A stretch of DNA of 52,471 nt from positions 1 through 52,471 of the forward strand of contig JAAFJI010000001.1 of the NCBI GenBank assembly GCA_013298045.1, read 5' to 3'. The notes under the pieces are model-generated. The model was not told where the DNA came from. It did not search any database and was given only the letters and a program-made list of their open reading frames with translations. Shown piece after piece: positions 1-52,471 of the stretch; positions within the stretch are counted from its first letter, which is position 1; the number at the start of each line of letters is the position of its first letter. Origin of the DNA: Betaproteobacteria bacterium. GTDB lineage: Bacteria > Pseudomonadota > Gammaproteobacteria > Burkholderiales > Casimicrobiaceae. A program made the translations under genes and the position numbers.

Positions 1-1
1 T

Positions 2-370
2 GAGCTCTCCGCGCGAGCCCGTGTGATCATCCCGCTTGACGCGCATATCGACTCGACGCAAGAGGTACGTAGCTTGCGCCCAAGCGCGCGGTACGGGGTC
101 TACGCCAGCGCACCCAGGCTTATTTTGTTCGCGCCAAACGCGGCCGACGAGGCGAGCGACAACGATGCCGAAGACGATGCCGATGAGTTCGACCTGGCCG
201 ACCAGGACGGCGACGGCTATCTTTCGTTTCGCGAAGCGCGTCGCGCCAATCCGGATTGGGCGCGCAATTTCCGACGCATCGATACGAGCGGCGACGGCTT
301 TCTGACCCGCGAAGAGCTCGATGCGTTTTACGCGACTGCGCCCGTGCAATCAAACGAGAAACAACGATGA
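2..370 (+). CDS. EF-hand calcium-binding protein (probably 5'-truncated by the window edge)
   Basis: Two EF-hand loops, DQDGDGYLSFRE and DTSGDGFLTREE. The frame is open from base 2. Confidence 0.75.
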   Translation, partial: ELSARARVIIPLDAHIDSTQEVRSLRPSARYGVYASAPRLILFAPNAADEASDNDAEDDADEFDLADQDGDGYLSFREARRANPDWARNFRRIDTSGDGFLTREELDAFYATAPVQSNEKQR

Positions 371-636
371 AAAAACACGCTTTCACAATTGCGCTTGCCG
401 CTGCCGCGACGCTTGCTTCGACGAACGCTTTTTCGGCGACGACGAAGTTCTCCAAATCCGACAGCAACCGCGACGGCGCACTTACCCGCACCGAAGCCTG
501 CGCAGGACGCACGCCGAGCATCTGCAAGCACTTTGATCGCATCGACGCGAATCGTGATGGCTTTGTGACGCGCGCAGAAGTCAAGGCGTACAACAACGCA
601 AAGCGATATCGCCGAAGCGTCGGAATGAAACCCTAG
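367..636 (+). CDS. Small secreted EF-hand protein
   Basis: ATGA overlap with the previous stop. Signal peptide MKKHAFTIALAAAATLASTNAFS. Loops DSNRDGALTRTE and DANRDGFVTRAE. Confidence 0.85.
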   Translation: MKKHAFTIALAAAATLASTNAFSATTKFSKSDSNRDGALTRTEACAGRTPSICKHFDRIDANRDGFVTRAEVKAYNNAKRYRRSVGMKP

Positions 637-656
637 GCTCGCGTGACGAATCCGCG

Positions 657-1919
657 CTACGACGCCTGTTCGTACGCGATGTGACCGGCGGCGATCGTTG
701 CCCGAACGACGCCAGGCAGCTCGTAGCCCATGAAGGGCGTGTTTTTCCCGGCGCTCTTGAGGCTCGCTTCGGTGATGTGCCGATACGCTCCGGCGTCGAA
801 TACGCAGACGTCGGCGGCAACACCAACCGAGAGCGTGCCGGCCGCGATACCGGCGGTTTTGGCAGCGCGCGCGCCGATCATCGCGAGCGCATCCGGCAGA
901 TCGAGCTTCGCCGATTCCGCGAGCCGCAGTACCAGTGACAACAACAATTCGACAGCCGTTGCGCCCGGCGCTGCTTCGCCGAACGGAACCTGCTTTGCCT
1001 CGCGCGGGCGCGGTGTGTGATCCGAGACTACGCAGTCAAGCGTGCCGTCTTTGAGCCCTGCAATCAGCCCGTCGCGATCACGCAGGCTACGCAGCGGCGG
1101 CGAGAGGCGGAAGTTTGGATTGAAGTGACCGATATCGATATCGGTTAAGTGAAGGTGATGAATCGAGACGTCCGCAGTAATCGGCAGACCTTCGCGCTTC
1201 GCGGCGCGAATCATCTCAACCCCACGTGCGGTTGAGATCTTGCTTAAATGACACTTTACGTTAGTGCCCCTAGAAATCTCGATAATTCTCGATATCTCTA
1301 CAGTCTCGGAAGAGCTTGGAATGCCGTTTAGCCCCAGTCTCGATGAGACTTCACCGTCATGAGCAGCACCTTCCCTGCTCAGGTACGGGTCTTCCGGACG
1401 CAGCCACAGCGTAAAACCAAAGGTCGCTGCGTATTGCATCGCGCGCCACAGCACCTGGGTGTCGGCGATCGCGGCGTCGGCCTGCGAAAAGCCGATGCAG
1501 CCAGCCTGCGCGAGTTTCGAGAGTTCCGCGAGCTGCTCGCCGCCGAGCGCTTTGGTCAGCGCGCCGAGCGGGTAGAGGTGCGCACCGTGTTGTGCGTTGG
1601 CACGCATCCGGAGCATGTCCACCAGCCCGGGCTCGTCTAGCACCGGATCGGTATCGGGCGGGCAGACGATTGAGGTGACGCCGCCAGCGGCCGCCGCCGC
1701 GAGTTCGGTTGCGAGTGTTCCGCGTTTGACGTGAACCGAAAGATCGACCAAACCGGGCGCGACGATCAAGCCCTGGGCGTTGATCTCTTTGTTGCTGTGC
1801 CAATCGGATGGTGCGCTGCCGATCGCTGCGATCTTACCGGCGGCGATGAAGACATCTGCGACCTGGTCGACATGGTTTGCCGGGTCAATCAGGCGACCGT
1901 TGCGAATTGCAATTTTCAT
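657..1919 (-). CDS. pyrC: Dihydroorotase-like protein (probably the inactive PyrC' ATCase partner)
   Basis: Amidohydrolase motifs (NGRLIDP, PGLVDL, SDHTP, GKNTPF). Overlaps the pyrB stop. The HxH metal motif reads SVH. Confidence 0.9.
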
Positions 1920-2878
1920 CGCGTTGCCCCTGCAAGAATCGCCATTACAGCCATACGAATGGCGATGCCGTAGGTCACCTGCGGCAAGATCACCGACTGC
2001 GCGCCATCGGCGACCGCCGAATCGATTTCGACACCTCGATTCATCGGCCCGGGATGCAGCACGATCGCATCGGGCTTTGCAAGCGCGAGTTTTTGCGGCG
2101 TCAGCCCATAGCGCGAAAAGTATTCGCTTGCGGAGGGAAGTAGCGCACCGTTCATCCGCTCGTTTTGCAATCGCAGCATGGTCACCACATCGACGCCGCG
2201 CAGACCCTCTTCCATTGAGGTAAAAACGCGGACGCCGAGGCGCTCGATTTCGGCGGGTAGGAGCGTTTGCGGCCCGATGACGCGAAGCTCCGGCACGCCA
2301 AGCGTGGTGAGCGCGTGGATCTGCGAACGGGCAACGCGCGAATGAAGAATATCGCCAACGATCGCGACCGTTAAATGATTGAACTGCTTCTTGTACTTGC
2401 GAATCGTGAACACATCGAGCAAGCCCTGGGTAGGATGCTCGTGACGCCCGTCGCCTGCGTTCACAACATGGACATGCGGCGCGACATTTTGGGCGATGAG
2501 ATAGGGCGCGCCACTCGCCGAATGACGAACCACGAACATATCGGCGTGCATCGCCGACAAATTCGCAATCGTGTCGAGAATCGATTCGCCTTTACTGGTT
2601 GACGAGCGCGCTACGTCGAGACTCACAACGTCGGCAGACAATCGCTTCGCCGCGATCTCGAAAGTCGTGCGGGTGCGCGTCGAATTCTCGAAAAACACAT
2701 TGAAAATCGATTTGCCGCGCAGGAGCGGCACCACTTTCATCTCGCGCTCGTTGATTCCAACAAAGCTCTCTGCTGTGTCAAGAATTCGTTCGAGAATTCG
2801 CTTTGGAAGCCCCTCGATTGCGAGCAGGTGGTGCAGCTCGCCGTTCTCGTTTAACTGGATATTTTTCTTCGAGAGCAT
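1916..2878 (-). CDS. pyrB: Aspartate carbamoyltransferase catalytic subunit
   Basis: [23 protein letters not shown] and HPGP motifs. Confidence 0.97.
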
Positions 2879-3391
2879 TTACTTTTTCCATGGCTCCATG
2901 GTCAGGAATAGTTTTCCGGTCTCGTCTCGGTTGAGCGCGAGCATTTGATCGGCGGCAACGATCAGCGCATCGCCAACAAAATCCGCAGCGATCGGAAGTT
3001 CCCGACCACCGCGATCGACCAGTACCGCCAACCGGATCGAGGCCGGGCGGCCGTAGTCAAACAAGGTGTTAATGGCAGCGCGAATTGAGCGGCCAGTGAA
3101 CAGTACGTCGTCGACGATCACCAGGTGCGCACCTTCGACCGAGAACGGAATATGCGTCGCGCGCACGGTCGGTTTGAGCCCCGACATGCTCAAGTCGTCG
3201 CGATAGAAAGCAACGTCAATGAAGCCGAGCTCGTGTTCACCGTCGAGTTCCGCCTTAAGCCGCTCGGCGAGCCACGCGCCGCCCGAATAAACGCCGATCA
3301 GCTTTGCATCATAGGCAATCGAGGCTGCCATCTGGTCGCGTAGCGCATTGAATAACGGCTCGGCGTCCGTCTGGTGCTTTTGGACACTCAT
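2879..3391 (-). CDS. pyrR: Bifunctional pyr regulator / uracil phosphoribosyltransferase
   Basis: FYRDD, VDDVLFTGRSIRAA and DRGGRELPI motifs. Directly upstream of pyrB. Confidence 0.95.
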   Translation of the reverse strand: MSVQKHQTDAEPLFNALRDQMAASIAYDAKLIGVYSGGAWLAERLKAELDGEHELGFIDVAFYRDDLSMSGLKPTVRATHIPFSVEGAHLVIVDDVLFTGRSIRAAINTLFDYGRPASIRLAVLVDRGGRELPIAADFVGDALIVAADQMLALNRDETGKLFLTMEPWKK

Positions 3392-3840
3392 GCTTTGCTT
3401 GCCTCCGCTTCCATGTTTTTATGCAGACCGCTTTCAAAGAACCGACGCAGAATCGTTGCGGCGGCCTCTGCGTCGAGCCGCGACTTCAGCTTCGATTTTC
3501 TGTCACTGCGCAACGCCATTTCGGCCGCCGCCTCTACGCTTGAATAGCGTTCATCTACGAGCATCGCGGCACGACCAAAGCGTCCCTGCAGCTGCCGCGC
3601 GAAGCGCGTTGCGCGAACGGTCATGGCGTGCGCCGCGCCATCGGGATGCGTCGGCAGACCGATCACGAACGCGGCGGGCTGCCAATCGTTTACCAGCGGT
3701 GCGATTTTTGCAAAACGCTCGTCGTCATTGGTCGCCGAGATCGTCGTGAGCGGGTTGGCCAACTCGGTAATATCACTGCCAACAGCGACACCAATCCGCT
3801 TCTCACCAAAATCAAACGCGAGGAAAGTTTTGCCGTTCAT
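3388..3840 (-). CDS. ruvX: YqgF/RuvX family nuclease
   Basis: LAFDFGEKRIGVA, VIGLP, DERYSS and DAEAA motifs. Start taken at ATG 3840; an in-frame start at 3906 is also possible. Confidence 0.93.
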   Translation of the reverse strand: MNGKTFLAFDFGEKRIGVAVGSDITELANPLTTISATNDDERFAKIAPLVNDWQPAAFVIGLPTHPDGAAHAMTVRATRFARQLQGRFGRAAMLVDERYSSVEAAAEMALRSDRKSKLKSRLDAEAAATILRRFFESGLHKNMEAEASKA

Positions 3841-3874
3841 CGTGCCGCCGACCGAGGCAAGCGAAGCCGACGCA

Positions 3875-4435
3875 TCATGCGTGACCCGCAACGCTTGAGA
3901 GCGCAAACCGAGAAACGCCTAAACGCTGCATCGCCACGTCGAACAACCGCTCCGCAGGCGTTTCAAACAAAAGATCCGCCGAGGCTGGCACCGAAAGCCA
4001 GGCGTTTTGCGAAATTTCTTCCTCCAGCTGCCCTGCACCCCAACCCGCGTAACCAAGCGTAATCAGCCAATCGCTTGGCCCCACCCCGTCTGCCACCGCT
4101 TCCAGAATGTCCTTCGATGTCGTCAACACGAGCTCGTCGCCGACAGCAATCGAGGAGTTCCAGACGCCGTGCGGGCGATGCAAAACAAAACCATGCTCGA
4201 CGCTCACCGGTCCGCCGAAACGCACCTTGCGCTCGGCAAAATCGAGATGACGAACCTTGATTTCGACCTGGTCGAATAGCGCTGCCATTGAAATATCGGT
4301 TTGCCGGTTAAGAACCACGCCGAGCGCGCCTCGCTCGGTGTGTTCGCACAGATAAGTGACTGTTTCCTTGAAATTTGGATCGACCATGCCGGGCATGGCG
4401 ATCAGAAAATGTCCGGCAAGGCAACTCGCATCCAT
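3875..4435 (-). CDS. yqgE: YqgE/AlgH (UPF0301) family protein
   Basis: LIAMP..DPNF, GGPV and GYAGWGAGQLEEE motifs. Conserved position next to ruvX. Confidence 0.95.
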   Translation of the reverse strand: MDASCLAGHFLIAMPGMVDPNFKETVTYLCEHTERGALGVVLNRQTDISMAALFDQVEIKVRHLDFAERKVRFGGPVSVEHGFVLHRPHGVWNSSIAVGDELVLTTSKDILEAVADGVGPSDWLITLGYAGWGAGQLEEEISQNAWLSVPASADLLFETPAERLFDVAMQRLGVSRFALSSVAGHA

Positions 4436-4539
4436 TCCGTGATTTTACGGTTTCGATGGCAAACGTCGGCGACAATAGGGATGTCGGCGAGCGCCGAATC
4501 CGCCCCGCGCATACTGAACCTGCCTAACTCAAAATCTCC

Positions 4540-6039
4540 ATGCTCACACGCCCGTTCGCTCGATCGCTCTTCTGGTTTCGCCGTGATCTTCGCGCCTTCG
4601 ATAATGCAGCCCTGCATGCCGCGCTGCTGCAAAGCGAAAGGGTTTTCTGCGTGTTCGTGTTCGATCGGCAGATTCTCGACGCGCTCGAAGATCGCGCCGA
4701 CCGGCGCGTAGAGTTCATCTGGGAGAGTGTGCTCGAGTTGCGCAGCGCGCTGCGCGCACTCGGTGGCGATCTCTGGATTGCGCATGCTGTCGCGAGCGAA
4801 GCAATTCCCGCGATTGCTTGTGCGCTCTCGGTAGATGCGGTGTTCACCAATCACGACTACGAACCGCAGGCGAAGGCGCGCGATGAGCGGGTGTGCGAAG
4901 CGCTCGCAAGACAGCAGATCGAATTCAAAACGCACAAGGATCACGTGATTTTCGAAAAGGACGAACTGCTCACTCAAGGCGGAAAATTCTTTTCGGTATT
5001 TACCCCGTACAAGAACGCGTGGCTGAAGCGATTGGAGGCTTTTTATCTAAAGGCGTATCCGGTCGCAAAACATGCAAAGCGTCTCGCCGATGCGACGCAG
5101 GCGTCAGCGGACATAAGGGTCTCTTCAAGCTCGGTCGGGTTCTCGACGGACATTCCATCGCTTGATGCGATGGGCGTTACGCGTACCAACCTTCGCGAAA
5201 TGAACTTTCCCACAGGCGCGAGCGGCGGCGAAGCACTACTCGGAGACTTCCTGAAACGCATTGATCGCTACGATGAAGCGCGAAACTTCCCTGCGCTCAA
5301 AGGACCTTCGTATTTATCGACTCATTTGCGCTTCGGCACTGTCTCGATTCGCGGTCTTGCACGTGAAGCGTGGACGCGCTGGCAGGAGGGTTCGCGTGGT
5401 GCGGAAGTCTGGCTGTCGGAATTGATCTGGCGTGACTTTTATGCGCACATCTTGCATCACAATCCACGCGTCGTGGAGCGCAGTTTCAAACCAGAGTACG
5501 ACGGGATTGCCTGGTCGAATGACGAAGCACTTTTCGCTGCATGGCGCGAAGGGCGAACCGGCTACCCAATCGTTGACGCAGCCATGCGGCAGCTCAATCA
5601 AACTGGCTACATGCACAATCGACTACGCATGGTGGCGGCGAGCTTTTTGGTGAAGGATTTGCTCATCGATTGGCGCTGGGGCGAAGCTTATTTTGCAGCG
5701 AAGTTAAACGATTTCGATTTGTCTGCAAACAATGGCGGTTGGCAATGGGCTGCGTCTACCGGATGTGACGCACAGCCGTATTTCCGTATCTTCAACCCGC
5801 TAAGTCAGAGTGAGAAGTTCGACGCCGACGGCGTTTTCATTCGGAAGTACGTTCCCGAAGTCGCGATGCTTTCGAACAAGGACATTCACGCCCCTTGGCT
5901 CACGTCGCCCGTGGAGCTGCGTGCGCGCGGATTCGCGGTGGGTCGAGACTATCCTCTGCCGATTGTCGATCACGCAAGGGCTCGCGAAGCGACACTCGCG
6001 GAATTCAAACGAGCGCTCAACCAGAAAACCAAAGCGTAG
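4540..6039 (+). CDS. phrB: Class I CPD DNA photolyase
   Basis: WFRRDLR..DN, SYLSTHLRFG, TGYPIVDAAMRQL, HNRLRM and NNGGWQW motifs. Confidence 0.96.
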   Translation: MLTRPFARSLFWFRRDLRAFDNAALHAALLQSERVFCVFVFDRQILDALEDRADRRVEFIWESVLELRSALRALGGDLWIAHAVASEAIPAIACALSVDAVFTNHDYEPQAKARDERVCEALARQQIEFKTHKDHVIFEKDELLTQGGKFFSVFTPYKNAWLKRLEAFYLKAYPVAKHAKRLADATQASADIRVSSSSVGFSTDIPSLDAMGVTRTNLREMNFPTGASGGEALLGDFLKRIDRYDEARNFPALKGPSYLSTHLRFGTVSIRGLAREAWTRWQEGSRGAEVWLSELIWRDFYAHILHHNPRVVERSFKPEYDGIAWSNDEALFAAWREGRTGYPIVDAAMRQLNQTGYMHNRLRMVAASFLVKDLLIDWRWGEAYFAAKLNDFDLSANNGGWQWAASTGCDAQPYFRIFNPLSQSEKFDADGVFIRKYVPEVAMLSNKDIHAPWLTSPVELRARGFAVGRDYPLPIVDHARAREATLAEFKRALNQKTKA

Positions 6040-6149
6040 GCGCACGGGAGGGTTCGCCGATCGATTCAAGCAAGCGTACCCATACGTCTGCCCACACGCT
6101 GATTCCGTTCATCGTACAAAATAGCGCGAACGCATCCGAATTCCAGGAC

Positions 6150-6938
6150 ATGAACACAGTAGAAAACAAAGTCGCGCTCGTTACCGGTTCGACAAGTGGC
6201 ATCGGGCTTGCGATTGCCCGTCGCTTCGCGCTCGCAGGCGCGGAAGTGGTGATGAACGGTTTCGGCAACCCTGCGGAAATCGAGCAAACCCGCGAAGCGA
6301 TTGCCGAGCAATCTAAAACGCGTGTGCATTTCGTTCCGGCGGATCTGTCGAAGGGCTCGGATGCGCAAATGCTGGTGAAGCAAACCATCGCCATTTGCGG
6401 TCGCATTGATGTGCTGGTGAACAATGCCGGAATTCAGCATGTCGCCCCGGTTCCGGAGTTTCCGGATGAGCGATGGGATGCGGTCATCGCGATCAATCTC
6501 TCGTCGGCATTTCATACTTCGAAAATCGCGCTTGCCGACATGCAATTGAGAGGCTGGGGACGGATCATCAACATTGCTTCGGCGCACGGACTGGTCGCCT
6601 CTGCAAACAAATCCGCATATGTTGCTGCGAAGCATGGCATTGTCGGTCTGACCAAGGTCTCGGCGCTGGAAAACGCACGATCGAATATCACCTGTAACGC
6701 GATCTGCCCGGGCTGGGTAGATACGCCGCTCGTACGAAAGCAAATCGAAGCGCGCGCTGTCGCGCAAAGCATGACGGTCGATGCAGCAACCAAGCAACTG
6801 GTCGGTGAAAAGCAACCGAGCGAACGATTCGTCTCGCCGGAGCATCTGGCGGAGCTCGCACTGTTTCTCTGCTCCGAAGCTGGCGGCTCAGTTACCGGAA
6901 GCGCGTACTCCATGGACGGTGGCTGGACTGCGCAGTGA
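6150..6938 (+). CDS. bdhA: D-3-hydroxybutyrate dehydrogenase
   Basis: TGSTSGIG, NNAGIQHVAP, SAHGLVAS.NKSAYVAAKHG and DGGWTAQ motifs. AGGA lies just before ATG 6150. Confidence 0.93.
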   Translation: MNTVENKVALVTGSTSGIGLAIARRFALAGAEVVMNGFGNPAEIEQTREAIAEQSKTRVHFVPADLSKGSDAQMLVKQTIAICGRIDVLVNNAGIQHVAPVPEFPDERWDAVIAINLSSAFHTSKIALADMQLRGWGRIINIASAHGLVASANKSAYVAAKHGIVGLTKVSALENARSNITCNAICPGWVDTPLVRKQIEARAVAQSMTVDAATKQLVGEKQPSERFVSPEHLAELALFLCSEAGGSVTGSAYSMDGGWTAQ

Positions 6939-7096
6939 GGCCGAACGACGACGAGACGAACAGATTTGGAGGTCGCAGCGCGCATAAGCCAAATTGGCGC
7001 GATCGGCTGACGAACGATTGCAAATCGTTGCTTCTGTGCGCGCAGCACGTCGTGCTACAGCGACGCGCGTCGTCCTGACGAGCGTCGCGAACACCC

Positions 7097-7528
7097 GTGC
7101 GTTTAGTCATCGACACCAATGTGCTGGTCTCTGCACTCATTTTCAAAGACTCGCGTCATTTGCCACTACGGGCTGCATGGACACAAAAGCGCGTCACCCC
7201 GCTGCTCTCGATTGCGACCTACCGCGAGCTCAAAAAAGTGCTCGGCTACAGAATGTTCGACATTGACGATAATCGGATTCAAGACGCCATTGCCGCGCTC
7301 GGGCCGTTCGTCGAATGGGTGACAATCGATGACGCACACGCGGCATCGCTTCCGAAATGCAGCGATCGGGACGATCAAAAATTTCTTGACGTGGCGCTGT
7401 GCGGGCGTGCAAACGCGATCATTACCTATGACAAAGCGCTACTCAAATTGCGTCGTCGAGCGATTGGTTTTGCGATCTGCAAGCCAGAAGACATTGACCT
7501 TACAGCTTTAACGGCACAAGCCCTATAA
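7097..7528 (+). CDS. PIN-domain protein (TIGR00305-like putative toxin)
   Basis: VIDTNVLVSAL, C.D.DDQKFLD.A and IITYDKALL motifs. Confidence 0.88.
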   Translation: MRLVIDTNVLVSALIFKDSRHLPLRAAWTQKRVTPLLSIATYRELKKVLGYRMFDIDDNRIQDAIAALGPFVEWVTIDDAHAASLPKCSDRDDQKFLDVALCGRANAIITYDKALLKLRRRAIGFAICKPEDIDLTALTAQAL

Positions 7529-7623
7529 AATAGGAATTATGTGAGATTTTGATACTTTTCTTATATAGTGACTGAATCAGCTACAGCCTATATTTTAAGA
7601 GGCATCAATATATTGAGCTGTTA

Positions 7624-8796
7624 TTACAATCGATGGCAGTCGTCGATTTCCGCAAATCGGTCGAGGATGCGATTCGCCTTGGCATTTCCGATGACGAGCA
7701 CTTTAAAAAGTTCGCCCATCTCGGTGGGCGAGACGAGTTTCTGGATAGCACCGGTCGCGGCAAGTCGCGACGCCTCAGTCGCAAACATCGCAGTCTCCAG
7801 CATTGCAGGCAAGCCGCTGGCGAGAAGAAACTTCGCCTGCGTCGAGTAGCAACTGACGCTAAGCGCGTCGCTTGCCTCAATCATCGCCTCGGCGATTGCT
7901 GTGAAATCGACATGTGCGGTGATGTCCTGTAAACCGGGAAGTATCAGCGGGTCGTCGTGGGCGCGATGTCGGTAGTGACACATCAATGTCCCGCGCGTGC
8001 GCGACGGCATATAGAACTCGCTTTGCGGAAATCCGTAATCGATAAAGCAAACGGCCGTCGGCTCGCTTCGGCTTAGCCGCGCGGCGAGTGTGGCCGCGAG
8101 CGCCTCGGCCTCAAGATTGATCTCGCTCGCGTAGCCCTCGATCGGCGGGATGCGATGTTTTGCGGCCTCGAAGAGCGCTCCGCTTTCAAGCGCCCGCCAC
8201 TGAAATTCGAAGCCTCGTTCGTGTTGGACAACGAATGCTTGTTGATAGCGTGAACTGTCGAAGCGAACGATCTCGCAAGGCAGCGCATCGAGCACTTCGT
8301 TTAGCAGTACAACACCCGCAATTTCATCGGGTAGTCGGTCGAGCCATCGGGTACGTGTTTGTGCGAGCAAGCGCTCTTGTCGCTCGCGCAAATCGGCACT
8401 GACTTCGAGTATTGAGTAGTCGCAATCGCCCGCAGCGGAAATGAACGATTTCGCGAGCGCGCCGCTGCCCGCGCCAAGCTCGGTTACGCCATGCACGACG
8501 AGCGGTGCAAATGCGCCCGCAAGCGTCGCACCAAAAAGCGGCGACATTTCCGGTGCGGTGGTGAAGTCCCCGGCACTGCCCAGTTTTGCACTGCCTGCGG
8601 TGTAATAGCCGAGATTCGGCGCGTATAAACACGCCCGCATAAAATCAGAGAATGCAATGCGGCGATCGGGCGACGCTTCGATCTTCGCCGCAATCGAGAG
8701 CGCCACAGCTTCGCCATGCATCCGAAGCGACGCCTCGGGCGTCGGCAGTCCTCGCGCGACAACATCAAAGAGCGCATTGAAAAGTGGATAACCCAT
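7624..8796 (-). CDS. SAM-dependent methyltransferase, MidA/NDUFAF7 family
   Basis: LY.P.LGYY, GDFTTAPE, ELGAGSG, NEVLDALP, IDYG, QDITAHVDF and MGELFKV motifs. Start codon uncertain. Confidence 0.9.
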   Translation of the reverse strand: MGYPLFNALFDVVARGLPTPEASLRMHGEAVALSIAAKIEASPDRRIAFSDFMRACLYAPNLGYYTAGSAKLGSAGDFTTAPEMSPLFGATLAGAFAPLVVHGVTELGAGSGALAKSFISAAGDCDYSILEVSADLRERQERLLAQTRTRWLDRLPDEIAGVVLLNEVLDALPCEIVRFDSSRYQQAFVVQHERGFEFQWRALESGALFEAAKHRIPPIEGYASEINLEAEALAATLAARLSRSEPTAVCFIDYGFPQSEFYMPSRTRGTLMCHYRHRAHDDPLILPGLQDITAHVDFTAIAEAMIEASDALSVSCYSTQAKFLLASGLPAMLETAMFATEASRLAATGAIQKLVSPTEMGELFKVLVIGNAKANRILDRFAEIDDCHRL

Positions 8797-9562
8797 GACG
8801 AAAGAAACCGGAATAAGAGTTGCGCTGGTCACCGGTGGCGCGAAGCGCGTCGGTGCCGCGATTGCGCGTCGCCTTCATCGCGAAGGTTTCGCTGTCGCGA
8901 TCCATTATCGCGCATCGAAAGTCGAGGCCGAGTCACTCGCAAGTGAGTTAAACGCCATTCGTATACGCTCAGCCGTGTGTATTCAAGCTGACCTCCTCGC
9001 GACTGCAACGCTTGAGCCGCTCGTGGAAAGCGTCATTGAGCGTTTCGGGCGACTCGACGCGCTGGTCAACAATGCCTCCACTTTCTACGGCGGCACGCTG
9101 GATCGAATCGATGAGACGCAGTGGATCGAATTGATCGGCAGCAACCTTAAAGCGCCGCTCTTTGTGTGCAAGGCCGCCGCGCCGCATCTGGCGAGAGTAA
9201 ACGGCGCTATCGTGAACATTACCGATATTCATGCCGAGCGACCGATGAAAGACTATGTTCTCTACAACATCGCCAAAGCCGGATTGCGCGGACTCACGCT
9301 CGCGCTCGCTCGCGATCTCGCGCCAGAGTGCGAAGGCGCGCCACATGTGCGTGTGAACGCGGTTGCGCCAGGCCCGATATTCTGGCCCGACGATGACCAG
9401 ATTGACGAGGTAGAAAAAGCGCGCATTCTCGATCACGTGCCGCTCAAGCGCGAAGGCGGTGTCGAGCAAATCGCCGAGGCAGTGAAATACTTGATCTGCG
9501 ACGCAAGCTACGTCACAGGTCAGACAATCAACGTCGACGGCGGTCGCTCAATTGCGATCTGA
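8795..9562 (+). CDS. Pteridine reductase (FolM/PTR1-type SDR)
   Basis: TGGAKRVG, NNAS.F, NITD and YNIAK motifs. Commonly found divergent from MidA-family genes. Confidence 0.9.
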   Translation: MTKETGIRVALVTGGAKRVGAAIARRLHREGFAVAIHYRASKVEAESLASELNAIRIRSAVCIQADLLATATLEPLVESVIERFGRLDALVNNASTFYGGTLDRIDETQWIELIGSNLKAPLFVCKAAAPHLARVNGAIVNITDIHAERPMKDYVLYNIAKAGLRGLTLALARDLAPECEGAPHVRVNAVAPGPIFWPDDDQIDEVEKARILDHVPLKREGGVEQIAEAVKYLICDASYVTGQTINVDGGRSIAI

Positions 9563-9575
9563 GCCGTTCTCTCAT

Positions 9576-9621
9576 ATCTTGTTTTTCGATAAGAAATATT
9601 TAAAGTATTCGCTTTACTGAT
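9576..9621. promoter_or_regulatory. Two candidate LysR boxes upstream of the DUF3455 gene
   Basis: ATC-N9-GAT at 9576-9590 and ATT-N9-GAT at 9607-9621 (T-N11-A), each followed by AAGAA(A)TATT, in an AT-rich spacer. Confidence 0.5.
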
Positions 9622-9672
9622 AAGAATATTGGGTAGATAGTTGAACCTTCGATATCTCATCTGGAGTTCAAC

Positions 9673-10182
9673 ATGTGCTTTCTGCGTACCTTCGCGTCTT
9701 CTATCTTTCTCGGCACCAACGCGCTGGCCGCGACCGCACTCGCTGGCGTTCCGGCGCAACTGGTACCGCAAGGTGAACGCGAAAAGATGAATTACGCCGC
9801 GATCGGCGTTCAAATTTACGAATGCAAGCAATCGGATAAAGGGCCCGCCTGGACGTTTGTCGCGCCTGAGGCGGATTTGTTTGATTTGAACGGCAAACTG
9901 GTCGGCAAGCACTATGCCGGACCAAGCTGGGAGAGCGACGACGGAAGCAAGATCGTCGGCTCGCTCAAAGCGCGCGCCGAGTCCACGCGCGCGGGCGCGA
10001 TCGCTCACCTGCTCGTCGCGACCAGGAGCGAGGTGAAAGTAGGCGTGTTTAGCGATGTTTCCAGCTTGCAGCGTGTGAATACCGTCGGCGGTGTTGCGCC
10101 CAGCTCGGGTTGCGATGCCACGAAACTTGGCCAACAGGCTCGGGTCTACTACACCGCGAACTACATCTACTTCACCAAATAG
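9673..10182 (+). CDS. Secreted DUF3455-family protein
   Basis: GVQIYEC, W.FVAPEA.L, GKHYAGPSW, RVNT.GG.AP and Y.A.Y.F motifs. GGAG RBS and a signal-like N-terminus. Confidence 0.85.
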   Translation: MCFLRTFASSIFLGTNALAATALAGVPAQLVPQGEREKMNYAAIGVQIYECKQSDKGPAWTFVAPEADLFDLNGKLVGKHYAGPSWESDDGSKIVGSLKARAESTRAGAIAHLLVATRSEVKVGVFSDVSSLQRVNTVGGVAPSSGCDATKLGQQARVYYTANYIYFTK

Positions 10183-10189
10183 GAATCAC

Positions 10190-10660
10190 ATGTCGAAATC
10201 TTCTCCGTTCCGTGTCTGCATGCTCTCATTTGTTTTAGCTGCGGCACCCATCGCTTATGCGGACTACACGCCATCAACGCCTGCGGAAACCGCAAAGATT
10301 CCGACCTACGAAGAGGGCATGGCCGCCGTCAAACGCAAAGACTGGGCGGCTGCCGCGAAGCACTTCGAGTCGGCGACCGTCGCAGCGCCCAAAAATGCCG
10401 ACGCTCACAACATGCTTGGCTTTTCGTATCGCTGGCTTGGCAAATACAAGGAGGCCTTCGCAAGCTACGACCGGGCCTTCGCGATCGACCCGAATCATCG
10501 CGGGGCGCATGAATACGTTGGCGTCGCGCATTTGAAGCAGAAGAATGTCGAGAAAGCGCGCTGGCATTTGTCGCAACTGGAAAGAATATGCGGCAAACAA
10601 TGCGAAGAGTACAAAGACCTTGAGCGCGCAATTGCCGAGCACACGAAAGCCAAGGGCTAA
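10190..10660 (+). CDS. Secreted tetratricopeptide-repeat protein
   Basis: Signal peptide ending AYA. TPR motifs (ADAHNMLGFSYR; HRGAHEYVG) and C-terminal C.KQCEEY. Confidence 0.85.
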   Translation: MSKSSPFRVCMLSFVLAAAPIAYADYTPSTPAETAKIPTYEEGMAAVKRKDWAAAAKHFESATVAAPKNADAHNMLGFSYRWLGKYKEAFASYDRAFAIDPNHRGAHEYVGVAHLKQKNVEKARWHLSQLERICGKQCEEYKDLERAIAEHTKAKG

Positions 10661-10677
10661 CCGATTGGACGTAGCGC

Positions 10678-11583
10678 GTGGTTAACCTCGACATCGCCGC
10701 TCTGCGCACGTTTGTTACGCTTGCCGACAACAAAAGCTTCACACTCACTGCGGAGCGCGTCGCGCGTACGCAGTCGACGGTGAGCGCGCAAATCAAGAAA
10801 CTCGAAGAGCGGTTGGGCTTTCTCGTGTTCGAGCGCGATCGGCGCAATTTTTCGGTGACGTCCAAAGGCGACGCGCTGCTTGCCTACGCGCGTGAAGTAC
10901 TGCGTGTTCACGACGAAGGCGTGCAGCGTGTCATGAGTGGATCGGTCGGCGGCACTATTCGGCTCGGCATAACCGACTACTTCGTACCCGGCGCGTTGCC
11001 GGAGTTATTGATGCGGTTTCGTGAGCGCTTTCCGGATGCGCGCGTCGAAGTCACCGGTGGCCTCACCGGCGTGCTACTCGCGAAGAAGAAGGAAGGCGAA
11101 ATCGATGTTGTGATTGGGCGGCGGGACGCGACCGATGCGTCGGCACGCAACAAAAAAAGCGCACACGTTTTGCGTCGCGAAAAACTCTACTGGGTTGCAA
11201 CGCCGAATGACGAGGCGCTTGATCGACTGCGCCGCGACGCAAAAACGGCGCAAAACGAATTGCCGCTCGCGCTACTGCCGCATGGCTGCGGCGTGCGCGC
11301 GCACGCACTTCGCGCACTCGCGCAAAGCGAAAAGCGGTGGTATGTTGCGTACTGCGGCCAAAGCGTGCTCTCGTTGCAGTCGGCGATTCATGCGGGCGTT
11401 GGCGTTGGCGCGCTTACCGAAGGTTCGGTCGCGAACGGCTTGAAGATATTGGGAAAACGCGACGGTTTTCCGCCGCTGATCGATTCGGAAATTGTGCTCT
11501 ACGGTGCCGCGTCGCCGACCAAGGAAATTTCGGCGCTCACCGATCTGCTCGTCGAGCATTTCTTGAAAACGCCACACACGTAA
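10678..11583 (+). CDS. LysR-family transcriptional regulator
   Basis: HTH SFTLTAERVARTQSTVSAQIKKLEE followed by a substrate-binding domain. Confidence 0.93.
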   Translation: MVNLDIAALRTFVTLADNKSFTLTAERVARTQSTVSAQIKKLEERLGFLVFERDRRNFSVTSKGDALLAYAREVLRVHDEGVQRVMSGSVGGTIRLGITDYFVPGALPELLMRFRERFPDARVEVTGGLTGVLLAKKKEGEIDVVIGRRDATDASARNKKSAHVLRREKLYWVATPNDEALDRLRRDAKTAQNELPLALLPHGCGVRAHALRALAQSEKRWYVAYCGQSVLSLQSAIHAGVGVGALTEGSVANGLKILGKRDGFPPLIDSEIVLYGAASPTKEISALTDLLVEHFLKTPHT

Positions 11584-11586
11584 GCG

Positions 11587-12393
11587 CTACTCTTTTGGCT
11601 TCTCGCCACCGTCATCCATCCCCGCTGCGACCTGCGAATAGCCGTTGTCCACATAGAGAATTTCGCCGGTCATCGCGCTTGCCCAATCGCTCATCAAAAA
11701 CGCAGCTACGTTGCCCACTTCGTCCGCAGTGATGTTGCGACGTAGTGGCGCAGCCGCTGCGAAGTTTTTGAGCATCGTCGAAAAGCCTGCAATACCCGCA
11801 GCGGCGAGCGTTTTGATCGGCCCCGCGCTGATGCCATTGACGCGTGTGCCTTCGGGTCCAAGCGTGGCTGCCATGTAGCGCACGTTCGCTTCGAGCGCGG
11901 CCTTGGCAACACCCATCGTGTTGTAGTTCGGCACCGCGCGAATCGCACCAAGGTACGAAAGCGTGAGCAGCGCGCCGTTGCGGCCCTTCATCAATTCGCG
12001 CGACGCTTTGCCAAGCGCTGCGAACGAATAGGCGGAGATATCCATCGCGGTCATGAACGACGAGCGCGACAGCCCATCAAGAAAATCGCCCGCAATCGCT
12101 TCGCGCGGCGCAAAGCCGATCGAATGCACGACGCCATCGAGTCCGCCCCATTCGGTTTTGAGCTTAGCGAAGACTGCATCGATTTCGTCTTGCTTGGTGA
12201 CATCCATGCTCATCACGAGGCCGCCACCTAGTTCGGGCGCGAGTTTGTCGACGCGATCCTTCATCGATTCACCGGCGTAGGTGAACGCGAGCGTTGCGCC
12301 TTCGCGCTTCAAGGCTTTGCCGATGCCGAACGCGATCGAGCGATTCGAGAGCAGACCGGTGAGGAGGATTTTTTTGTCTTTGAGGATCGACAT
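11587..12393 (-). CDS. fabI: Enoyl-ACP reductase
   Basis: SNRSIAFGI, HSIGFAP, YNTMGVAKAALE and AGPIKTLAA motifs. Confidence 0.96.
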   Translation of the reverse strand: MSILKDKKILLTGLLSNRSIAFGIGKALKREGATLAFTYAGESMKDRVDKLAPELGGGLVMSMDVTKQDEIDAVFAKLKTEWGGLDGVVHSIGFAPREAIAGDFLDGLSRSSFMTAMDISAYSFAALGKASRELMKGRNGALLTLSYLGAIRAVPNYNTMGVAKAALEANVRYMAATLGPEGTRVNGISAGPIKTLAAAGIAGFSTMLKNFAAAAPLRRNITADEVGNVAAFLMSDWASAMTGEILYVDNGYSQVAAGMDDGGEKPKE

Positions 12394-12648
12394 TCAAGAG
12401 CGTCCAATATGCGATACGTGAATTCTAGGCTCGCAAAGGATTTCGTTCATGGCTCAACGAATCTCCACAAATGCCAATCGCGAATGTTGCGATCGTGTTG
12501 CGCGGCAATCACGCGAAAAAAGCGGAAATCGTCACGCGAACGCAATAGCCGAATTCTTATGTCACCGACTTAGACCGTCCACTGTCCAGCGACTTGGTCA
12601 GCGAATGTCAAACGCTGGGGCACAGCGCGACGAGCAGCGCATCCCGGT

Positions 12649-12670
12649 TCGCGGCAGAGCCGCTCCTACA
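12649..12670 (-). repeat. GTAG-family REP-like element
   Basis: Minus strand reads TGTAGGA-GCGGC-TCT-GCCGC-GA: a GTAG head plus a perfect 5-bp hairpin. Intergenic. Confidence 0.6.
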
Positions 12671-12708
12671 ATACGTACGTACTTTCATCGTTTGAAGATC
12701 GCTGCACA

Positions 12709-14040
12709 ATGTCCTCGCTCATGACTCCCAAAGAAATCGTTCACGAACTCGATCGTCATATCGTGGGGCAGGGCGCGGCGAAGAAAGCGGTGGCGATCGC
12801 GCTTCGTAATCGCTGGCGTCGTCAGCAGGTGCCCGATCCGTTGCGCTCGGAGATTACGCCGAAGAACATTTTGATGATCGGACCGACCGGTGTTGGCAAA
12901 ACGGAAATTGCGCGACGGCTTGCGAAACTTGCGAACGCGCCGTTTGTGAAAGTGGAAGCGACCAAGTTCACCGAAGTCGGCTACGTCGGTCGCGATGTCG
13001 ATACGATCATTCGCGATTTGGTGGAAGTCTCGATTAAGCAAACGCGCGAACAGGCGACCAAGGCCGTGCGCGATCGTGCGCTCGACGCGGCGGAGGAGCG
13101 CGTGCTAGATGCTTTGTTGCCGCCACCAACCGCCGTCAACTTCGAAGATTTGAAGCCGACCGATAACACGACGCGACAGAAGTTTCGCAAGATGTTGCGC
13201 GAAGGGCAATTCGACGACAAAGAAATCGACATCGAAGTCGCGCAGGCTGCGCCGCAGATGGAAGTGATGGCACCGCCGGGTATGGAGGAATTGACGCAGC
13301 AGATTCAAGGCATGTTTTCGAACATGCATCAGGGGCGCAAGAAATTCAAGAAGATGCGTGTTGATGAAGCGCTAAAAATTTGTCAGGATGAAGAAGCGGC
13401 GAAACTCGTCAACGAAGAGGAACTTAAAGCCAATGCGCTCGAAAACGCTGAGCAAAATGGCATTGTGTTCTTGGATGAAATCGACAAGATCGCCGCGCGA
13501 CAAGAAACGAGCGGCGCGGACGTGTCGCGTCAAGGTGTGCAACGCGATTTGCTGCCGCTCGTCGAGGGCACGACGGTCAACACGAAATACGGCGCGATCA
13601 AAACCGATCATATTTTGTTCATCGCGAGTGGCGCGTTTCATCTCTCGAAACCGAGCGATTTGATTCCCGAATTGCAGGGACGCTTTCCGATTCGCGTGGA
13701 GCTCACGGCGCTTAACGTGAAAGACTTTGAACGCATTCTTACGGCAACAGATGCTAGTCTTACGCAGCAATACGCCGCGCTGTTACTCACTGAACAAGTG
13801 ACGCTCGATTTCAAAACCGACGCGATTACGCGACTCGCAGAGATCGCGTTTACAGTGAACGAACGTCAAGAAAACATCGGCGCGCGGCGTCTGCACACAG
13901 TGATGGAGCGACTCGTCGAAGACGTGAGTTTCGATGCAGACTCGCTCACCGGTTCCGTTATTGAAATCGATGCGAAGTTTGTGGACAGCAAACTTGCGAA
14001 CATTGTGAAGGATGAAAATCTCTCGCAATTCATCCTCTGA
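12709..14040 (+). CDS. hslU: HslU protease ATPase subunit
   Basis: [42 protein letters not shown] and C-terminal QFIL. Confidence 0.98.
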
Positions 14041-14226
14041 CTTTCTAAGCAAGCTTTTGCAGCGATTGCCCTAATGAATATGGCAATAAGTAAGTTTATA
14101 TACTGCGTTGAAAATTTATAAAAATAGACATCAATTCATATTTCATTGGGCGTCGAGTGATAGTGCTATATCCGAGTTTTATGTCGAAGCAGAGAAACGC
14201 ATCGAACGCCATTTGCGAGTTGTGCG

Positions 14227-15492
14227 GTGAATAGCGTCGCTCAAGCGGCGAGCTTCAACACGCTGCGTTTCACGCTCGCGATCTTCGCGCCGTTCGGTCT
14301 TGCCTACGTCATCAGCTATGCGTTGCGTACGGTGAACGCAGCCATCGCCCCACAGCTCACACGCGAGTTCGGTCTCGACGCGGCGCAGCTCGGTTTTCTC
14401 ACGGCGGCGTACTTTCTCGCCTTTGCATTTACTCAATTGCCGCTTGGTAGTTTCCTTGATCGATATCGTCCGCGCCGGGTCGAAGCCCTGTTGATGCTCG
14501 TCTGCGCGTCAGGCTGTTTCGTATTCGCGTCGGCAACTTCATCCATCGGGCTGATTGTCGGTCGCGCGCTGATTGGGATCGGCGTCGCCGCATGTTTGAT
14601 GGCGACTCTGCGCACATTCGGATTGTGGTTGCCGAAAGAGCGCGTGCCCGCGATGAATGGCTACATGCTTGCGGTCGGCAACGCGGGCGCAATTCTCTCC
14701 ACCGCACCGGTGCTGTGGTTACTCGGTTTCATCACGTGGTCGCAAATGTTCTTCGCGGTCGGCGTGCTCTCGATTGCGGTCGCGTTTTGGCTCGCGTTCG
14801 TTGTTCCCGATCCGAACACAGCAAAAACCGCACAAGCGAACAAAGAAAAAGTTTCAGTCGCGGTCATACTGCGGTCACCACTGTTCTGGGCCGCGGCACC
14901 AATCACCTGCTTCGGCAACGCGATGGGGCTCGCCGTGCAAGGTTTGTGGGCGGGACCGTGGCTCGTCGATGTAGTCGGCATGGCACCGCGCGAGATCGGC
15001 AACTATTTGTTGTTGATTTCCGCAGGGATGCTCGTCGCGAACATCACACTTGGCACGCTCATGGGGCGCTACGTCGCGCGCGGCGGTTCGGCACCGCTCT
15101 TTGCATGTTTGGGTTGCCTTGGCTGTTTGATCGGACTCTTGCCTTTGCTGTTTTCGTGGAAAGGCTCGCCCGCCCTCGTGCTTACGTTTTTTGGTCTAAC
15201 GCACGTCGCGGGGAACCTCGTGTTCGCCGCGCTCACGCCGAGTTTTCCAAGTGCCGTTGCGGGAAGACTCTCGACGATCATCAATTTCATGATGTTCGGG
15301 TTGGGTTTTCTAGTGCAGTGGTGCATCGGCTTGATCGTCAACAAATTCCCCACGGAAACGCCGGGACGCTATGCGCAGGCAGGCTATGAAACGGCATTCA
15401 TGGTCGTTGCCGCGATTGAAATCGCAATCATCGTGTGGACGCTCTTCGCGCTGCCTCGTGCCATGAAACCTATGAGGCAACCGGTCGCATGA
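14227..15492 (+). CDS. MFS transporter
   Basis: About 12 hydrophobic segments and the motif G.FLDRYRPRR. Confidence 0.9.
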   Translation: MNSVAQAASFNTLRFTLAIFAPFGLAYVISYALRTVNAAIAPQLTREFGLDAAQLGFLTAAYFLAFAFTQLPLGSFLDRYRPRRVEALLMLVCASGCFVFASATSSIGLIVGRALIGIGVAACLMATLRTFGLWLPKERVPAMNGYMLAVGNAGAILSTAPVLWLLGFITWSQMFFAVGVLSIAVAFWLAFVVPDPNTAKTAQANKEKVSVAVILRSPLFWAAAPITCFGNAMGLAVQGLWAGPWLVDVVGMAPREIGNYLLLISAGMLVANITLGTLMGRYVARGGSAPLFACLGCLGCLIGLLPLLFSWKGSPALVLTFFGLTHVAGNLVFAALTPSFPSAVAGRLSTIINFMMFGLGFLVQWCIGLIVNKFPTETPGRYAQAGYETAFMVVAAIEIAIIVWTLFALPRAMKPMRQPVA

Positions 15493-16370
15493 ATACCGCA
15501 TTTCGCATCGCCGAAATCGTTTTGCCGGTGCTGCTCATCATCGTGCTCGGCTACGCACTCGGTCGCGCGTGGAAGCCCGACATGCGGATGATGAATCGAT
15601 TCAATCTCGATGTGTTTGGGCCGTTCCTCGTACTTGCTTATTTGAGCGACAAGAGCGTGGATCTCGTGTCACTGTGGCCGCTTGCCGTTGCCTCGATTGT
15701 TGTGGTGCTCGGATCGGGCGTGCTCGCGTGGCCATTCGCGAAACTCGCGGGCGAGAGCCCGCGCACCTTTGTGCCGCCAATGATGTTCAACAACTGCGGC
15801 AACATGGGTTTGCCGCTCGCGCTCTTTGCGTTTGGTGCACCGGGTGTTGCTGGCATGGTGGCACTTTTTACGACTTCGAACTTGCTGCACTTCACGGTCG
15901 GCTCGTTCATCGTCAATCGACATGCCGAATGGAAGTTTTTGCTGAAAAGCCCAATGATCTGGGCGACTGCGCTCGGTGCCGGACTGGGGCTCAGTGGTCT
16001 GCACCTGCCCGATGTCGTGCATGCACCGATCAAGATGGTCGGCGACAGCGCGATTCCACTCATGCTGCTGTCGCTGGGCGTGCGAATGACCGATGTGAAG
16101 CGCGAGGATTTCTCGATGTCCTTACTCGCCGCCGCCGTTTGTCCGGTGGTCGGCCTGATCATGGCGGCGATTGCGGCACTCATCGTGCCGATGAGCAAAG
16201 AGCAAATCGGGCTCGTGTTTTTGTTTGGTGCGCTGCCGCCTGCGGTGCTTAACTTTTTGGTGGCGGATTACTACAAGCAAGAGCCAGCGAAGGTTGCATC
16301 GATCGTGCTTGTGGGCAATATTGCGAGCGTGGTATTTGTGCCGCTCGGCTTGTTGTTTGCGTTGCGATAA
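15489..16370 (+). CDS. AEC (auxin efflux carrier) family transporter
   Basis: FNNCGNMGLPL, IPLMLLSLG and LPPAV motifs. ATGA overlap with the MFS stop. Confidence 0.9.
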   Translation: MNTAFRIAEIVLPVLLIIVLGYALGRAWKPDMRMMNRFNLDVFGPFLVLAYLSDKSVDLVSLWPLAVASIVVVLGSGVLAWPFAKLAGESPRTFVPPMMFNNCGNMGLPLALFAFGAPGVAGMVALFTTSNLLHFTVGSFIVNRHAEWKFLLKSPMIWATALGAGLGLSGLHLPDVVHAPIKMVGDSAIPLMLLSLGVRMTDVKREDFSMSLLAAAVCPVVGLIMAAIAALIVPMSKEQIGLVFLFGALPPAVLNFLVADYYKQEPAKVASIVLVGNIASVVFVPLGLLFALR

Positions 16371-16460
16371 ATTACGGACACGTCGTACACATAGAGCGAA
16401 TGTCGCGAAGTGCTACCCGTCGCCCAAGGTTCCAAGCGCTACCTATATTGCAAACGCCGA

Positions 16461-16493
16461 CGATGGGTATCGCTTTGCTCCGCCCATCTTGCG
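16461..16493 (-). repeat. Degenerate REP-like hairpin between convergent genes
   Basis: GATGGG...CCCATC arms; minus strand reads CGCAAGATGGGCGGAGCAAAGCGATACCCATCG, resembling GTAGGATGGG-type REPs. Confidence 0.45.
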
Positions 16494-16504
16494 CGCGGTC
16501 GCGC

Positions 16505-17077
16505 CTACACGCGCAACGCCAATTGCTCTGCCGCCCAGTTCGCGCCTGGCTTGCGTTTAAATCCGCTCTTCGCATAGCTGTGCCAACGTCCGAGCGCGTA
16601 GGCAACGCATGTTGACGCGCAGGCAGCGGGGTTTAAATCTACGCCTGGATTGGCTGCGGTGACCAATTGAAGCGATTGTTTAATCGATGCTTCGACACGA
16701 TCCAAAATTTGATTAATGCGCGTTTGCAAACGCGCATCTTCGTTGACCAACGCATCGCCGATCAATACGCGCACCATTCCTGGATTTTTCTCGGCGAAGG
16801 TGAGCATCATCGAGACGATCGACAGCGCTTGCGTGCGCCCATCGCGTTCGGCAGCCACAATTTGATTGATGACGGAGAACATCGATTCTTCAATGAATTC
16901 GATGAGCGCTTCAAACATCTGCGCTTTGCTTGCGAAGTGACGATAGAGCGCCGCTTCGGAGACGCCCACTTTCGCCGCCAGTGCGGCGGTCGTGATTTTC
17001 TCGCCTTGCGGCGTTTCGAGCATGCCCGCCAGCACCTGCAGAATCTGAGTTCGGCGCTCCCCCGGTTTGCTTGCCAT
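16505..17077 (-). CDS. slmA: Nucleoid occlusion factor SlmA (TetR family)
   Basis: ITTAALAAKVGVSEAALYRHFASKAQMFEALIEFIE. Lies downstream of argB. Confidence 0.93.
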   Translation of the reverse strand: MASKPGERRTQILQVLAGMLETPQGEKITTAALAAKVGVSEAALYRHFASKAQMFEALIEFIEESMFSVINQIVAAERDGRTQALSIVSMMLTFAEKNPGMVRVLIGDALVNEDARLQTRINQILDRVEASIKQSLQLVTAANPGVDLNPAACASTCVAYALGRWHSYAKSGFKRKPGANWAAEQLALRV

Positions 17078-17142
17078 ATCTTTTTCCTCTCAACCGAACG
17101 CGCAGGCTCGATTGATTTCGATCACTTCAACGGGCTCACGCA

Positions 17143-18027
17143 TCAATTCGCGCGAATCATGGTTCCCACGCCTTCCGACGTGAGAATCTCCAACAGTAGC
17201 GCATGCTCTACACGCCCGTCAATGATGTGAACCGCTTTAACGCCGTGCAGCGCAGCATCCAGGGCACCTTGTATCTTTGGGCGCATACCGCCAGAAATCG
17301 TACCGTCGGCAAACAAAGCCTCGATTTGCGCGTGGGTTAAGCCGGTCAAGAGCTTTCCGCTCTTGTCGAGCACACCCGGCGTATTGGTCATAAGAAGCAA
17401 TTTCTCTGCGCGAAGTGTCTGGGCGAGTTCCGAGGCCACCAGATCGGCATTGATGTTGTAGGCCTGACCGTCTGCACCGACGCCAATCGGCGCGATGACC
17501 GGAATGAAGTCTGCCGCATCCAGATGATGAATCAGCGACGGATCGATCGACTCAATATCGCCGACGAAACCGATGTCGAGCTTCTCGCCTTGATGGGTTT
17601 CGGAGTCGAGCATGAGCTTGCGCGCGCGGATGAATCCGGCGTCCTGGCCATTGAGCCCAACGGCGCGACCGCCAGCTTGGTTGATCAAGCCCACGATTTC
17701 CTGGTTTAACTCGCCAAGCACCGCTTCTACGACATAGAGCGTTTCATCGTCGGTCACCCGCATGCCCTGAACGAAGCTGCCTTTCTTACCGGTTTTATCA
17801 AGCATTTCGTTGATCTGCGGGCCGCCGCCGTGTACCACGACCGGGTTCATGCCAACGAGCTTGAGCATCACCACATCGAAGGCGAATTTCTTTTTGAGTT
17901 CCGGATCGGTCATCGCATTGCCGCCGTATTTGATGACCAGCGTTTTGTCGTGAAATTGCCGGATGTAGGGCAGTGCTTCGGCAAGTATGCGCGCACGGTC
18001 GGCGGCGGTAGCGGCGGAAAGTGGCAT
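17143..18027 (-). CDS. argB: Acetylglutamate kinase
   Basis: [27 protein letters not shown] and GGM.PK motifs. Confidence 0.97.
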
Positions 18028-18156
18028 GGCGGGCAGCGATTGGAGCGAAACGACAACGAAGCCGATTGTAGGCGTAACGTCGATGCAGCGAGCCGGTTAT
18101 TTGCGCCGAAACCGGGGTGAAGACGAGCGACCGACTCGCCTCGCGCGCGAGAAAAT

Positions 18157-19290
18157 CTAGCGCAAGAATTTCCCGTCTTTGGAAATGATCGTGTCCTCGA
18201 CAAACGAGCTTCCTAGACGATCATTGACACCGTAGCTCAGGGTGAAGTCGCCGAGTTCGAACGCGCGTAGTCCCTCGATGGCGCTCATGAGTGAGGCGGC
18301 GGCTACGTTTTTCCCCGTCCGGCGTATGCCCTCGACCAACAGACGGGCGCTGATGTAGCCTTGCAGCCCGGCATGACTCGGTTCCTGCTTCGCCGCCAGC
18401 GCCGCCGCTGCGTACTCTTTTGAAACGCCCACGGTCTTCGAGGTCGGCAGCGGCACCACCTGCATCACGATAACGCCGCGCGCGTTAGCGCCGAGCCCTT
18501 TGATGAACGAATTCGAACTATTGTTTGACAAGGTGACAAACTGGGTCAAACCGCCGCGCTCGGCGTAACGATTGACGAAGCCCGATGCGCAAGCCGCATT
18601 GCAGATCAGAAACACAACGTCGGGTTTTGCCGCAAGAAACTTTGCGAGTGCCGCGTCGGTGTTTGCGTTTCGGTTGTCTACCTTCTCAAAAAGCGGCGTG
18701 AGCTTAATTTCAGCCAGTCGCTTGGTTGCTGCCGCAAGCAGTGGATTGCCGTAGGCGTCGTCGGACGTTAAAAATGCAAACTTGGTGCGTCCGAGCCGCA
18801 GTTGTAGATCAATCGCGCGGATCAGTTCGGAGGAATAGCTCGCGCGCACCGTAAACGCAGTTTTTTGTTGACCATCGTACAAAAACTCGGGACCGACTTG
18901 CGGCGCGACCAGGGGCACTCCGTTGACTTCGCTGAGCTTGAGCAGCGCCTGGATGCTGGGCGATGTTCGGGGCATGAAAAATGCGAGCACCTCTTTTTTC
19001 GTGATCAGATCGGCGGCGAATTGGTCGGTCAATTTCGCATCTTGCTTGTCGTCGATTTCAACTAGTTCGACCTTGCGCCCGTTTACGCCACCTGCTTGAT
19101 TCACACGATCAAATACCAGTTTCGCGCCAGCGAGCGATTCGTTATTGGCGCTGGCCAAGGGGCCGGTAAACGGTCCGATATGGTGGATTCGCACGCTGGT
19201 CGCAGTTACAGCGAGGGATTGCGCAAGCGCAGCGGCTTGACCCAAAGAAAAGAAAACGACCGCGCACGCGGCGCGCAAAGACCCGTTCAT
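18157..19290 (-). CDS. ABC substrate-binding protein, branched-chain amino acid (LivJ/K-like) family
   Basis: Signal peptide. GA...F.RVNQAGGVNGRKVEL...DD and RASY..E motifs. Confidence 0.88.
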   Translation of the reverse strand: MNGSLRAACAVVFFSLGQAAALAQSLAVTATSVRIHHIGPFTGPLASANNESLAGAKLVFDRVNQAGGVNGRKVELVEIDDKQDAKLTDQFAADLITKKEVLAFFMPRTSPSIQALLKLSEVNGVPLVAPQVGPEFLYDGQQKTAFTVRASYSSELIRAIDLQLRLGRTKFAFLTSDDAYGNPLLAAATKRLAEIKLTPLFEKVDNRNANTDAALAKFLAAKPDVVFLICNAACASGFVNRYAERGGLTQFVTLSNNSSNSFIKGLGANARGVIVMQVVPLPTSKTVGVSKEYAAAALAAKQEPSHAGLQGYISARLLVEGIRRTGKNVAAASLMSAIEGLRAFELGDFTLSYGVNDRLGSSFVEDTIISKDGKFLR

Positions 19291-19443
19291 TCACCCTCCA
19301 AGGCTTTTTTGTTGCGCGAGCACGGTCGAGCTGCATACACGCGAGACATGAATCTAGCGCAGACGCCCTGTCAGAGGCGACAGCCTCGGTAAAATGGTGG
19401 TTCCTCCAAACGCAACGCCGGATAAAGCCGCGCGCCCTGCAAC

Positions 19444-20874
19444 ATGAATGACACCCCCGTTTTGTCGGCGGCTGATGCTCAGCCCGCGCCCGACGCGCCA
19501 TTCCCCGCCAAGAAAAAACTCTTCATCCGCACCTTCGGCTGCCAGATGAATGAGTACGACTCCGACAAGATGGCCGACATCTTGAATGCGTCCGAGGCGG
19601 CTTCGTCTGCCGACGGTAAAACCGGTTTCGCGAAGACCGACACACCCGACGACGCGGACGTGATTCTCTTTAACACCTGCTCGGTGCGCGAGAAAGCGCA
19701 AGAGAAAGTGTTTCACGATCTTGGTCGCGTGCGCGAACTCAAAAAATCAAACCCGAATCTGCTGATCGGCGTCGGTGGTTGCGTTGCGTCGCAAGAAGGC
19801 GCGGCGATTGTCGAGCGTGCGCCGTTCGTAGATGTCGTGTTCGGGCCCCAGACTCTGCATCGCCTTCCGGCGTTGATTGCGAAACGTCGCGAAACCGGGC
19901 GCTCGCAAGTCGATATCTCGTTCCCCGAAATCGAAAAATTCGACAACATGCCGCCCGCACGGGTTGAGGCGGCAAGTGCGTTCGTCTCGATCATGGAAGG
20001 TTGCAGCAAATATTGCAGTTTCTGCGTCGTGCCCTACACACGTGGCGAGGAAGTGTCGCGACCGTTTGAAGACGTGTTGACCGAGATTGCCGAGCTCGCG
20101 ATCAAGGGCGTGAAAGAGATCACCCTGCTCGGGCAAAACGTGAACGCGTACAGAGGAAAGATGGGCGGCGGCAATGAGATTGCAGACTTTGCAACACTGA
20201 TCGAATACATCGACGAGATTCCGGGGATTGAGCGCATCCGCTATACGACCTCGCATCCGCGCGAGATGAGCGCTTCGTTGATTGCGGTGTACGAAAAAAT
20301 CCCGAAGCTGGTCTCGCAACTGCATTTGCCAGTGCAGCATGGCTCCGATCGTATTCTCGCGGCGATGAAACGCGGCTACACCGCGCTCGAATTCAAATCG
20401 ACTGTGCGAAAGCTGCGTGCAGTGCGCCCGAACATTTCGCTGACCTCCGATTTCATTGTCGGCTTCCCTGGCGAAACCCAGAAAGATCACGACCTCACGA
20501 TGAAGCTGATCGACGACGTTGCCTTTGACGGTGCGTTTAGCTTCACGTACAGCGCACGCCCCGGAACGCCGGCGGCAGATCTTGCAGACGATACGCCAGC
20601 CGCTGAGAAATCTGCCCGTTTGAGTCAACTGCAAAAACGGATCGACGAGCTCTTCTCTGGCTACAGTCGGGCGATGGTGGGCAATATCGAACGCGTGCTG
20701 GTAGAAGGCACATCGAAGAAAAGCAAGAGCGAGCTTGCTGCGCGCACTGAGAACAATCGCGTGATCAATTTCCCGGGCGGTCCAAACGCGCATCGCCTCG
20801 TCGGCGAATACGTCGACGTGAAAGTCATCGAAGCGGTCGCGCACAGTCTGCGCGGCGAAATCGTGACGCACTAG
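19444..20874 (+). CDS. miaB: tRNA methylthiotransferase MiaB
   Basis: [20 protein letters not shown], radical-SAM CSKYCSFC motif and a TRAM domain. Confidence 0.98.
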
Positions 20875-21075
20875 CCGCGGAGCGTTTTGCCGCAATGAAC
20901 TATGTACTTGATCGCCCCGCGCAGAACGACTTGTGCGAGAGTTTAGAAGCTATAGGACATAGATACTTAACTCATCGTACTTGAGCTTTAAAGCGGCGAA
21001 ATTGTAAAAAGCTACAAATGACCCAGTCGTATCTATCGCTCGCGGCTGCGGCTTACTGCCGCGCCGCGTGATCGC

Positions 21076-21714
21076 CTACGCGTTGGCTCTCGCGGCAAGG
21101 GCGACCCACGCCTGAACGCTTGGCCGCGCCCATTGCGCGCGCACATACTTCGCGATTTTTTCCGGTATCGGATCGCCGTTGTGTACCAAGCGATTCAACA
21201 TCATCGCCAGATCGGTGTCGGCAATGCTCCAGCCGCCGAACAGGTTGCCCGAATCGATCGGGATCAGCGCATCGGCAAATTGAACGAGTTTCGCGACGGC
21301 CGATTTCGCCTCCGCCGAAAGCGGTTGCGGCTTGTCGTGCTGAAACACCGTGCTCGTTGAGCGCTCCATGCGAATCGGCATCAGATCGCTGCGCACAAAG
21401 GCTTGAATCTGTCGCGCCCGTGCGCGATCGCGAACGTTGCCGGGGTAGACACGCGGCGTGTCGGGAAAGGCCTCTTCCAGATATTCGTCCATCGCGGAGG
21501 ATTCGGAGAGTGCGAAATCGCCATGCAATAGCGTCGGGATACGCTCGGTTAACGAGCGCCGAGCGTAATCGCCGTCACGATGCCCATCGCGATCCATGTC
21601 GATTTCGCGAATTTCGAACGCCAGATTTTTCTCTTTGAGCGTGACGAACGTCGAAAGGGCATACGGGCTGGTGTAGCCGGAGTTCACATAGAGCGCGAGG
21701 GTGTCGTGATGCAT
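21076..21714 (-). CDS. yfcF: Glutathione S-transferase, YfcF-like
   Basis: SPYALS.FV.L.EK, SESSA..EYLEE, RARARQIQA..RSDLMPIR and WSIAD.DLA.MLNRL motifs. Confidence 0.88.
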   Translation of the reverse strand: MHHDTLALYVNSGYTSPYALSTFVTLKEKNLAFEIREIDMDRDGHRDGDYARRSLTERIPTLLHGDFALSESSAMDEYLEEAFPDTPRVYPGNVRDRARARQIQAFVRSDLMPIRMERSTSTVFQHDKPQPLSAEAKSAVAKLVQFADALIPIDSGNLFGGWSIADTDLAMMLNRLVHNGDPIPEKIAKYVRAQWARPSVQAWVALAARANA

Positions 21715-21747
21715 AGCGTCCAACGAAAAACGATAGAGAAGAAAAGT

Positions 21748-22146
21748 TTACGCGCGCGCGAGCTTTGGATCGAGCTGAACCGCCACTTTGCGCAGTGTTG
21801 TGGCGAGATTGCAGAGCGCGGTTGCCAGCGGCTGCAGCACGGAGACCGTAAGCGGCTGCGCGAAGCTTGGGCCGACGTGTTGCACAAGCGGTGACTGCGC
21901 GGCAAGCGCAACCCGGGCCTGCGCGGTGGACGACATCGATTCAATGACCACGCTGCCTTGTTTGCATGGCACTTGAATGCTCTCGCCCGCTTTAATGAAA
22001 AAGTCGGCGCATTGACCGTCTACAGTCACCCAGAGATCGCCCTTGAGCGACTCAATGTGGCGAACTTGATTGGCTTGGAGCACCAGCGTGCGATGCCGAA
22101 TGAGCGACCAATCTTGCGTGGCAAAGGGATAATGAATGTTTTCCAT
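21748..22146 (-). CDS. DUF2917-domain protein
   Basis: G.LWVT.DG...DFF..AGE motif. AAGGAAGG RBS. Divergent from a GcvA-like LysR gene. Confidence 0.75.
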   Translation of the reverse strand: MENIHYPFATQDWSLIRHRTLVLQANQVRHIESLKGDLWVTVDGQCADFFIKAGESIQVPCKQGSVVIESMSSTAQARVALAAQSPLVQHVGPSFAQPLTVSVLQPLATALCNLATTLRKVAVQLDPKLARA

Positions 22147-22247
22147 GACTGCCTTCCTTTCAGGCTAAATGACAAGTGAGGAGACTTGTCAGATTGCATT
22201 TAAGAGGAGAAAATCCGTGAAGTCCAACGAAATGATTGCGGTCAAGG

Positions 22248-22262
22248 CTGCAAATTCTTCAT
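22248..22262. promoter_or_regulatory. Candidate LysR box (CTG-N9-CAT)
   Basis: T-N11-A dyad just upstream of the LysR start, in the divergent spacer. Confidence 0.35.
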
Positions 22263-22265
22263 AAA

Positions 22266-23306
22266 ATGACAACACTCAGCCATCTCCACTCACGCCATCG
22301 TCCGCTCACCCTCGCCGGGCTTCGCGGGTTCGAGGCTGCTGCGCGCCACATGAGCCTGACCAAAGCGGCGGCGGAGTTAAGCCTCACCCAGTCCGCAATT
22401 TCGCGTCAGGTACAGGGGCTTGAAGAAGAGCTCGGGGTGCCGCTGTTTGCCCGAAAAGCACGCGAGATCGCACTAACCCCGGCCGGGCGGCAGTGGTTGC
22501 CTCAGCTCCAGCGCCTGTTGAGCGAACTCGATCATAGTGTCGAGCGTATGCGTCGCGAGGCCGATTCGCCGCGTATTGCGATTTCGACCTTCGCCTCTTT
22601 CGCGTCGCTGTGGTTGATCCCTCGCCTGGGCGGCTTCCGTGCGCTGCGTCCGAATGTCGATATCGACCTAGGGGCGACCGATCGCATCCTGGATTTGTCT
22701 ACCGAGGACATCGATCTCGCGGTGCGCTATCTGCGCCACGAAAGCGCTCCACCCGGCGCGGAGCTTTTGTTTGAAGAGGTGCTGTTTCCGCTGGTGAGCC
22801 CGGGGTATTTAAAAAGCGCGAAACGATTGTGTCGGATTGAAGACCTGACGCAGCACACCTTGATCGAGAGTCGATCGAGCGGACCGGCGGAAATCTCTTC
22901 GAGCTGGCGCGGGTTTTTCGGCAGCCTCGGGCTCGAAGACATGAAGGGTGCTGCCGAGTTGCGCTTCGATTTCATCGCGCAGACGTTGATGGCTGCCGAG
23001 CGAGGGCAGGGGGTCGCGCTCGGTCGCACCTACGGTGCCGATATGTACATGTCCGGCGAGCTCGTACGCGCACTCGACGCCTCGGTGTCTTCCGGCGCCG
23101 GTTGCTATTTGGTCGTCTCCGAGCGTGCGGCGGAACGACCGGATGCGCGGGCGTTCGTCGCCTGGCTGCGAGAAGAAGCGGCGAAATTCAATCGGGAACT
23201 TTCCGCCTGGTTTGCGCGAAGTGTGAATTCGACGCTCGTTTCGCCCGCGTCGGCGCGCGCTCGCCGAACGCAGACGACATCGGTGCGGGAGAAAAAATCC
23301 ACGTGA
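22266..23306 (+). CDS. LysR regulator, GcvA/AmpR-like
   Basis: LRGFEAAARHMSLTKAAAELSLTQSAISRQ and SFASLWLIPRL motifs. Confidence 0.93.
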   Translation: MTTLSHLHSRHRPLTLAGLRGFEAAARHMSLTKAAAELSLTQSAISRQVQGLEEELGVPLFARKAREIALTPAGRQWLPQLQRLLSELDHSVERMRREADSPRIAISTFASFASLWLIPRLGGFRALRPNVDIDLGATDRILDLSTEDIDLAVRYLRHESAPPGAELLFEEVLFPLVSPGYLKSAKRLCRIEDLTQHTLIESRSSGPAEISSSWRGFFGSLGLEDMKGAAELRFDFIAQTLMAAERGQGVALGRTYGADMYMSGELVRALDASVSSGAGCYLVVSERAAERPDARAFVAWLREEAAKFNRELSAWFARSVNSTLVSPASARARRTQTTSVREKKST

Positions 23307-23580
23307 ACCGGTACACCTCACATGGTCAGAGCTAACTCGTCATTCGTCGCAAACCTCGTTTCACAAGGCGATGCGCACGTCGCGCGGCGTACACTTTTGT
23401 GCTTTCCACTGACCCGTTTGCGGTTCGTTGGCGCTCAAAATTTGTCCACATTCGCCCCGTTAAATCGGGGAAATTCGGACGAATCGCAAAATATCATTTA
23501 TTTATCTTTCTGCAATATAAGCCCGAAATCATTGGGCAAATACCTAAAAAGCTGGCGCTACGCCACCGGGATCGCACACT

Positions 23581-26454
23581 ATGGCCATTGACCCTATGAA
23601 ATCTTCGCCGCGCTTCTCGACGATGGCGCTTGCCGCCGCCCTCGCAGTCGCACTCACCGCCTGCGCAACGGTGCAGGCACCGACCGCGCCCGCCGCCGCC
23701 TCGCCCGCGTCTAGCGCGTCCGGCGCAAGTGCAGCCGCCGCTGCAAACGCAGGCGCACCGCCCGCCGCTGCGACGGGCACCAACGCCGACAGAGCCGCAC
23801 CCGCGCGCGCCAGCGCGCCTGCGGCCGGTGCCGCCCCAGCCGCTGCCGCCGCGCCAGGTGCAGGCGCTTCGCCTGGTGGCAGCGCGCCGCCGCCGCGACC
23901 TTTCGCCGAGGTCATCAAAGACGCAAAGGAAGAAAAAGGTTTCTTCACGACGTGGCACAAAGACGACAAGGTCTGGATCGAAGTCCCGGAAGCGATGTGG
24001 GACAAGCCCTTTTTCTTCTCGGTCAACGTCACCCACGCGCTGGGCGATGCGGGCATCTTCGGTAACCAAATGGGCGGCTATTTGGCGGCGGGCGGCGGCG
24101 CGCAGATGGCGAGTTTCCGCAGACACGGTCCCACCGGCGTGCAGTTAATTGCTAAAAATACCGCGTTTACCGCTGCGAAAGATTCCACCGCTGCCAAGAT
24201 GGTCGAGCGTTCGTTCTCCGATTCGTTGCTCGGTAACGCCACCGTCGTGAGTGCGCCGCATCCGGAAAAGAAAAGCGTGTTGATCGAGGCCAATGCGCTG
24301 CTGGTTAACGATTTCCCATCGGTCGCTGCGAAACTGGAGCAGGCGTTTCGCCAGCCCTACGCCTTCGATGGTCGCAATTCAAGCATCGAGCGTGCGAAAA
24401 ACAGCGAAACGGAAACTGGATTCAACGTTCGGGCACATTACAACTTGGCGAAAGTGGTATTGCCGCCGCCGGTGCCTAATCCGATGTCGCCGCCGCCCCG
24501 GGTGCCGTCTACCCTAGCGGATGTGCGCTCGACATTTTTTGGTTTCTACTATGGTTTCTCGAAGCTGCCTGAGCCAATGCGACCACGTCTGGCCGATCAA
24601 CGAGTGGGTTACTTCACAACGGTGGTTAACGATTTCAGTGACACAGCGCGTCGCGATACGAAGAGCCGCTTTATTGAGCGGTGGCGTTTGGAGAAAAAAG
24701 ACCCCTCGGCTGCGATCAGCGAGCCCAAGGAGCCTATCGTCTACTGGCTCGATAAAAACGTGCCACTCGAATATCGCGACACCGTAAGAGCGGGCATTCT
24801 GGAATGGAACAAGGCGTTTCTCGGGGCAGGTTTCAAGGACGCGTTGGTCGTGAAACAGCAAGGCGATGACGCCGATTTCGATACCTCGGCCACCCGCTAC
24901 GCCTCAGTGCGTTGGGTCACGGGGCGCGGCATTAGTTTTGGTGCGAGAGGGCCGTCGAAAGTCGATCCTCGCACCGGCGAAATCCTTGACGCCGATATCG
25001 AGATGAGCGATGAGAATTTCCGCTTCTATCAGGGGCGACTGGTTGAAGATCCGCCGCGTCCGATGAGCCAAAGCGCGCACCTACCGCACTTCCATGCCAA
25101 CGGAGAACTCTGCACCTACGCGCATGGCAAAGCCAACGAAGTCTCTTTCGCGCTTGATCTGCTCGCTGCGCGCGCTGACTTCGACCAAAGCTCGCCTGAG
25201 GCGAAACAGCTGGTGCTAGATGCGATCAAAGACACCACGATTCACGAAGTGGGCCACACGCTTGGATTGCGTCATAACTTTGTTGCATCGACATCGATCA
25301 CGGCTGAACAGCTCCGTGATGCAAAGTTTGGCGCTGAAAACGGTATTGCTTCATCGGTGATGGATTACAACGGTCTCAACATCGCACTTAAAGACGAGCG
25401 CCAAGGTCAGTATTCGATGGTGACCGTGGGCGCGTACGACAAGTGGGCGATTGAATACGGCTACAAAGAAACAACGCCCGCCAACGAAAAGGTCGAGCTC
25501 GACAAAGTGCTCGCCCGTGCTACGGAGCCCGCGCTCGCTTACGCCACCGACGAAGACGCAGGTGTGGGCTCGCTCGTTGAAGGCATTGACCCTGCAGTCA
25601 ATCGCTCCGATCTGGGCAACGATCCGCTGGCGTTTTACGAAAAGCGCTTCACGCTCGCGAGAGAACTATGGGATCGCTGGCAAGCCAAACAGCTGCAACC
25701 CGGTACGCAGTATGAAGTGTTGCGCCGAAATTTTCAGCGAGGCTTTGCTCAATATGAAGTGTTCGGCGAGTTGGCGGCAAAGTACGTGGGGGGTGTGAGT
25801 GTGTTGCGTGATTCTGCGGGCACGGGTAGGCAACCCCTGACGCCGGTGGATGCTTCGCAGCAACGCCGCGCACTCAATTTGCTCACCAAGAATTTGTTTG
25901 AAGTGGATTCCTTCAAGTTCAAACCGGAATTCTTAGGCAAACTCACGCCCGACTTCGAAGCACGTTGGGACGACATTTCCGAGATGGGCACCGGCGCAGT
26001 TCGCAGCCTCGATTTCTCGGTGGCTGGACGAGTGCTCGGAATTCAGCGCAACGTGCTATCACAGTTAATGCGTGACACCGTTGCAGCGCGACTCATCGGC
26101 GCGCCCGAAAAACTCACCGATCCTAGCAGAGCGCTCAGCGTGGCCGAGCTCTACGGCACGCTGCAAAAAGCGGTGTGGAGCGAGATCACAAGCGGTGCTG
26201 CCATTTCTCCGATGCGCCGCAATCTTCAGCGCGAACATCTGCGCATGCTGGCGCAGGGCGTGGCGAGTCCGTCGCCGCGTACGCCCGCCGACGCGCGCAG
26301 CTTGCAGCGCGAATACGCTGTCGAGCTGCTCGGCAAATTGAAAACCGCCGCCGCGAAGCGAGGGCTGTCGATTGAAAACCGGGCGCACCTGAACGAGTCG
26401 ATCTCGGTGCTCGACGCCGCGCTCAAGGCGCAGGTGGCGCGCGCGCTTGGCTAG
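23581..26454 (+). CDS. Lipoprotein zinc metalloprotease (DUF5118/DUF5117/EcxA-DUF4953 architecture)
   Basis: Lipobox LTAC, Ala/Pro linker, HEVGHTLGLRHN, Met-turn SSVMDY, DPRTGEIL and YDKWAIEYGY. Alternative start at 23596. Confidence 0.92.
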   Translation: MAIDPMKSSPRFSTMALAAALAVALTACATVQAPTAPAAASPASSASGASAAAAANAGAPPAAATGTNADRAAPARASAPAAGAAPAAAAAPGAGASPGGSAPPPRPFAEVIKDAKEEKGFFTTWHKDDKVWIEVPEAMWDKPFFFSVNVTHALGDAGIFGNQMGGYLAAGGGAQMASFRRHGPTGVQLIAKNTAFTAAKDSTAAKMVERSFSDSLLGNATVVSAPHPEKKSVLIEANALLVNDFPSVAAKLEQAFRQPYAFDGRNSSIERAKNSETETGFNVRAHYNLAKVVLPPPVPNPMSPPPRVPSTLADVRSTFFGFYYGFSKLPEPMRPRLADQRVGYFTTVVNDFSDTARRDTKSRFIERWRLEKKDPSAAISEPKEPIVYWLDKNVPLEYRDTVRAGILEWNKAFLGAGFKDALVVKQQGDDADFDTSATRYASVRWVTGRGISFGARGPSKVDPRTGEILDADIEMSDENFRFYQGRLVEDPPRPMSQSAHLPHFHANGELCTYAHGKANEVSFALDLLAARADFDQSSPEAKQLVLDAIKDTTIHEVGHTLGLRHNFVASTSITAEQLRDAKFGAENGIASSVMDYNGLNIALKDERQGQYSMVTVGAYDKWAIEYGYKETTPANEKVELDKVLARATEPALAYATDEDAGVGSLVEGIDPAVNRSDLGNDPLAFYEKRFTLARELWDRWQAKQLQPGTQYEVLRRNFQRGFAQYEVFGELAAKYVGGVSVLRDSAGTGRQPLTPVDASQQRRALNLLTKNLFEVDSFKFKPEFLGKLTPDFEARWDDISEMGTGAVRSLDFSVAGRVLGIQRNVLSQLMRDTVAARLIGAPEKLTDPSRALSVAELYGTLQKAVWSEITSGAAISPMRRNLQREHLRMLAQGVASPSPRTPADARSLQREYAVELLGKLKTAAAKRGLSIENRAHLNESISVLDAALKAQVARALG

Positions 26455-26474
26455 TGTCGCGTGCTGGCGAGTCG

Positions 26475-26501
26475 AAAAACGCGACTACGGTCGCGTTTTT
26501 T
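26475..26501 (+). terminator. Intrinsic terminator (bidirectional form)
   Basis: AAAAA-CGCGAC-TACG-GTCGCG-TTTTTT, 20 nt after the protease stop. Confidence 0.85.
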
Positions 26502-26534
26502 GTGCGCCAAAGCCAACGATGCGACAATTTGACG

Positions 26535-27227
26535 ATGCAATATCGCCTGTTCATCCTCGCCACCGTCGCTGCGCTGTTCGCGGCTCCGGCGTGCGCGCAG
26601 GTTCTCCGCCAAGCGCCGACCAACGCGCTCGTCTCAATCGAAGCACCGAGCGCGACGCAATTCAGGCGACTTTGCGAGAACTCCGCCGACCCGGCCGATT
26701 GCGGTAAACGTATCGAGTCGGCAAATCTGAAGCACCCGAGTGCACCCGACGTGGTGCGGCGCGATGGCAAGCTGCTTGCAGTTACGATCCCCGGCGAGCC
26801 ACCGTTCATTTTTGAAGACGTGGACTCGGAGGCCGGACCCAACGTGAGTTTCTACGCCTATTCAAGCGGTGCCGACGCGGTGGTGCTCTACCGTGCACGC
26901 GCTGACAAGCTCGATTTTGTGCTTTTGCATCGCCCGACGGGCAATGTGACCGAGCTGCCGAACGAGCCGAAATTCAATCGCGACGGCCGCTATTTCGCGA
27001 CCGCCGATTTCTGCAAGGACGGCTGCGAAAACCGGCTTGCGGTGTGGCGCATCGAGCGTCGCGGCGCGCTGCGCGAGCGGGTGTTCACACCGCGCGTGCC
27101 GTGGGAGGACGCGGAGGTGAGCTGGGGCAGCAATATCCGGCTGGTGGTCGATGCCACCGAGGGCGGTAAATCCACCGCGATTAACCTGGATGTGAACGAT
27201 CCGCGCTGGACCATTCTCGCGCCGTAG
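26535..27227 (+). CDS. Secreted hypothetical protein
   Basis: Signal peptide [21 protein letters not shown], paired Cys residues and a beta-rich C-terminal half. Confidence 0.75.
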
Positions 27228-27282
27228 CCACTGCAATTTCCTGTTGCGCCGTACGCGCTCGTTGGGCTCCCTTTTTTTCGCT

Positions 27283-28002
27283 ATGAACGACTCTTCCGAA
27301 CTTCGCTATTCCGAGGCTGAGGCTTTGACCGGTACGCCGCATCGACCGATTCGCAGCTTTGTGGTGCGCGCCGGACGCATGTCGCCGAAGCAGATGCGCG
27401 GGGCAAGCGAGGGCATGGCGCGCTACGGTGTCGCCTTTGCAGCTGCCGAATGCGATTGGTCGCAAGTCTTTGCTCGAAGTGCGCCGATGATCCTCGAAAT
27501 TGGCTTCGGCATGGGACAGACGACCGCCCAGATTGCGGCCGCGCAACCGCAAGTGAACTTCGTCGGTGTTGAGGTTCATCCGCCCGGTGTTGGCAATCTG
27601 TGCAACCTGTTAGATGCACAGGCGCTCACCAATGTGCGGGTGGTTCAGCACGATGCCGTCGAGGTGCTCAAACACATGATCGCCGCAGATTCGCTCTCGG
27701 GTGTGCACATTTATTTTCCCGACCCGTGGCACAAAAAGCGCCATCACAAGCGCCGCTTGATTCAGCCGCCGCTTGTTTCTTTGATTGCCTCACGCCTCGT
27801 GCCGGGTGGATATCTGCATCTGGCCACCGATTGGGTGCCCTACGCCGAGCAGATGCTCGATGTGTTGCGTGCCGAGCCGCAATTTCGCAACAGTACCGCT
27901 GATTACGCGCTGCGCCCAGGCTGGAGACCGCTCACGAAATTCGAAAATAGAGGCATTAATCTCGGACACGAGGTTCGCGATTTATTGTTTTATCGTCAAT
28001 AA
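27283..28002 (+). CDS. trmB: tRNA (guanine-N7) methyltransferase
   Basis: [36 protein letters not shown] and TKFE.RG motifs. Confidence 0.97.
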
Positions 28003-28159
28003 AAACAGGGCAATAAAGAGTAAAGTTTTACGTCGATGTGCCTTACGCGACATGTCGCACCTGAATCGCTAACCGCGTCTGTTTCGATATCGATTGAACT
28101 GCCGAAGTCATGGCAACGACTCAATCGCCATACCGATTCACTTTACGCGAGAAATAGCC

Positions 28160-28735
28160 ATGAAATCCGCCCCACGCTTGTTTACCGCCGCACTCCGCCT
28201 TGCCGCAGCCGGTGCGATTGCAACCGCTGCTCTGACCGCAGTGGCCGCACCTGCTGCAACGCCGGCGCTGCCGAAAAGTCCAAACGCGCCGCAAATCGAT
28301 CCGGCGCTGCTCAAGGGTGTCGTTCAGCGCCCCGATCTCACCGTGATGAGCATTCAGCCGCGCATGCTCGGGGCAACGCCCTACGCCTACGTGTGCGTGA
28401 AAAACACGGGCCCCGTTGCCGCTGGCGCGTTTGACGTTCAGCTCACGATGGGGGCCGCGCATCCGACCGGCTCGCCGCCGATCTCTTGGATTACGCTGGT
28501 TGGCACCATTCGTTACCCGAACGTTCCGGCGAACGGTGGATTCACCTGCAATGATTTCAAATTGCCAGGTCAAGGATTGCCGAACTGCGTGAAATACACC
28601 GCGAAAGCCGACGTGCGAAGCGAGATTTCCGAGAGCAACGAAGCCAACAACACGCGCGAACATTTAGGCGGATGCCTTGGCGAGCCACCTCATCCGGCGA
28701 GCAGTCCAAAATTCGGCGCTCAGCCGACGCGCTAG
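28160..28735 (+). CDS. Secreted CARDB/Ig-like domain protein
   Basis: Signal peptide. PDLTV...VKNTG...AGAF.V and AD...EISESNEANN signature. Confidence 0.75.
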   Translation: MKSAPRLFTAALRLAAAGAIATAALTAVAAPAATPALPKSPNAPQIDPALLKGVVQRPDLTVMSIQPRMLGATPYAYVCVKNTGPVAAGAFDVQLTMGAAHPTGSPPISWITLVGTIRYPNVPANGGFTCNDFKLPGQGLPNCVKYTAKADVRSEISESNEANNTREHLGGCLGEPPHPASSPKFGAQPTR

Positions 28736-29466
28736 CGAAGCACGAGATCGGCGTAGCAGGTTCGCGCCGTGCCGCCGAGGGAGTCGGTATCGGTCATGAT
28801 GCCAATACTTTCGATTTCGCCGGGCTCCTCCCCGGCGAAGGCACGCCGAAAATCCTCCCGTACGTTGCGTTCGAACGAAAGCCATTGTCTGAGCCCGGGC
28901 TCGCCGCTGCGAACCACGATTTTCTTGATGCGCGATACGGTGTGATGCGGAATGACCGCTTCCGGCTTCGCGTCTGCCTCCCAGATGTACTGCAGGCTCG
29001 CGAACGGAATTTCCCAACCGCCGATCAGCTTTGCCATATTCATTGCCGAGCGATCGAGCGCATCTAGCTTTGACCGATCACCACGAAACGCGACCAGCAC
29101 ACGAGCCGCCGCGTCGTCTTTGCCCGCGATCTCGCTGTCGGCGCCCGCAGGTAGATTGTTTGCGTTCCACCGCCACGACAAGGTTGATGCTGACGCAAAC
29201 ACGCTTGGCACAGCTGCTGCGTGAAGCGACCAGGTGGCGCTAGATTGTGCGAGAACGCAGGGCACGCCGTCGATTTCCGCGCGCGAGTAATCGGTGGGCG
29301 TTTTAAAACGAATCGCGACCGATTGCCAGGGGGGCTGCGCCGGGTCGTTCGGCAGTATGAAACGATTCCCAGCGACCGTCCCGGGCGACGCCGGTGGCGT
29401 CGAAAGCGTCGAACAACCACTCAATGCGAGCGCCGCAAGCACTAAAAGCCAAACCGTTCGCGTCAC
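28732..29466 (-). CDS. DUF3047-family lipoprotein
   Basis: Lipobox LSGC. WRW...DDAAARV, L.YIW, RNV.EDF..AF and IMTDTD motifs. Confidence 0.85.
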   Translation of the reverse strand: MTRTVWLLVLAALALSGCSTLSTPPASPGTVAGNRFILPNDPAQPPWQSVAIRFKTPTDYSRAEIDGVPCVLAQSSATWSLHAAAVPSVFASASTLSWRWNANNLPAGADSEIAGKDDAAARVLVAFRGDRSKLDALDRSAMNMAKLIGGWEIPFASLQYIWEADAKPEAVIPHHTVSRIKKIVVRSGEPGLRQWLSFERNVREDFRRAFAGEEPGEIESIGIMTDTDSLGGTARTCYADLVLR

Positions 29467-29516
29467 GATCGTCCCGCTGCCGCTACACGCGCGGCAAGTT
29501 CAAACAGTTCGGGAGC

Positions 29517-30341
29517 TTAGCCCGATTTTTGTGCGCCGTCGTCCATGAGAACCCTCGACAGTGCGTGGGCCACAGCAGGCGTGCCCGCAATCACACGATT
29601 GCTTTGAAGGAAGTTTTGACTGCCGTCGAAATCGCAGACCACACCGCCTGCCTCGGTCACCAACAGCGCGCCTGCAGCCGCGTCCCACGCAGCCAGGCTC
29701 ATCACAAAAAAGCCGTCCAGCCGCCCGGCCGCGACCTGCGCCAGATCAAGCGCCGCCGCGCCTGTGCGGCGAATGCTCGCCGCCGCGCGCGCCACCCGAA
29801 GCCAGCGCGATAGCACCGACTCGAAGCTCGCGTTCGCACTTGACGGCAACACTGAGGCGACCAGCGCGCGCGACAGACCGTCGCACGCGCTGACGGTAAG
29901 TCGAACCGGCGCACTCTTCGCCGATTGCAGCCACGCGCCGCCACCGCGCTCCGCGTAGAAGAACTCGCCCGTGAGCGGATTGGCGATCACGCCAAGCCGA
30001 ACTTCGCCCGCCAACTCGACGGCGATCGATACGGCGAAATAGGGAAAGCCGTGCACAAAATTGAAGGTACCATCAAGCGGATCGACGATCCAGCGCCAAC
30101 CGCTTGCCGAGTGTTCCGGGACGAGCGCCCGTTCGCCGCCTTCCTCGCCGAGCATGCAGTCGCCCGGAAATATCGCTGCGATCCGTGCCGCGAAAAGCGC
30201 CTCTACCTTGGCGTCGGTTTCGGTCGCGAAATCGTTTGCGGATTTCTCGGAGATTCGATGTTGACCGTGCCGGTACGCTGCCTCAATTTCAAAGCTCGCT
30301 TCGGCAGCAAGATCGAGCGCCAGTTGCAGTCGTGGGTTCAT
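29517..30341 (-). CDS. Inositol monophosphatase family (SuhB-like)
   Basis: GEE, WIVDPLDGTFNF, R.TGAAALDL and WDAAAG motifs. Confidence 0.92.
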   Translation of the reverse strand: MNPRLQLALDLAAEASFEIEAAYRHGQHRISEKSANDFATETDAKVEALFAARIAAIFPGDCMLGEEGGERALVPEHSASGWRWIVDPLDGTFNFVHGFPYFAVSIAVELAGEVRLGVIANPLTGEFFYAERGGGAWLQSAKSAPVRLTVSACDGLSRALVASVLPSSANASFESVLSRWLRVARAAASIRRTGAAALDLAQVAAGRLDGFFVMSLAAWDAAAGALLVTEAGGVVCDFDGSQNFLQSNRVIAGTPAVAHALSRVLMDDGAQKSG

Positions 30342-30498
30342 CGGTGAAGAATACGGCAAACTAAGAAGCTCGCGCGCTCCATCGATTGCAATAACGGTCG
30401 AAGAAGCGCTCGCCCTTCGCCCCAGTCCCTGCGGACTCGGGGAGAAAATCGTTTGCCAGATGCATCCGCGCCCGGCGAACACAACCCGAGGAGCCCCC

Positions 30499-30816
30499 GT
30501 GTCCGACATTTCGATCAAGCGCCCGCATTCCGTCACGCTCGCCGAGGCAAAAAAAGTCGCCGACAAGGTCGCCGCCAAGCTCGAAAAGGAGTATCAGCTA
30601 AAGTCATCGTGGGCGGGCGACGTGCTCAACTTCTCCCGAAGCGGCGTCAGCGGCACGCTCGCGGTCTCCGCCAAAGAGTTCAAGATCGACGTCAAGCTCG
30701 GGTTCTTGATGGCCGCATTCAAAGGGCCGATTCAGTCCGCCGTCGAGCAGAATCTGGACAAACTGCTCAAAGCCCCCGCCGCCGAGAAAAAGCCAGCCGT
30801 CAAAGCGAAAAAATAA
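30499..30816 (+). CDS. Polyhydroxyalkanoic acid system protein (TIGR02610-like)
   Basis: I.I.RPH, W.GD.LNFSRSGVSG.L and LGFL...FK..I motifs, with a Lys/Ala tail. GAGGAG RBS before GTG. Confidence 0.85.
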   Translation: MSDISIKRPHSVTLAEAKKVADKVAAKLEKEYQLKSSWAGDVLNFSRSGVSGTLAVSAKEFKIDVKLGFLMAAFKGPIQSAVEQNLDKLLKAPAAEKKPAVKAKK

Positions 30817-30843
30817 TCGCGTCCCGACCTCCTGCGCAGATGA

Positions 30844-32442
30844 CTAGACCGAAAGCGCGAAGCTCTCCGCCCGCGCCTTGTCCCAGTAGTAGGCGAATAC
30901 GCGGTGGCTGGTGGTGTCGGCGACCAATTCCCCCGGTTTGAGGAATTTGTAGAGTGTGGCGAGCGAGGTGACCTCGGTCGAGCTGATGCGACGGATGATG
31001 TGCTCCGGCTTGAGCTGATTTGGGTGGCTGAGTCCGGCGGCAGCGACCAGCTCGGCGAGCGCGTGCAGCGTACTTTTGTGGAATTCGCGCACGCGCGCGG
31101 CTTTGTCCGGTACCACGAGCGCGCGCTGCCGGGTCGGGTCTTGCGTGGTCACACCGGTCGGGCAGGTGCCGGTGTGACAGGTTTGCGCCTGGATGCAGCC
31201 AATTGCAAACATGAAACCGCGCGCGCAATTGCACCAGTTGGCACCCATCGCCATCGTTGTTGCCATGTCGAAGGCAGAAACGATTTTTCCGCTCGCCGCG
31301 ACTTTGACGCGATCTCGCACCCCGATGCCGACTAGCGTGTTGTGCACCAATAACAGCGCCTCGCGTAGCGGCACGCCAACGTGATCGGTGAATTCGACCG
31401 GTGCCGCGCCAGTGCCGCCCTCGCTGCCATCGACCACGATGAAATCCGGCGTGATTCCGGTTTTAAGCATCGCTTTGGCAATCGCGAAAAACTCCCAGGG
31501 ATGACCAATTGCGAGTTTCATTCCGGCAGGTTTGCCGGAGAGTTCGCGCATTTTCGCAATGAATTCGAGGAGTTCGATCGGGGTTGAAAACACCGAGTGC
31601 TTGGCGGGCGAAACGCAGTCCACGCCCTGTTGTACGCCGCGTGTCTGTGCGATTTCGGCGGTGACTTTGGGGCCGGGCAGCACGCCGCCATGTCCCGGTT
31701 TAGCGCCTTGTGAGAGCTTGAGCTCAACGAGTTTCACTTGTGGGTCGCGCGCTTGTTCGGCAAAACGAATGGGGTCGAAGCCGCCGTCGGCGGTGCGACA
31801 TCCGAAGTAGCCGCTGCCGATTTCCCAGATCAGATCGCCGCCGTGTTCCCGGTGATAGCGCGAGATGGAGCCCTCGCCGGTGTCGTGGGCGAAATTTCCT
31901 TCTTTCGCACCCTTGTTGAGTGCGCGAATGGCGTTTGCCGATAGCGCGCCAAAACTCATCGCTGAGATGTTGAAGACGCTTGCGTTGTAGGCGCTCTCGC
32001 CGTGACCGATGGTCAAACGGAAGTCGTGCGACGGTAAATTGGACGGCGCAATCGAGTGGTTCATCCACTCGTAGCCGGGCTCGTAGACGTCGAGCTGGGT
32101 GCCAAACGGTCGTTTGTCGGAATCGCGTTTGGCGCGCTGATAGACAAGCGAGCGCGCGGCGCGAGAAAACGGCGATGCTTCGTTGTCGCTTTCGATGAAG
32201 TATTGCCGCATTTCGGGGCGGATGTACTCAAAGAAAAAACGGAAGTGCGCGAGGATCGGGTAGTTACGGCGAATCGCCTGCCGTGTTTGCGTGATGTCGA
32301 TCAGCCCCACCGCACTCAAAAATCCCGAGATTGCGATCAGCGGCCAGGTGACCCACGGCGCTTTGAATACGAGTTCAAGCACCAGACTCGAAACGAATAC
32401 GACGACGACAATGAGCAGGGTGTAGTAGCGCGAAGGGATCAT
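30844..32442 (-). CDS. FMN-binding glutamate synthase family protein (stand-alone, with N-terminal membrane anchor)
   Basis: SAMSFGALS, TGEG, KLSQGAKPGHGG, DGSEGGTGAAP and the 3Fe-4S motif CIQAQTCHTGTCP. Confidence 0.92.
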   Translation of the reverse strand: MIPSRYYTLLIVVVVFVSSLVLELVFKAPWVTWPLIAISGFLSAVGLIDITQTRQAIRRNYPILAHFRFFFEYIRPEMRQYFIESDNEASPFSRAARSLVYQRAKRDSDKRPFGTQLDVYEPGYEWMNHSIAPSNLPSHDFRLTIGHGESAYNASVFNISAMSFGALSANAIRALNKGAKEGNFAHDTGEGSISRYHREHGGDLIWEIGSGYFGCRTADGGFDPIRFAEQARDPQVKLVELKLSQGAKPGHGGVLPGPKVTAEIAQTRGVQQGVDCVSPAKHSVFSTPIELLEFIAKMRELSGKPAGMKLAIGHPWEFFAIAKAMLKTGITPDFIVVDGSEGGTGAAPVEFTDHVGVPLREALLLVHNTLVGIGVRDRVKVAASGKIVSAFDMATTMAMGANWCNCARGFMFAIGCIQAQTCHTGTCPTGVTTQDPTRQRALVVPDKAARVREFHKSTLHALAELVAAAGLSHPNQLKPEHIIRRISSTEVTSLATLYKFLKPGELVADTTSHRVFAYYWDKARAESFALSV

Positions 32443-32523
32443 GGTTTTCCTGGAAAGGTCGCTCGAACGGCGTAGTGCGGGGCAATCGCCACACGCCGCG
32501 ACGTTCGAGCGCACGGCGCGGAT

Positions 32524-33633
32524 TCACGCGGCGAGCGAGACGGCTTCAAATTCCACCTGCGTTGGCAGCCCCGGGGCCACCAGCATTTCTTTTTTGTTGC
32601 AATTGATGATCACGCCGAACACTGATTCGATCTGCTGCACCGGAGGCAACGAGCGATCCGGCGAGCGACAAATCGCCCCCAATTTGCCAGAGCTTTTGTG
32701 GCCGAGCTCGTCGCGCAAGAGCGTGGTCAGGTTTCTGGTGGTGACGCGGTCGGGCCAGCCGGTAATGTGTTGATTGGCACGATCAAGTCGCGGCTCGGTG
32801 GTGAGCATTTCCGAGAGCGGTGCCTGGTGTCGCGCTAGGTTCAAGTCGCAGAAATGGTTGGTGTGAGCCACCGCGCCTTGATCTGGCTCGATTACCGCGA
32901 CGCCGCTCGGGCTGTATTCGAGCGATGCGACTCGCCCCGAGCCGTCAGCCAAAATTGCGTTACTGGAGCCGCAGAATTTAAGCGTCCTGGCGAATTCAAT
33001 AATGCTATCGACAGAGTCTAAATCAAGCGCCAAACGCTGAAAAATATGGGCAGGCATGTTTGGGGCTTGCCGGTCGTTGTTTGCACGCAGAATATTGAGC
33101 CCAATTGCCACGCCGTGCGCGTTGAGCCCGATTTTGGCAACCATGCCAGCCTCTGTGAGCGTCAAAAAATCCGGTAACTCGCCGCGGTTTTTCACCCGCA
33201 GGATTACGACGTTTTGTCGCTGCAAACCCATCCAGTCCCAGTTCTGACCGAGCCGCGTGTGACCATCGGCGCAGCGTCCGCCGGCCACCGCGAAACTCGT
33301 GCATTCGCTCGGCGCGGGCGGGCTTTTCCCATCGCTGCCCGCCGCGAATGTCGGCGGAAGAATCTCGGTGCGGCAATTAAGCGCGAGGATTTCGTTGATC
33401 AGAAACCCGCTGCCTGCGGCAATTCCGTCAATTTCATCCATCACCTCGCCACACCCGATGACGACGTCGCGAAACTCGTCGCCCCGCCGCTGCGCGGTTT
33501 TCCAATCGACGCCGCAACTTGCGAACAACGCGATGTAGTTCTGAATCGAGCTTGCGATCCGAGTGCGCGCCTGAATCCCATAGGCATATCCGCGTTCGAA
33601 CGCGTTGCCGGAGAGATTGAGGACCGGAAACAT
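32524..33633 (-). CDS. Peptidase C45 / acyl-CoA:6-APA acyltransferase family Ntn hydrolase
   Basis: LN.RTEI, autoproteolysis site E|CTS, GQNWDW, KIGLN..G and HTNH motifs. Confidence 0.88.
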   Translation of the reverse strand: MFPVLNLSGNAFERGYAYGIQARTRIASSIQNYIALFASCGVDWKTAQRRGDEFRDVVIGCGEVMDEIDGIAAGSGFLINEILALNCRTEILPPTFAAGSDGKSPPAPSECTSFAVAGGRCADGHTRLGQNWDWMGLQRQNVVILRVKNRGELPDFLTLTEAGMVAKIGLNAHGVAIGLNILRANNDRQAPNMPAHIFQRLALDLDSVDSIIEFARTLKFCGSSNAILADGSGRVASLEYSPSGVAVIEPDQGAVAHTNHFCDLNLARHQAPLSEMLTTEPRLDRANQHITGWPDRVTTRNLTTLLRDELGHKSSGKLGAICRSPDRSLPPVQQIESVFGVIINCNKKEMLVAPGLPTQVEFEAVSLAA

Positions 33634-33693
33634 GCCGCCGATTGTATGAACCTGCTGCGTCTTTGCGTCGGGTTTGCTTCATAGAATGCGTCG

Positions 33694-34416
33694 ATGAAGA
33701 CCACTCTTGTCACTGGCGCAACGCGCGGCATCGGCTACGCCACCGCGAAACGGCTACTCGCCCGGGGCGCGCACGTGATCGCGCTTGGGCGAGATTTTTC
33801 GCGCTTCGACTTAGACGCCGCCGAGAACGCGCGGTGCACCCGATTGCAGTTCGATTTGCGAGCGGTCGAGGCGATCGAAACCATGTGTGCAAACCTGCCG
33901 CCGATCGACGCGCTAGTTAACAATGCGGCGATGCTCACGGCGCAGCCGTTTGAGAGCTATGACGTGCTCGCGCGGCGGGATTTGATTGCGACCAACATCG
34001 AAGCACCAGCGGAATTGATTCGCTGTCTCGCGCCGAAGATGATTGCCCGCGCGCAAGCCGACACGGCAATCAAAGGGCGCATCGTCAACATCGCTTCCGT
34101 TGCAGGCTTTGGTGGCCATCCGGACGTTTGGTACGGCGCGAGCAAGGGTGCCATTTTGAATCTCACCAAAAGTCTCGCCAAGCACTACGGGCCGCAAGGC
34201 GTCATGGTCAACGCAGTCGCACCCGGTCCGACCAAAACCGCGATGTTCGATCAATTGCCGCAATCGCGGATCGACGAGTTCAACCGGCTGGTGTTCGCGC
34301 GCCGTTTCGCCGAGCCCGACGAGATCGCGCAGGTGATCGAATGGCTCGCGCTAGATGCGCCGGAATACGTCAACGGCGCATGTTTAGATGCGGCGAGCGG
34401 CGGCTACTTGCGATAA
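33694..34416 (+). CDS. Short-chain dehydrogenase/reductase
   Basis: TGATRGIG, NNA, NIAS, YGASK and NAVAPG motifs. Confidence 0.9.
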   Translation: MKTTLVTGATRGIGYATAKRLLARGAHVIALGRDFSRFDLDAAENARCTRLQFDLRAVEAIETMCANLPPIDALVNNAAMLTAQPFESYDVLARRDLIATNIEAPAELIRCLAPKMIARAQADTAIKGRIVNIASVAGFGGHPDVWYGASKGAILNLTKSLAKHYGPQGVMVNAVAPGPTKTAMFDQLPQSRIDEFNRLVFARRFAEPDEIAQVIEWLALDAPEYVNGACLDAASGGYLR

Positions 34417-34567
34417 GCTCAATCGAATATAGCTTTGGTTTTCATCGCGCTATAAAAAATGATTTTCCGATGATTTAATTGATCTACTGATAACAAAAAT
34501 TTTGTCGTTTAGTAGATTGTTTTATGAGGCAATGATTGAATTTGTTATGCCTGGTTCTCCAGATGTA

Positions 34568-34583
34568 TGGCGCGGGCTTTGCT
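34568..34583 (+). promoter_or_regulatory. Sigma54 (-24/-12) promoter for the TonB-dependent receptor
   Basis: TGGCGC-GGGCT-TTGCT, with exact GG-N10-GC spacing, about 90 nt upstream of ATG 34675. Confidence 0.7.
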
Positions 34584-34674
34584 AATACACTCGTGATCGA
34601 AAGTGCGCAGCCGGGCAACCTAAACACCGGTGAATCCGCGCTTGTTTTTTTGATGTTTTTTTGGGGGTTACAAC

Positions 34675-37071
34675 ATGACACTGTTACGCGCTTCTATTCT
34701 GCGCGCGCTCTACGGCGCGGCAATCATTTCAGCGGCGATTCCGGGTGCCGGAGTCTTTGCGCAGACGAGCGAGACAAAGTCCGACGCGCAGGTCACCGAA
34801 CGCGTGAACATTGTCGGCACGCGGCGCACCGCATCTTCGGCCACCGATACGGCGCTGCCGATTGACGTCATCCCTGTCGGTAAAGTTGCCGAAACCGGCG
34901 GGCAGTTCGATCTTGGACAGACGCTGCAATACGCTTCGCCGTCATTCAATTCAACCCGTCAAACCGGGGCCGATGGCGCCGATCTGGTCGACTCGGCCGC
35001 CCTGCGCGGGCTCGGTTCGGATCAAACGCTGGTGCTCGTCAACGGCAAACGTCATCACACGGTGGCGCTGGTCAATCTCTTCGGTGCGCGCAATCGCGGC
35101 AATACCGGCACCGACTTCAACACTATTCCCGTGCTCGGCGTTGAGGCAATCAACGTGCTTCGCGACGGCGCTGCCGCGCAGTACGGCTCGGACGCGATCG
35201 CCGGTGTGATCGACATTGCGCTCAAAAAGCGCGCCGGCTGCGAAGGCGTGGTGGGCTACGGCCAGTATTCCGCCGGCGACGGAAAAAATTACCTCGCGTC
35301 GGCTTACTGTGGCTTCAAAATTGGCGATCAAGGCGTCATCTCGCTCACCGGCGAATACCAGGATCGCGGCCGCTCCAATCGCGCCGAGGCCGACAATCCG
35401 CGCATCATCGGCGACAGCAAAATCAGGAACGGAACGCTCCTGCTCAACGGCGAGCTGCCGACCTCGACCGGCAACAAGCTCTACTTCACACTCAACCAGC
35501 AACAGCGCGACGCGTCGTCGGGTGCATTTGCTCGCGGCGGCATCGGCAGCGACGACATCCCGTCGCGGAACTCCGCGGCCATGTATCCGAACGGATTCGT
35601 ACCGTTCATCAACGCCGATCTCGAAGACACCTTCGCAATCGTTGGGCATAAGTGGCAGTTTGGCGACTGGACGACCGATCTGTCGCAGACCTACGGTCGC
35701 AACGCCATGCGCTACAACATCAACAACACGCTCAACGCCTCGATCGCCAATCGCGATCTGCTCAACGGCGGCCCAGGTCTGAGCCCGAAGAGCTTCGACG
35801 CCGGCGGTTTCTCGTTCCAGCAAATGACGACGAATCTGGACTTTTCTCGCTTCTTTGGAAACGTTGCCGGCGGGATGAACGTCGCCTTCGGCGCGGAGTT
35901 TCGACGCGAGAAATACAAAATCGGCGCGGGCGAGGCGGGATCCTACATCGACGCCGACGGCGTTGGCGAAGGCGGCAATGCCGGCAGCCAGGGCTTTCCG
36001 GGATTCCAGCCGGCCGATGGCACGAACAAGGGCAGAAATAGCGTTGCCGGTTATCTGGACATCGAAACCGACTTAAGCAAAGCCGTTCGCATTCAAACGG
36101 CCGTGCGTGGCGAACACTTTAGCGATTTTGGTTCGACGCTGACCGGGAAATTCGCGGGCAGCTTCAAACTCTCCGAACAGGCGCTGCTGCGTGGTTCGGT
36201 CAGCACCGGGTTCCGCGCGCCCTCGTTGCAACAAGTCTATTTCTCGTCGACGATTACCGATTTCATCAGCGGCCAGCCAGTTGATGTCGTGATCGCCCCA
36301 ATTGGCGGACGCGTTGCCAACGCAATTGGCTTGCCGAAACTGAAAGAGGAAAAATCGACCAGCTTCACCTTCGGCGCAACCTTTAATCCGACAAAGCAAA
36401 CTGCGATTACCGCCGATTTCTACAACATCGACATCAAGGATCGCATCGTCCTCTCGGGTCGTTTCGACAACACCTTCCCCGGTCTTGGATCAATCCTTGA
36501 CGGGTTGGGGGTCGGGCAGGCTCAGTTCTTCGTGAACTCGGTCAAAACCCGCACCGCTGGCTTCGACCTGACGGCGTCGCACAAGGCGAAGCTCGCGGGC
36601 GCGAGCTTGAACACGTTCCTCGCGCTCAACATGAGCAAAACCGAAGTCAAGAAGATCAACACCCCGGCTTCGCTGGTCGGCTCGGAGAACATCCTGCTCT
36701 CCGAGCGCGAGCGTTTGTTCATCGAGCAAGGCGCGCCACGACGCAAGGCGACCCTCGGGTTTGAATACGCGCGCGGTGCCTGGTCGAGCGACTTGAAGAT
36801 CATTCACTTCGGTCCGCAAACGCTCGGCACCTTCAGCGGCACCGAGAATGGTGTGCCCAACGCGGCGTACAAGTCGAAAACCTCGGCCGATTTGAGCGTG
36901 ACCTACGCCTACGATGCAAAGACCAAGATCACCATTGGCGGCAACAATATCTTTAACGTGAAACCAACCACGCAAGACGCCAACGAAACCGATAACGGCT
37001 TTAAATACGACAGCGTTCAGTTCGGCCTGAACGGCGCATCGTATTTCATCAGGCTCTGGAAACAGTTCTGA
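34675..37071 (+). CDS. TonB-dependent outer-membrane receptor
   Basis: Signal peptide, TonB box VNIVGTR, plug LRGLG..QTLVLVNGKR and VLRDGAAAQYGSDAIAGV, GFRAPSL, terminal Phe. Confidence 0.96.
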   Translation: MTLLRASILRALYGAAIISAAIPGAGVFAQTSETKSDAQVTERVNIVGTRRTASSATDTALPIDVIPVGKVAETGGQFDLGQTLQYASPSFNSTRQTGADGADLVDSAALRGLGSDQTLVLVNGKRHHTVALVNLFGARNRGNTGTDFNTIPVLGVEAINVLRDGAAAQYGSDAIAGVIDIALKKRAGCEGVVGYGQYSAGDGKNYLASAYCGFKIGDQGVISLTGEYQDRGRSNRAEADNPRIIGDSKIRNGTLLLNGELPTSTGNKLYFTLNQQQRDASSGAFARGGIGSDDIPSRNSAAMYPNGFVPFINADLEDTFAIVGHKWQFGDWTTDLSQTYGRNAMRYNINNTLNASIANRDLLNGGPGLSPKSFDAGGFSFQQMTTNLDFSRFFGNVAGGMNVAFGAEFRREKYKIGAGEAGSYIDADGVGEGGNAGSQGFPGFQPADGTNKGRNSVAGYLDIETDLSKAVRIQTAVRGEHFSDFGSTLTGKFAGSFKLSEQALLRGSVSTGFRAPSLQQVYFSSTITDFISGQPVDVVIAPIGGRVANAIGLPKLKEEKSTSFTFGATFNPTKQTAITADFYNIDIKDRIVLSGRFDNTFPGLGSILDGLGVGQAQFFVNSVKTRTAGFDLTASHKAKLAGASLNTFLALNMSKTEVKKINTPASLVGSENILLSERERLFIEQGAPRRKATLGFEYARGAWSSDLKIIHFGPQTLGTFSGTENGVPNAAYKSKTSADLSVTYAYDAKTKITIGGNNIFNVKPTTQDANETDNGFKYDSVQFGLNGASYFIRLWKQF

Positions 37072-37084
37072 TCGGACTTTGCCC

Positions 37085-37115
37085 AAAAAAAGCGCGACTT
37101 CGGTCGCGCTTTTTT
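37085..37115 (+). terminator. Intrinsic terminator (bidirectional form)
   Basis: AAAAAAA-GCGCGAC-TTCG-GTCGCGC-TTTTTT after the receptor stop. Confidence 0.9.
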
Positions 37116-37309
37116 GTTTGACCGAGTTGCGACACAAACGGCAGGCACCCCGAGCTGTGCGATACGAGCGGCACTGCGCGGGGCGCCGCAAACGCTCTGA
37201 TCACCCGAGATGGAATAAAATAGTGGGTTAACTTACACCCGCTTCGCTCGCGCTTTCGCATTCTTGCGGCGCCATCCTGAGTTCGAAGTGGAATCCAGGC
37301 GTCCTACAC

Positions 37310-39157
37310 ATGACCAACAACTCCAACGCGGCGTTGCGCAATATCGCCATCATCGCGCACGTCGATCACGGCAAAACCACTCTGGTGGATTGTCTTTTGA
37401 AGCAATCCGGCACTTTCGCCGCGCACGAGCAGGTCGGCGAGCGGGTGATGGATTCCAATGACATCGAAAAAGAGCGTGGTATCACCATCCTCGCGAAAAA
37501 CTGTGCGGTGACCTACAAGGGCACGCGGATCAACATCGTAGACACACCAGGTCACGCCGATTTCGGCGGTGAAGTCGAGCGGGTGCTCTCGATGGTGGAC
37601 GCAGCGCTACTTTTGGTCGATGCGGTGGAAGGGCCGATGCCGCAGACCCGATTCGTGACCAAGAAAGCGCTGGCGCTCGGACACAAAATCATTGTGGTGG
37701 TCAACAAGGTTGATCGCCCCGGCGCGCGCGCCGATTGGGTCGTGAATCAAACATTCGAACTCTTCGACAAGCTCGGCGCGACCGAGGAGCAGCTCGATTT
37801 TCCAGTGGTTTACGCGAGCGGTCTCAATGGCTGGGCAAGCTTGAACCCGGGCGAGATTAGCGAGAACATGGAGCCTTTGTTCGACACGGTGCTAGCTCGC
37901 GTTCCGGTGCCCAAACGCGACGCCGACGCGCCGCTGCAATTGCAGATTTCCGCACTCGACTACAACAGCTACGTGGGCCGTATCGGCATCGGGCGAATTC
38001 ATCGTGGAACTATCAAGTCCGGAACCCAGTACGCGCTGCGCTATGGCGACGACGAAAAAGGCGTTGCAAAGGTCAACTCGGTGCTCACGTTCAAGGGGCT
38101 GGAGCGACAGGAGGCGGCGTTCGCCACGGCGGGCGACATTGTCGCGGTAACCGGTATTCCGGACATCGGCATCGGCTACACGATTTGCGATCGCGAGTCG
38201 CCCGAGGGGCTGGAGCCGATCGCAGTCGATGAGCCCACGCTCACCATGAGCTTTTGTGTGAATACCTCACCTCAAGCGGGGCGCGAGGGAAAATTCGTTA
38301 CTTCTCGACAAATTCGCGATCGTCTGCAACGCGAGCTTTTGTCGAACGTAGCGCTTAAAGTTGAAGATACCGAAGACGCTGACATCTTTCGCGTTTCCGG
38401 TCGCGGCGAACTCCATCTGACGATTTTGGTCGAGAACATGCGCCGCGAAGGTTACGAACTCGCCGTTGGCAAGCCTCAGGTGTTGTTCCGGCACATTGAT
38501 GGCGAGCAGTGCGAGCCGATGGAGAATTTGACCGTTGACGTGGAAGAGGGGCATCAGGGCGGCGTCATGCAGGCGCTGGGTGAGCGTCGTGCGGAACTTC
38601 TGAATATGGAAAACGACGGGCGCGGTCGGGCGCGGCTCGACTACCGCTGTCCGGCGCGCGGCCTGATCGGATTTCAAAACGAATTCATGAACTTGACCCG
38701 TGGCACCGGGCTTATCAGCCACGTGTTCGATGGGTATGCACCACATCGTGGCGACATTCCGGGGCGGCGCAACGGGGTTTTGGTGTCGCAGGACGACGGC
38801 AATGCAGTGGGCTATGCGCTGTTTTCCCTCCAGGAGCGCGGTCGTTTGTTCGTCTCGCCCGGCGACATCGTCTACGAAGGCATGCTGGTTGGCATTCACA
38901 GCCGCGACAACGACCTGGTGGTCAATCCGATCAAGGAAAAGAAACTCACCAACGTTCGCTCGTCTGGAAAGGACGAGAACATCCTGCTCACGCCTCCGGT
39001 GAAACTCACGCTGGAATACGCCGTTGAGTTCATCGAAGACGACGAAATTGTGGAGGTGACGCCAAAATCGATTCGCCTGCGCAAGCGCTACCTCAAAGAG
39101 CATGAGCGAAAGTCGGCAATGCGAAAAGCGGAACTCGAAGCAAGCGGTGCCGTCTAG
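37310..39157 (+). CDS. typA: Translational GTPase TypA/BipA
   Basis: [39 protein letters not shown] and [11 protein letters not shown] motifs. Confidence 0.98.
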
Positions 39158-39263
39158 CGGGCGCATTTTTTGCAGAGAACGCGGACGCGCAGCGGTGCGA
39201 CGGTCGTGGTTTGTGATTTGTCGCTGAAACTGAATTTGCGCTGCGTTTTGGAGTAACCCGAAG

Positions 39264-41099
39264 ATGGCGTTGAAGCCGGAGCTTCCCGAAGCCTCAGACA
39301 TTGTCGATTTGCTTGACGTCGAAGAGGTGCGCGCGATGATTCGCGCCTCGGAGCATGGCAGCGTCGATCTGGACACCTGGACTCTGCATCGCTCGCAATC
39401 GATGCTACCGGTGCCGCCGCGGGATGCGCTGAGCTTTACTGCCGGCGCGAACGATTTTTCTGCGTCGTTCTGGCACGACGTGGTTGACCGCTCGGCGGCG
39501 ATCACATTGCTGGTGGACGAATCGGGCACCATCATTTTTGAGAGCGCACAGCTTTCTCGGTTTACGGGAATGCCGCGCAACGCTCGGGTCGGTGAAGCGC
39601 TGCTCGCGGTGCTTGGCGTTCCCAATGTGGGCACGATCAACGAGGCAATTGCGCAAATGGCGCAGGGCGCGCTCGCCCGCGCGACGTTTGATTTCACGCT
39701 CGACAATGCCGAAGGCGAGCAGCGCACCTTCATGGCGGTGGCGGTCAACGCGCTGCACGAATCCCACGTCGGCGCCATTGTGCTCACAGCGCACGACATC
39801 AGTGATCGAAAGACGCTAGAGACGAAGCTGCGACACAACGCCAATCATGATTCGTTGACCGGTTTGTCTAATCGCAGATCGGCCTTGCGCCGGTTAAACG
39901 CCTGGATTCGCGACGTCAAACAGTCGCGCGCCACCCCGGCGGTGCTGCTGCTTGATCTCGACGGGTTCAAGAGCGTGAACGACGCTTACGGACACGCGAC
40001 CGGCGACGCGGTGCTGGTAGAGATTGCCGGACGGCTGCGCCAGATTGACCCGGAAAACGTTGGCGTCGCGCGCCTTGGCGGCGACGAGATCATTCTCTAT
40101 GCCCGGTTTGTAAATGCCGAGGTCGATGCGCCGTCGATCGCCAAGCGTGCGCTCGACGAGATACGTCGCCCGGTGCTTGCCGACGGACACTGGATTCATA
40201 TTAGCGCGAGTGTCGGTATCGCCGCCTATCCGCAGAGCGGCCAAAGCGCGGACGAACTCATTCGCGGCGCTGACGTTGCGCTGCATCGCGCCAAAGCGGC
40301 CGGTCGCGGCACGCTGCGCTGGTTCGACCCGGAAGCGGCCGCTCGTCAGCGCGAGGCGGTCACGCTGCGCTCCGAGCTCACCAACGCGCTGCCTAGCAAC
40401 GAGTTTCGCGTTTATTTCCAGCCGATTGTTGCTGTCAACACCGGGCTCGTTCACTCGCACGAAACGCTTCTGCGCTGGCAACACAAAACGCGCGGCTTGC
40501 TTGATGCGTCGCAGTTCATCGAGAGTGTCGAGAGCGCCGGACTCACCGATGCGCTCACCCAGTGGGTGCTGCACGAATCGTTTGCCCAGGCCCGTGCGAG
40601 CCTGGTCATCAGCACCCGTCCGATCGCAATCAATATTTCGCCTCGCTCGCTGCAGCGCGCCGACTTCGCCGAGCGGCTGCTGACTTCGCTGCGCGCTGCG
40701 GCCATTGACCCGACGCAGATTGAAATCGAAATCACCGAAGAGGATTTTGTTCGCGCCGCCGACGAGGTGCCCGCCAACATCACCGCGCTGCACTCGGTCG
40801 GAATGCGCATCATCATCGACGACTTTGGGCGCGGCTTTTCGAATTTCGGCTACCTCGCACGCTTTCCGGTCTATGCGATCAAAATCGATCGCAGCTACGT
40901 CTCGGAAATCGGTCAGAGCGAGCGCACTGAAACGCTCATCGGCGCGCTTGTACGGCTGGCCGACGAACTCGGTATCAAGGCAATCGGGGAAGGCGTAGAG
41001 ACCCACGAGCAGTCGGATTTTCTCGTTCACCACGGTTGCATTTTGCAACAAGGCTTTTTGCATGGACGCCCTAGGCCCGCTTTCATTCCGGGCAGCTAA
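39264..41099 (+). CDS. PAS-GGDEF-EAL c-di-GMP signalling protein
   Basis: PAS ending DIS.RK, then HDSLTGL.NR, DLDGFK.VND, GGDEI, ETLLRW, EITE, DDFG.G.S, KID and EGVE. Confidence 0.92.
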   Translation: MALKPELPEASDIVDLLDVEEVRAMIRASEHGSVDLDTWTLHRSQSMLPVPPRDALSFTAGANDFSASFWHDVVDRSAAITLLVDESGTIIFESAQLSRFTGMPRNARVGEALLAVLGVPNVGTINEAIAQMAQGALARATFDFTLDNAEGEQRTFMAVAVNALHESHVGAIVLTAHDISDRKTLETKLRHNANHDSLTGLSNRRSALRRLNAWIRDVKQSRATPAVLLLDLDGFKSVNDAYGHATGDAVLVEIAGRLRQIDPENVGVARLGGDEIILYARFVNAEVDAPSIAKRALDEIRRPVLADGHWIHISASVGIAAYPQSGQSADELIRGADVALHRAKAAGRGTLRWFDPEAAARQREAVTLRSELTNALPSNEFRVYFQPIVAVNTGLVHSHETLLRWQHKTRGLLDASQFIESVESAGLTDALTQWVLHESFAQARASLVISTRPIAINISPRSLQRADFAERLLTSLRAAAIDPTQIEIEITEEDFVRAADEVPANITALHSVGMRIIIDDFGRGFSNFGYLARFPVYAIKIDRSYVSEIGQSERTETLIGALVRLADELGIKAIGEGVETHEQSDFLVHHGCILQQGFLHGRPRPAFIPGS

Positions 41100-41260
41100 G
41101 TATTTAGTGAATATTTAATTGAATGCCGTGAAACTGCATATTTAATGTGGCAAAAACCGATAAATCTATTAGTTAAAGCGTCAACCCGAGTTTCAATGTG
41201 CCTTCAACATGGAAGCATTCATCAATGCAACTTTTGCGGTTTGAAGGCGTCCATTGCTTT

Positions 41261-41662
41261 ATGAATCGTCGTTACGTCCAGCGTTGGTTTGCCTCAGTCA
41301 TAGCACTGCTTTGGTGTGTGACGAGCGTGCTCGCCCCCGCGTATGCGACACAAACGCTCGCCGCGAGTCTTGGCGACCATCATCACCCAGCGCTGGATAT
41401 GACCACGCTGGACGATGCCAACGAAAATAGCAGTAGTGCGCAAAAAATCATCGTAGTTGATATCGCCACTTTTTGGTCGGTGGTTGACGATTTCGATGGA
41501 CAAAGCGACTGCAAGCTTGCCTGTATGAGCACCGCCGCAGCGCTTCCGACCACTCACCTCGCGCCGCGCTTCGAGTCGTTACAGACCGCGCCGCTCGCGT
41601 TTGAGCAAAACGCCGTTTCGTTCATTCCTGCCGTCGAGCCGCCGCCGCCGCGCGGTCGCTGA
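41261..41662 (+). CDS. Exported CxxxC / C-terminal polyproline protein (CutF/CruR/DUF2946-like metal-responsive leader candidate)
   Basis: Signal peptide ending APAYA, DHHH, CKLAC and C-terminal VEPPPPRGR. First gene before a metal-handling cluster. Confidence 0.65.
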   Translation: MNRRYVQRWFASVIALLWCVTSVLAPAYATQTLAASLGDHHHPALDMTTLDDANENSSSAQKIIVVDIATFWSVVDDFDGQSDCKLACMSTAAALPTTHLAPRFESLQTAPLAFEQNAVSFIPAVEPPPPRGR

Positions 41663-41748
41663 ACTGTGCTTCGGGCGACGCCTGAGGCTCGCGATACTCG
41701 CCCAGTTTCGACTCGGCGAGCTGTTCAACGATTGCAGGAGTTTTTTTT

Positions 41749-42411
41749 GTGGATACCAGAATGCACGCGCTTCGCGTGGGCGCTGTATTGGCGACGCTAA
41801 TCGCCGCGACTACAGCAGAAGCGGGCTTTTTCATTCCCAAGGGCACCACCATGGGGATGATGAGCTTATCTCCGAACGAGCAGAACTTTGAGCTCTCGTA
41901 CGGCTTCGATCGGCGCTTAAGCGGGATGCTCGGTTTGACCCGGGTGCGCGAGGGCGACGCCGCCGCGTGGCGAAACGTCGCGCTTGCGCAAGCGACCTAC
42001 CTCGTGCATCGACAAAGCACAGACGATGGCATTTTCAATGCCTACGTTTGGGCGGGTCCAATCGCCGAGCGTGTCGAGGGTGAAAACAAAACTCGCCTCG
42101 GCGGGCAAGCCGGCGTGTGGCTCGACTTTGAAACGCGGCTCATTTATTCGCGAATTAAGGCGCACACGTTTAAGACCGAGCGCTGGCGGCGCAACGAAGT
42201 GGTCGCGCAGGGCATGCTCGCGCCGTACAAGGCGGAGTACGACCAAATCGCATCATGGGGCGGCGTGCAGCTCAAGCGCGCGAGCGGCGAATCGCTTGAG
42301 GTCACGCCCTACCTGCGATTTTTTCAACGTAACTGGTGGGTCGATGCGGGGGTGAGCGTAGATCGCAAACACCGCAACGACTTCTTTCTGAATGTCATGT
42401 ATTTGTTTTAA
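41749..42411 (+). CDS. Exported hypothetical protein, probable small outer-membrane beta-barrel
   Basis: AGGAG RBS, signal peptide ending AEA, amphipathic aromatic strands and C-terminal ...NVMYLF. Confidence 0.7.
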   Translation: MDTRMHALRVGAVLATLIAATTAEAGFFIPKGTTMGMMSLSPNEQNFELSYGFDRRLSGMLGLTRVREGDAAAWRNVALAQATYLVHRQSTDDGIFNAYVWAGPIAERVEGENKTRLGGQAGVWLDFETRLIYSRIKAHTFKTERWRRNEVVAQGMLAPYKAEYDQIASWGGVQLKRASGESLEVTPYLRFFQRNWWVDAGVSVDRKHRNDFFLNVMYLF

Positions 42412-42424
42412 CTTGGAGAAATGT

Positions 42425-42772
42425 ATGAAATCGATTGCTAAATTTGCACTCACCACTGTGACCTTCACCGCGCTTGCGCTCGGCGTTGCCGCGGTGCATG
42501 CCGAGACGGTAAAGATCAAAGTCGATGGCATGGTCTGCGCGTTCTGCGCCGGATCAATCGAGAAGAAAATGAAGGCGAATAAGGAAACGGCGGAAGTCTT
42601 TGTGAGTCTTGAAAACAAGATCGTCGCGGTCGCTCAGAAGCCTGGCCAGAAGCTCGATGACGCGAAACTCAAAGCGCAGATTGCCGATGCGGGCTACGAA
42701 GTCAAAGGTATCGAGCGGGTGAACGCAACAATCGCCGACATTCGCGCCGAAGTGAAGGCGAAAAAGTCGTAA
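42425..42772 (+). CDS. Periplasmic heavy-metal-associated (HMA; MerP/CopZ-like) protein
   Basis: Signal peptide ending VHA. VDGMVCAFC and I.DAGY motifs. Confidence 0.9.
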   Translation: MKSIAKFALTTVTFTALALGVAAVHAETVKIKVDGMVCAFCAGSIEKKMKANKETAEVFVSLENKIVAVAQKPGQKLDDAKLKAQIADAGYEVKGIERVNATIADIRAEVKAKKS

Positions 42773-43194
42773 TGGCAGTTGTCGCGACTAGCGAAACCTC
42801 GGGCGACGGTGGCAACGCGCAAGCGGTAAGCCGTCGCCTGACCTGGTTTTCCATCTTCACCAGTACCTCGACCTTGGTGTGCTGCGCGATCCCAGCGCTT
42901 CTGGTTGCGCTGGGTGCCGGGGCAACGCTCGCTGCCTTCGTCGGCGCGGTGCCGCAGATCGTGTGGCTCTCGGAGCACAAAACGGCGGTGTTCGCATTTG
43001 CCGGAATCATGCTCGCGATTGCTGGCTATTTCCAGTGGCGCGCACGCTTCGCACCATGCCCGATCGATCCGGTGCTTGCGGCCGCCTGTACACGGCAGCG
43101 CAGGGTATCGAGCGTCATTTATTTCGTGTCGCTCGCGATCTACTTGGCGGGCGGCTTCTTCGCCTTTGTGCTACCGGTGATTTTGTACGGTTGA
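42772..43194 (+). CDS. MerT-like three-helix membrane metal transporter
   Basis: TLVCCAIP in the first helix and a loop PCPIDP...AC. TAATG coupling with the HMA gene. Confidence 0.75.
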   Translation: MAVVATSETSGDGGNAQAVSRRLTWFSIFTSTSTLVCCAIPALLVALGAGATLAAFVGAVPQIVWLSEHKTAVFAFAGIMLAIAGYFQWRARFAPCPIDPVLAAACTRQRRVSSVIYFVSLAIYLAGGFFAFVLPVILYG

Positions 43195-43258
43195 GCCGTC
43201 GCACATCCCGGTTCGTCCTGGCTCCTGACGGCGGCGTAGGCGGCGATCCGATTGCCGC

Positions 43259-43891
43259 TTACGTCTTCGCCAACACGATCTCGAAATTCGCGGACAACTG
43301 CGCCCCGACACTCGGGTCGCGCAGCGACTCGGTCTTCACCGTGAGCCGATCGCGCTCCTGTGAGAAGCTGCCCCAGTTGCTGCGCTCTTGATTTTCGCCC
43401 GCGAAGTACATCTGCGTCGTGAGCGTGCGATAGCCTTTTGCTTCGACTTTGAAATGCACATGGGCGGGACGGCCGCCATAGTTGACCGGCTTGATGGTGC
43501 GAAACCGATACCCGCCTTTGGTGTCGCTCGCCGTGCGCCCGAATCCCTGGAAACCACGCTTGAGCGGGCCGTCGCCATCGTCTCTCGGGTGTCGGTAGAC
43601 GCCAGTGGCATCGACCTGCCAAATCTCTACATTTGCGTCGATGATCGGCGCTGCCCGAACGTCGAGAATGCGACCGAGCAAGAGCAAACTCACCCCAGCG
43701 TCGTAGCGCTTGCCGTTGACCACGATTAGGTCGCCGTCAACGTCGCCCGTCCATGCTGCTGGGTAGAACGGGCCTTCGGAATCCGCAGGCGTCGGCGCAA
43801 GTGCGCTCGTCTTCGCAGAGCCGTGGTTCGAAAGCGGCAAACTTGCGAGTGTGGCAACGCCGAGCAAGGTGTCGCGACGGACGCGGTTCAT
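43259..43891 (-). CDS. Intradiol ring-cleavage dioxygenase family protein with a probable Tat signal
   Basis: EGPFY, VEIWQ.D..G.Y, FRTIKP..Y..RPAHVHF and TTQMYF motifs. N-terminus MNRVRRDTLLG and AGGAG RBS. Confidence 0.88.
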   Translation of the reverse strand: MNRVRRDTLLGVATLASLPLSNHGSAKTSALAPTPADSEGPFYPAAWTGDVDGDLIVVNGKRYDAGVSLLLLGRILDVRAAPIIDANVEIWQVDATGVYRHPRDDGDGPLKRGFQGFGRTASDTKGGYRFRTIKPVNYGGRPAHVHFKVEAKGYRTLTTQMYFAGENQERSNWGSFSQERDRLTVKTESLRDPSVGAQLSANFEIVLAKT

Positions 43892-44101
43892 GGTAAGTCT
43901 CCTTTGGGCGTGGGCGAAAGCTAAGACTACAGCTACGCCGAGGCGTTCACTTGCGGCGAAGTTAGCGGTAATTGCAGCTCTTTTGCGTAAAGCCAAGTAA
44001 AATATACCTATAAGGCTCATTTAGTAATAAGACATTAGGCAGCAAAACCGGCTACAAATCCATTTTTAATGGGGCATAACGCGCTGTAGCTAGCAATGCT
44101 T

Positions 44102-44893
44102 TCACGCTGGTTGTGCTGCGAGTAGCCGCAGTGCGTGGCTGACTGCCGTGAGCCCGATAGCAGCCGTCATATGCATTGCCGATCCGTAGCCTGCGCAGGC
44201 GAGCCCGGTGCCGCCGTCCTGCGGTGCCTGAGCGGGCGGCTCTTCGCTATAAACCGCAGTCACCGCAAACTTAGCGCTTCTGCCCGGTTTACCACTCGGA
44301 AAACCGTAATCGCGACGCAGCGTCGTGCGCAATTTCGCGAGCAGCGGGTCTTGCGTCGCTTGCGACAAATCGGCAACGCGAATGCGTGTCGGATCCAGCT
44401 TGCCACCGGCACCGCCGCAGACCACGATCGACTGCGAAGCACGCTTGCAATACGACACCATCGCGGCTTTCGCGCGCACGTTGTCGATCGCGTCGATCAC
44501 AATTGTTGCGCTCGCCGGAAGGCAGGTCGCGACGTTCTCCGGCGTTACGAAATCATCCACCACCGTAATGCTGCAATCCGGCGCAAACGACGCAATCCGA
44601 TCGCGCATTGCATCGACCTTGTTGCGGCCGAGGTTTGCAAGGGTTGCGTGCGCTTGCCGATTCAAGTTCGATTCGGCAATCACGTCGAGATCGATGAGCG
44701 TGAGTTGCCCCACACCCGAGCGCGCAAGCGCCTCCGCAGCCCATGAGCCGACGCCGCCAATGCCAACCACCGCGACATGTGCCGCCCGGATTCGGCGCAG
44801 CCCGAGCTCGCCGTAGAGTCGGGCAACGCCACCGAAACGTCGAGCCTCGTCGAGCAGCGGGACAGAAGCGGTAAGCACGTTGGTGGAATGCAT
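44102..44893 (-). CDS. tcdA: tRNA threonylcarbamoyladenosine dehydratase
   Basis: RFGG..RLYG, GIGGVGSW..EALARSG, SNLNRQ, GGAGGK.DP and VYSEE motifs. Confidence 0.93.
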   Translation of the reverse strand: MHSTNVLTASVPLLDEARRFGGVARLYGELGLRRIRAAHVAVVGIGGVGSWAAEALARSGVGQLTLIDLDVIAESNLNRQAHATLANLGRNKVDAMRDRIASFAPDCSITVVDDFVTPENVATCLPASATIVIDAIDNVRAKAAMVSYCKRASQSIVVCGGAGGKLDPTRIRVADLSQATQDPLLAKLRTTLRRDYGFPSGKPGRSAKFAVTAVYSEEPPAQAPQDGGTGLACAGYGSAMHMTAAIGLTAVSHALRLLAAQPA

Positions 44894-44947
44894 CGCGCGA
44901 GCGTATCATCAACAAATGGCGCGGCATTCGTCGCGCGAAATTGCCGT

Positions 44948-45337
44948 ATGAACACTAACAAACTATTTGTGGTCGCTGCGCTTCTGTGGCTCGCCGCAGC
45001 GCTCGCAGTTGCATATCTCGCGTCGCGCTGGGTGATCGTGGCCATAGTGCCGATCGCCGCCGCGCTCTGGTTCGCCGCGAACGCCGAGCGCGTCCGGCAA
45101 TCGACCCAGCTCGTGCTGCCGGTGCTGCTGCTGCCAGGCGCGCTGATGTGTTTTATTGGGGTGATGCAGGCGCTCGGCTATGGTCAGATGGTCGATGAGC
45201 CGATGGCTGCGCATCGCTCACTGCGAGTCGGCTTTTTCGGCGTCGGTCTCGCGCTACATTTCGCCGCGTTCTGGCTGCTTGCCGACGAATCGCGCGCGAG
45301 CGACCATCCGTCAGGCGAACGGGCGACGAAAATTTAG
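44948..45337 (+). CDS. Small membrane protein of unknown function
   Basis: About four hydrophobic segments. Fills the gap between tcdA and the DUF3460 gene. Confidence 0.65.
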   Translation: MNTNKLFVVAALLWLAAALAVAYLASRWVIVAIVPIAAALWFAANAERVRQSTQLVLPVLLLPGALMCFIGVMQALGYGQMVDEPMAAHRSLRVGFFGVGLALHFAAFWLLADESRASDHPSGERATKI

Positions 45338-45350
45338 CGAAACGGTCGCG

Positions 45351-45533
45351 CTACTTTGTCGCGTAGGGATAGGCTCGCTGCGGTACCGTGGCGGCGTCTT
45401 GCTCGCTGCGCTCGCTGACATCAAGCGGCTTCTTATCCCACCAAATCGCGCGACCCTTGCGCTGCTCTTCTTCGAGATGCGGTTTCGCGGCTTTAAGTTC
45501 GCGAATGAATTTGGTGATGTCGGATTCGTACAT
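45351..45533 (-). CDS. DUF3460-family small protein
   Basis: Y.SDIT.F..ELK...P.LE.EQR.GRA.WWDK...VPQ..Y.Y pattern. Confidence 0.88.
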   Translation of the reverse strand: MYESDITKFIRELKAAKPHLEEEQRKGRAIWWDKKPLDVSERSEQDAATVPQRAYPYATK

Positions 45534-45569
45534 GTCTGGGATCAGATGTCAGGGTTCAGGAATCAGATT

Positions 45570-46814
45570 TTACGGCTCGCGTTGCTCGCGGTCGGTACGT
45601 TTTGAGCCCGCGTACATTTGGAACTCGAACAATCGGCAGTCGAGCGCGCCGTTGTAGAGCGGCGTTTTCTTGCCTGGCTTGAAGCCTAGACCGCTCGGCA
45701 TGTCGCGATCTGCGGTGATGAAACAGACGGTCCAGCCCGAGAGCTCGCGCTTCATCCACGCGCCGAGCGCGGGATACCACGCCCGTAGATCGGCGAGCTC
45801 TTCCATGCGCTCGCCGTACGGTGGGTTCGACAGCACAAGACCGGTTTCGGCGGGACGCGTAATCGCTTCAGCGCGCAAATTCGTGAGCGAAATTCGCTTC
45901 AAGGTTTCGCTGCCGACCACGTTTTGCAGATGACGCGATGTCGTGTCGATCGCCGCAGGGTTTATATCGTTTCCGTATATCAACTCTCTCGCTAATTGCC
46001 CAATATTTTCTCGACTTTCATCGCGTAAATATTTGAATTGAGAAGCATTAAAAAATCGCAATTTCTCAAACGAAAAAGTGCGTTGAAGTCCGGGGGCGAT
46101 CTTCATTGCGATCATCGCCGCTTCGGTGAGAATCGTTCCGCTGCCACACATTGCATCGAGCAGCGGACGATCGCCTTTCCATCCTTTGAGCAATAACATG
46201 CCCGCTGCAAGGTTCTCGCGCAACGGCGCGGCAAGCCCTTCGCGACGATAACCGCGCTTGAACAGCGCTTCGCCCGCGAGGTCGAGATAAATCGTCGCGC
46301 GGTATTCGGTGAGGAAGACGAAGATGCGCATGTCGGGCATCGAAGTGTCGACGCTCGGTCGCGAATTCATCGCCACGCGAAATTTGTCGACGATCGCGTC
46401 CTTCACTTTGAGCGTGACGAAATCGAGCGACTTAAGCGGCGAGCGAATCGCGTTCGTTTCCACGCGAATCGTGTGATGCGCGGCGAACATATGCGGCCAA
46501 TCGACCGTGCGCGCGAGGCGATAGATGTCGTCCTCAACGCGGTATTCGCCATCGGCGACTTGCCACAACACGCGACTCGCAACGCGACTCCACAAACACG
46601 CGCGCTGGCCGAGTTCGAACGCACCGCTGAATCCAACACCGCCATCGGTCATTGAAATGTGATCGGCACCGAGCGACGCGAGTTCGTCGGCAAGCACTTG
46701 TTCGAGCCCGCGTGGGCAGGGCGCGAAGAATCGATCGATACTTTTCGTCGGCGCTTTTGCTTTGACGGCAATCGTCGTGCGTTGCGGAGGACTAGATTGT
46801 TTAGGAAGAGGCAT
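45570..46814 (-). CDS. THUMP-domain rRNA methyltransferase (RlmL-like)
   Basis: CPRGLE..L..EL, GEALFKRGYR, APLRENLAA, D.MCGSGT, SNPPYGER and NG.LDC motifs. Confidence 0.92.
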   Translation of the reverse strand: MPLPKQSSPPQRTTIAVKAKAPTKSIDRFFAPCPRGLEQVLADELASLGADHISMTDGGVGFSGAFELGQRACLWSRVASRVLWQVADGEYRVEDDIYRLARTVDWPHMFAAHHTIRVETNAIRSPLKSLDFVTLKVKDAIVDKFRVAMNSRPSVDTSMPDMRIFVFLTEYRATIYLDLAGEALFKRGYRREGLAAPLRENLAAGMLLLKGWKGDRPLLDAMCGSGTILTEAAMIAMKIAPGLQRTFSFEKLRFFNASQFKYLRDESRENIGQLARELIYGNDINPAAIDTTSRHLQNVVGSETLKRISLTNLRAEAITRPAETGLVLSNPPYGERMEELADLRAWYPALGAWMKRELSGWTVCFITADRDMPSGLGFKPGKKTPLYNGALDCRLFEFQMYAGSKRTDREQREP

Positions 46815-46822
46815 TAGAAATT

Positions 46823-47006
46823 TCTTTGACGCGGATTACGCTGATTTCGCAGATTGACGCAGATTTTTTGATGTCGTGCCGTATCTCATAACAAGTGATG
46901 TGCGAGAAACGTTGAAATCAACGAACGCCTTGCGTAAGACTCGCTTCGCTGGTGCGGAAACTAATCAGTGTCAATCTGCGAAATCAGCGCAATCTGCGTC
47001 GAAAGA
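46823..47006. repeat. Long inverted repeat built from CGCAGATT-type units
   Basis: Arms of about 43 bp (46823-46865 and 46963-47006) match apart from four substitutions and one indel, around a 97-bp spacer. Confidence 0.85.
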
Positions 47007-47435
47007 CTACGTCGGTTTCAGCACCACCAAAAACACGATGCCGAACAACGCAAACACCGGTAACTCATTCATGACGCGAAAGTATTTCTCGGAGCGGGTG
47101 TTGCGACCCTCGCGAAATGCGCGCAAGTGCACGAAGCAAAGCACGTGGTGCACAACGAGCGTGAGCACGAGCAGCAGCTTCCACATCATCCACTTCCCGG
47201 TGATGCCGTAACCGAGCCACAGCCACGCGCCGAACACGATGGTGAAAATCGCACCGGGCGTCATGATGCCCCAGAACAATTTTCGCTCCATGATTTTGAA
47301 GCGTGCATCGCCCTTCGGGTCGTTCTCGTTGATTGCTTGCACGTGATACACAAAGAGCCGCGGCAAATAGAAAATCGCCGCCATCCAGGTGACCATGAAG
47401 ATGATATGCAGCGATTTGATCCAAAGTACCGTCAT
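47007..47435 (-). CDS. hemJ: Protoporphyrinogen oxidase HemJ
   Basis: W.KSLHII...WMA..FYLPRLFVYH, MERKL...IM.P, R..NE.P and LVV.KP motifs. Confidence 0.9.
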   Translation of the reverse strand: MTVLWIKSLHIIFMVTWMAAIFYLPRLFVYHVQAINENDPKGDARFKIMERKLFWGIMTPGAIFTIVFGAWLWLGYGITGKWMMWKLLLVLTLVVHHVLCFVHLRAFREGRNTRSEKYFRVMNELPVFALFGIVFLVVLKPT

Positions 47436-47439
47436 GAAC

Positions 47440-47601
47440 CTACTCAGTGTTTTGCGTGCGCCGCGCGGCCCAAGAAATTCGAAGCATTGCGCGTTTCAAC
47501 ATGAAGCGCGAGATCGCCCACCGCCTCGCGTTGACCTCCCGTTTGACATCGCGGGTGTCGAAACTTTCACCGACGTCTTCGAGCAAAAGTAGCTCGCTCA
47601 T
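47440..47601 (-). CDS. Putative 53-aa small protein (too short for the ORF track)
   Basis: Hand translation: MSELLLLEDVGESFDTRDVKREVNARRWAISRFMLKRAMLRISWAARRTQNTE. Lies 4 nt from each neighbour on the same strand. Confidence 0.4.
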   Translation of the reverse strand: MSELLLLEDVGESFDTRDVKREVNARRWAISRFMLKRAMLRISWAARRTQNTE

Positions 47602-47605
47602 CGGG

Positions 47606-48223
47606 TCACCCACCGATTGTCGCGCAATGACGCTTGACGCAGCTTTTGAGTTCGGTGAGCCGTCCGTGAAAAAAGTGACCCGTGCCAGGAAATACGGTGA
47701 CTGGCAGCGCTTGCGGCCGCGCCCATTCCATCACGTCGGCAAGCGCAACCACGTCATCTTCTTCGCCGTGCACAACGAGCGTGTCTTTCGCCACTGCAGG
47801 AATTTCAAAACGCTTTACCGCAGGGCCAATCAACACCAACTGCTGCGGTTTCGCGCGTTCGTAGAGCCGCGTTTGCACGTAGCACCCAAACGAAAATCCT
47901 GCGGCAATCAAGGGCATTGCATCGCCTACTTGCTCGCGCGCATACGCAAGTGCGGCGGCGGCGTCTTCGGTTTCGCCAATCCCGTTGTCGAATTCGCCTT
48001 CGCTGTTTCCAACGCCGCGAAAGTTAAAGCGCATCACGGCGCAGTCCAATTCCTGGAAGGCTTTGGCGAGCGTCTGCACCACTTTGTTTTCCATGCTGCC
48101 GCCGTGCTGCGGATGGGGATGACAGATTAGCGCCAGCCCGCGCGAGCTCGCGGCCGGACTAGTCAATGCGATTTCGAGTGAACCTGCCGGACCGGGGATG
48201 AGTAATGTTCGCGCGCTAAACAT
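47606..48223 (-). CDS. Alpha/beta-fold hydrolase
   Basis: CHPHP..GGSM.NKVV, RFNFRGVG.S.G, GFSFG, HGE.D and HFFHG motifs. Confidence 0.92.
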   Translation of the reverse strand: MFSARTLLIPGPAGSLEIALTSPAASSRGLALICHPHPQHGGSMENKVVQTLAKAFQELDCAVMRFNFRGVGNSEGEFDNGIGETEDAAAALAYAREQVGDAMPLIAAGFSFGCYVQTRLYERAKPQQLVLIGPAVKRFEIPAVAKDTLVVHGEEDDVVALADVMEWARPQALPVTVFPGTGHFFHGRLTELKSCVKRHCATIGG

Positions 48224-48232
48224 CCGGCGATT

Positions 48233-49336
48233 TTAGGCGGCGGACTCCTCTTCGTTTGCGCCTTCCGAAGCTTTCGCGCGCTTGCTTGTATCGCCGAATC
48301 GCAGCAAGAGCACCGCAGTGGCCACAAAGGGCCAGATCAGTACGATGCTGCGCGTTAGTCCATTTAGGTTGAGAAGTTGTCCGTAATGCCAGCTAAATTG
48401 CGAAAGCGGCGCGGCACGGGTGGCCAGATCGGGCAGCAAGAACGGAATTAACACGCTCGACAGCAGCGCGATCCCCGCGAGCACCGACTTCACCCTGCGC
48501 GGCAACCAAAACAGCAGCATCAGCAGCACTGAACCTGTGGCGATTCCGAGTGCATGCCCGGGGCGCAGCCACGACTCCCAAGCAATTGGCGTGAGTACCC
48601 ACTCGGCAACGATTGTTTTGAGTGCGACCGCGAGTGAGAGCGCCAACACGAGCGCGAGGCCGCCATAGGCTCGCTTTCGCATCGCCAAGTCAGTGAAGAG
48701 ACCGATACCAATCAACGCGGCGGCAACCTGGGCGACTTCAACTGCAATTACGACCGACTCGAACGCACCATCCATGCCCGGGTGAAAGGTCGCGCCGAAT
48801 AACGGAATACCCGGATTGACCTGGGCGATGAGCCATACGAAGAGCAGCAGTATTTTGAAGTCCCCAGTCGCGCCGCCGACGAAGAAGTGATTTCGCAGCA
48901 TGGAGAAAAAGTTGACCAGCCAGCGCTGACCAAGGAGCAGTGAGGCGACGCTTGCCCCGACGATCGCGCCGAGCGCATTTGCGATCGTGTCGTAGACGCT
49001 GGATACGCGGGTCGGTAGCCAGTTTTGCAGCGCCTCGACCGCAATCGAGAGCGCCAGCGCGAACAAGATCGTGAGTAGGAGGCGAGTCCTGGATCGCCAT
49101 TGACCTGGCCACAACGCGTACAGGGCAAAGCCGAGAGGCGTGTACGCAAGCGCGTTGAGCGAGAAATCCGAACGGGTGAAGCGCTTGGAGAACTCCGTGA
49201 GGTAGGCGAACGGGTTGCGATCGGTGGGAGTCCAGCCGGTAAAGGGTTGCAGGCTCGCGTAGACGATCACAAACGTTGAAAAAAGTGCTGTAAACAGAAG
49301 CAGCCTGGACGCTCGCGGCGGTGGTGTGCTCTTCAT
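48233..49336 (-). CDS. VanZ-family membrane protein
   Basis: YASL.PF, N...Y.PLG and E..Q.WLP.R.SS..D..AN..G motifs. Confidence 0.85.
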   Translation of the reverse strand: MKSTPPPRASRLLLFTALFSTFVIVYASLQPFTGWTPTDRNPFAYLTEFSKRFTRSDFSLNALAYTPLGFALYALWPGQWRSRTRLLLTILFALALSIAVEALQNWLPTRVSSVYDTIANALGAIVGASVASLLLGQRWLVNFFSMLRNHFFVGGATGDFKILLLFVWLIAQVNPGIPLFGATFHPGMDGAFESVVIAVEVAQVAAALIGIGLFTDLAMRKRAYGGLALVLALSLAVALKTIVAEWVLTPIAWESWLRPGHALGIATGSVLLMLLFWLPRRVKSVLAGIALLSSVLIPFLLPDLATRAAPLSQFSWHYGQLLNLNGLTRSIVLIWPFVATAVLLLRFGDTSKRAKASEGANEEESAA

Positions 49337-49400
49337 CGGCGTCGCGCCTCAGAATCGCATGCGGTGCACACTCGCGACCGGGGCATTTGTCGCAACACGC

Positions 49401-50279
49401 TCAAAAGTAGGCATGATCGGCCTTAAATCCGACCGGTGTCGCCGGGCTCACGTCGAGGTAGAGCTTGATTTCCAATTCGACGCCACCGTCTAATCCGCGG
49501 GCAAGATTGGCGTTTGCGGGCGCGTACTGTTCCGGCGAAAACACCCGTCGCGCAATCGGCTCTCCGCCCACGCCGTCAAGGGTGAGAATCAAACTTGGGA
49601 AGGCGACCGCGCGTGCGCTCAGGTTGCGCAGCGTCGCCGTAAACACATGCAGACCCTTGTGCGCCGGATCGGCCGCGAGATCGGCACCGACGAATCCGAG
49701 CGCCTGAGTGCGCCTCGGTGGCGAGAGTCGGCAGCCAAGTTGATCGCAGGCGGTGGCGAGCCAAGGTGCCACGTTTGGTGCACGGTTGGCAATTTCATCG
49801 CGGAACCAGTACGCGGATTGGGCGAGGAGCAGTGTGGCGAGCAAAAGGCTTGCGACGCCAAAGGCAAGCTTCTGCCATGCGCTCAACGGTCGGCTGGGTC
49901 TGCGCCAGTCGTAGTCCGCGTTTCCCTCGGCGGCGATTGGCGCTGCGCTTGAACCGCCATCGCGAGCGGTCGATTTTGGCGCCGCTGGTTTGTCAACGCT
50001 TGCGCGCTTGGGGCTAATCGCGGCGCGCGCGGCTTCGCGGATTTCCTCTTCGCTCGGCTGCGGCGTTGCCGGCATGCCCGCCATAATTGTCTGCGGCGAA
50101 CCAAACGTGTCGGCGTCGTCTTCGTCGTCGCCCAAGCTGCCTTCGATCAGGTTGAGCCGCGCGTCAAATATGCCTCGACAGGCTCCGCAGCGCACCATCC
50201 CGCCATGCGCGCGCGCGTGCTCCGCGCGGACGCGAAATTTCGCGAGGCAATGGGGGCATTGGGTGACGGCGGAGCTCAC
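49401..50279 (-). CDS. Zinc-ribbon (MJ0042-type) plus DUF3426 protein
   Basis: CPHC...VRCGAC, a TM helix, C..LGC and P.L.LTL...ARR. Conserved position after prmA. Confidence 0.88.
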   Translation of the reverse strand: MSSAVTQCPHCLAKFRVRAEHARAHGGMVRCGACRGIFDARLNLIEGSLGDDEDDADTFGSPQTIMAGMPATPQPSEEEIREAARAAISPKRASVDKPAAPKSTARDGGSSAAPIAAEGNADYDWRRPSRPLSAWQKLAFGVASLLLATLLLAQSAYWFRDEIANRAPNVAPWLATACDQLGCRLSPPRRTQALGFVGADLAADPAHKGLHVFTATLRNLSARAVAFPSLILTLDGVGGEPIARRVFSPEQYAPANANLARGLDGGVELEIKLYLDVSPATPVGFKADHAYF

Positions 50280-50374
50280 GGTTTATCGGCTGCGGGTGTT
50301 GAAGCGCAAAAGCGAAGTTCGAACATTAGCGCAATTGCAGATCGCATGGCGGCGCTCGGCACTCGTAACACGCT

Positions 50375-51277
50375 CTAATCTCGACGCAGACCACCCATCC
50401 GTACCCACCCGTCGCGCTCGGCCTCGACGTCGAGCGCAATCCAGGGCGCATAAGCGTCACGAATTCTCTCCACCTGCGGCGGCAGGATGCCTGCCAGCGC
50501 GAGCGCGGCACCCGGGTTCAGATGTGCGCAAATGGCTGGCGCTAGCACCGTAAGCGGTCCCGCCAGAATATTCGCAACGACGATGTCGAAGCGGGCGTCC
50601 AGCGCGTCGCTGGAGGTTGTGTAGTTCACAGACAAACCGTTGGCTTCGCTGTTTCTTCGCGCCGCCTCAATCGCGTTTTCGTCGATGTCCACGCCTGAGG
50701 TTTTCGCCGCACCTAACGCCGCAGCGGCCATCGCAAGAATGCCGGAGCCACAGCCATAGTCGAGCACGGTTTTTCCAACCAGCGGTAGACCGCTCAGCCA
50801 TTCAAGACAAAGCCGCGTGGTCGGATGTGTGCCTGTTCCGAACGCGAGTCCGGGGTCGATGCGCAGGTTAATCGCACTTTTTTGCGGTGGATCGCACCAC
50901 GTCGGCACGATCCAGAGCTGTGGCGTAATTTCGATCGGTTCAAATTGAGCTTGAGTCGCTCTCACCCAATCAGTCTCTGGGACAATACGAAATTCATGCG
51001 AACCGAGAGATTCGGAAAATTCGCTTCTTAGACCATTCCATAGGGCTTCGATCGATTCTGTTGAAACTTCGCTTTCGAAGAGTGCGGCGATACGGCTGTC
51101 CGCCCAGCGCGCATCGAGTGACATTCCGGGTTCGCCGAAGATTGGCTGCTCGCCATCGGCCTCTGCGTGCAAATCGGCCACGTCAACCGCCAAGGCACCG
51201 GCATCCATGAGCGCATCGGCAACCGCGTCGGCGACATCACCCTTCACCGCGCCGGAGATTTCAATCCAGGATGTCAT
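50375..51277 (-). CDS. prmA: Ribosomal protein L11 methyltransferase
   Basis: DPGLAFGTGTHPTT, LDYGCGSGIL and ANILA motifs. Confidence 0.97.
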   Translation of the reverse strand: MTSWIEISGAVKGDVADAVADALMDAGALAVDVADLHAEADGEQPIFGEPGMSLDARWADSRIAALFESEVSTESIEALWNGLRSEFSESLGSHEFRIVPETDWVRATQAQFEPIEITPQLWIVPTWCDPPQKSAINLRIDPGLAFGTGTHPTTRLCLEWLSGLPLVGKTVLDYGCGSGILAMAAAALGAAKTSGVDIDENAIEAARRNSEANGLSVNYTTSSDALDARFDIVVANILAGPLTVLAPAICAHLNPGAALALAGILPPQVERIRDAYAPWIALDVEAERDGWVRMGGLRRD

Positions 51278-51309
51278 TTGCTTCGCAAGACGAACGTGCT
51301 ACGCGCTAG

Positions 51310-51423
51310 ACGAATGACGAAATTCGGCGCAATGAGTGCTTCGCTGAATTTTGATTGAGCGCGTGCCAAAGCCGACTGTTGTCGCCGCACACTCGGCAAA
51401 GCTTTGCGTGATTCGTCATTCGT
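51310..51423. repeat. Inverted repeat with heptamer-unit arms
   Basis: ACGAATGACGAA (51310-51321) and its exact reverse complement TTCGTCATTCGT (51412-51423). Confidence 0.6.
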
Positions 51424-51441
51424 TCTTGCCGCGAAGCGGCA

Positions 51442-52471
51442 TCACTTCTTGCGCTCGGCGAGTTTGGCCATGCGCTGCTCGAGGTAGTGAATCGAGAATC
51501 CGCCCTTCATGAAGGCAGCGTCATCCATGAGCTCACGGTGCAGCGCGATATTTGTTTTTATGCCCTCGACAATCATCTCGGAGAGGGCGATGCGCATCCG
51601 AGCGATCGCCTGTTCGCGAGTGGTGCCGTAGGCAAGCAATTTGCCGACCATCGAGTCGTAGTTCGGCGGCACAAAATAGCCGCTATAGACGTGGGAATCG
51701 ACGCGAATGCCGGGCCCGCCGGGCGGGTGCCAGCTGGTGATACGTCCGGGCGATGGCACGAAACTCGTAGGGTCCTCGGCGTTGATACGGCACTCGATCG
51801 CATGACCTTTTTTGACAATGTCTTTTTGCCGCAGCTCCATCTTGTAGCCGGCGGCAATCTTGATTTGTTCCTGCACAATATCGACGCCGGTGATGAGCTC
51901 GGTGACCGGATGCTCGACCTGCACACGGGTATTCATTTCAATGAAATAGAACTCGCCTTTTTCATAGAGGAATTCGAACGTACCTGCGCCGCGATAGCCG
52001 ATCTTGCGGCAGGCTTCGGCGCAACGCTCGCCAATTTTCGCAATCAGTTTTTCCGCGATACCGGGTGCGGGGCCTTCTTCAATGATTTTTTGGTGTCGCC
52101 GTTGCATCGAGCAATCGCGCTCACCCAGGTACACCGCGTTTTTGTGTTGATCGGCGAGCACTTGAATTTCAATGTGGCGGGGGTTTTCAAGGAATTTCTC
52201 CATGTAGACCGTGCCGTTGCCAAACGCTGCAAGCGCTTCGCCTTTGGTGAGCGTGACCGCGTTGATAAGCGCGCCTTCGGCATGCACGACGCGCATGCCG
52301 CGACCGCCGCCACCGCCAGCGGCTTTGATGATGACTGGGTAGCCGATCTGGCGTGCGATTTTGGTGATTTCCTTCGGATCGTCGGGCAGTGCACCATCGA
52401 CCCCTGGCACAACCGGTACTCCCGCTTTTTTCATTGCAAGCTTCGCCGATACCTTGTCGCCCATCAGGCGG
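51442..52471 (-). CDS. accC: Acetyl-CoA carboxylase biotin carboxylase (5'-truncated by the window edge)
   Basis: [37 protein letters not shown] and YDSM..K motifs. Confidence 0.97.

Follow-up and report, generated by a model that had tools for sequence, protein, structure and literature searches.

The window, meaning the whole stretch of 52,471 nucleotides that was analysed, contains four small co-oriented genes, which arrangement raises the question of what metal their products handle, in which direction that metal would be moved, and how the genes are controlled. As an earlier note on this DNA had described, the open reading frames of a leader, a barrel, an HMA protein and a MerT-like protein all lie on the + strand between 41261 and 43194 and carry the motifs listed in Table 1. 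Leader and barrel are separated by 86 nt, and barrel and HMA by 13 nt, whereas HMA and MerT-like overlap by 1 nt. The note's statement that no merA, merR, P-type ATPase, or oxidase gene adjoins the four was likewise correct: on the flanks lie a PAS-GGDEF-EAL gene and one of dioxygenase-like type.

Table 1. Coordinates of the genes and of the predicted control elements of the four-gene unit in the window.
Feature	Position	Strand	Remarks
Predicted RpoE (ECF02)-type promoter	41228..41254	+	-35 CAACTT, 16-nt spacer, -10 TCCAT; ends 6 nt 5' of the leader ATG; likely leaderless mRNA
CutF-like leader	41261..41662	+	133 aa; predicted signal peptide, C84xxxC88, DHHH, C-terminal EPPPPRGR
5' arm of predicted basal helix	41652..41664	+	Last three leader codons and stop
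Two predicted inner hairpins (41668-41688, 41697-41720)	41668..41720	+	Centroid structure and MFE
3' arm of predicted basal helix (41723-41735) and Shine-Dalgarno AGGAG (41736-41740)	41723..41740	+	Duplex prediction
Orphan outer-membrane protein	41749..42411	+	220 aa; GTG start after AGGAG; ends in Phe; predicted 12-stranded beta-barrel
Exported HMA (CopZ/MerP-fold) protein	42425..42772	+	115 aa; GMVC38AFC41
MerT-like inner-membrane protein	42772..43194	+	140 aa; C37C38 in first helix, C96 and C106 in loop before last helix

The neighbourhood survey that the earlier note had proposed bore out the co-conservation of the four genes, whose order is shared across many Proteobacteria. In loci picked through the MerT-like gene, the barrel was present in 76 of 80 and the HMA protein in 79 of 80, in the order barrel–HMA–MerT-like, and contig ends truncate three of the four loci where the barrel is missing. 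A leader with a signal peptide, a Cys motif, and a Pro tail heads 66 of 83 barrel loci—it is missing from the other 17—whereas the same rule picks out 40 (1.8%) among 2244 control ORFs from the window's own genome. The MerT-like protein matched nine plasmid records, with the cassette in the annotation of none of the three inspected; a barrel homologue used as query gave no plasmid match, and a metagenome scan with the barrel returned one locus, which was unrelated. We found no paper on the barrel/HMA/MerT-like cargo, in agreement with the earlier note, which knew of no characterised counterpart; the neighbour tables of two studies (PMC9973294 File S1; PMC9426467 Table S1) could still list the cassette, and HMA or MerT terms had no match in three supplementary files of PMC9973294.

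The leader fits a published class. CutF-like proteins are defined as having fewer than 150 aa, a signal peptide, a PP in the last 15 residues, and a co-oriented downstream gene within 1000 nt (PMC9973294); the window leader has 133 aa, PPPP at 127–130, a co-oriented gene 86 nt downstream, and the central Cys motif of the class (C84xxxC88), its signal peptide being predicted from hydropathy alone on the basis of a hydrophobic N-terminus. Since that class is published and widespread, with 5,334 proteins (PMC9973294), the regulator itself is not new, and the new part is the cargo. We found 145 leader homologues, and among the 120 listed close relatives C88 is invariant and PPPR is present in 119, so that the Pro motif singled out in the earlier note stands; its other two motifs fared less well, because the usual arrangement in these relatives is C-x5-C, with the partner Cys six residues upstream of C88, which makes the CxxxC of the window a variant, and because the DHHH is not conserved, H42 alone being kept (71%). 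The orthologous leader of the same genus has no Cys pair at that position. The distance from Cys to the last PP is 40 residues in the window, 39–42 in 49 of the 64 leaders with a Cys pair, and 40–41 in all 116 scored close relatives.

Among the closest known systems is CutF of the Rhodobacter capsulatus cutFOG operon (PMC8456105; PMC9973294; bioRxiv 10.1101/2025.02.05.636593), likewise a small first gene with a signal peptide, a CxxxC, and a C-terminal PPPR, whose Cys-to-PP distance is 41 (C73, P109EPEGPPPRL118), whose stem shields the ribosome-binding region of the next gene, and which copper switches on. CutF differs in giving no detectable profile match with the window leader, in having two upstream cysteines in the mature domain that the latter lacks, and in its cargo, a multicopper oxidase; an RpoE-like promoter and a likely leaderless mRNA are predicted for the present unit. 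CopL of Xanthomonas and Stenotrophomonas is also a cis-acting Cys/Pro leader ahead of Cu-resistance genes, but heads copAB. The profile search suggested by the earlier note gave no match of the window leader to either PF11162 (DUF2946) or NF033807 (CopL, cut-off 40 bits); the DUF2946 cut-off was passed by one of 14 related leader-type proteins (L021, 27.2 bits), with two more matching below it, and three related leaders matched CopL weakly, at 29.5 bits at best. Judged from these sequence comparisons, the leader is likely a CutF-like, cis-acting copper switch, induced rather than repressed by copper.

A cis role is also suggested by the RNA between leader and barrel. The leader end was predicted to pair with the 27 nt upstream of the barrel at −18.5 kcal/mol, a value equalled in 1 of 48 foreign regions; across loci, cognate pairing of leader end and ribosome-binding site stood at −13.8 kcal/mol versus −10.1 for non-cognate combinations (leader-internal control, −10.2) and was the better in 42 of 49, and compensatory changes occur at four of eight pairs of the basal helix in 10 loci of one clade. 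In the window that helix stops just before the Shine–Dalgarno, abutting rather than covering it, and is missing from the centroid structure, and the region folds no better than its shuffles (z 0.75). A modelled stall raised the unpairing of the ribosome-binding site by more than 0.05 in 25 of 49 loci and left the window unchanged (0.40 to 0.40). No consensus fold was obtained from 11 Methylophilaceae intergenic regions, and Rfam yielded no family match.

The earlier note had proposed nascent-peptide stalling rather than a transcription factor, which wording proved too strong. A motif resembling the RpoE (ECF02) consensus GAACTT-16/17-TCCAAA (PMC4336711) lies directly before the ATG in 35 of 65 leaders versus 30 of 2500 control ORFs, in a test that is post hoc because the pattern was drawn from these same sequences, and many of the cases can also be read as sigma-70 TTGAAC/TATCNT. 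The motif also precedes two of five rpoE genes and, in the window's own genome, a BepA-like gene; no RpoE was found in the assembly of that genome (90% complete), and a sigma-70 scan found no promoter. Elsewhere the same cargo comes with regulators: CsoR-like repressors at eight loci, and MerR-like regulators linked to two homologues of the barrel. A MerR-like query hit 0 of 108 loci. Given the position of the RpoE-like motif, transcriptional control likely exists beside the leader mechanism.

As for the cargo, structure prediction of the second gene, another check proposed in the earlier note, gave a predicted barrel of 12 strands (AlphaFold2 pLDDT 96.8). The protein belongs to an unnamed family that numbers at least 816 clusters when grouped at 50% identity. 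Among 149 barrels, R63, N72, D101, E103, R165, and G176 are invariant, and Met10, Met12, and Met192 (mature numbering) occur in 61, 85, and 85%, respectively, versus a background of 3.4%; in the model these three Met sit in the first and the last strand, on the polar side, where they would face the lumen. Identity with PcoB was rejected: neither the window barrel nor six homologues matched PF05275 (PcoB/CopB), and the fold likeness is generic, PcoB ranking 17th (Z 10.8, rmsd 4.5) below such 12-stranded barrels as BrkA (18.1) and KdgM (16.4). The barrel profile found nothing meaningful among PDB sequences, and the Atlas returned unnamed clusters alone. PcoB/CopB with PcoC and PcoD (PDB 7PGE; PMC9210255; PMC12509749) nevertheless shares with the present unit a 12-stranded outer-membrane barrel in a setting of Cu resistance, accompanied by a chaperone in the periplasm and a protein of the inner membrane; the PcoB funnel, however, is acidic and serves Cu(II), whereas the orphan family has the Met triad with conserved Arg, Asp, and Glu, and partners that are Cys-based. 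Mutual exclusion of barrel and CopB was uninformative: of 301 genomes, 21 have the barrel, 24 have CopB, and 0 have both, where about 1.7 would be expected.

The HMA protein exceeds the cut-off of PF00403 (28.5 versus 24.8 bits); within NCBIfam its best score is to CopZ (39.9 bits), with MerP at 22.2, both below cut-off, and its profile matches structures of CopZ, Cu-ATPase domains, and MerP. The CxFC is invariant in 42 HMA sequences, as are C37, C38, C96, and C106 in 24 MerT-like sequences. Three of those 24 matched Pfam MerT (PF02411; cf. PRK13751) weakly, the best with 20.6 bits against a cut-off of 32.9 (E 0.00048), and the window protein not at all, so that membership in the MerT family by profile was rejected, all scores being under the cut-off. 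The MerT-type architecture is nonetheless predicted, with a CC in the first helix, two loop Cys, and three membrane spans; the model has three long helices at medium confidence (pLDDT 72), with no fold match and no PDB sequence match. The unit thus shares with MerP/MerT of mer operons (TIGR02052, PF02411) an exported HMA protein beside a small membrane protein with these cysteines, but differs in scores far below the cut-offs, in the order HMA then MerT-like, in the outer-membrane barrel, and in having neither merA nor merR nearby.

The genomic context points to copper. Copper-type neighbours occur at 29 of 108 loci—CusF at 22, often inside the operon, multicopper oxidase at 13, cupredoxin at 10, and P1B ATPase at 4—while the other 79 have none in flanks that are often short. 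In one genome of the same genus the cassette continues into a further leader, a TolC-like gene, an oxidase, a cupredoxin, and CusF, and in another genome (G304) it comes after a DUF2282/MNIO/DUF2063 cluster of bufferin type. The window's own genome has no copper-type genes near the unit and no match to CopB, oxidase, or CusF. From these comparisons copper, as the earlier note had supposed, rather than mercury, is the likeliest metal of the unit.

The explanation that we favour, with a confidence somewhat short of even, is that the unit combines a CutF-type copper switch with a probably inward relay of Cu(I) across the envelope, in which we infer both metal and direction. An RpoE-like sigma factor would produce a leaderless mRNA that begins with the leader's own ATG, and the leader would be exported during translation; the roughly 40 residues between its Cys pair and the later Pro run would put the pair immediately past the translocon by the time the ribosome arrives at the PPPR. 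Copper bound to that pair would then lengthen the pause, and the ribosome, halted over the basal helix at its 5' arm, would free the ribosome-binding site of the barrel, whose translation those of the HMA and MerT-like genes would follow by coupling through the short gap and the overlap. Cu(I) would pass from the Met-lined site of the barrel to the HMA CxxC, and from there to the CC pair and the loop Cys pair of the MerT-like protein, thus clearing Cu(I) from the periplasm and passing it to chaperones, sensors, and ATPases of the cytoplasm, as proposed for PcoB/C/D. Since the unit encodes no energy source and thiol sites bind tighter than Met sites, the flow would most likely be inward.

Copper import at high copper is counter-intuitive, which consideration counts against this best explanation.

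An unlikely alternative keeps the CutF-type switch and reverses the relay, the MerT-like protein or CopA feeding the HMA protein and Cu(I) being unloaded through the barrel. Copper would then have to move uphill, from a bis-Cys to a Met site, in a unit lacking an energy source. MerT and MerP, moreover, are importers (PMC3466566). The outward relay would nevertheless suit the induction-type regulators and the resistance neighbours, with CusF so often within the operon, and PcoB is reported to act in efflux in Caulobacter (PMC12509749). A Cu-type P1B ATPase, present in 23 of 29 carriers, could furthermore fill the periplasm. The presence of these ATPases (23/29) and of CusA (16/29) also led us to reject the notion that the unit replaces either.

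That the unit handles Ag, Hg, Zn, or Cd, or several metals, by sequestration without a reductase, is decidedly unlikely. The Cys chemistry of the MerT/MerP type is not metal-specific, the MerR-like regulators of the two barrel homologues score alike on ZntR, CueR, and MerR with no clear winner, and an ArsR-type gene occurs at 5 of 108 loci; but merA exceeded its cut-off in 0 of 29 genomes (the best hit in the window's own being a VTT-fused flavoprotein), the genes that recur nearby are CusF, oxidase, and cupredoxin, the best scores of the CsoR-like proteins are to the copper sensor RicR and to CsoR structures, and the Met triad of the barrel suits Cu(I) or Ag(I).

Very unlikely, too, is a copper-starvation importer following the logic of CruR, in which the ribosome would pause without copper and copper would relieve the pause. 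The architecture is that of an uptake chain, the masking helix implies that the genes are switched on by a pause but says nothing of what causes it, and uptake operons are headed by CruR-family genes (PMC9426467). Bordetella CruR (DUF2946, PF11162; PMC9426467) is likewise an exported first ORF with a Cys pair and a C-terminal PP ahead of a metal-transporter operon; it is defined, however, by a CXXC and a RAPP 45 residues apart, whereas the window leader has CxxxC and PPPPR, and its Rho-dependent shut-off by copper and TonB-dependent cargo were not seen in the window unit. The CruR spacing is 47 (C93, RAPP 139–142), not 40, and the tails are PPPR or xPPI, with RAPP in none of the 120 listed close relatives. 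Of the two models named in the earlier note, the leader accordingly resembles CutF, where copper switches on, and not CruR, where copper switches off, which resemblance makes a starvation importer unlikely; the neighbours, moreover, comprise resistance genes and CsoR-like repressors rather than TonB, Sco, or PCuAC genes.

Least probable is that the first gene encodes a small secreted metal-binding protein without a cis role, the RpoE-like promoter being the sole control, a reading that fits the lack of a DUF2946/CopL match, the variable Cys pattern, the promoter motif, and the weak folding support in the window, but not a leader that is always first in the unit, is absent or has a substitute at loci that carry CsoR, pairs cognate-specifically at its end with the next gene's ribosome-binding site, and keeps its Pro tail and Cys-to-Pro distance while the remainder diverges to 12–26% identity.

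Little is known so far of how copper crosses the outer and the inner membrane to reach the cytoplasm of bacteria, and the CutF-type unit proposed here offers three small proteins for the study of this passage, among them members of the unnamed barrel family and of a MerT-like family without merA. The unit represents a third type of cargo for CutF-like leaders, and the Cys-to-PP distance, about 40 versus 47, may predict whether a leader switches genes on or off with copper. More tentatively still, the whole may form an energy-free Cu(I) conduit across the envelope, composed of Met-lined 12-stranded channels that form a new family, a periplasmic carrier akin to CopZ, and a branch of the MerT family specific for copper, and gated by envelope-stress sigma-E transcription of a leaderless mRNA together with a metal-sensing pause; if so, this conduit would be an entry route for Cu(I) to the cytoplasm, and would suggest that MerT and MerP were recruited from copper handling.

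The four genes of the cassette and their motifs were present in the window sequence as the earlier note had described and, as it had also said, no merA, merR, ATPase or oxidase gene adjoined them. Against Pfam and NCBIfam, the HMA protein was the sole one of the four with a family match over the cut-off; the leader, the barrel and the membrane protein had none that reached it. A PAS-GGDEF-EAL gene sits between typA/bipA and the leader; since in G188, a genome of the same genus, the leader lies directly 3' of typA, that gene looks inserted.

Of 301 genomes from the order, 21 carried the barrel, and a profile search placed it in 9 of 401 from the phylum (own genome included in both), a profile giving 816 clusters at 50% identity. 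The HMA and MerT-like genes stood right behind it in 19 of the 20 non-self loci from the order-level search, the other locus ending at a contig edge. The MerT-like alignment scan gave at least 589 confirmed matches among the 600 listed, and in the best 80 of these, a sample biased to close relatives, the proposed co-conservation was borne out, the barrel being found in 76 and the HMA gene in 79, with contig ends cutting three of the four barrel-less loci. Named carriers include Methylophilus, Methylotenera, Polaromonas, Ramlibacter, Solimonas, Rudaea and alphaproteobacterial MAGs.

Structure prediction, with a model from 149 sequences, supported the barrel (12 strands, pLDDT 96.8), whose best structural matches were generic 12-stranded barrels: KdgM by Foldseek and, by VIA-align Z, BrkA (18.1), KdgM (16.4) and FapF (16.1). 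PcoB shares the strand number of 12 (PMC9210255) but ranked below those generic barrels (rank 17, Z 10.8). Met10, Met12 and Met192 were kept in 61, 85 and 85% of the 149 barrels versus a 3.4% background, at least two of the three in 125 of the 149 rows; they lie on the non-hydrophobic face of the first and last strands, neighbours in a closed barrel, and would presumably be close together. In the records of two barrel homologues (P0294, P0314) a MerR-family regulator forms the N-terminal part of the same ORF, either a true fusion or a start-calling artefact, and profile scores gave no clear metal for those MerR-like domains.

The HMA protein scored best against CopZ and lower against MerP, which scores do not fix the metal. 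In the MerT-like protein four Cys were invariant in 24 members, three of which gave weak MerT matches; MerT itself crosses the membrane three times and brings in Hg for MerA (PMC3466566). Loci L125 (genome G506) and L126 carry an HMA protein with a long His-rich N-terminal extension, and a Vibrio plasmid a MerT-like/HMA fusion 3' of a GDCCVxC (seleno)protein gene and divergent from an HTH gene.

A rough filter (length 70-200 aa, hydrophobic N-terminus, PP among the final 15 residues, end at most 520 nt from the barrel) picked out a leader before the barrel in 66 of the 83 loci whose upstream DNA was long enough, a count that includes the window, near-duplicates and a seemingly false case (L095); the control value was 40 of 2244 ORFs. 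The 17 leader-negative loci include barrels after CusF in longer copper clusters and alphaproteobacterial loci, and several carry a CsoR-like gene. The window leader falls under the published rule for CutF-like proteins; by profile it matched neither DUF2946 nor CopL, the models that the earlier note had proposed to check, and among 14 leader-type proteins one passed DUF2946, two matched it below cut-off, and three matched CopL below cut-off. As to motifs, in the 120 listed of 145 close leader homologues C88 was invariant, with a partner Cys six residues upstream in 98%, and PPPR was kept in 119 (a figure biased by a query profile that itself contained PPPR), whereas DHHH was not kept; the same-genus orthologue had no Cys pair at the place of C84/C88.

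The second Cys lay 39-42 residues from the last PP in 49 of 64 leaders with a Cys pair (mean 40.8, sd 3.5), the N-terminus-to-Cys distance having an sd of 15.6, inflated by uncertain starts; in all 116 scored close relatives the spacing was 40 or 41, and in the window leader 40. By the same measure CutF (C73, P109EPEGPPPRL118) has 41 (PMC8456105), whereas CruR (C93, RAPP 139-142) has 47 (PMC9426467), and its RAPP occurred in none of the 120 listed homologues. CutF is Cu-induced via a stem shielding the next SD (PMC9973294; bioRxiv 10.1101/2025.02.05.636593), and CruR is Cu-repressed through Rho (PMC9426467). Because this Cys/Pro spacing matches that of Cu-induced CutF and not that of Cu-repressed CruR, the window leader is, judging from sequence, likely to work like CutF, and we consider a cis-acting pause leader highly probable. 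Ahead of the cassette in locus L125 stand a CsoR-like gene as well as a PPPPR leader, an example of how the two regulators can be stacked. In Methylophilaceae the cassette adjoins earP- and efp-like genes, names read from sequence clusters (L018, L029, L062, L063, L069, L080, L081, L084, L093, L097); EF-P controls CutF stalling, and the efp adjacency may be plain synteny.

Folding of 62 intergenic regions repeatedly gave a basal helix in which the end of the leader gene (last codons or stop) pairs with the SD region of the gene that follows. In 49 de-duplicated loci, which are related, so that significance is overstated, cognate pairing averaged -13.8 kcal/mol versus -10.1 for foreign pairs and -10.2 for a leader-internal control, the own pair being better than the foreign mean in 42 and in the top tenth in 20. 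Ten aligned loci had eight pairs, 83.8% paired (slid controls, 35-54%), with seven cells changed on both sides (9 of 500 shuffles). The window helix stops just 5' of AGGAG. Several results speak against the switch: the window's intergenic region had a folding z-score of 0.75 and a centroid without the helix, a modelled stall opened the RBS by more than 0.05 in 25 of the 49 loci, the window not among them, and 11 Methylophilaceae regions gave no consensus fold.

The motif (G/T)GAAC(T/C)N-N16/17-TCnnn, counted in the same sequences from which it was derived, stood 5-7 nt before the leader ATG in 35 of 65 loci (control, 30 of 2500 ORFs). It fits the RpoE consensus, GAACTT-16/17-TCCAAA, with CAACTT-16-GTCCA, the form in the window, among the listed variants (PMC4336711; ECF02 table, PMC13492112). 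The motif also precedes two of five rpoE genes tested and, directly, an internal ATG of a BepA-like protease gene in the own genome; many instances are readable as sigma-70 too. RpoE was over cut-off in five of five relatives, same genus included, and was not found in the 90%-complete own assembly. From the motif position, which supports 41261 as the leader start, the leader mRNA would be leaderless. A perfect 8-nt inverted repeat has its right arm inside the spacer of the predicted promoter and may be an operator or a chance occurrence.

Coordinates of the cassette, its RNA elements and related loci
Feature	Position	Strand	Remark
PAS-GGDEF-EAL gene	window 39264-41099		
Inverted repeat	window 41200-41248		arms 41200-41207, 41241-41248
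Leader	window 41261-41662	+	
Basal helix	window 41652-41664 and 41723-41735	+	-18.5 kcal/mol; 1/48 foreign regions as good
Barrel	window 41749-42411	+	
HMA protein	window 42425-42772	+	
MerT-like protein	window 42772-43194	+	
VTT-fused flavoprotein	L112:784-2937		own genome, contig C2
BepA-like protease gene	L139:124-1716		own genome, contig C46
Second leader and copper block	L128:8257-13170		G188
Sigma/MNIO genes and cassette	L124:673-6360		G304
CsoR-like gene and leader	L125:6273-6997		G506
MerT-like/HMA fusion	L122:7745-9389		Vibrio plasmid

No merA over the cut-off was found in 29 carrier genomes. The best MerA-model match in the own genome, a VTT-domain-fused flavoprotein without the C-terminal Cys pair, is a likely candidate for misannotation as a mercuric reductase, and long ORFs of this kind head the match lists of several carriers. 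Among 108 loci, whose flanks measured no more than 1.5-5 kb, neighbours were CusF (22), multicopper oxidase (13), cupredoxin (10), TolC-like (10), CsoR-like (8), ArsR-like (5), DUF411 (4) and P1B ATPase (4); 29 loci had one or more of the CusF, oxidase, cupredoxin, DUF411 and ATPase genes, and 79 had none of them. Six CsoR-family proteins were scanned, with the copper sensor RicR as best score, under cut-off; for one CsoR-family protein CsoR structures were the best match. Since the associated regulator types (CsoR-like, MerR-like etc.) respond to metal excess, copper likely switches the cassette on. In G188 a second CutF-like leader, ending FKRPPRA, heads a small protein, a TolC-like gene (called by eye and likeness), a multicopper oxidase, a cupredoxin and CusF, which block lies between the MerT-like and dioxygenase genes; in the window the dioxygenase gene directly follows the MerT-like gene and the block is missing. 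In G304 the cassette is immediately preceded by genes for ECF sigma/anti-sigma, DoxX and DUF2282-MNIO-DUF2063; the last set is bufferin-type, a kind of cluster associated with copper stress (PMC12452194). We regard copper as the probable metal.

Inward flow, the weakest step of the model, is the favoured direction because the cassette encodes nothing to power transport and because affinity rises from Met to Cys sites. PcoB is likewise reported to work inward in E. coli (PMC9210255), whereas in Caulobacter it is reported as an efflux protein (PMC12509749). The whole model, an inward, Cu-induced relay, is put forward tentatively, at a little short of an even chance.

CutF-like leaders are already published, with 5,334 members (PMC9973294), and no paper on the barrel/HMA/MerT-like cargo was found in searches of the literature on copper leaders and on MerT/MerP with copper, though supplementary tables may list it. 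The leader class being known, the new content is an uncharacterised barrel family together with a MerT-like branch.
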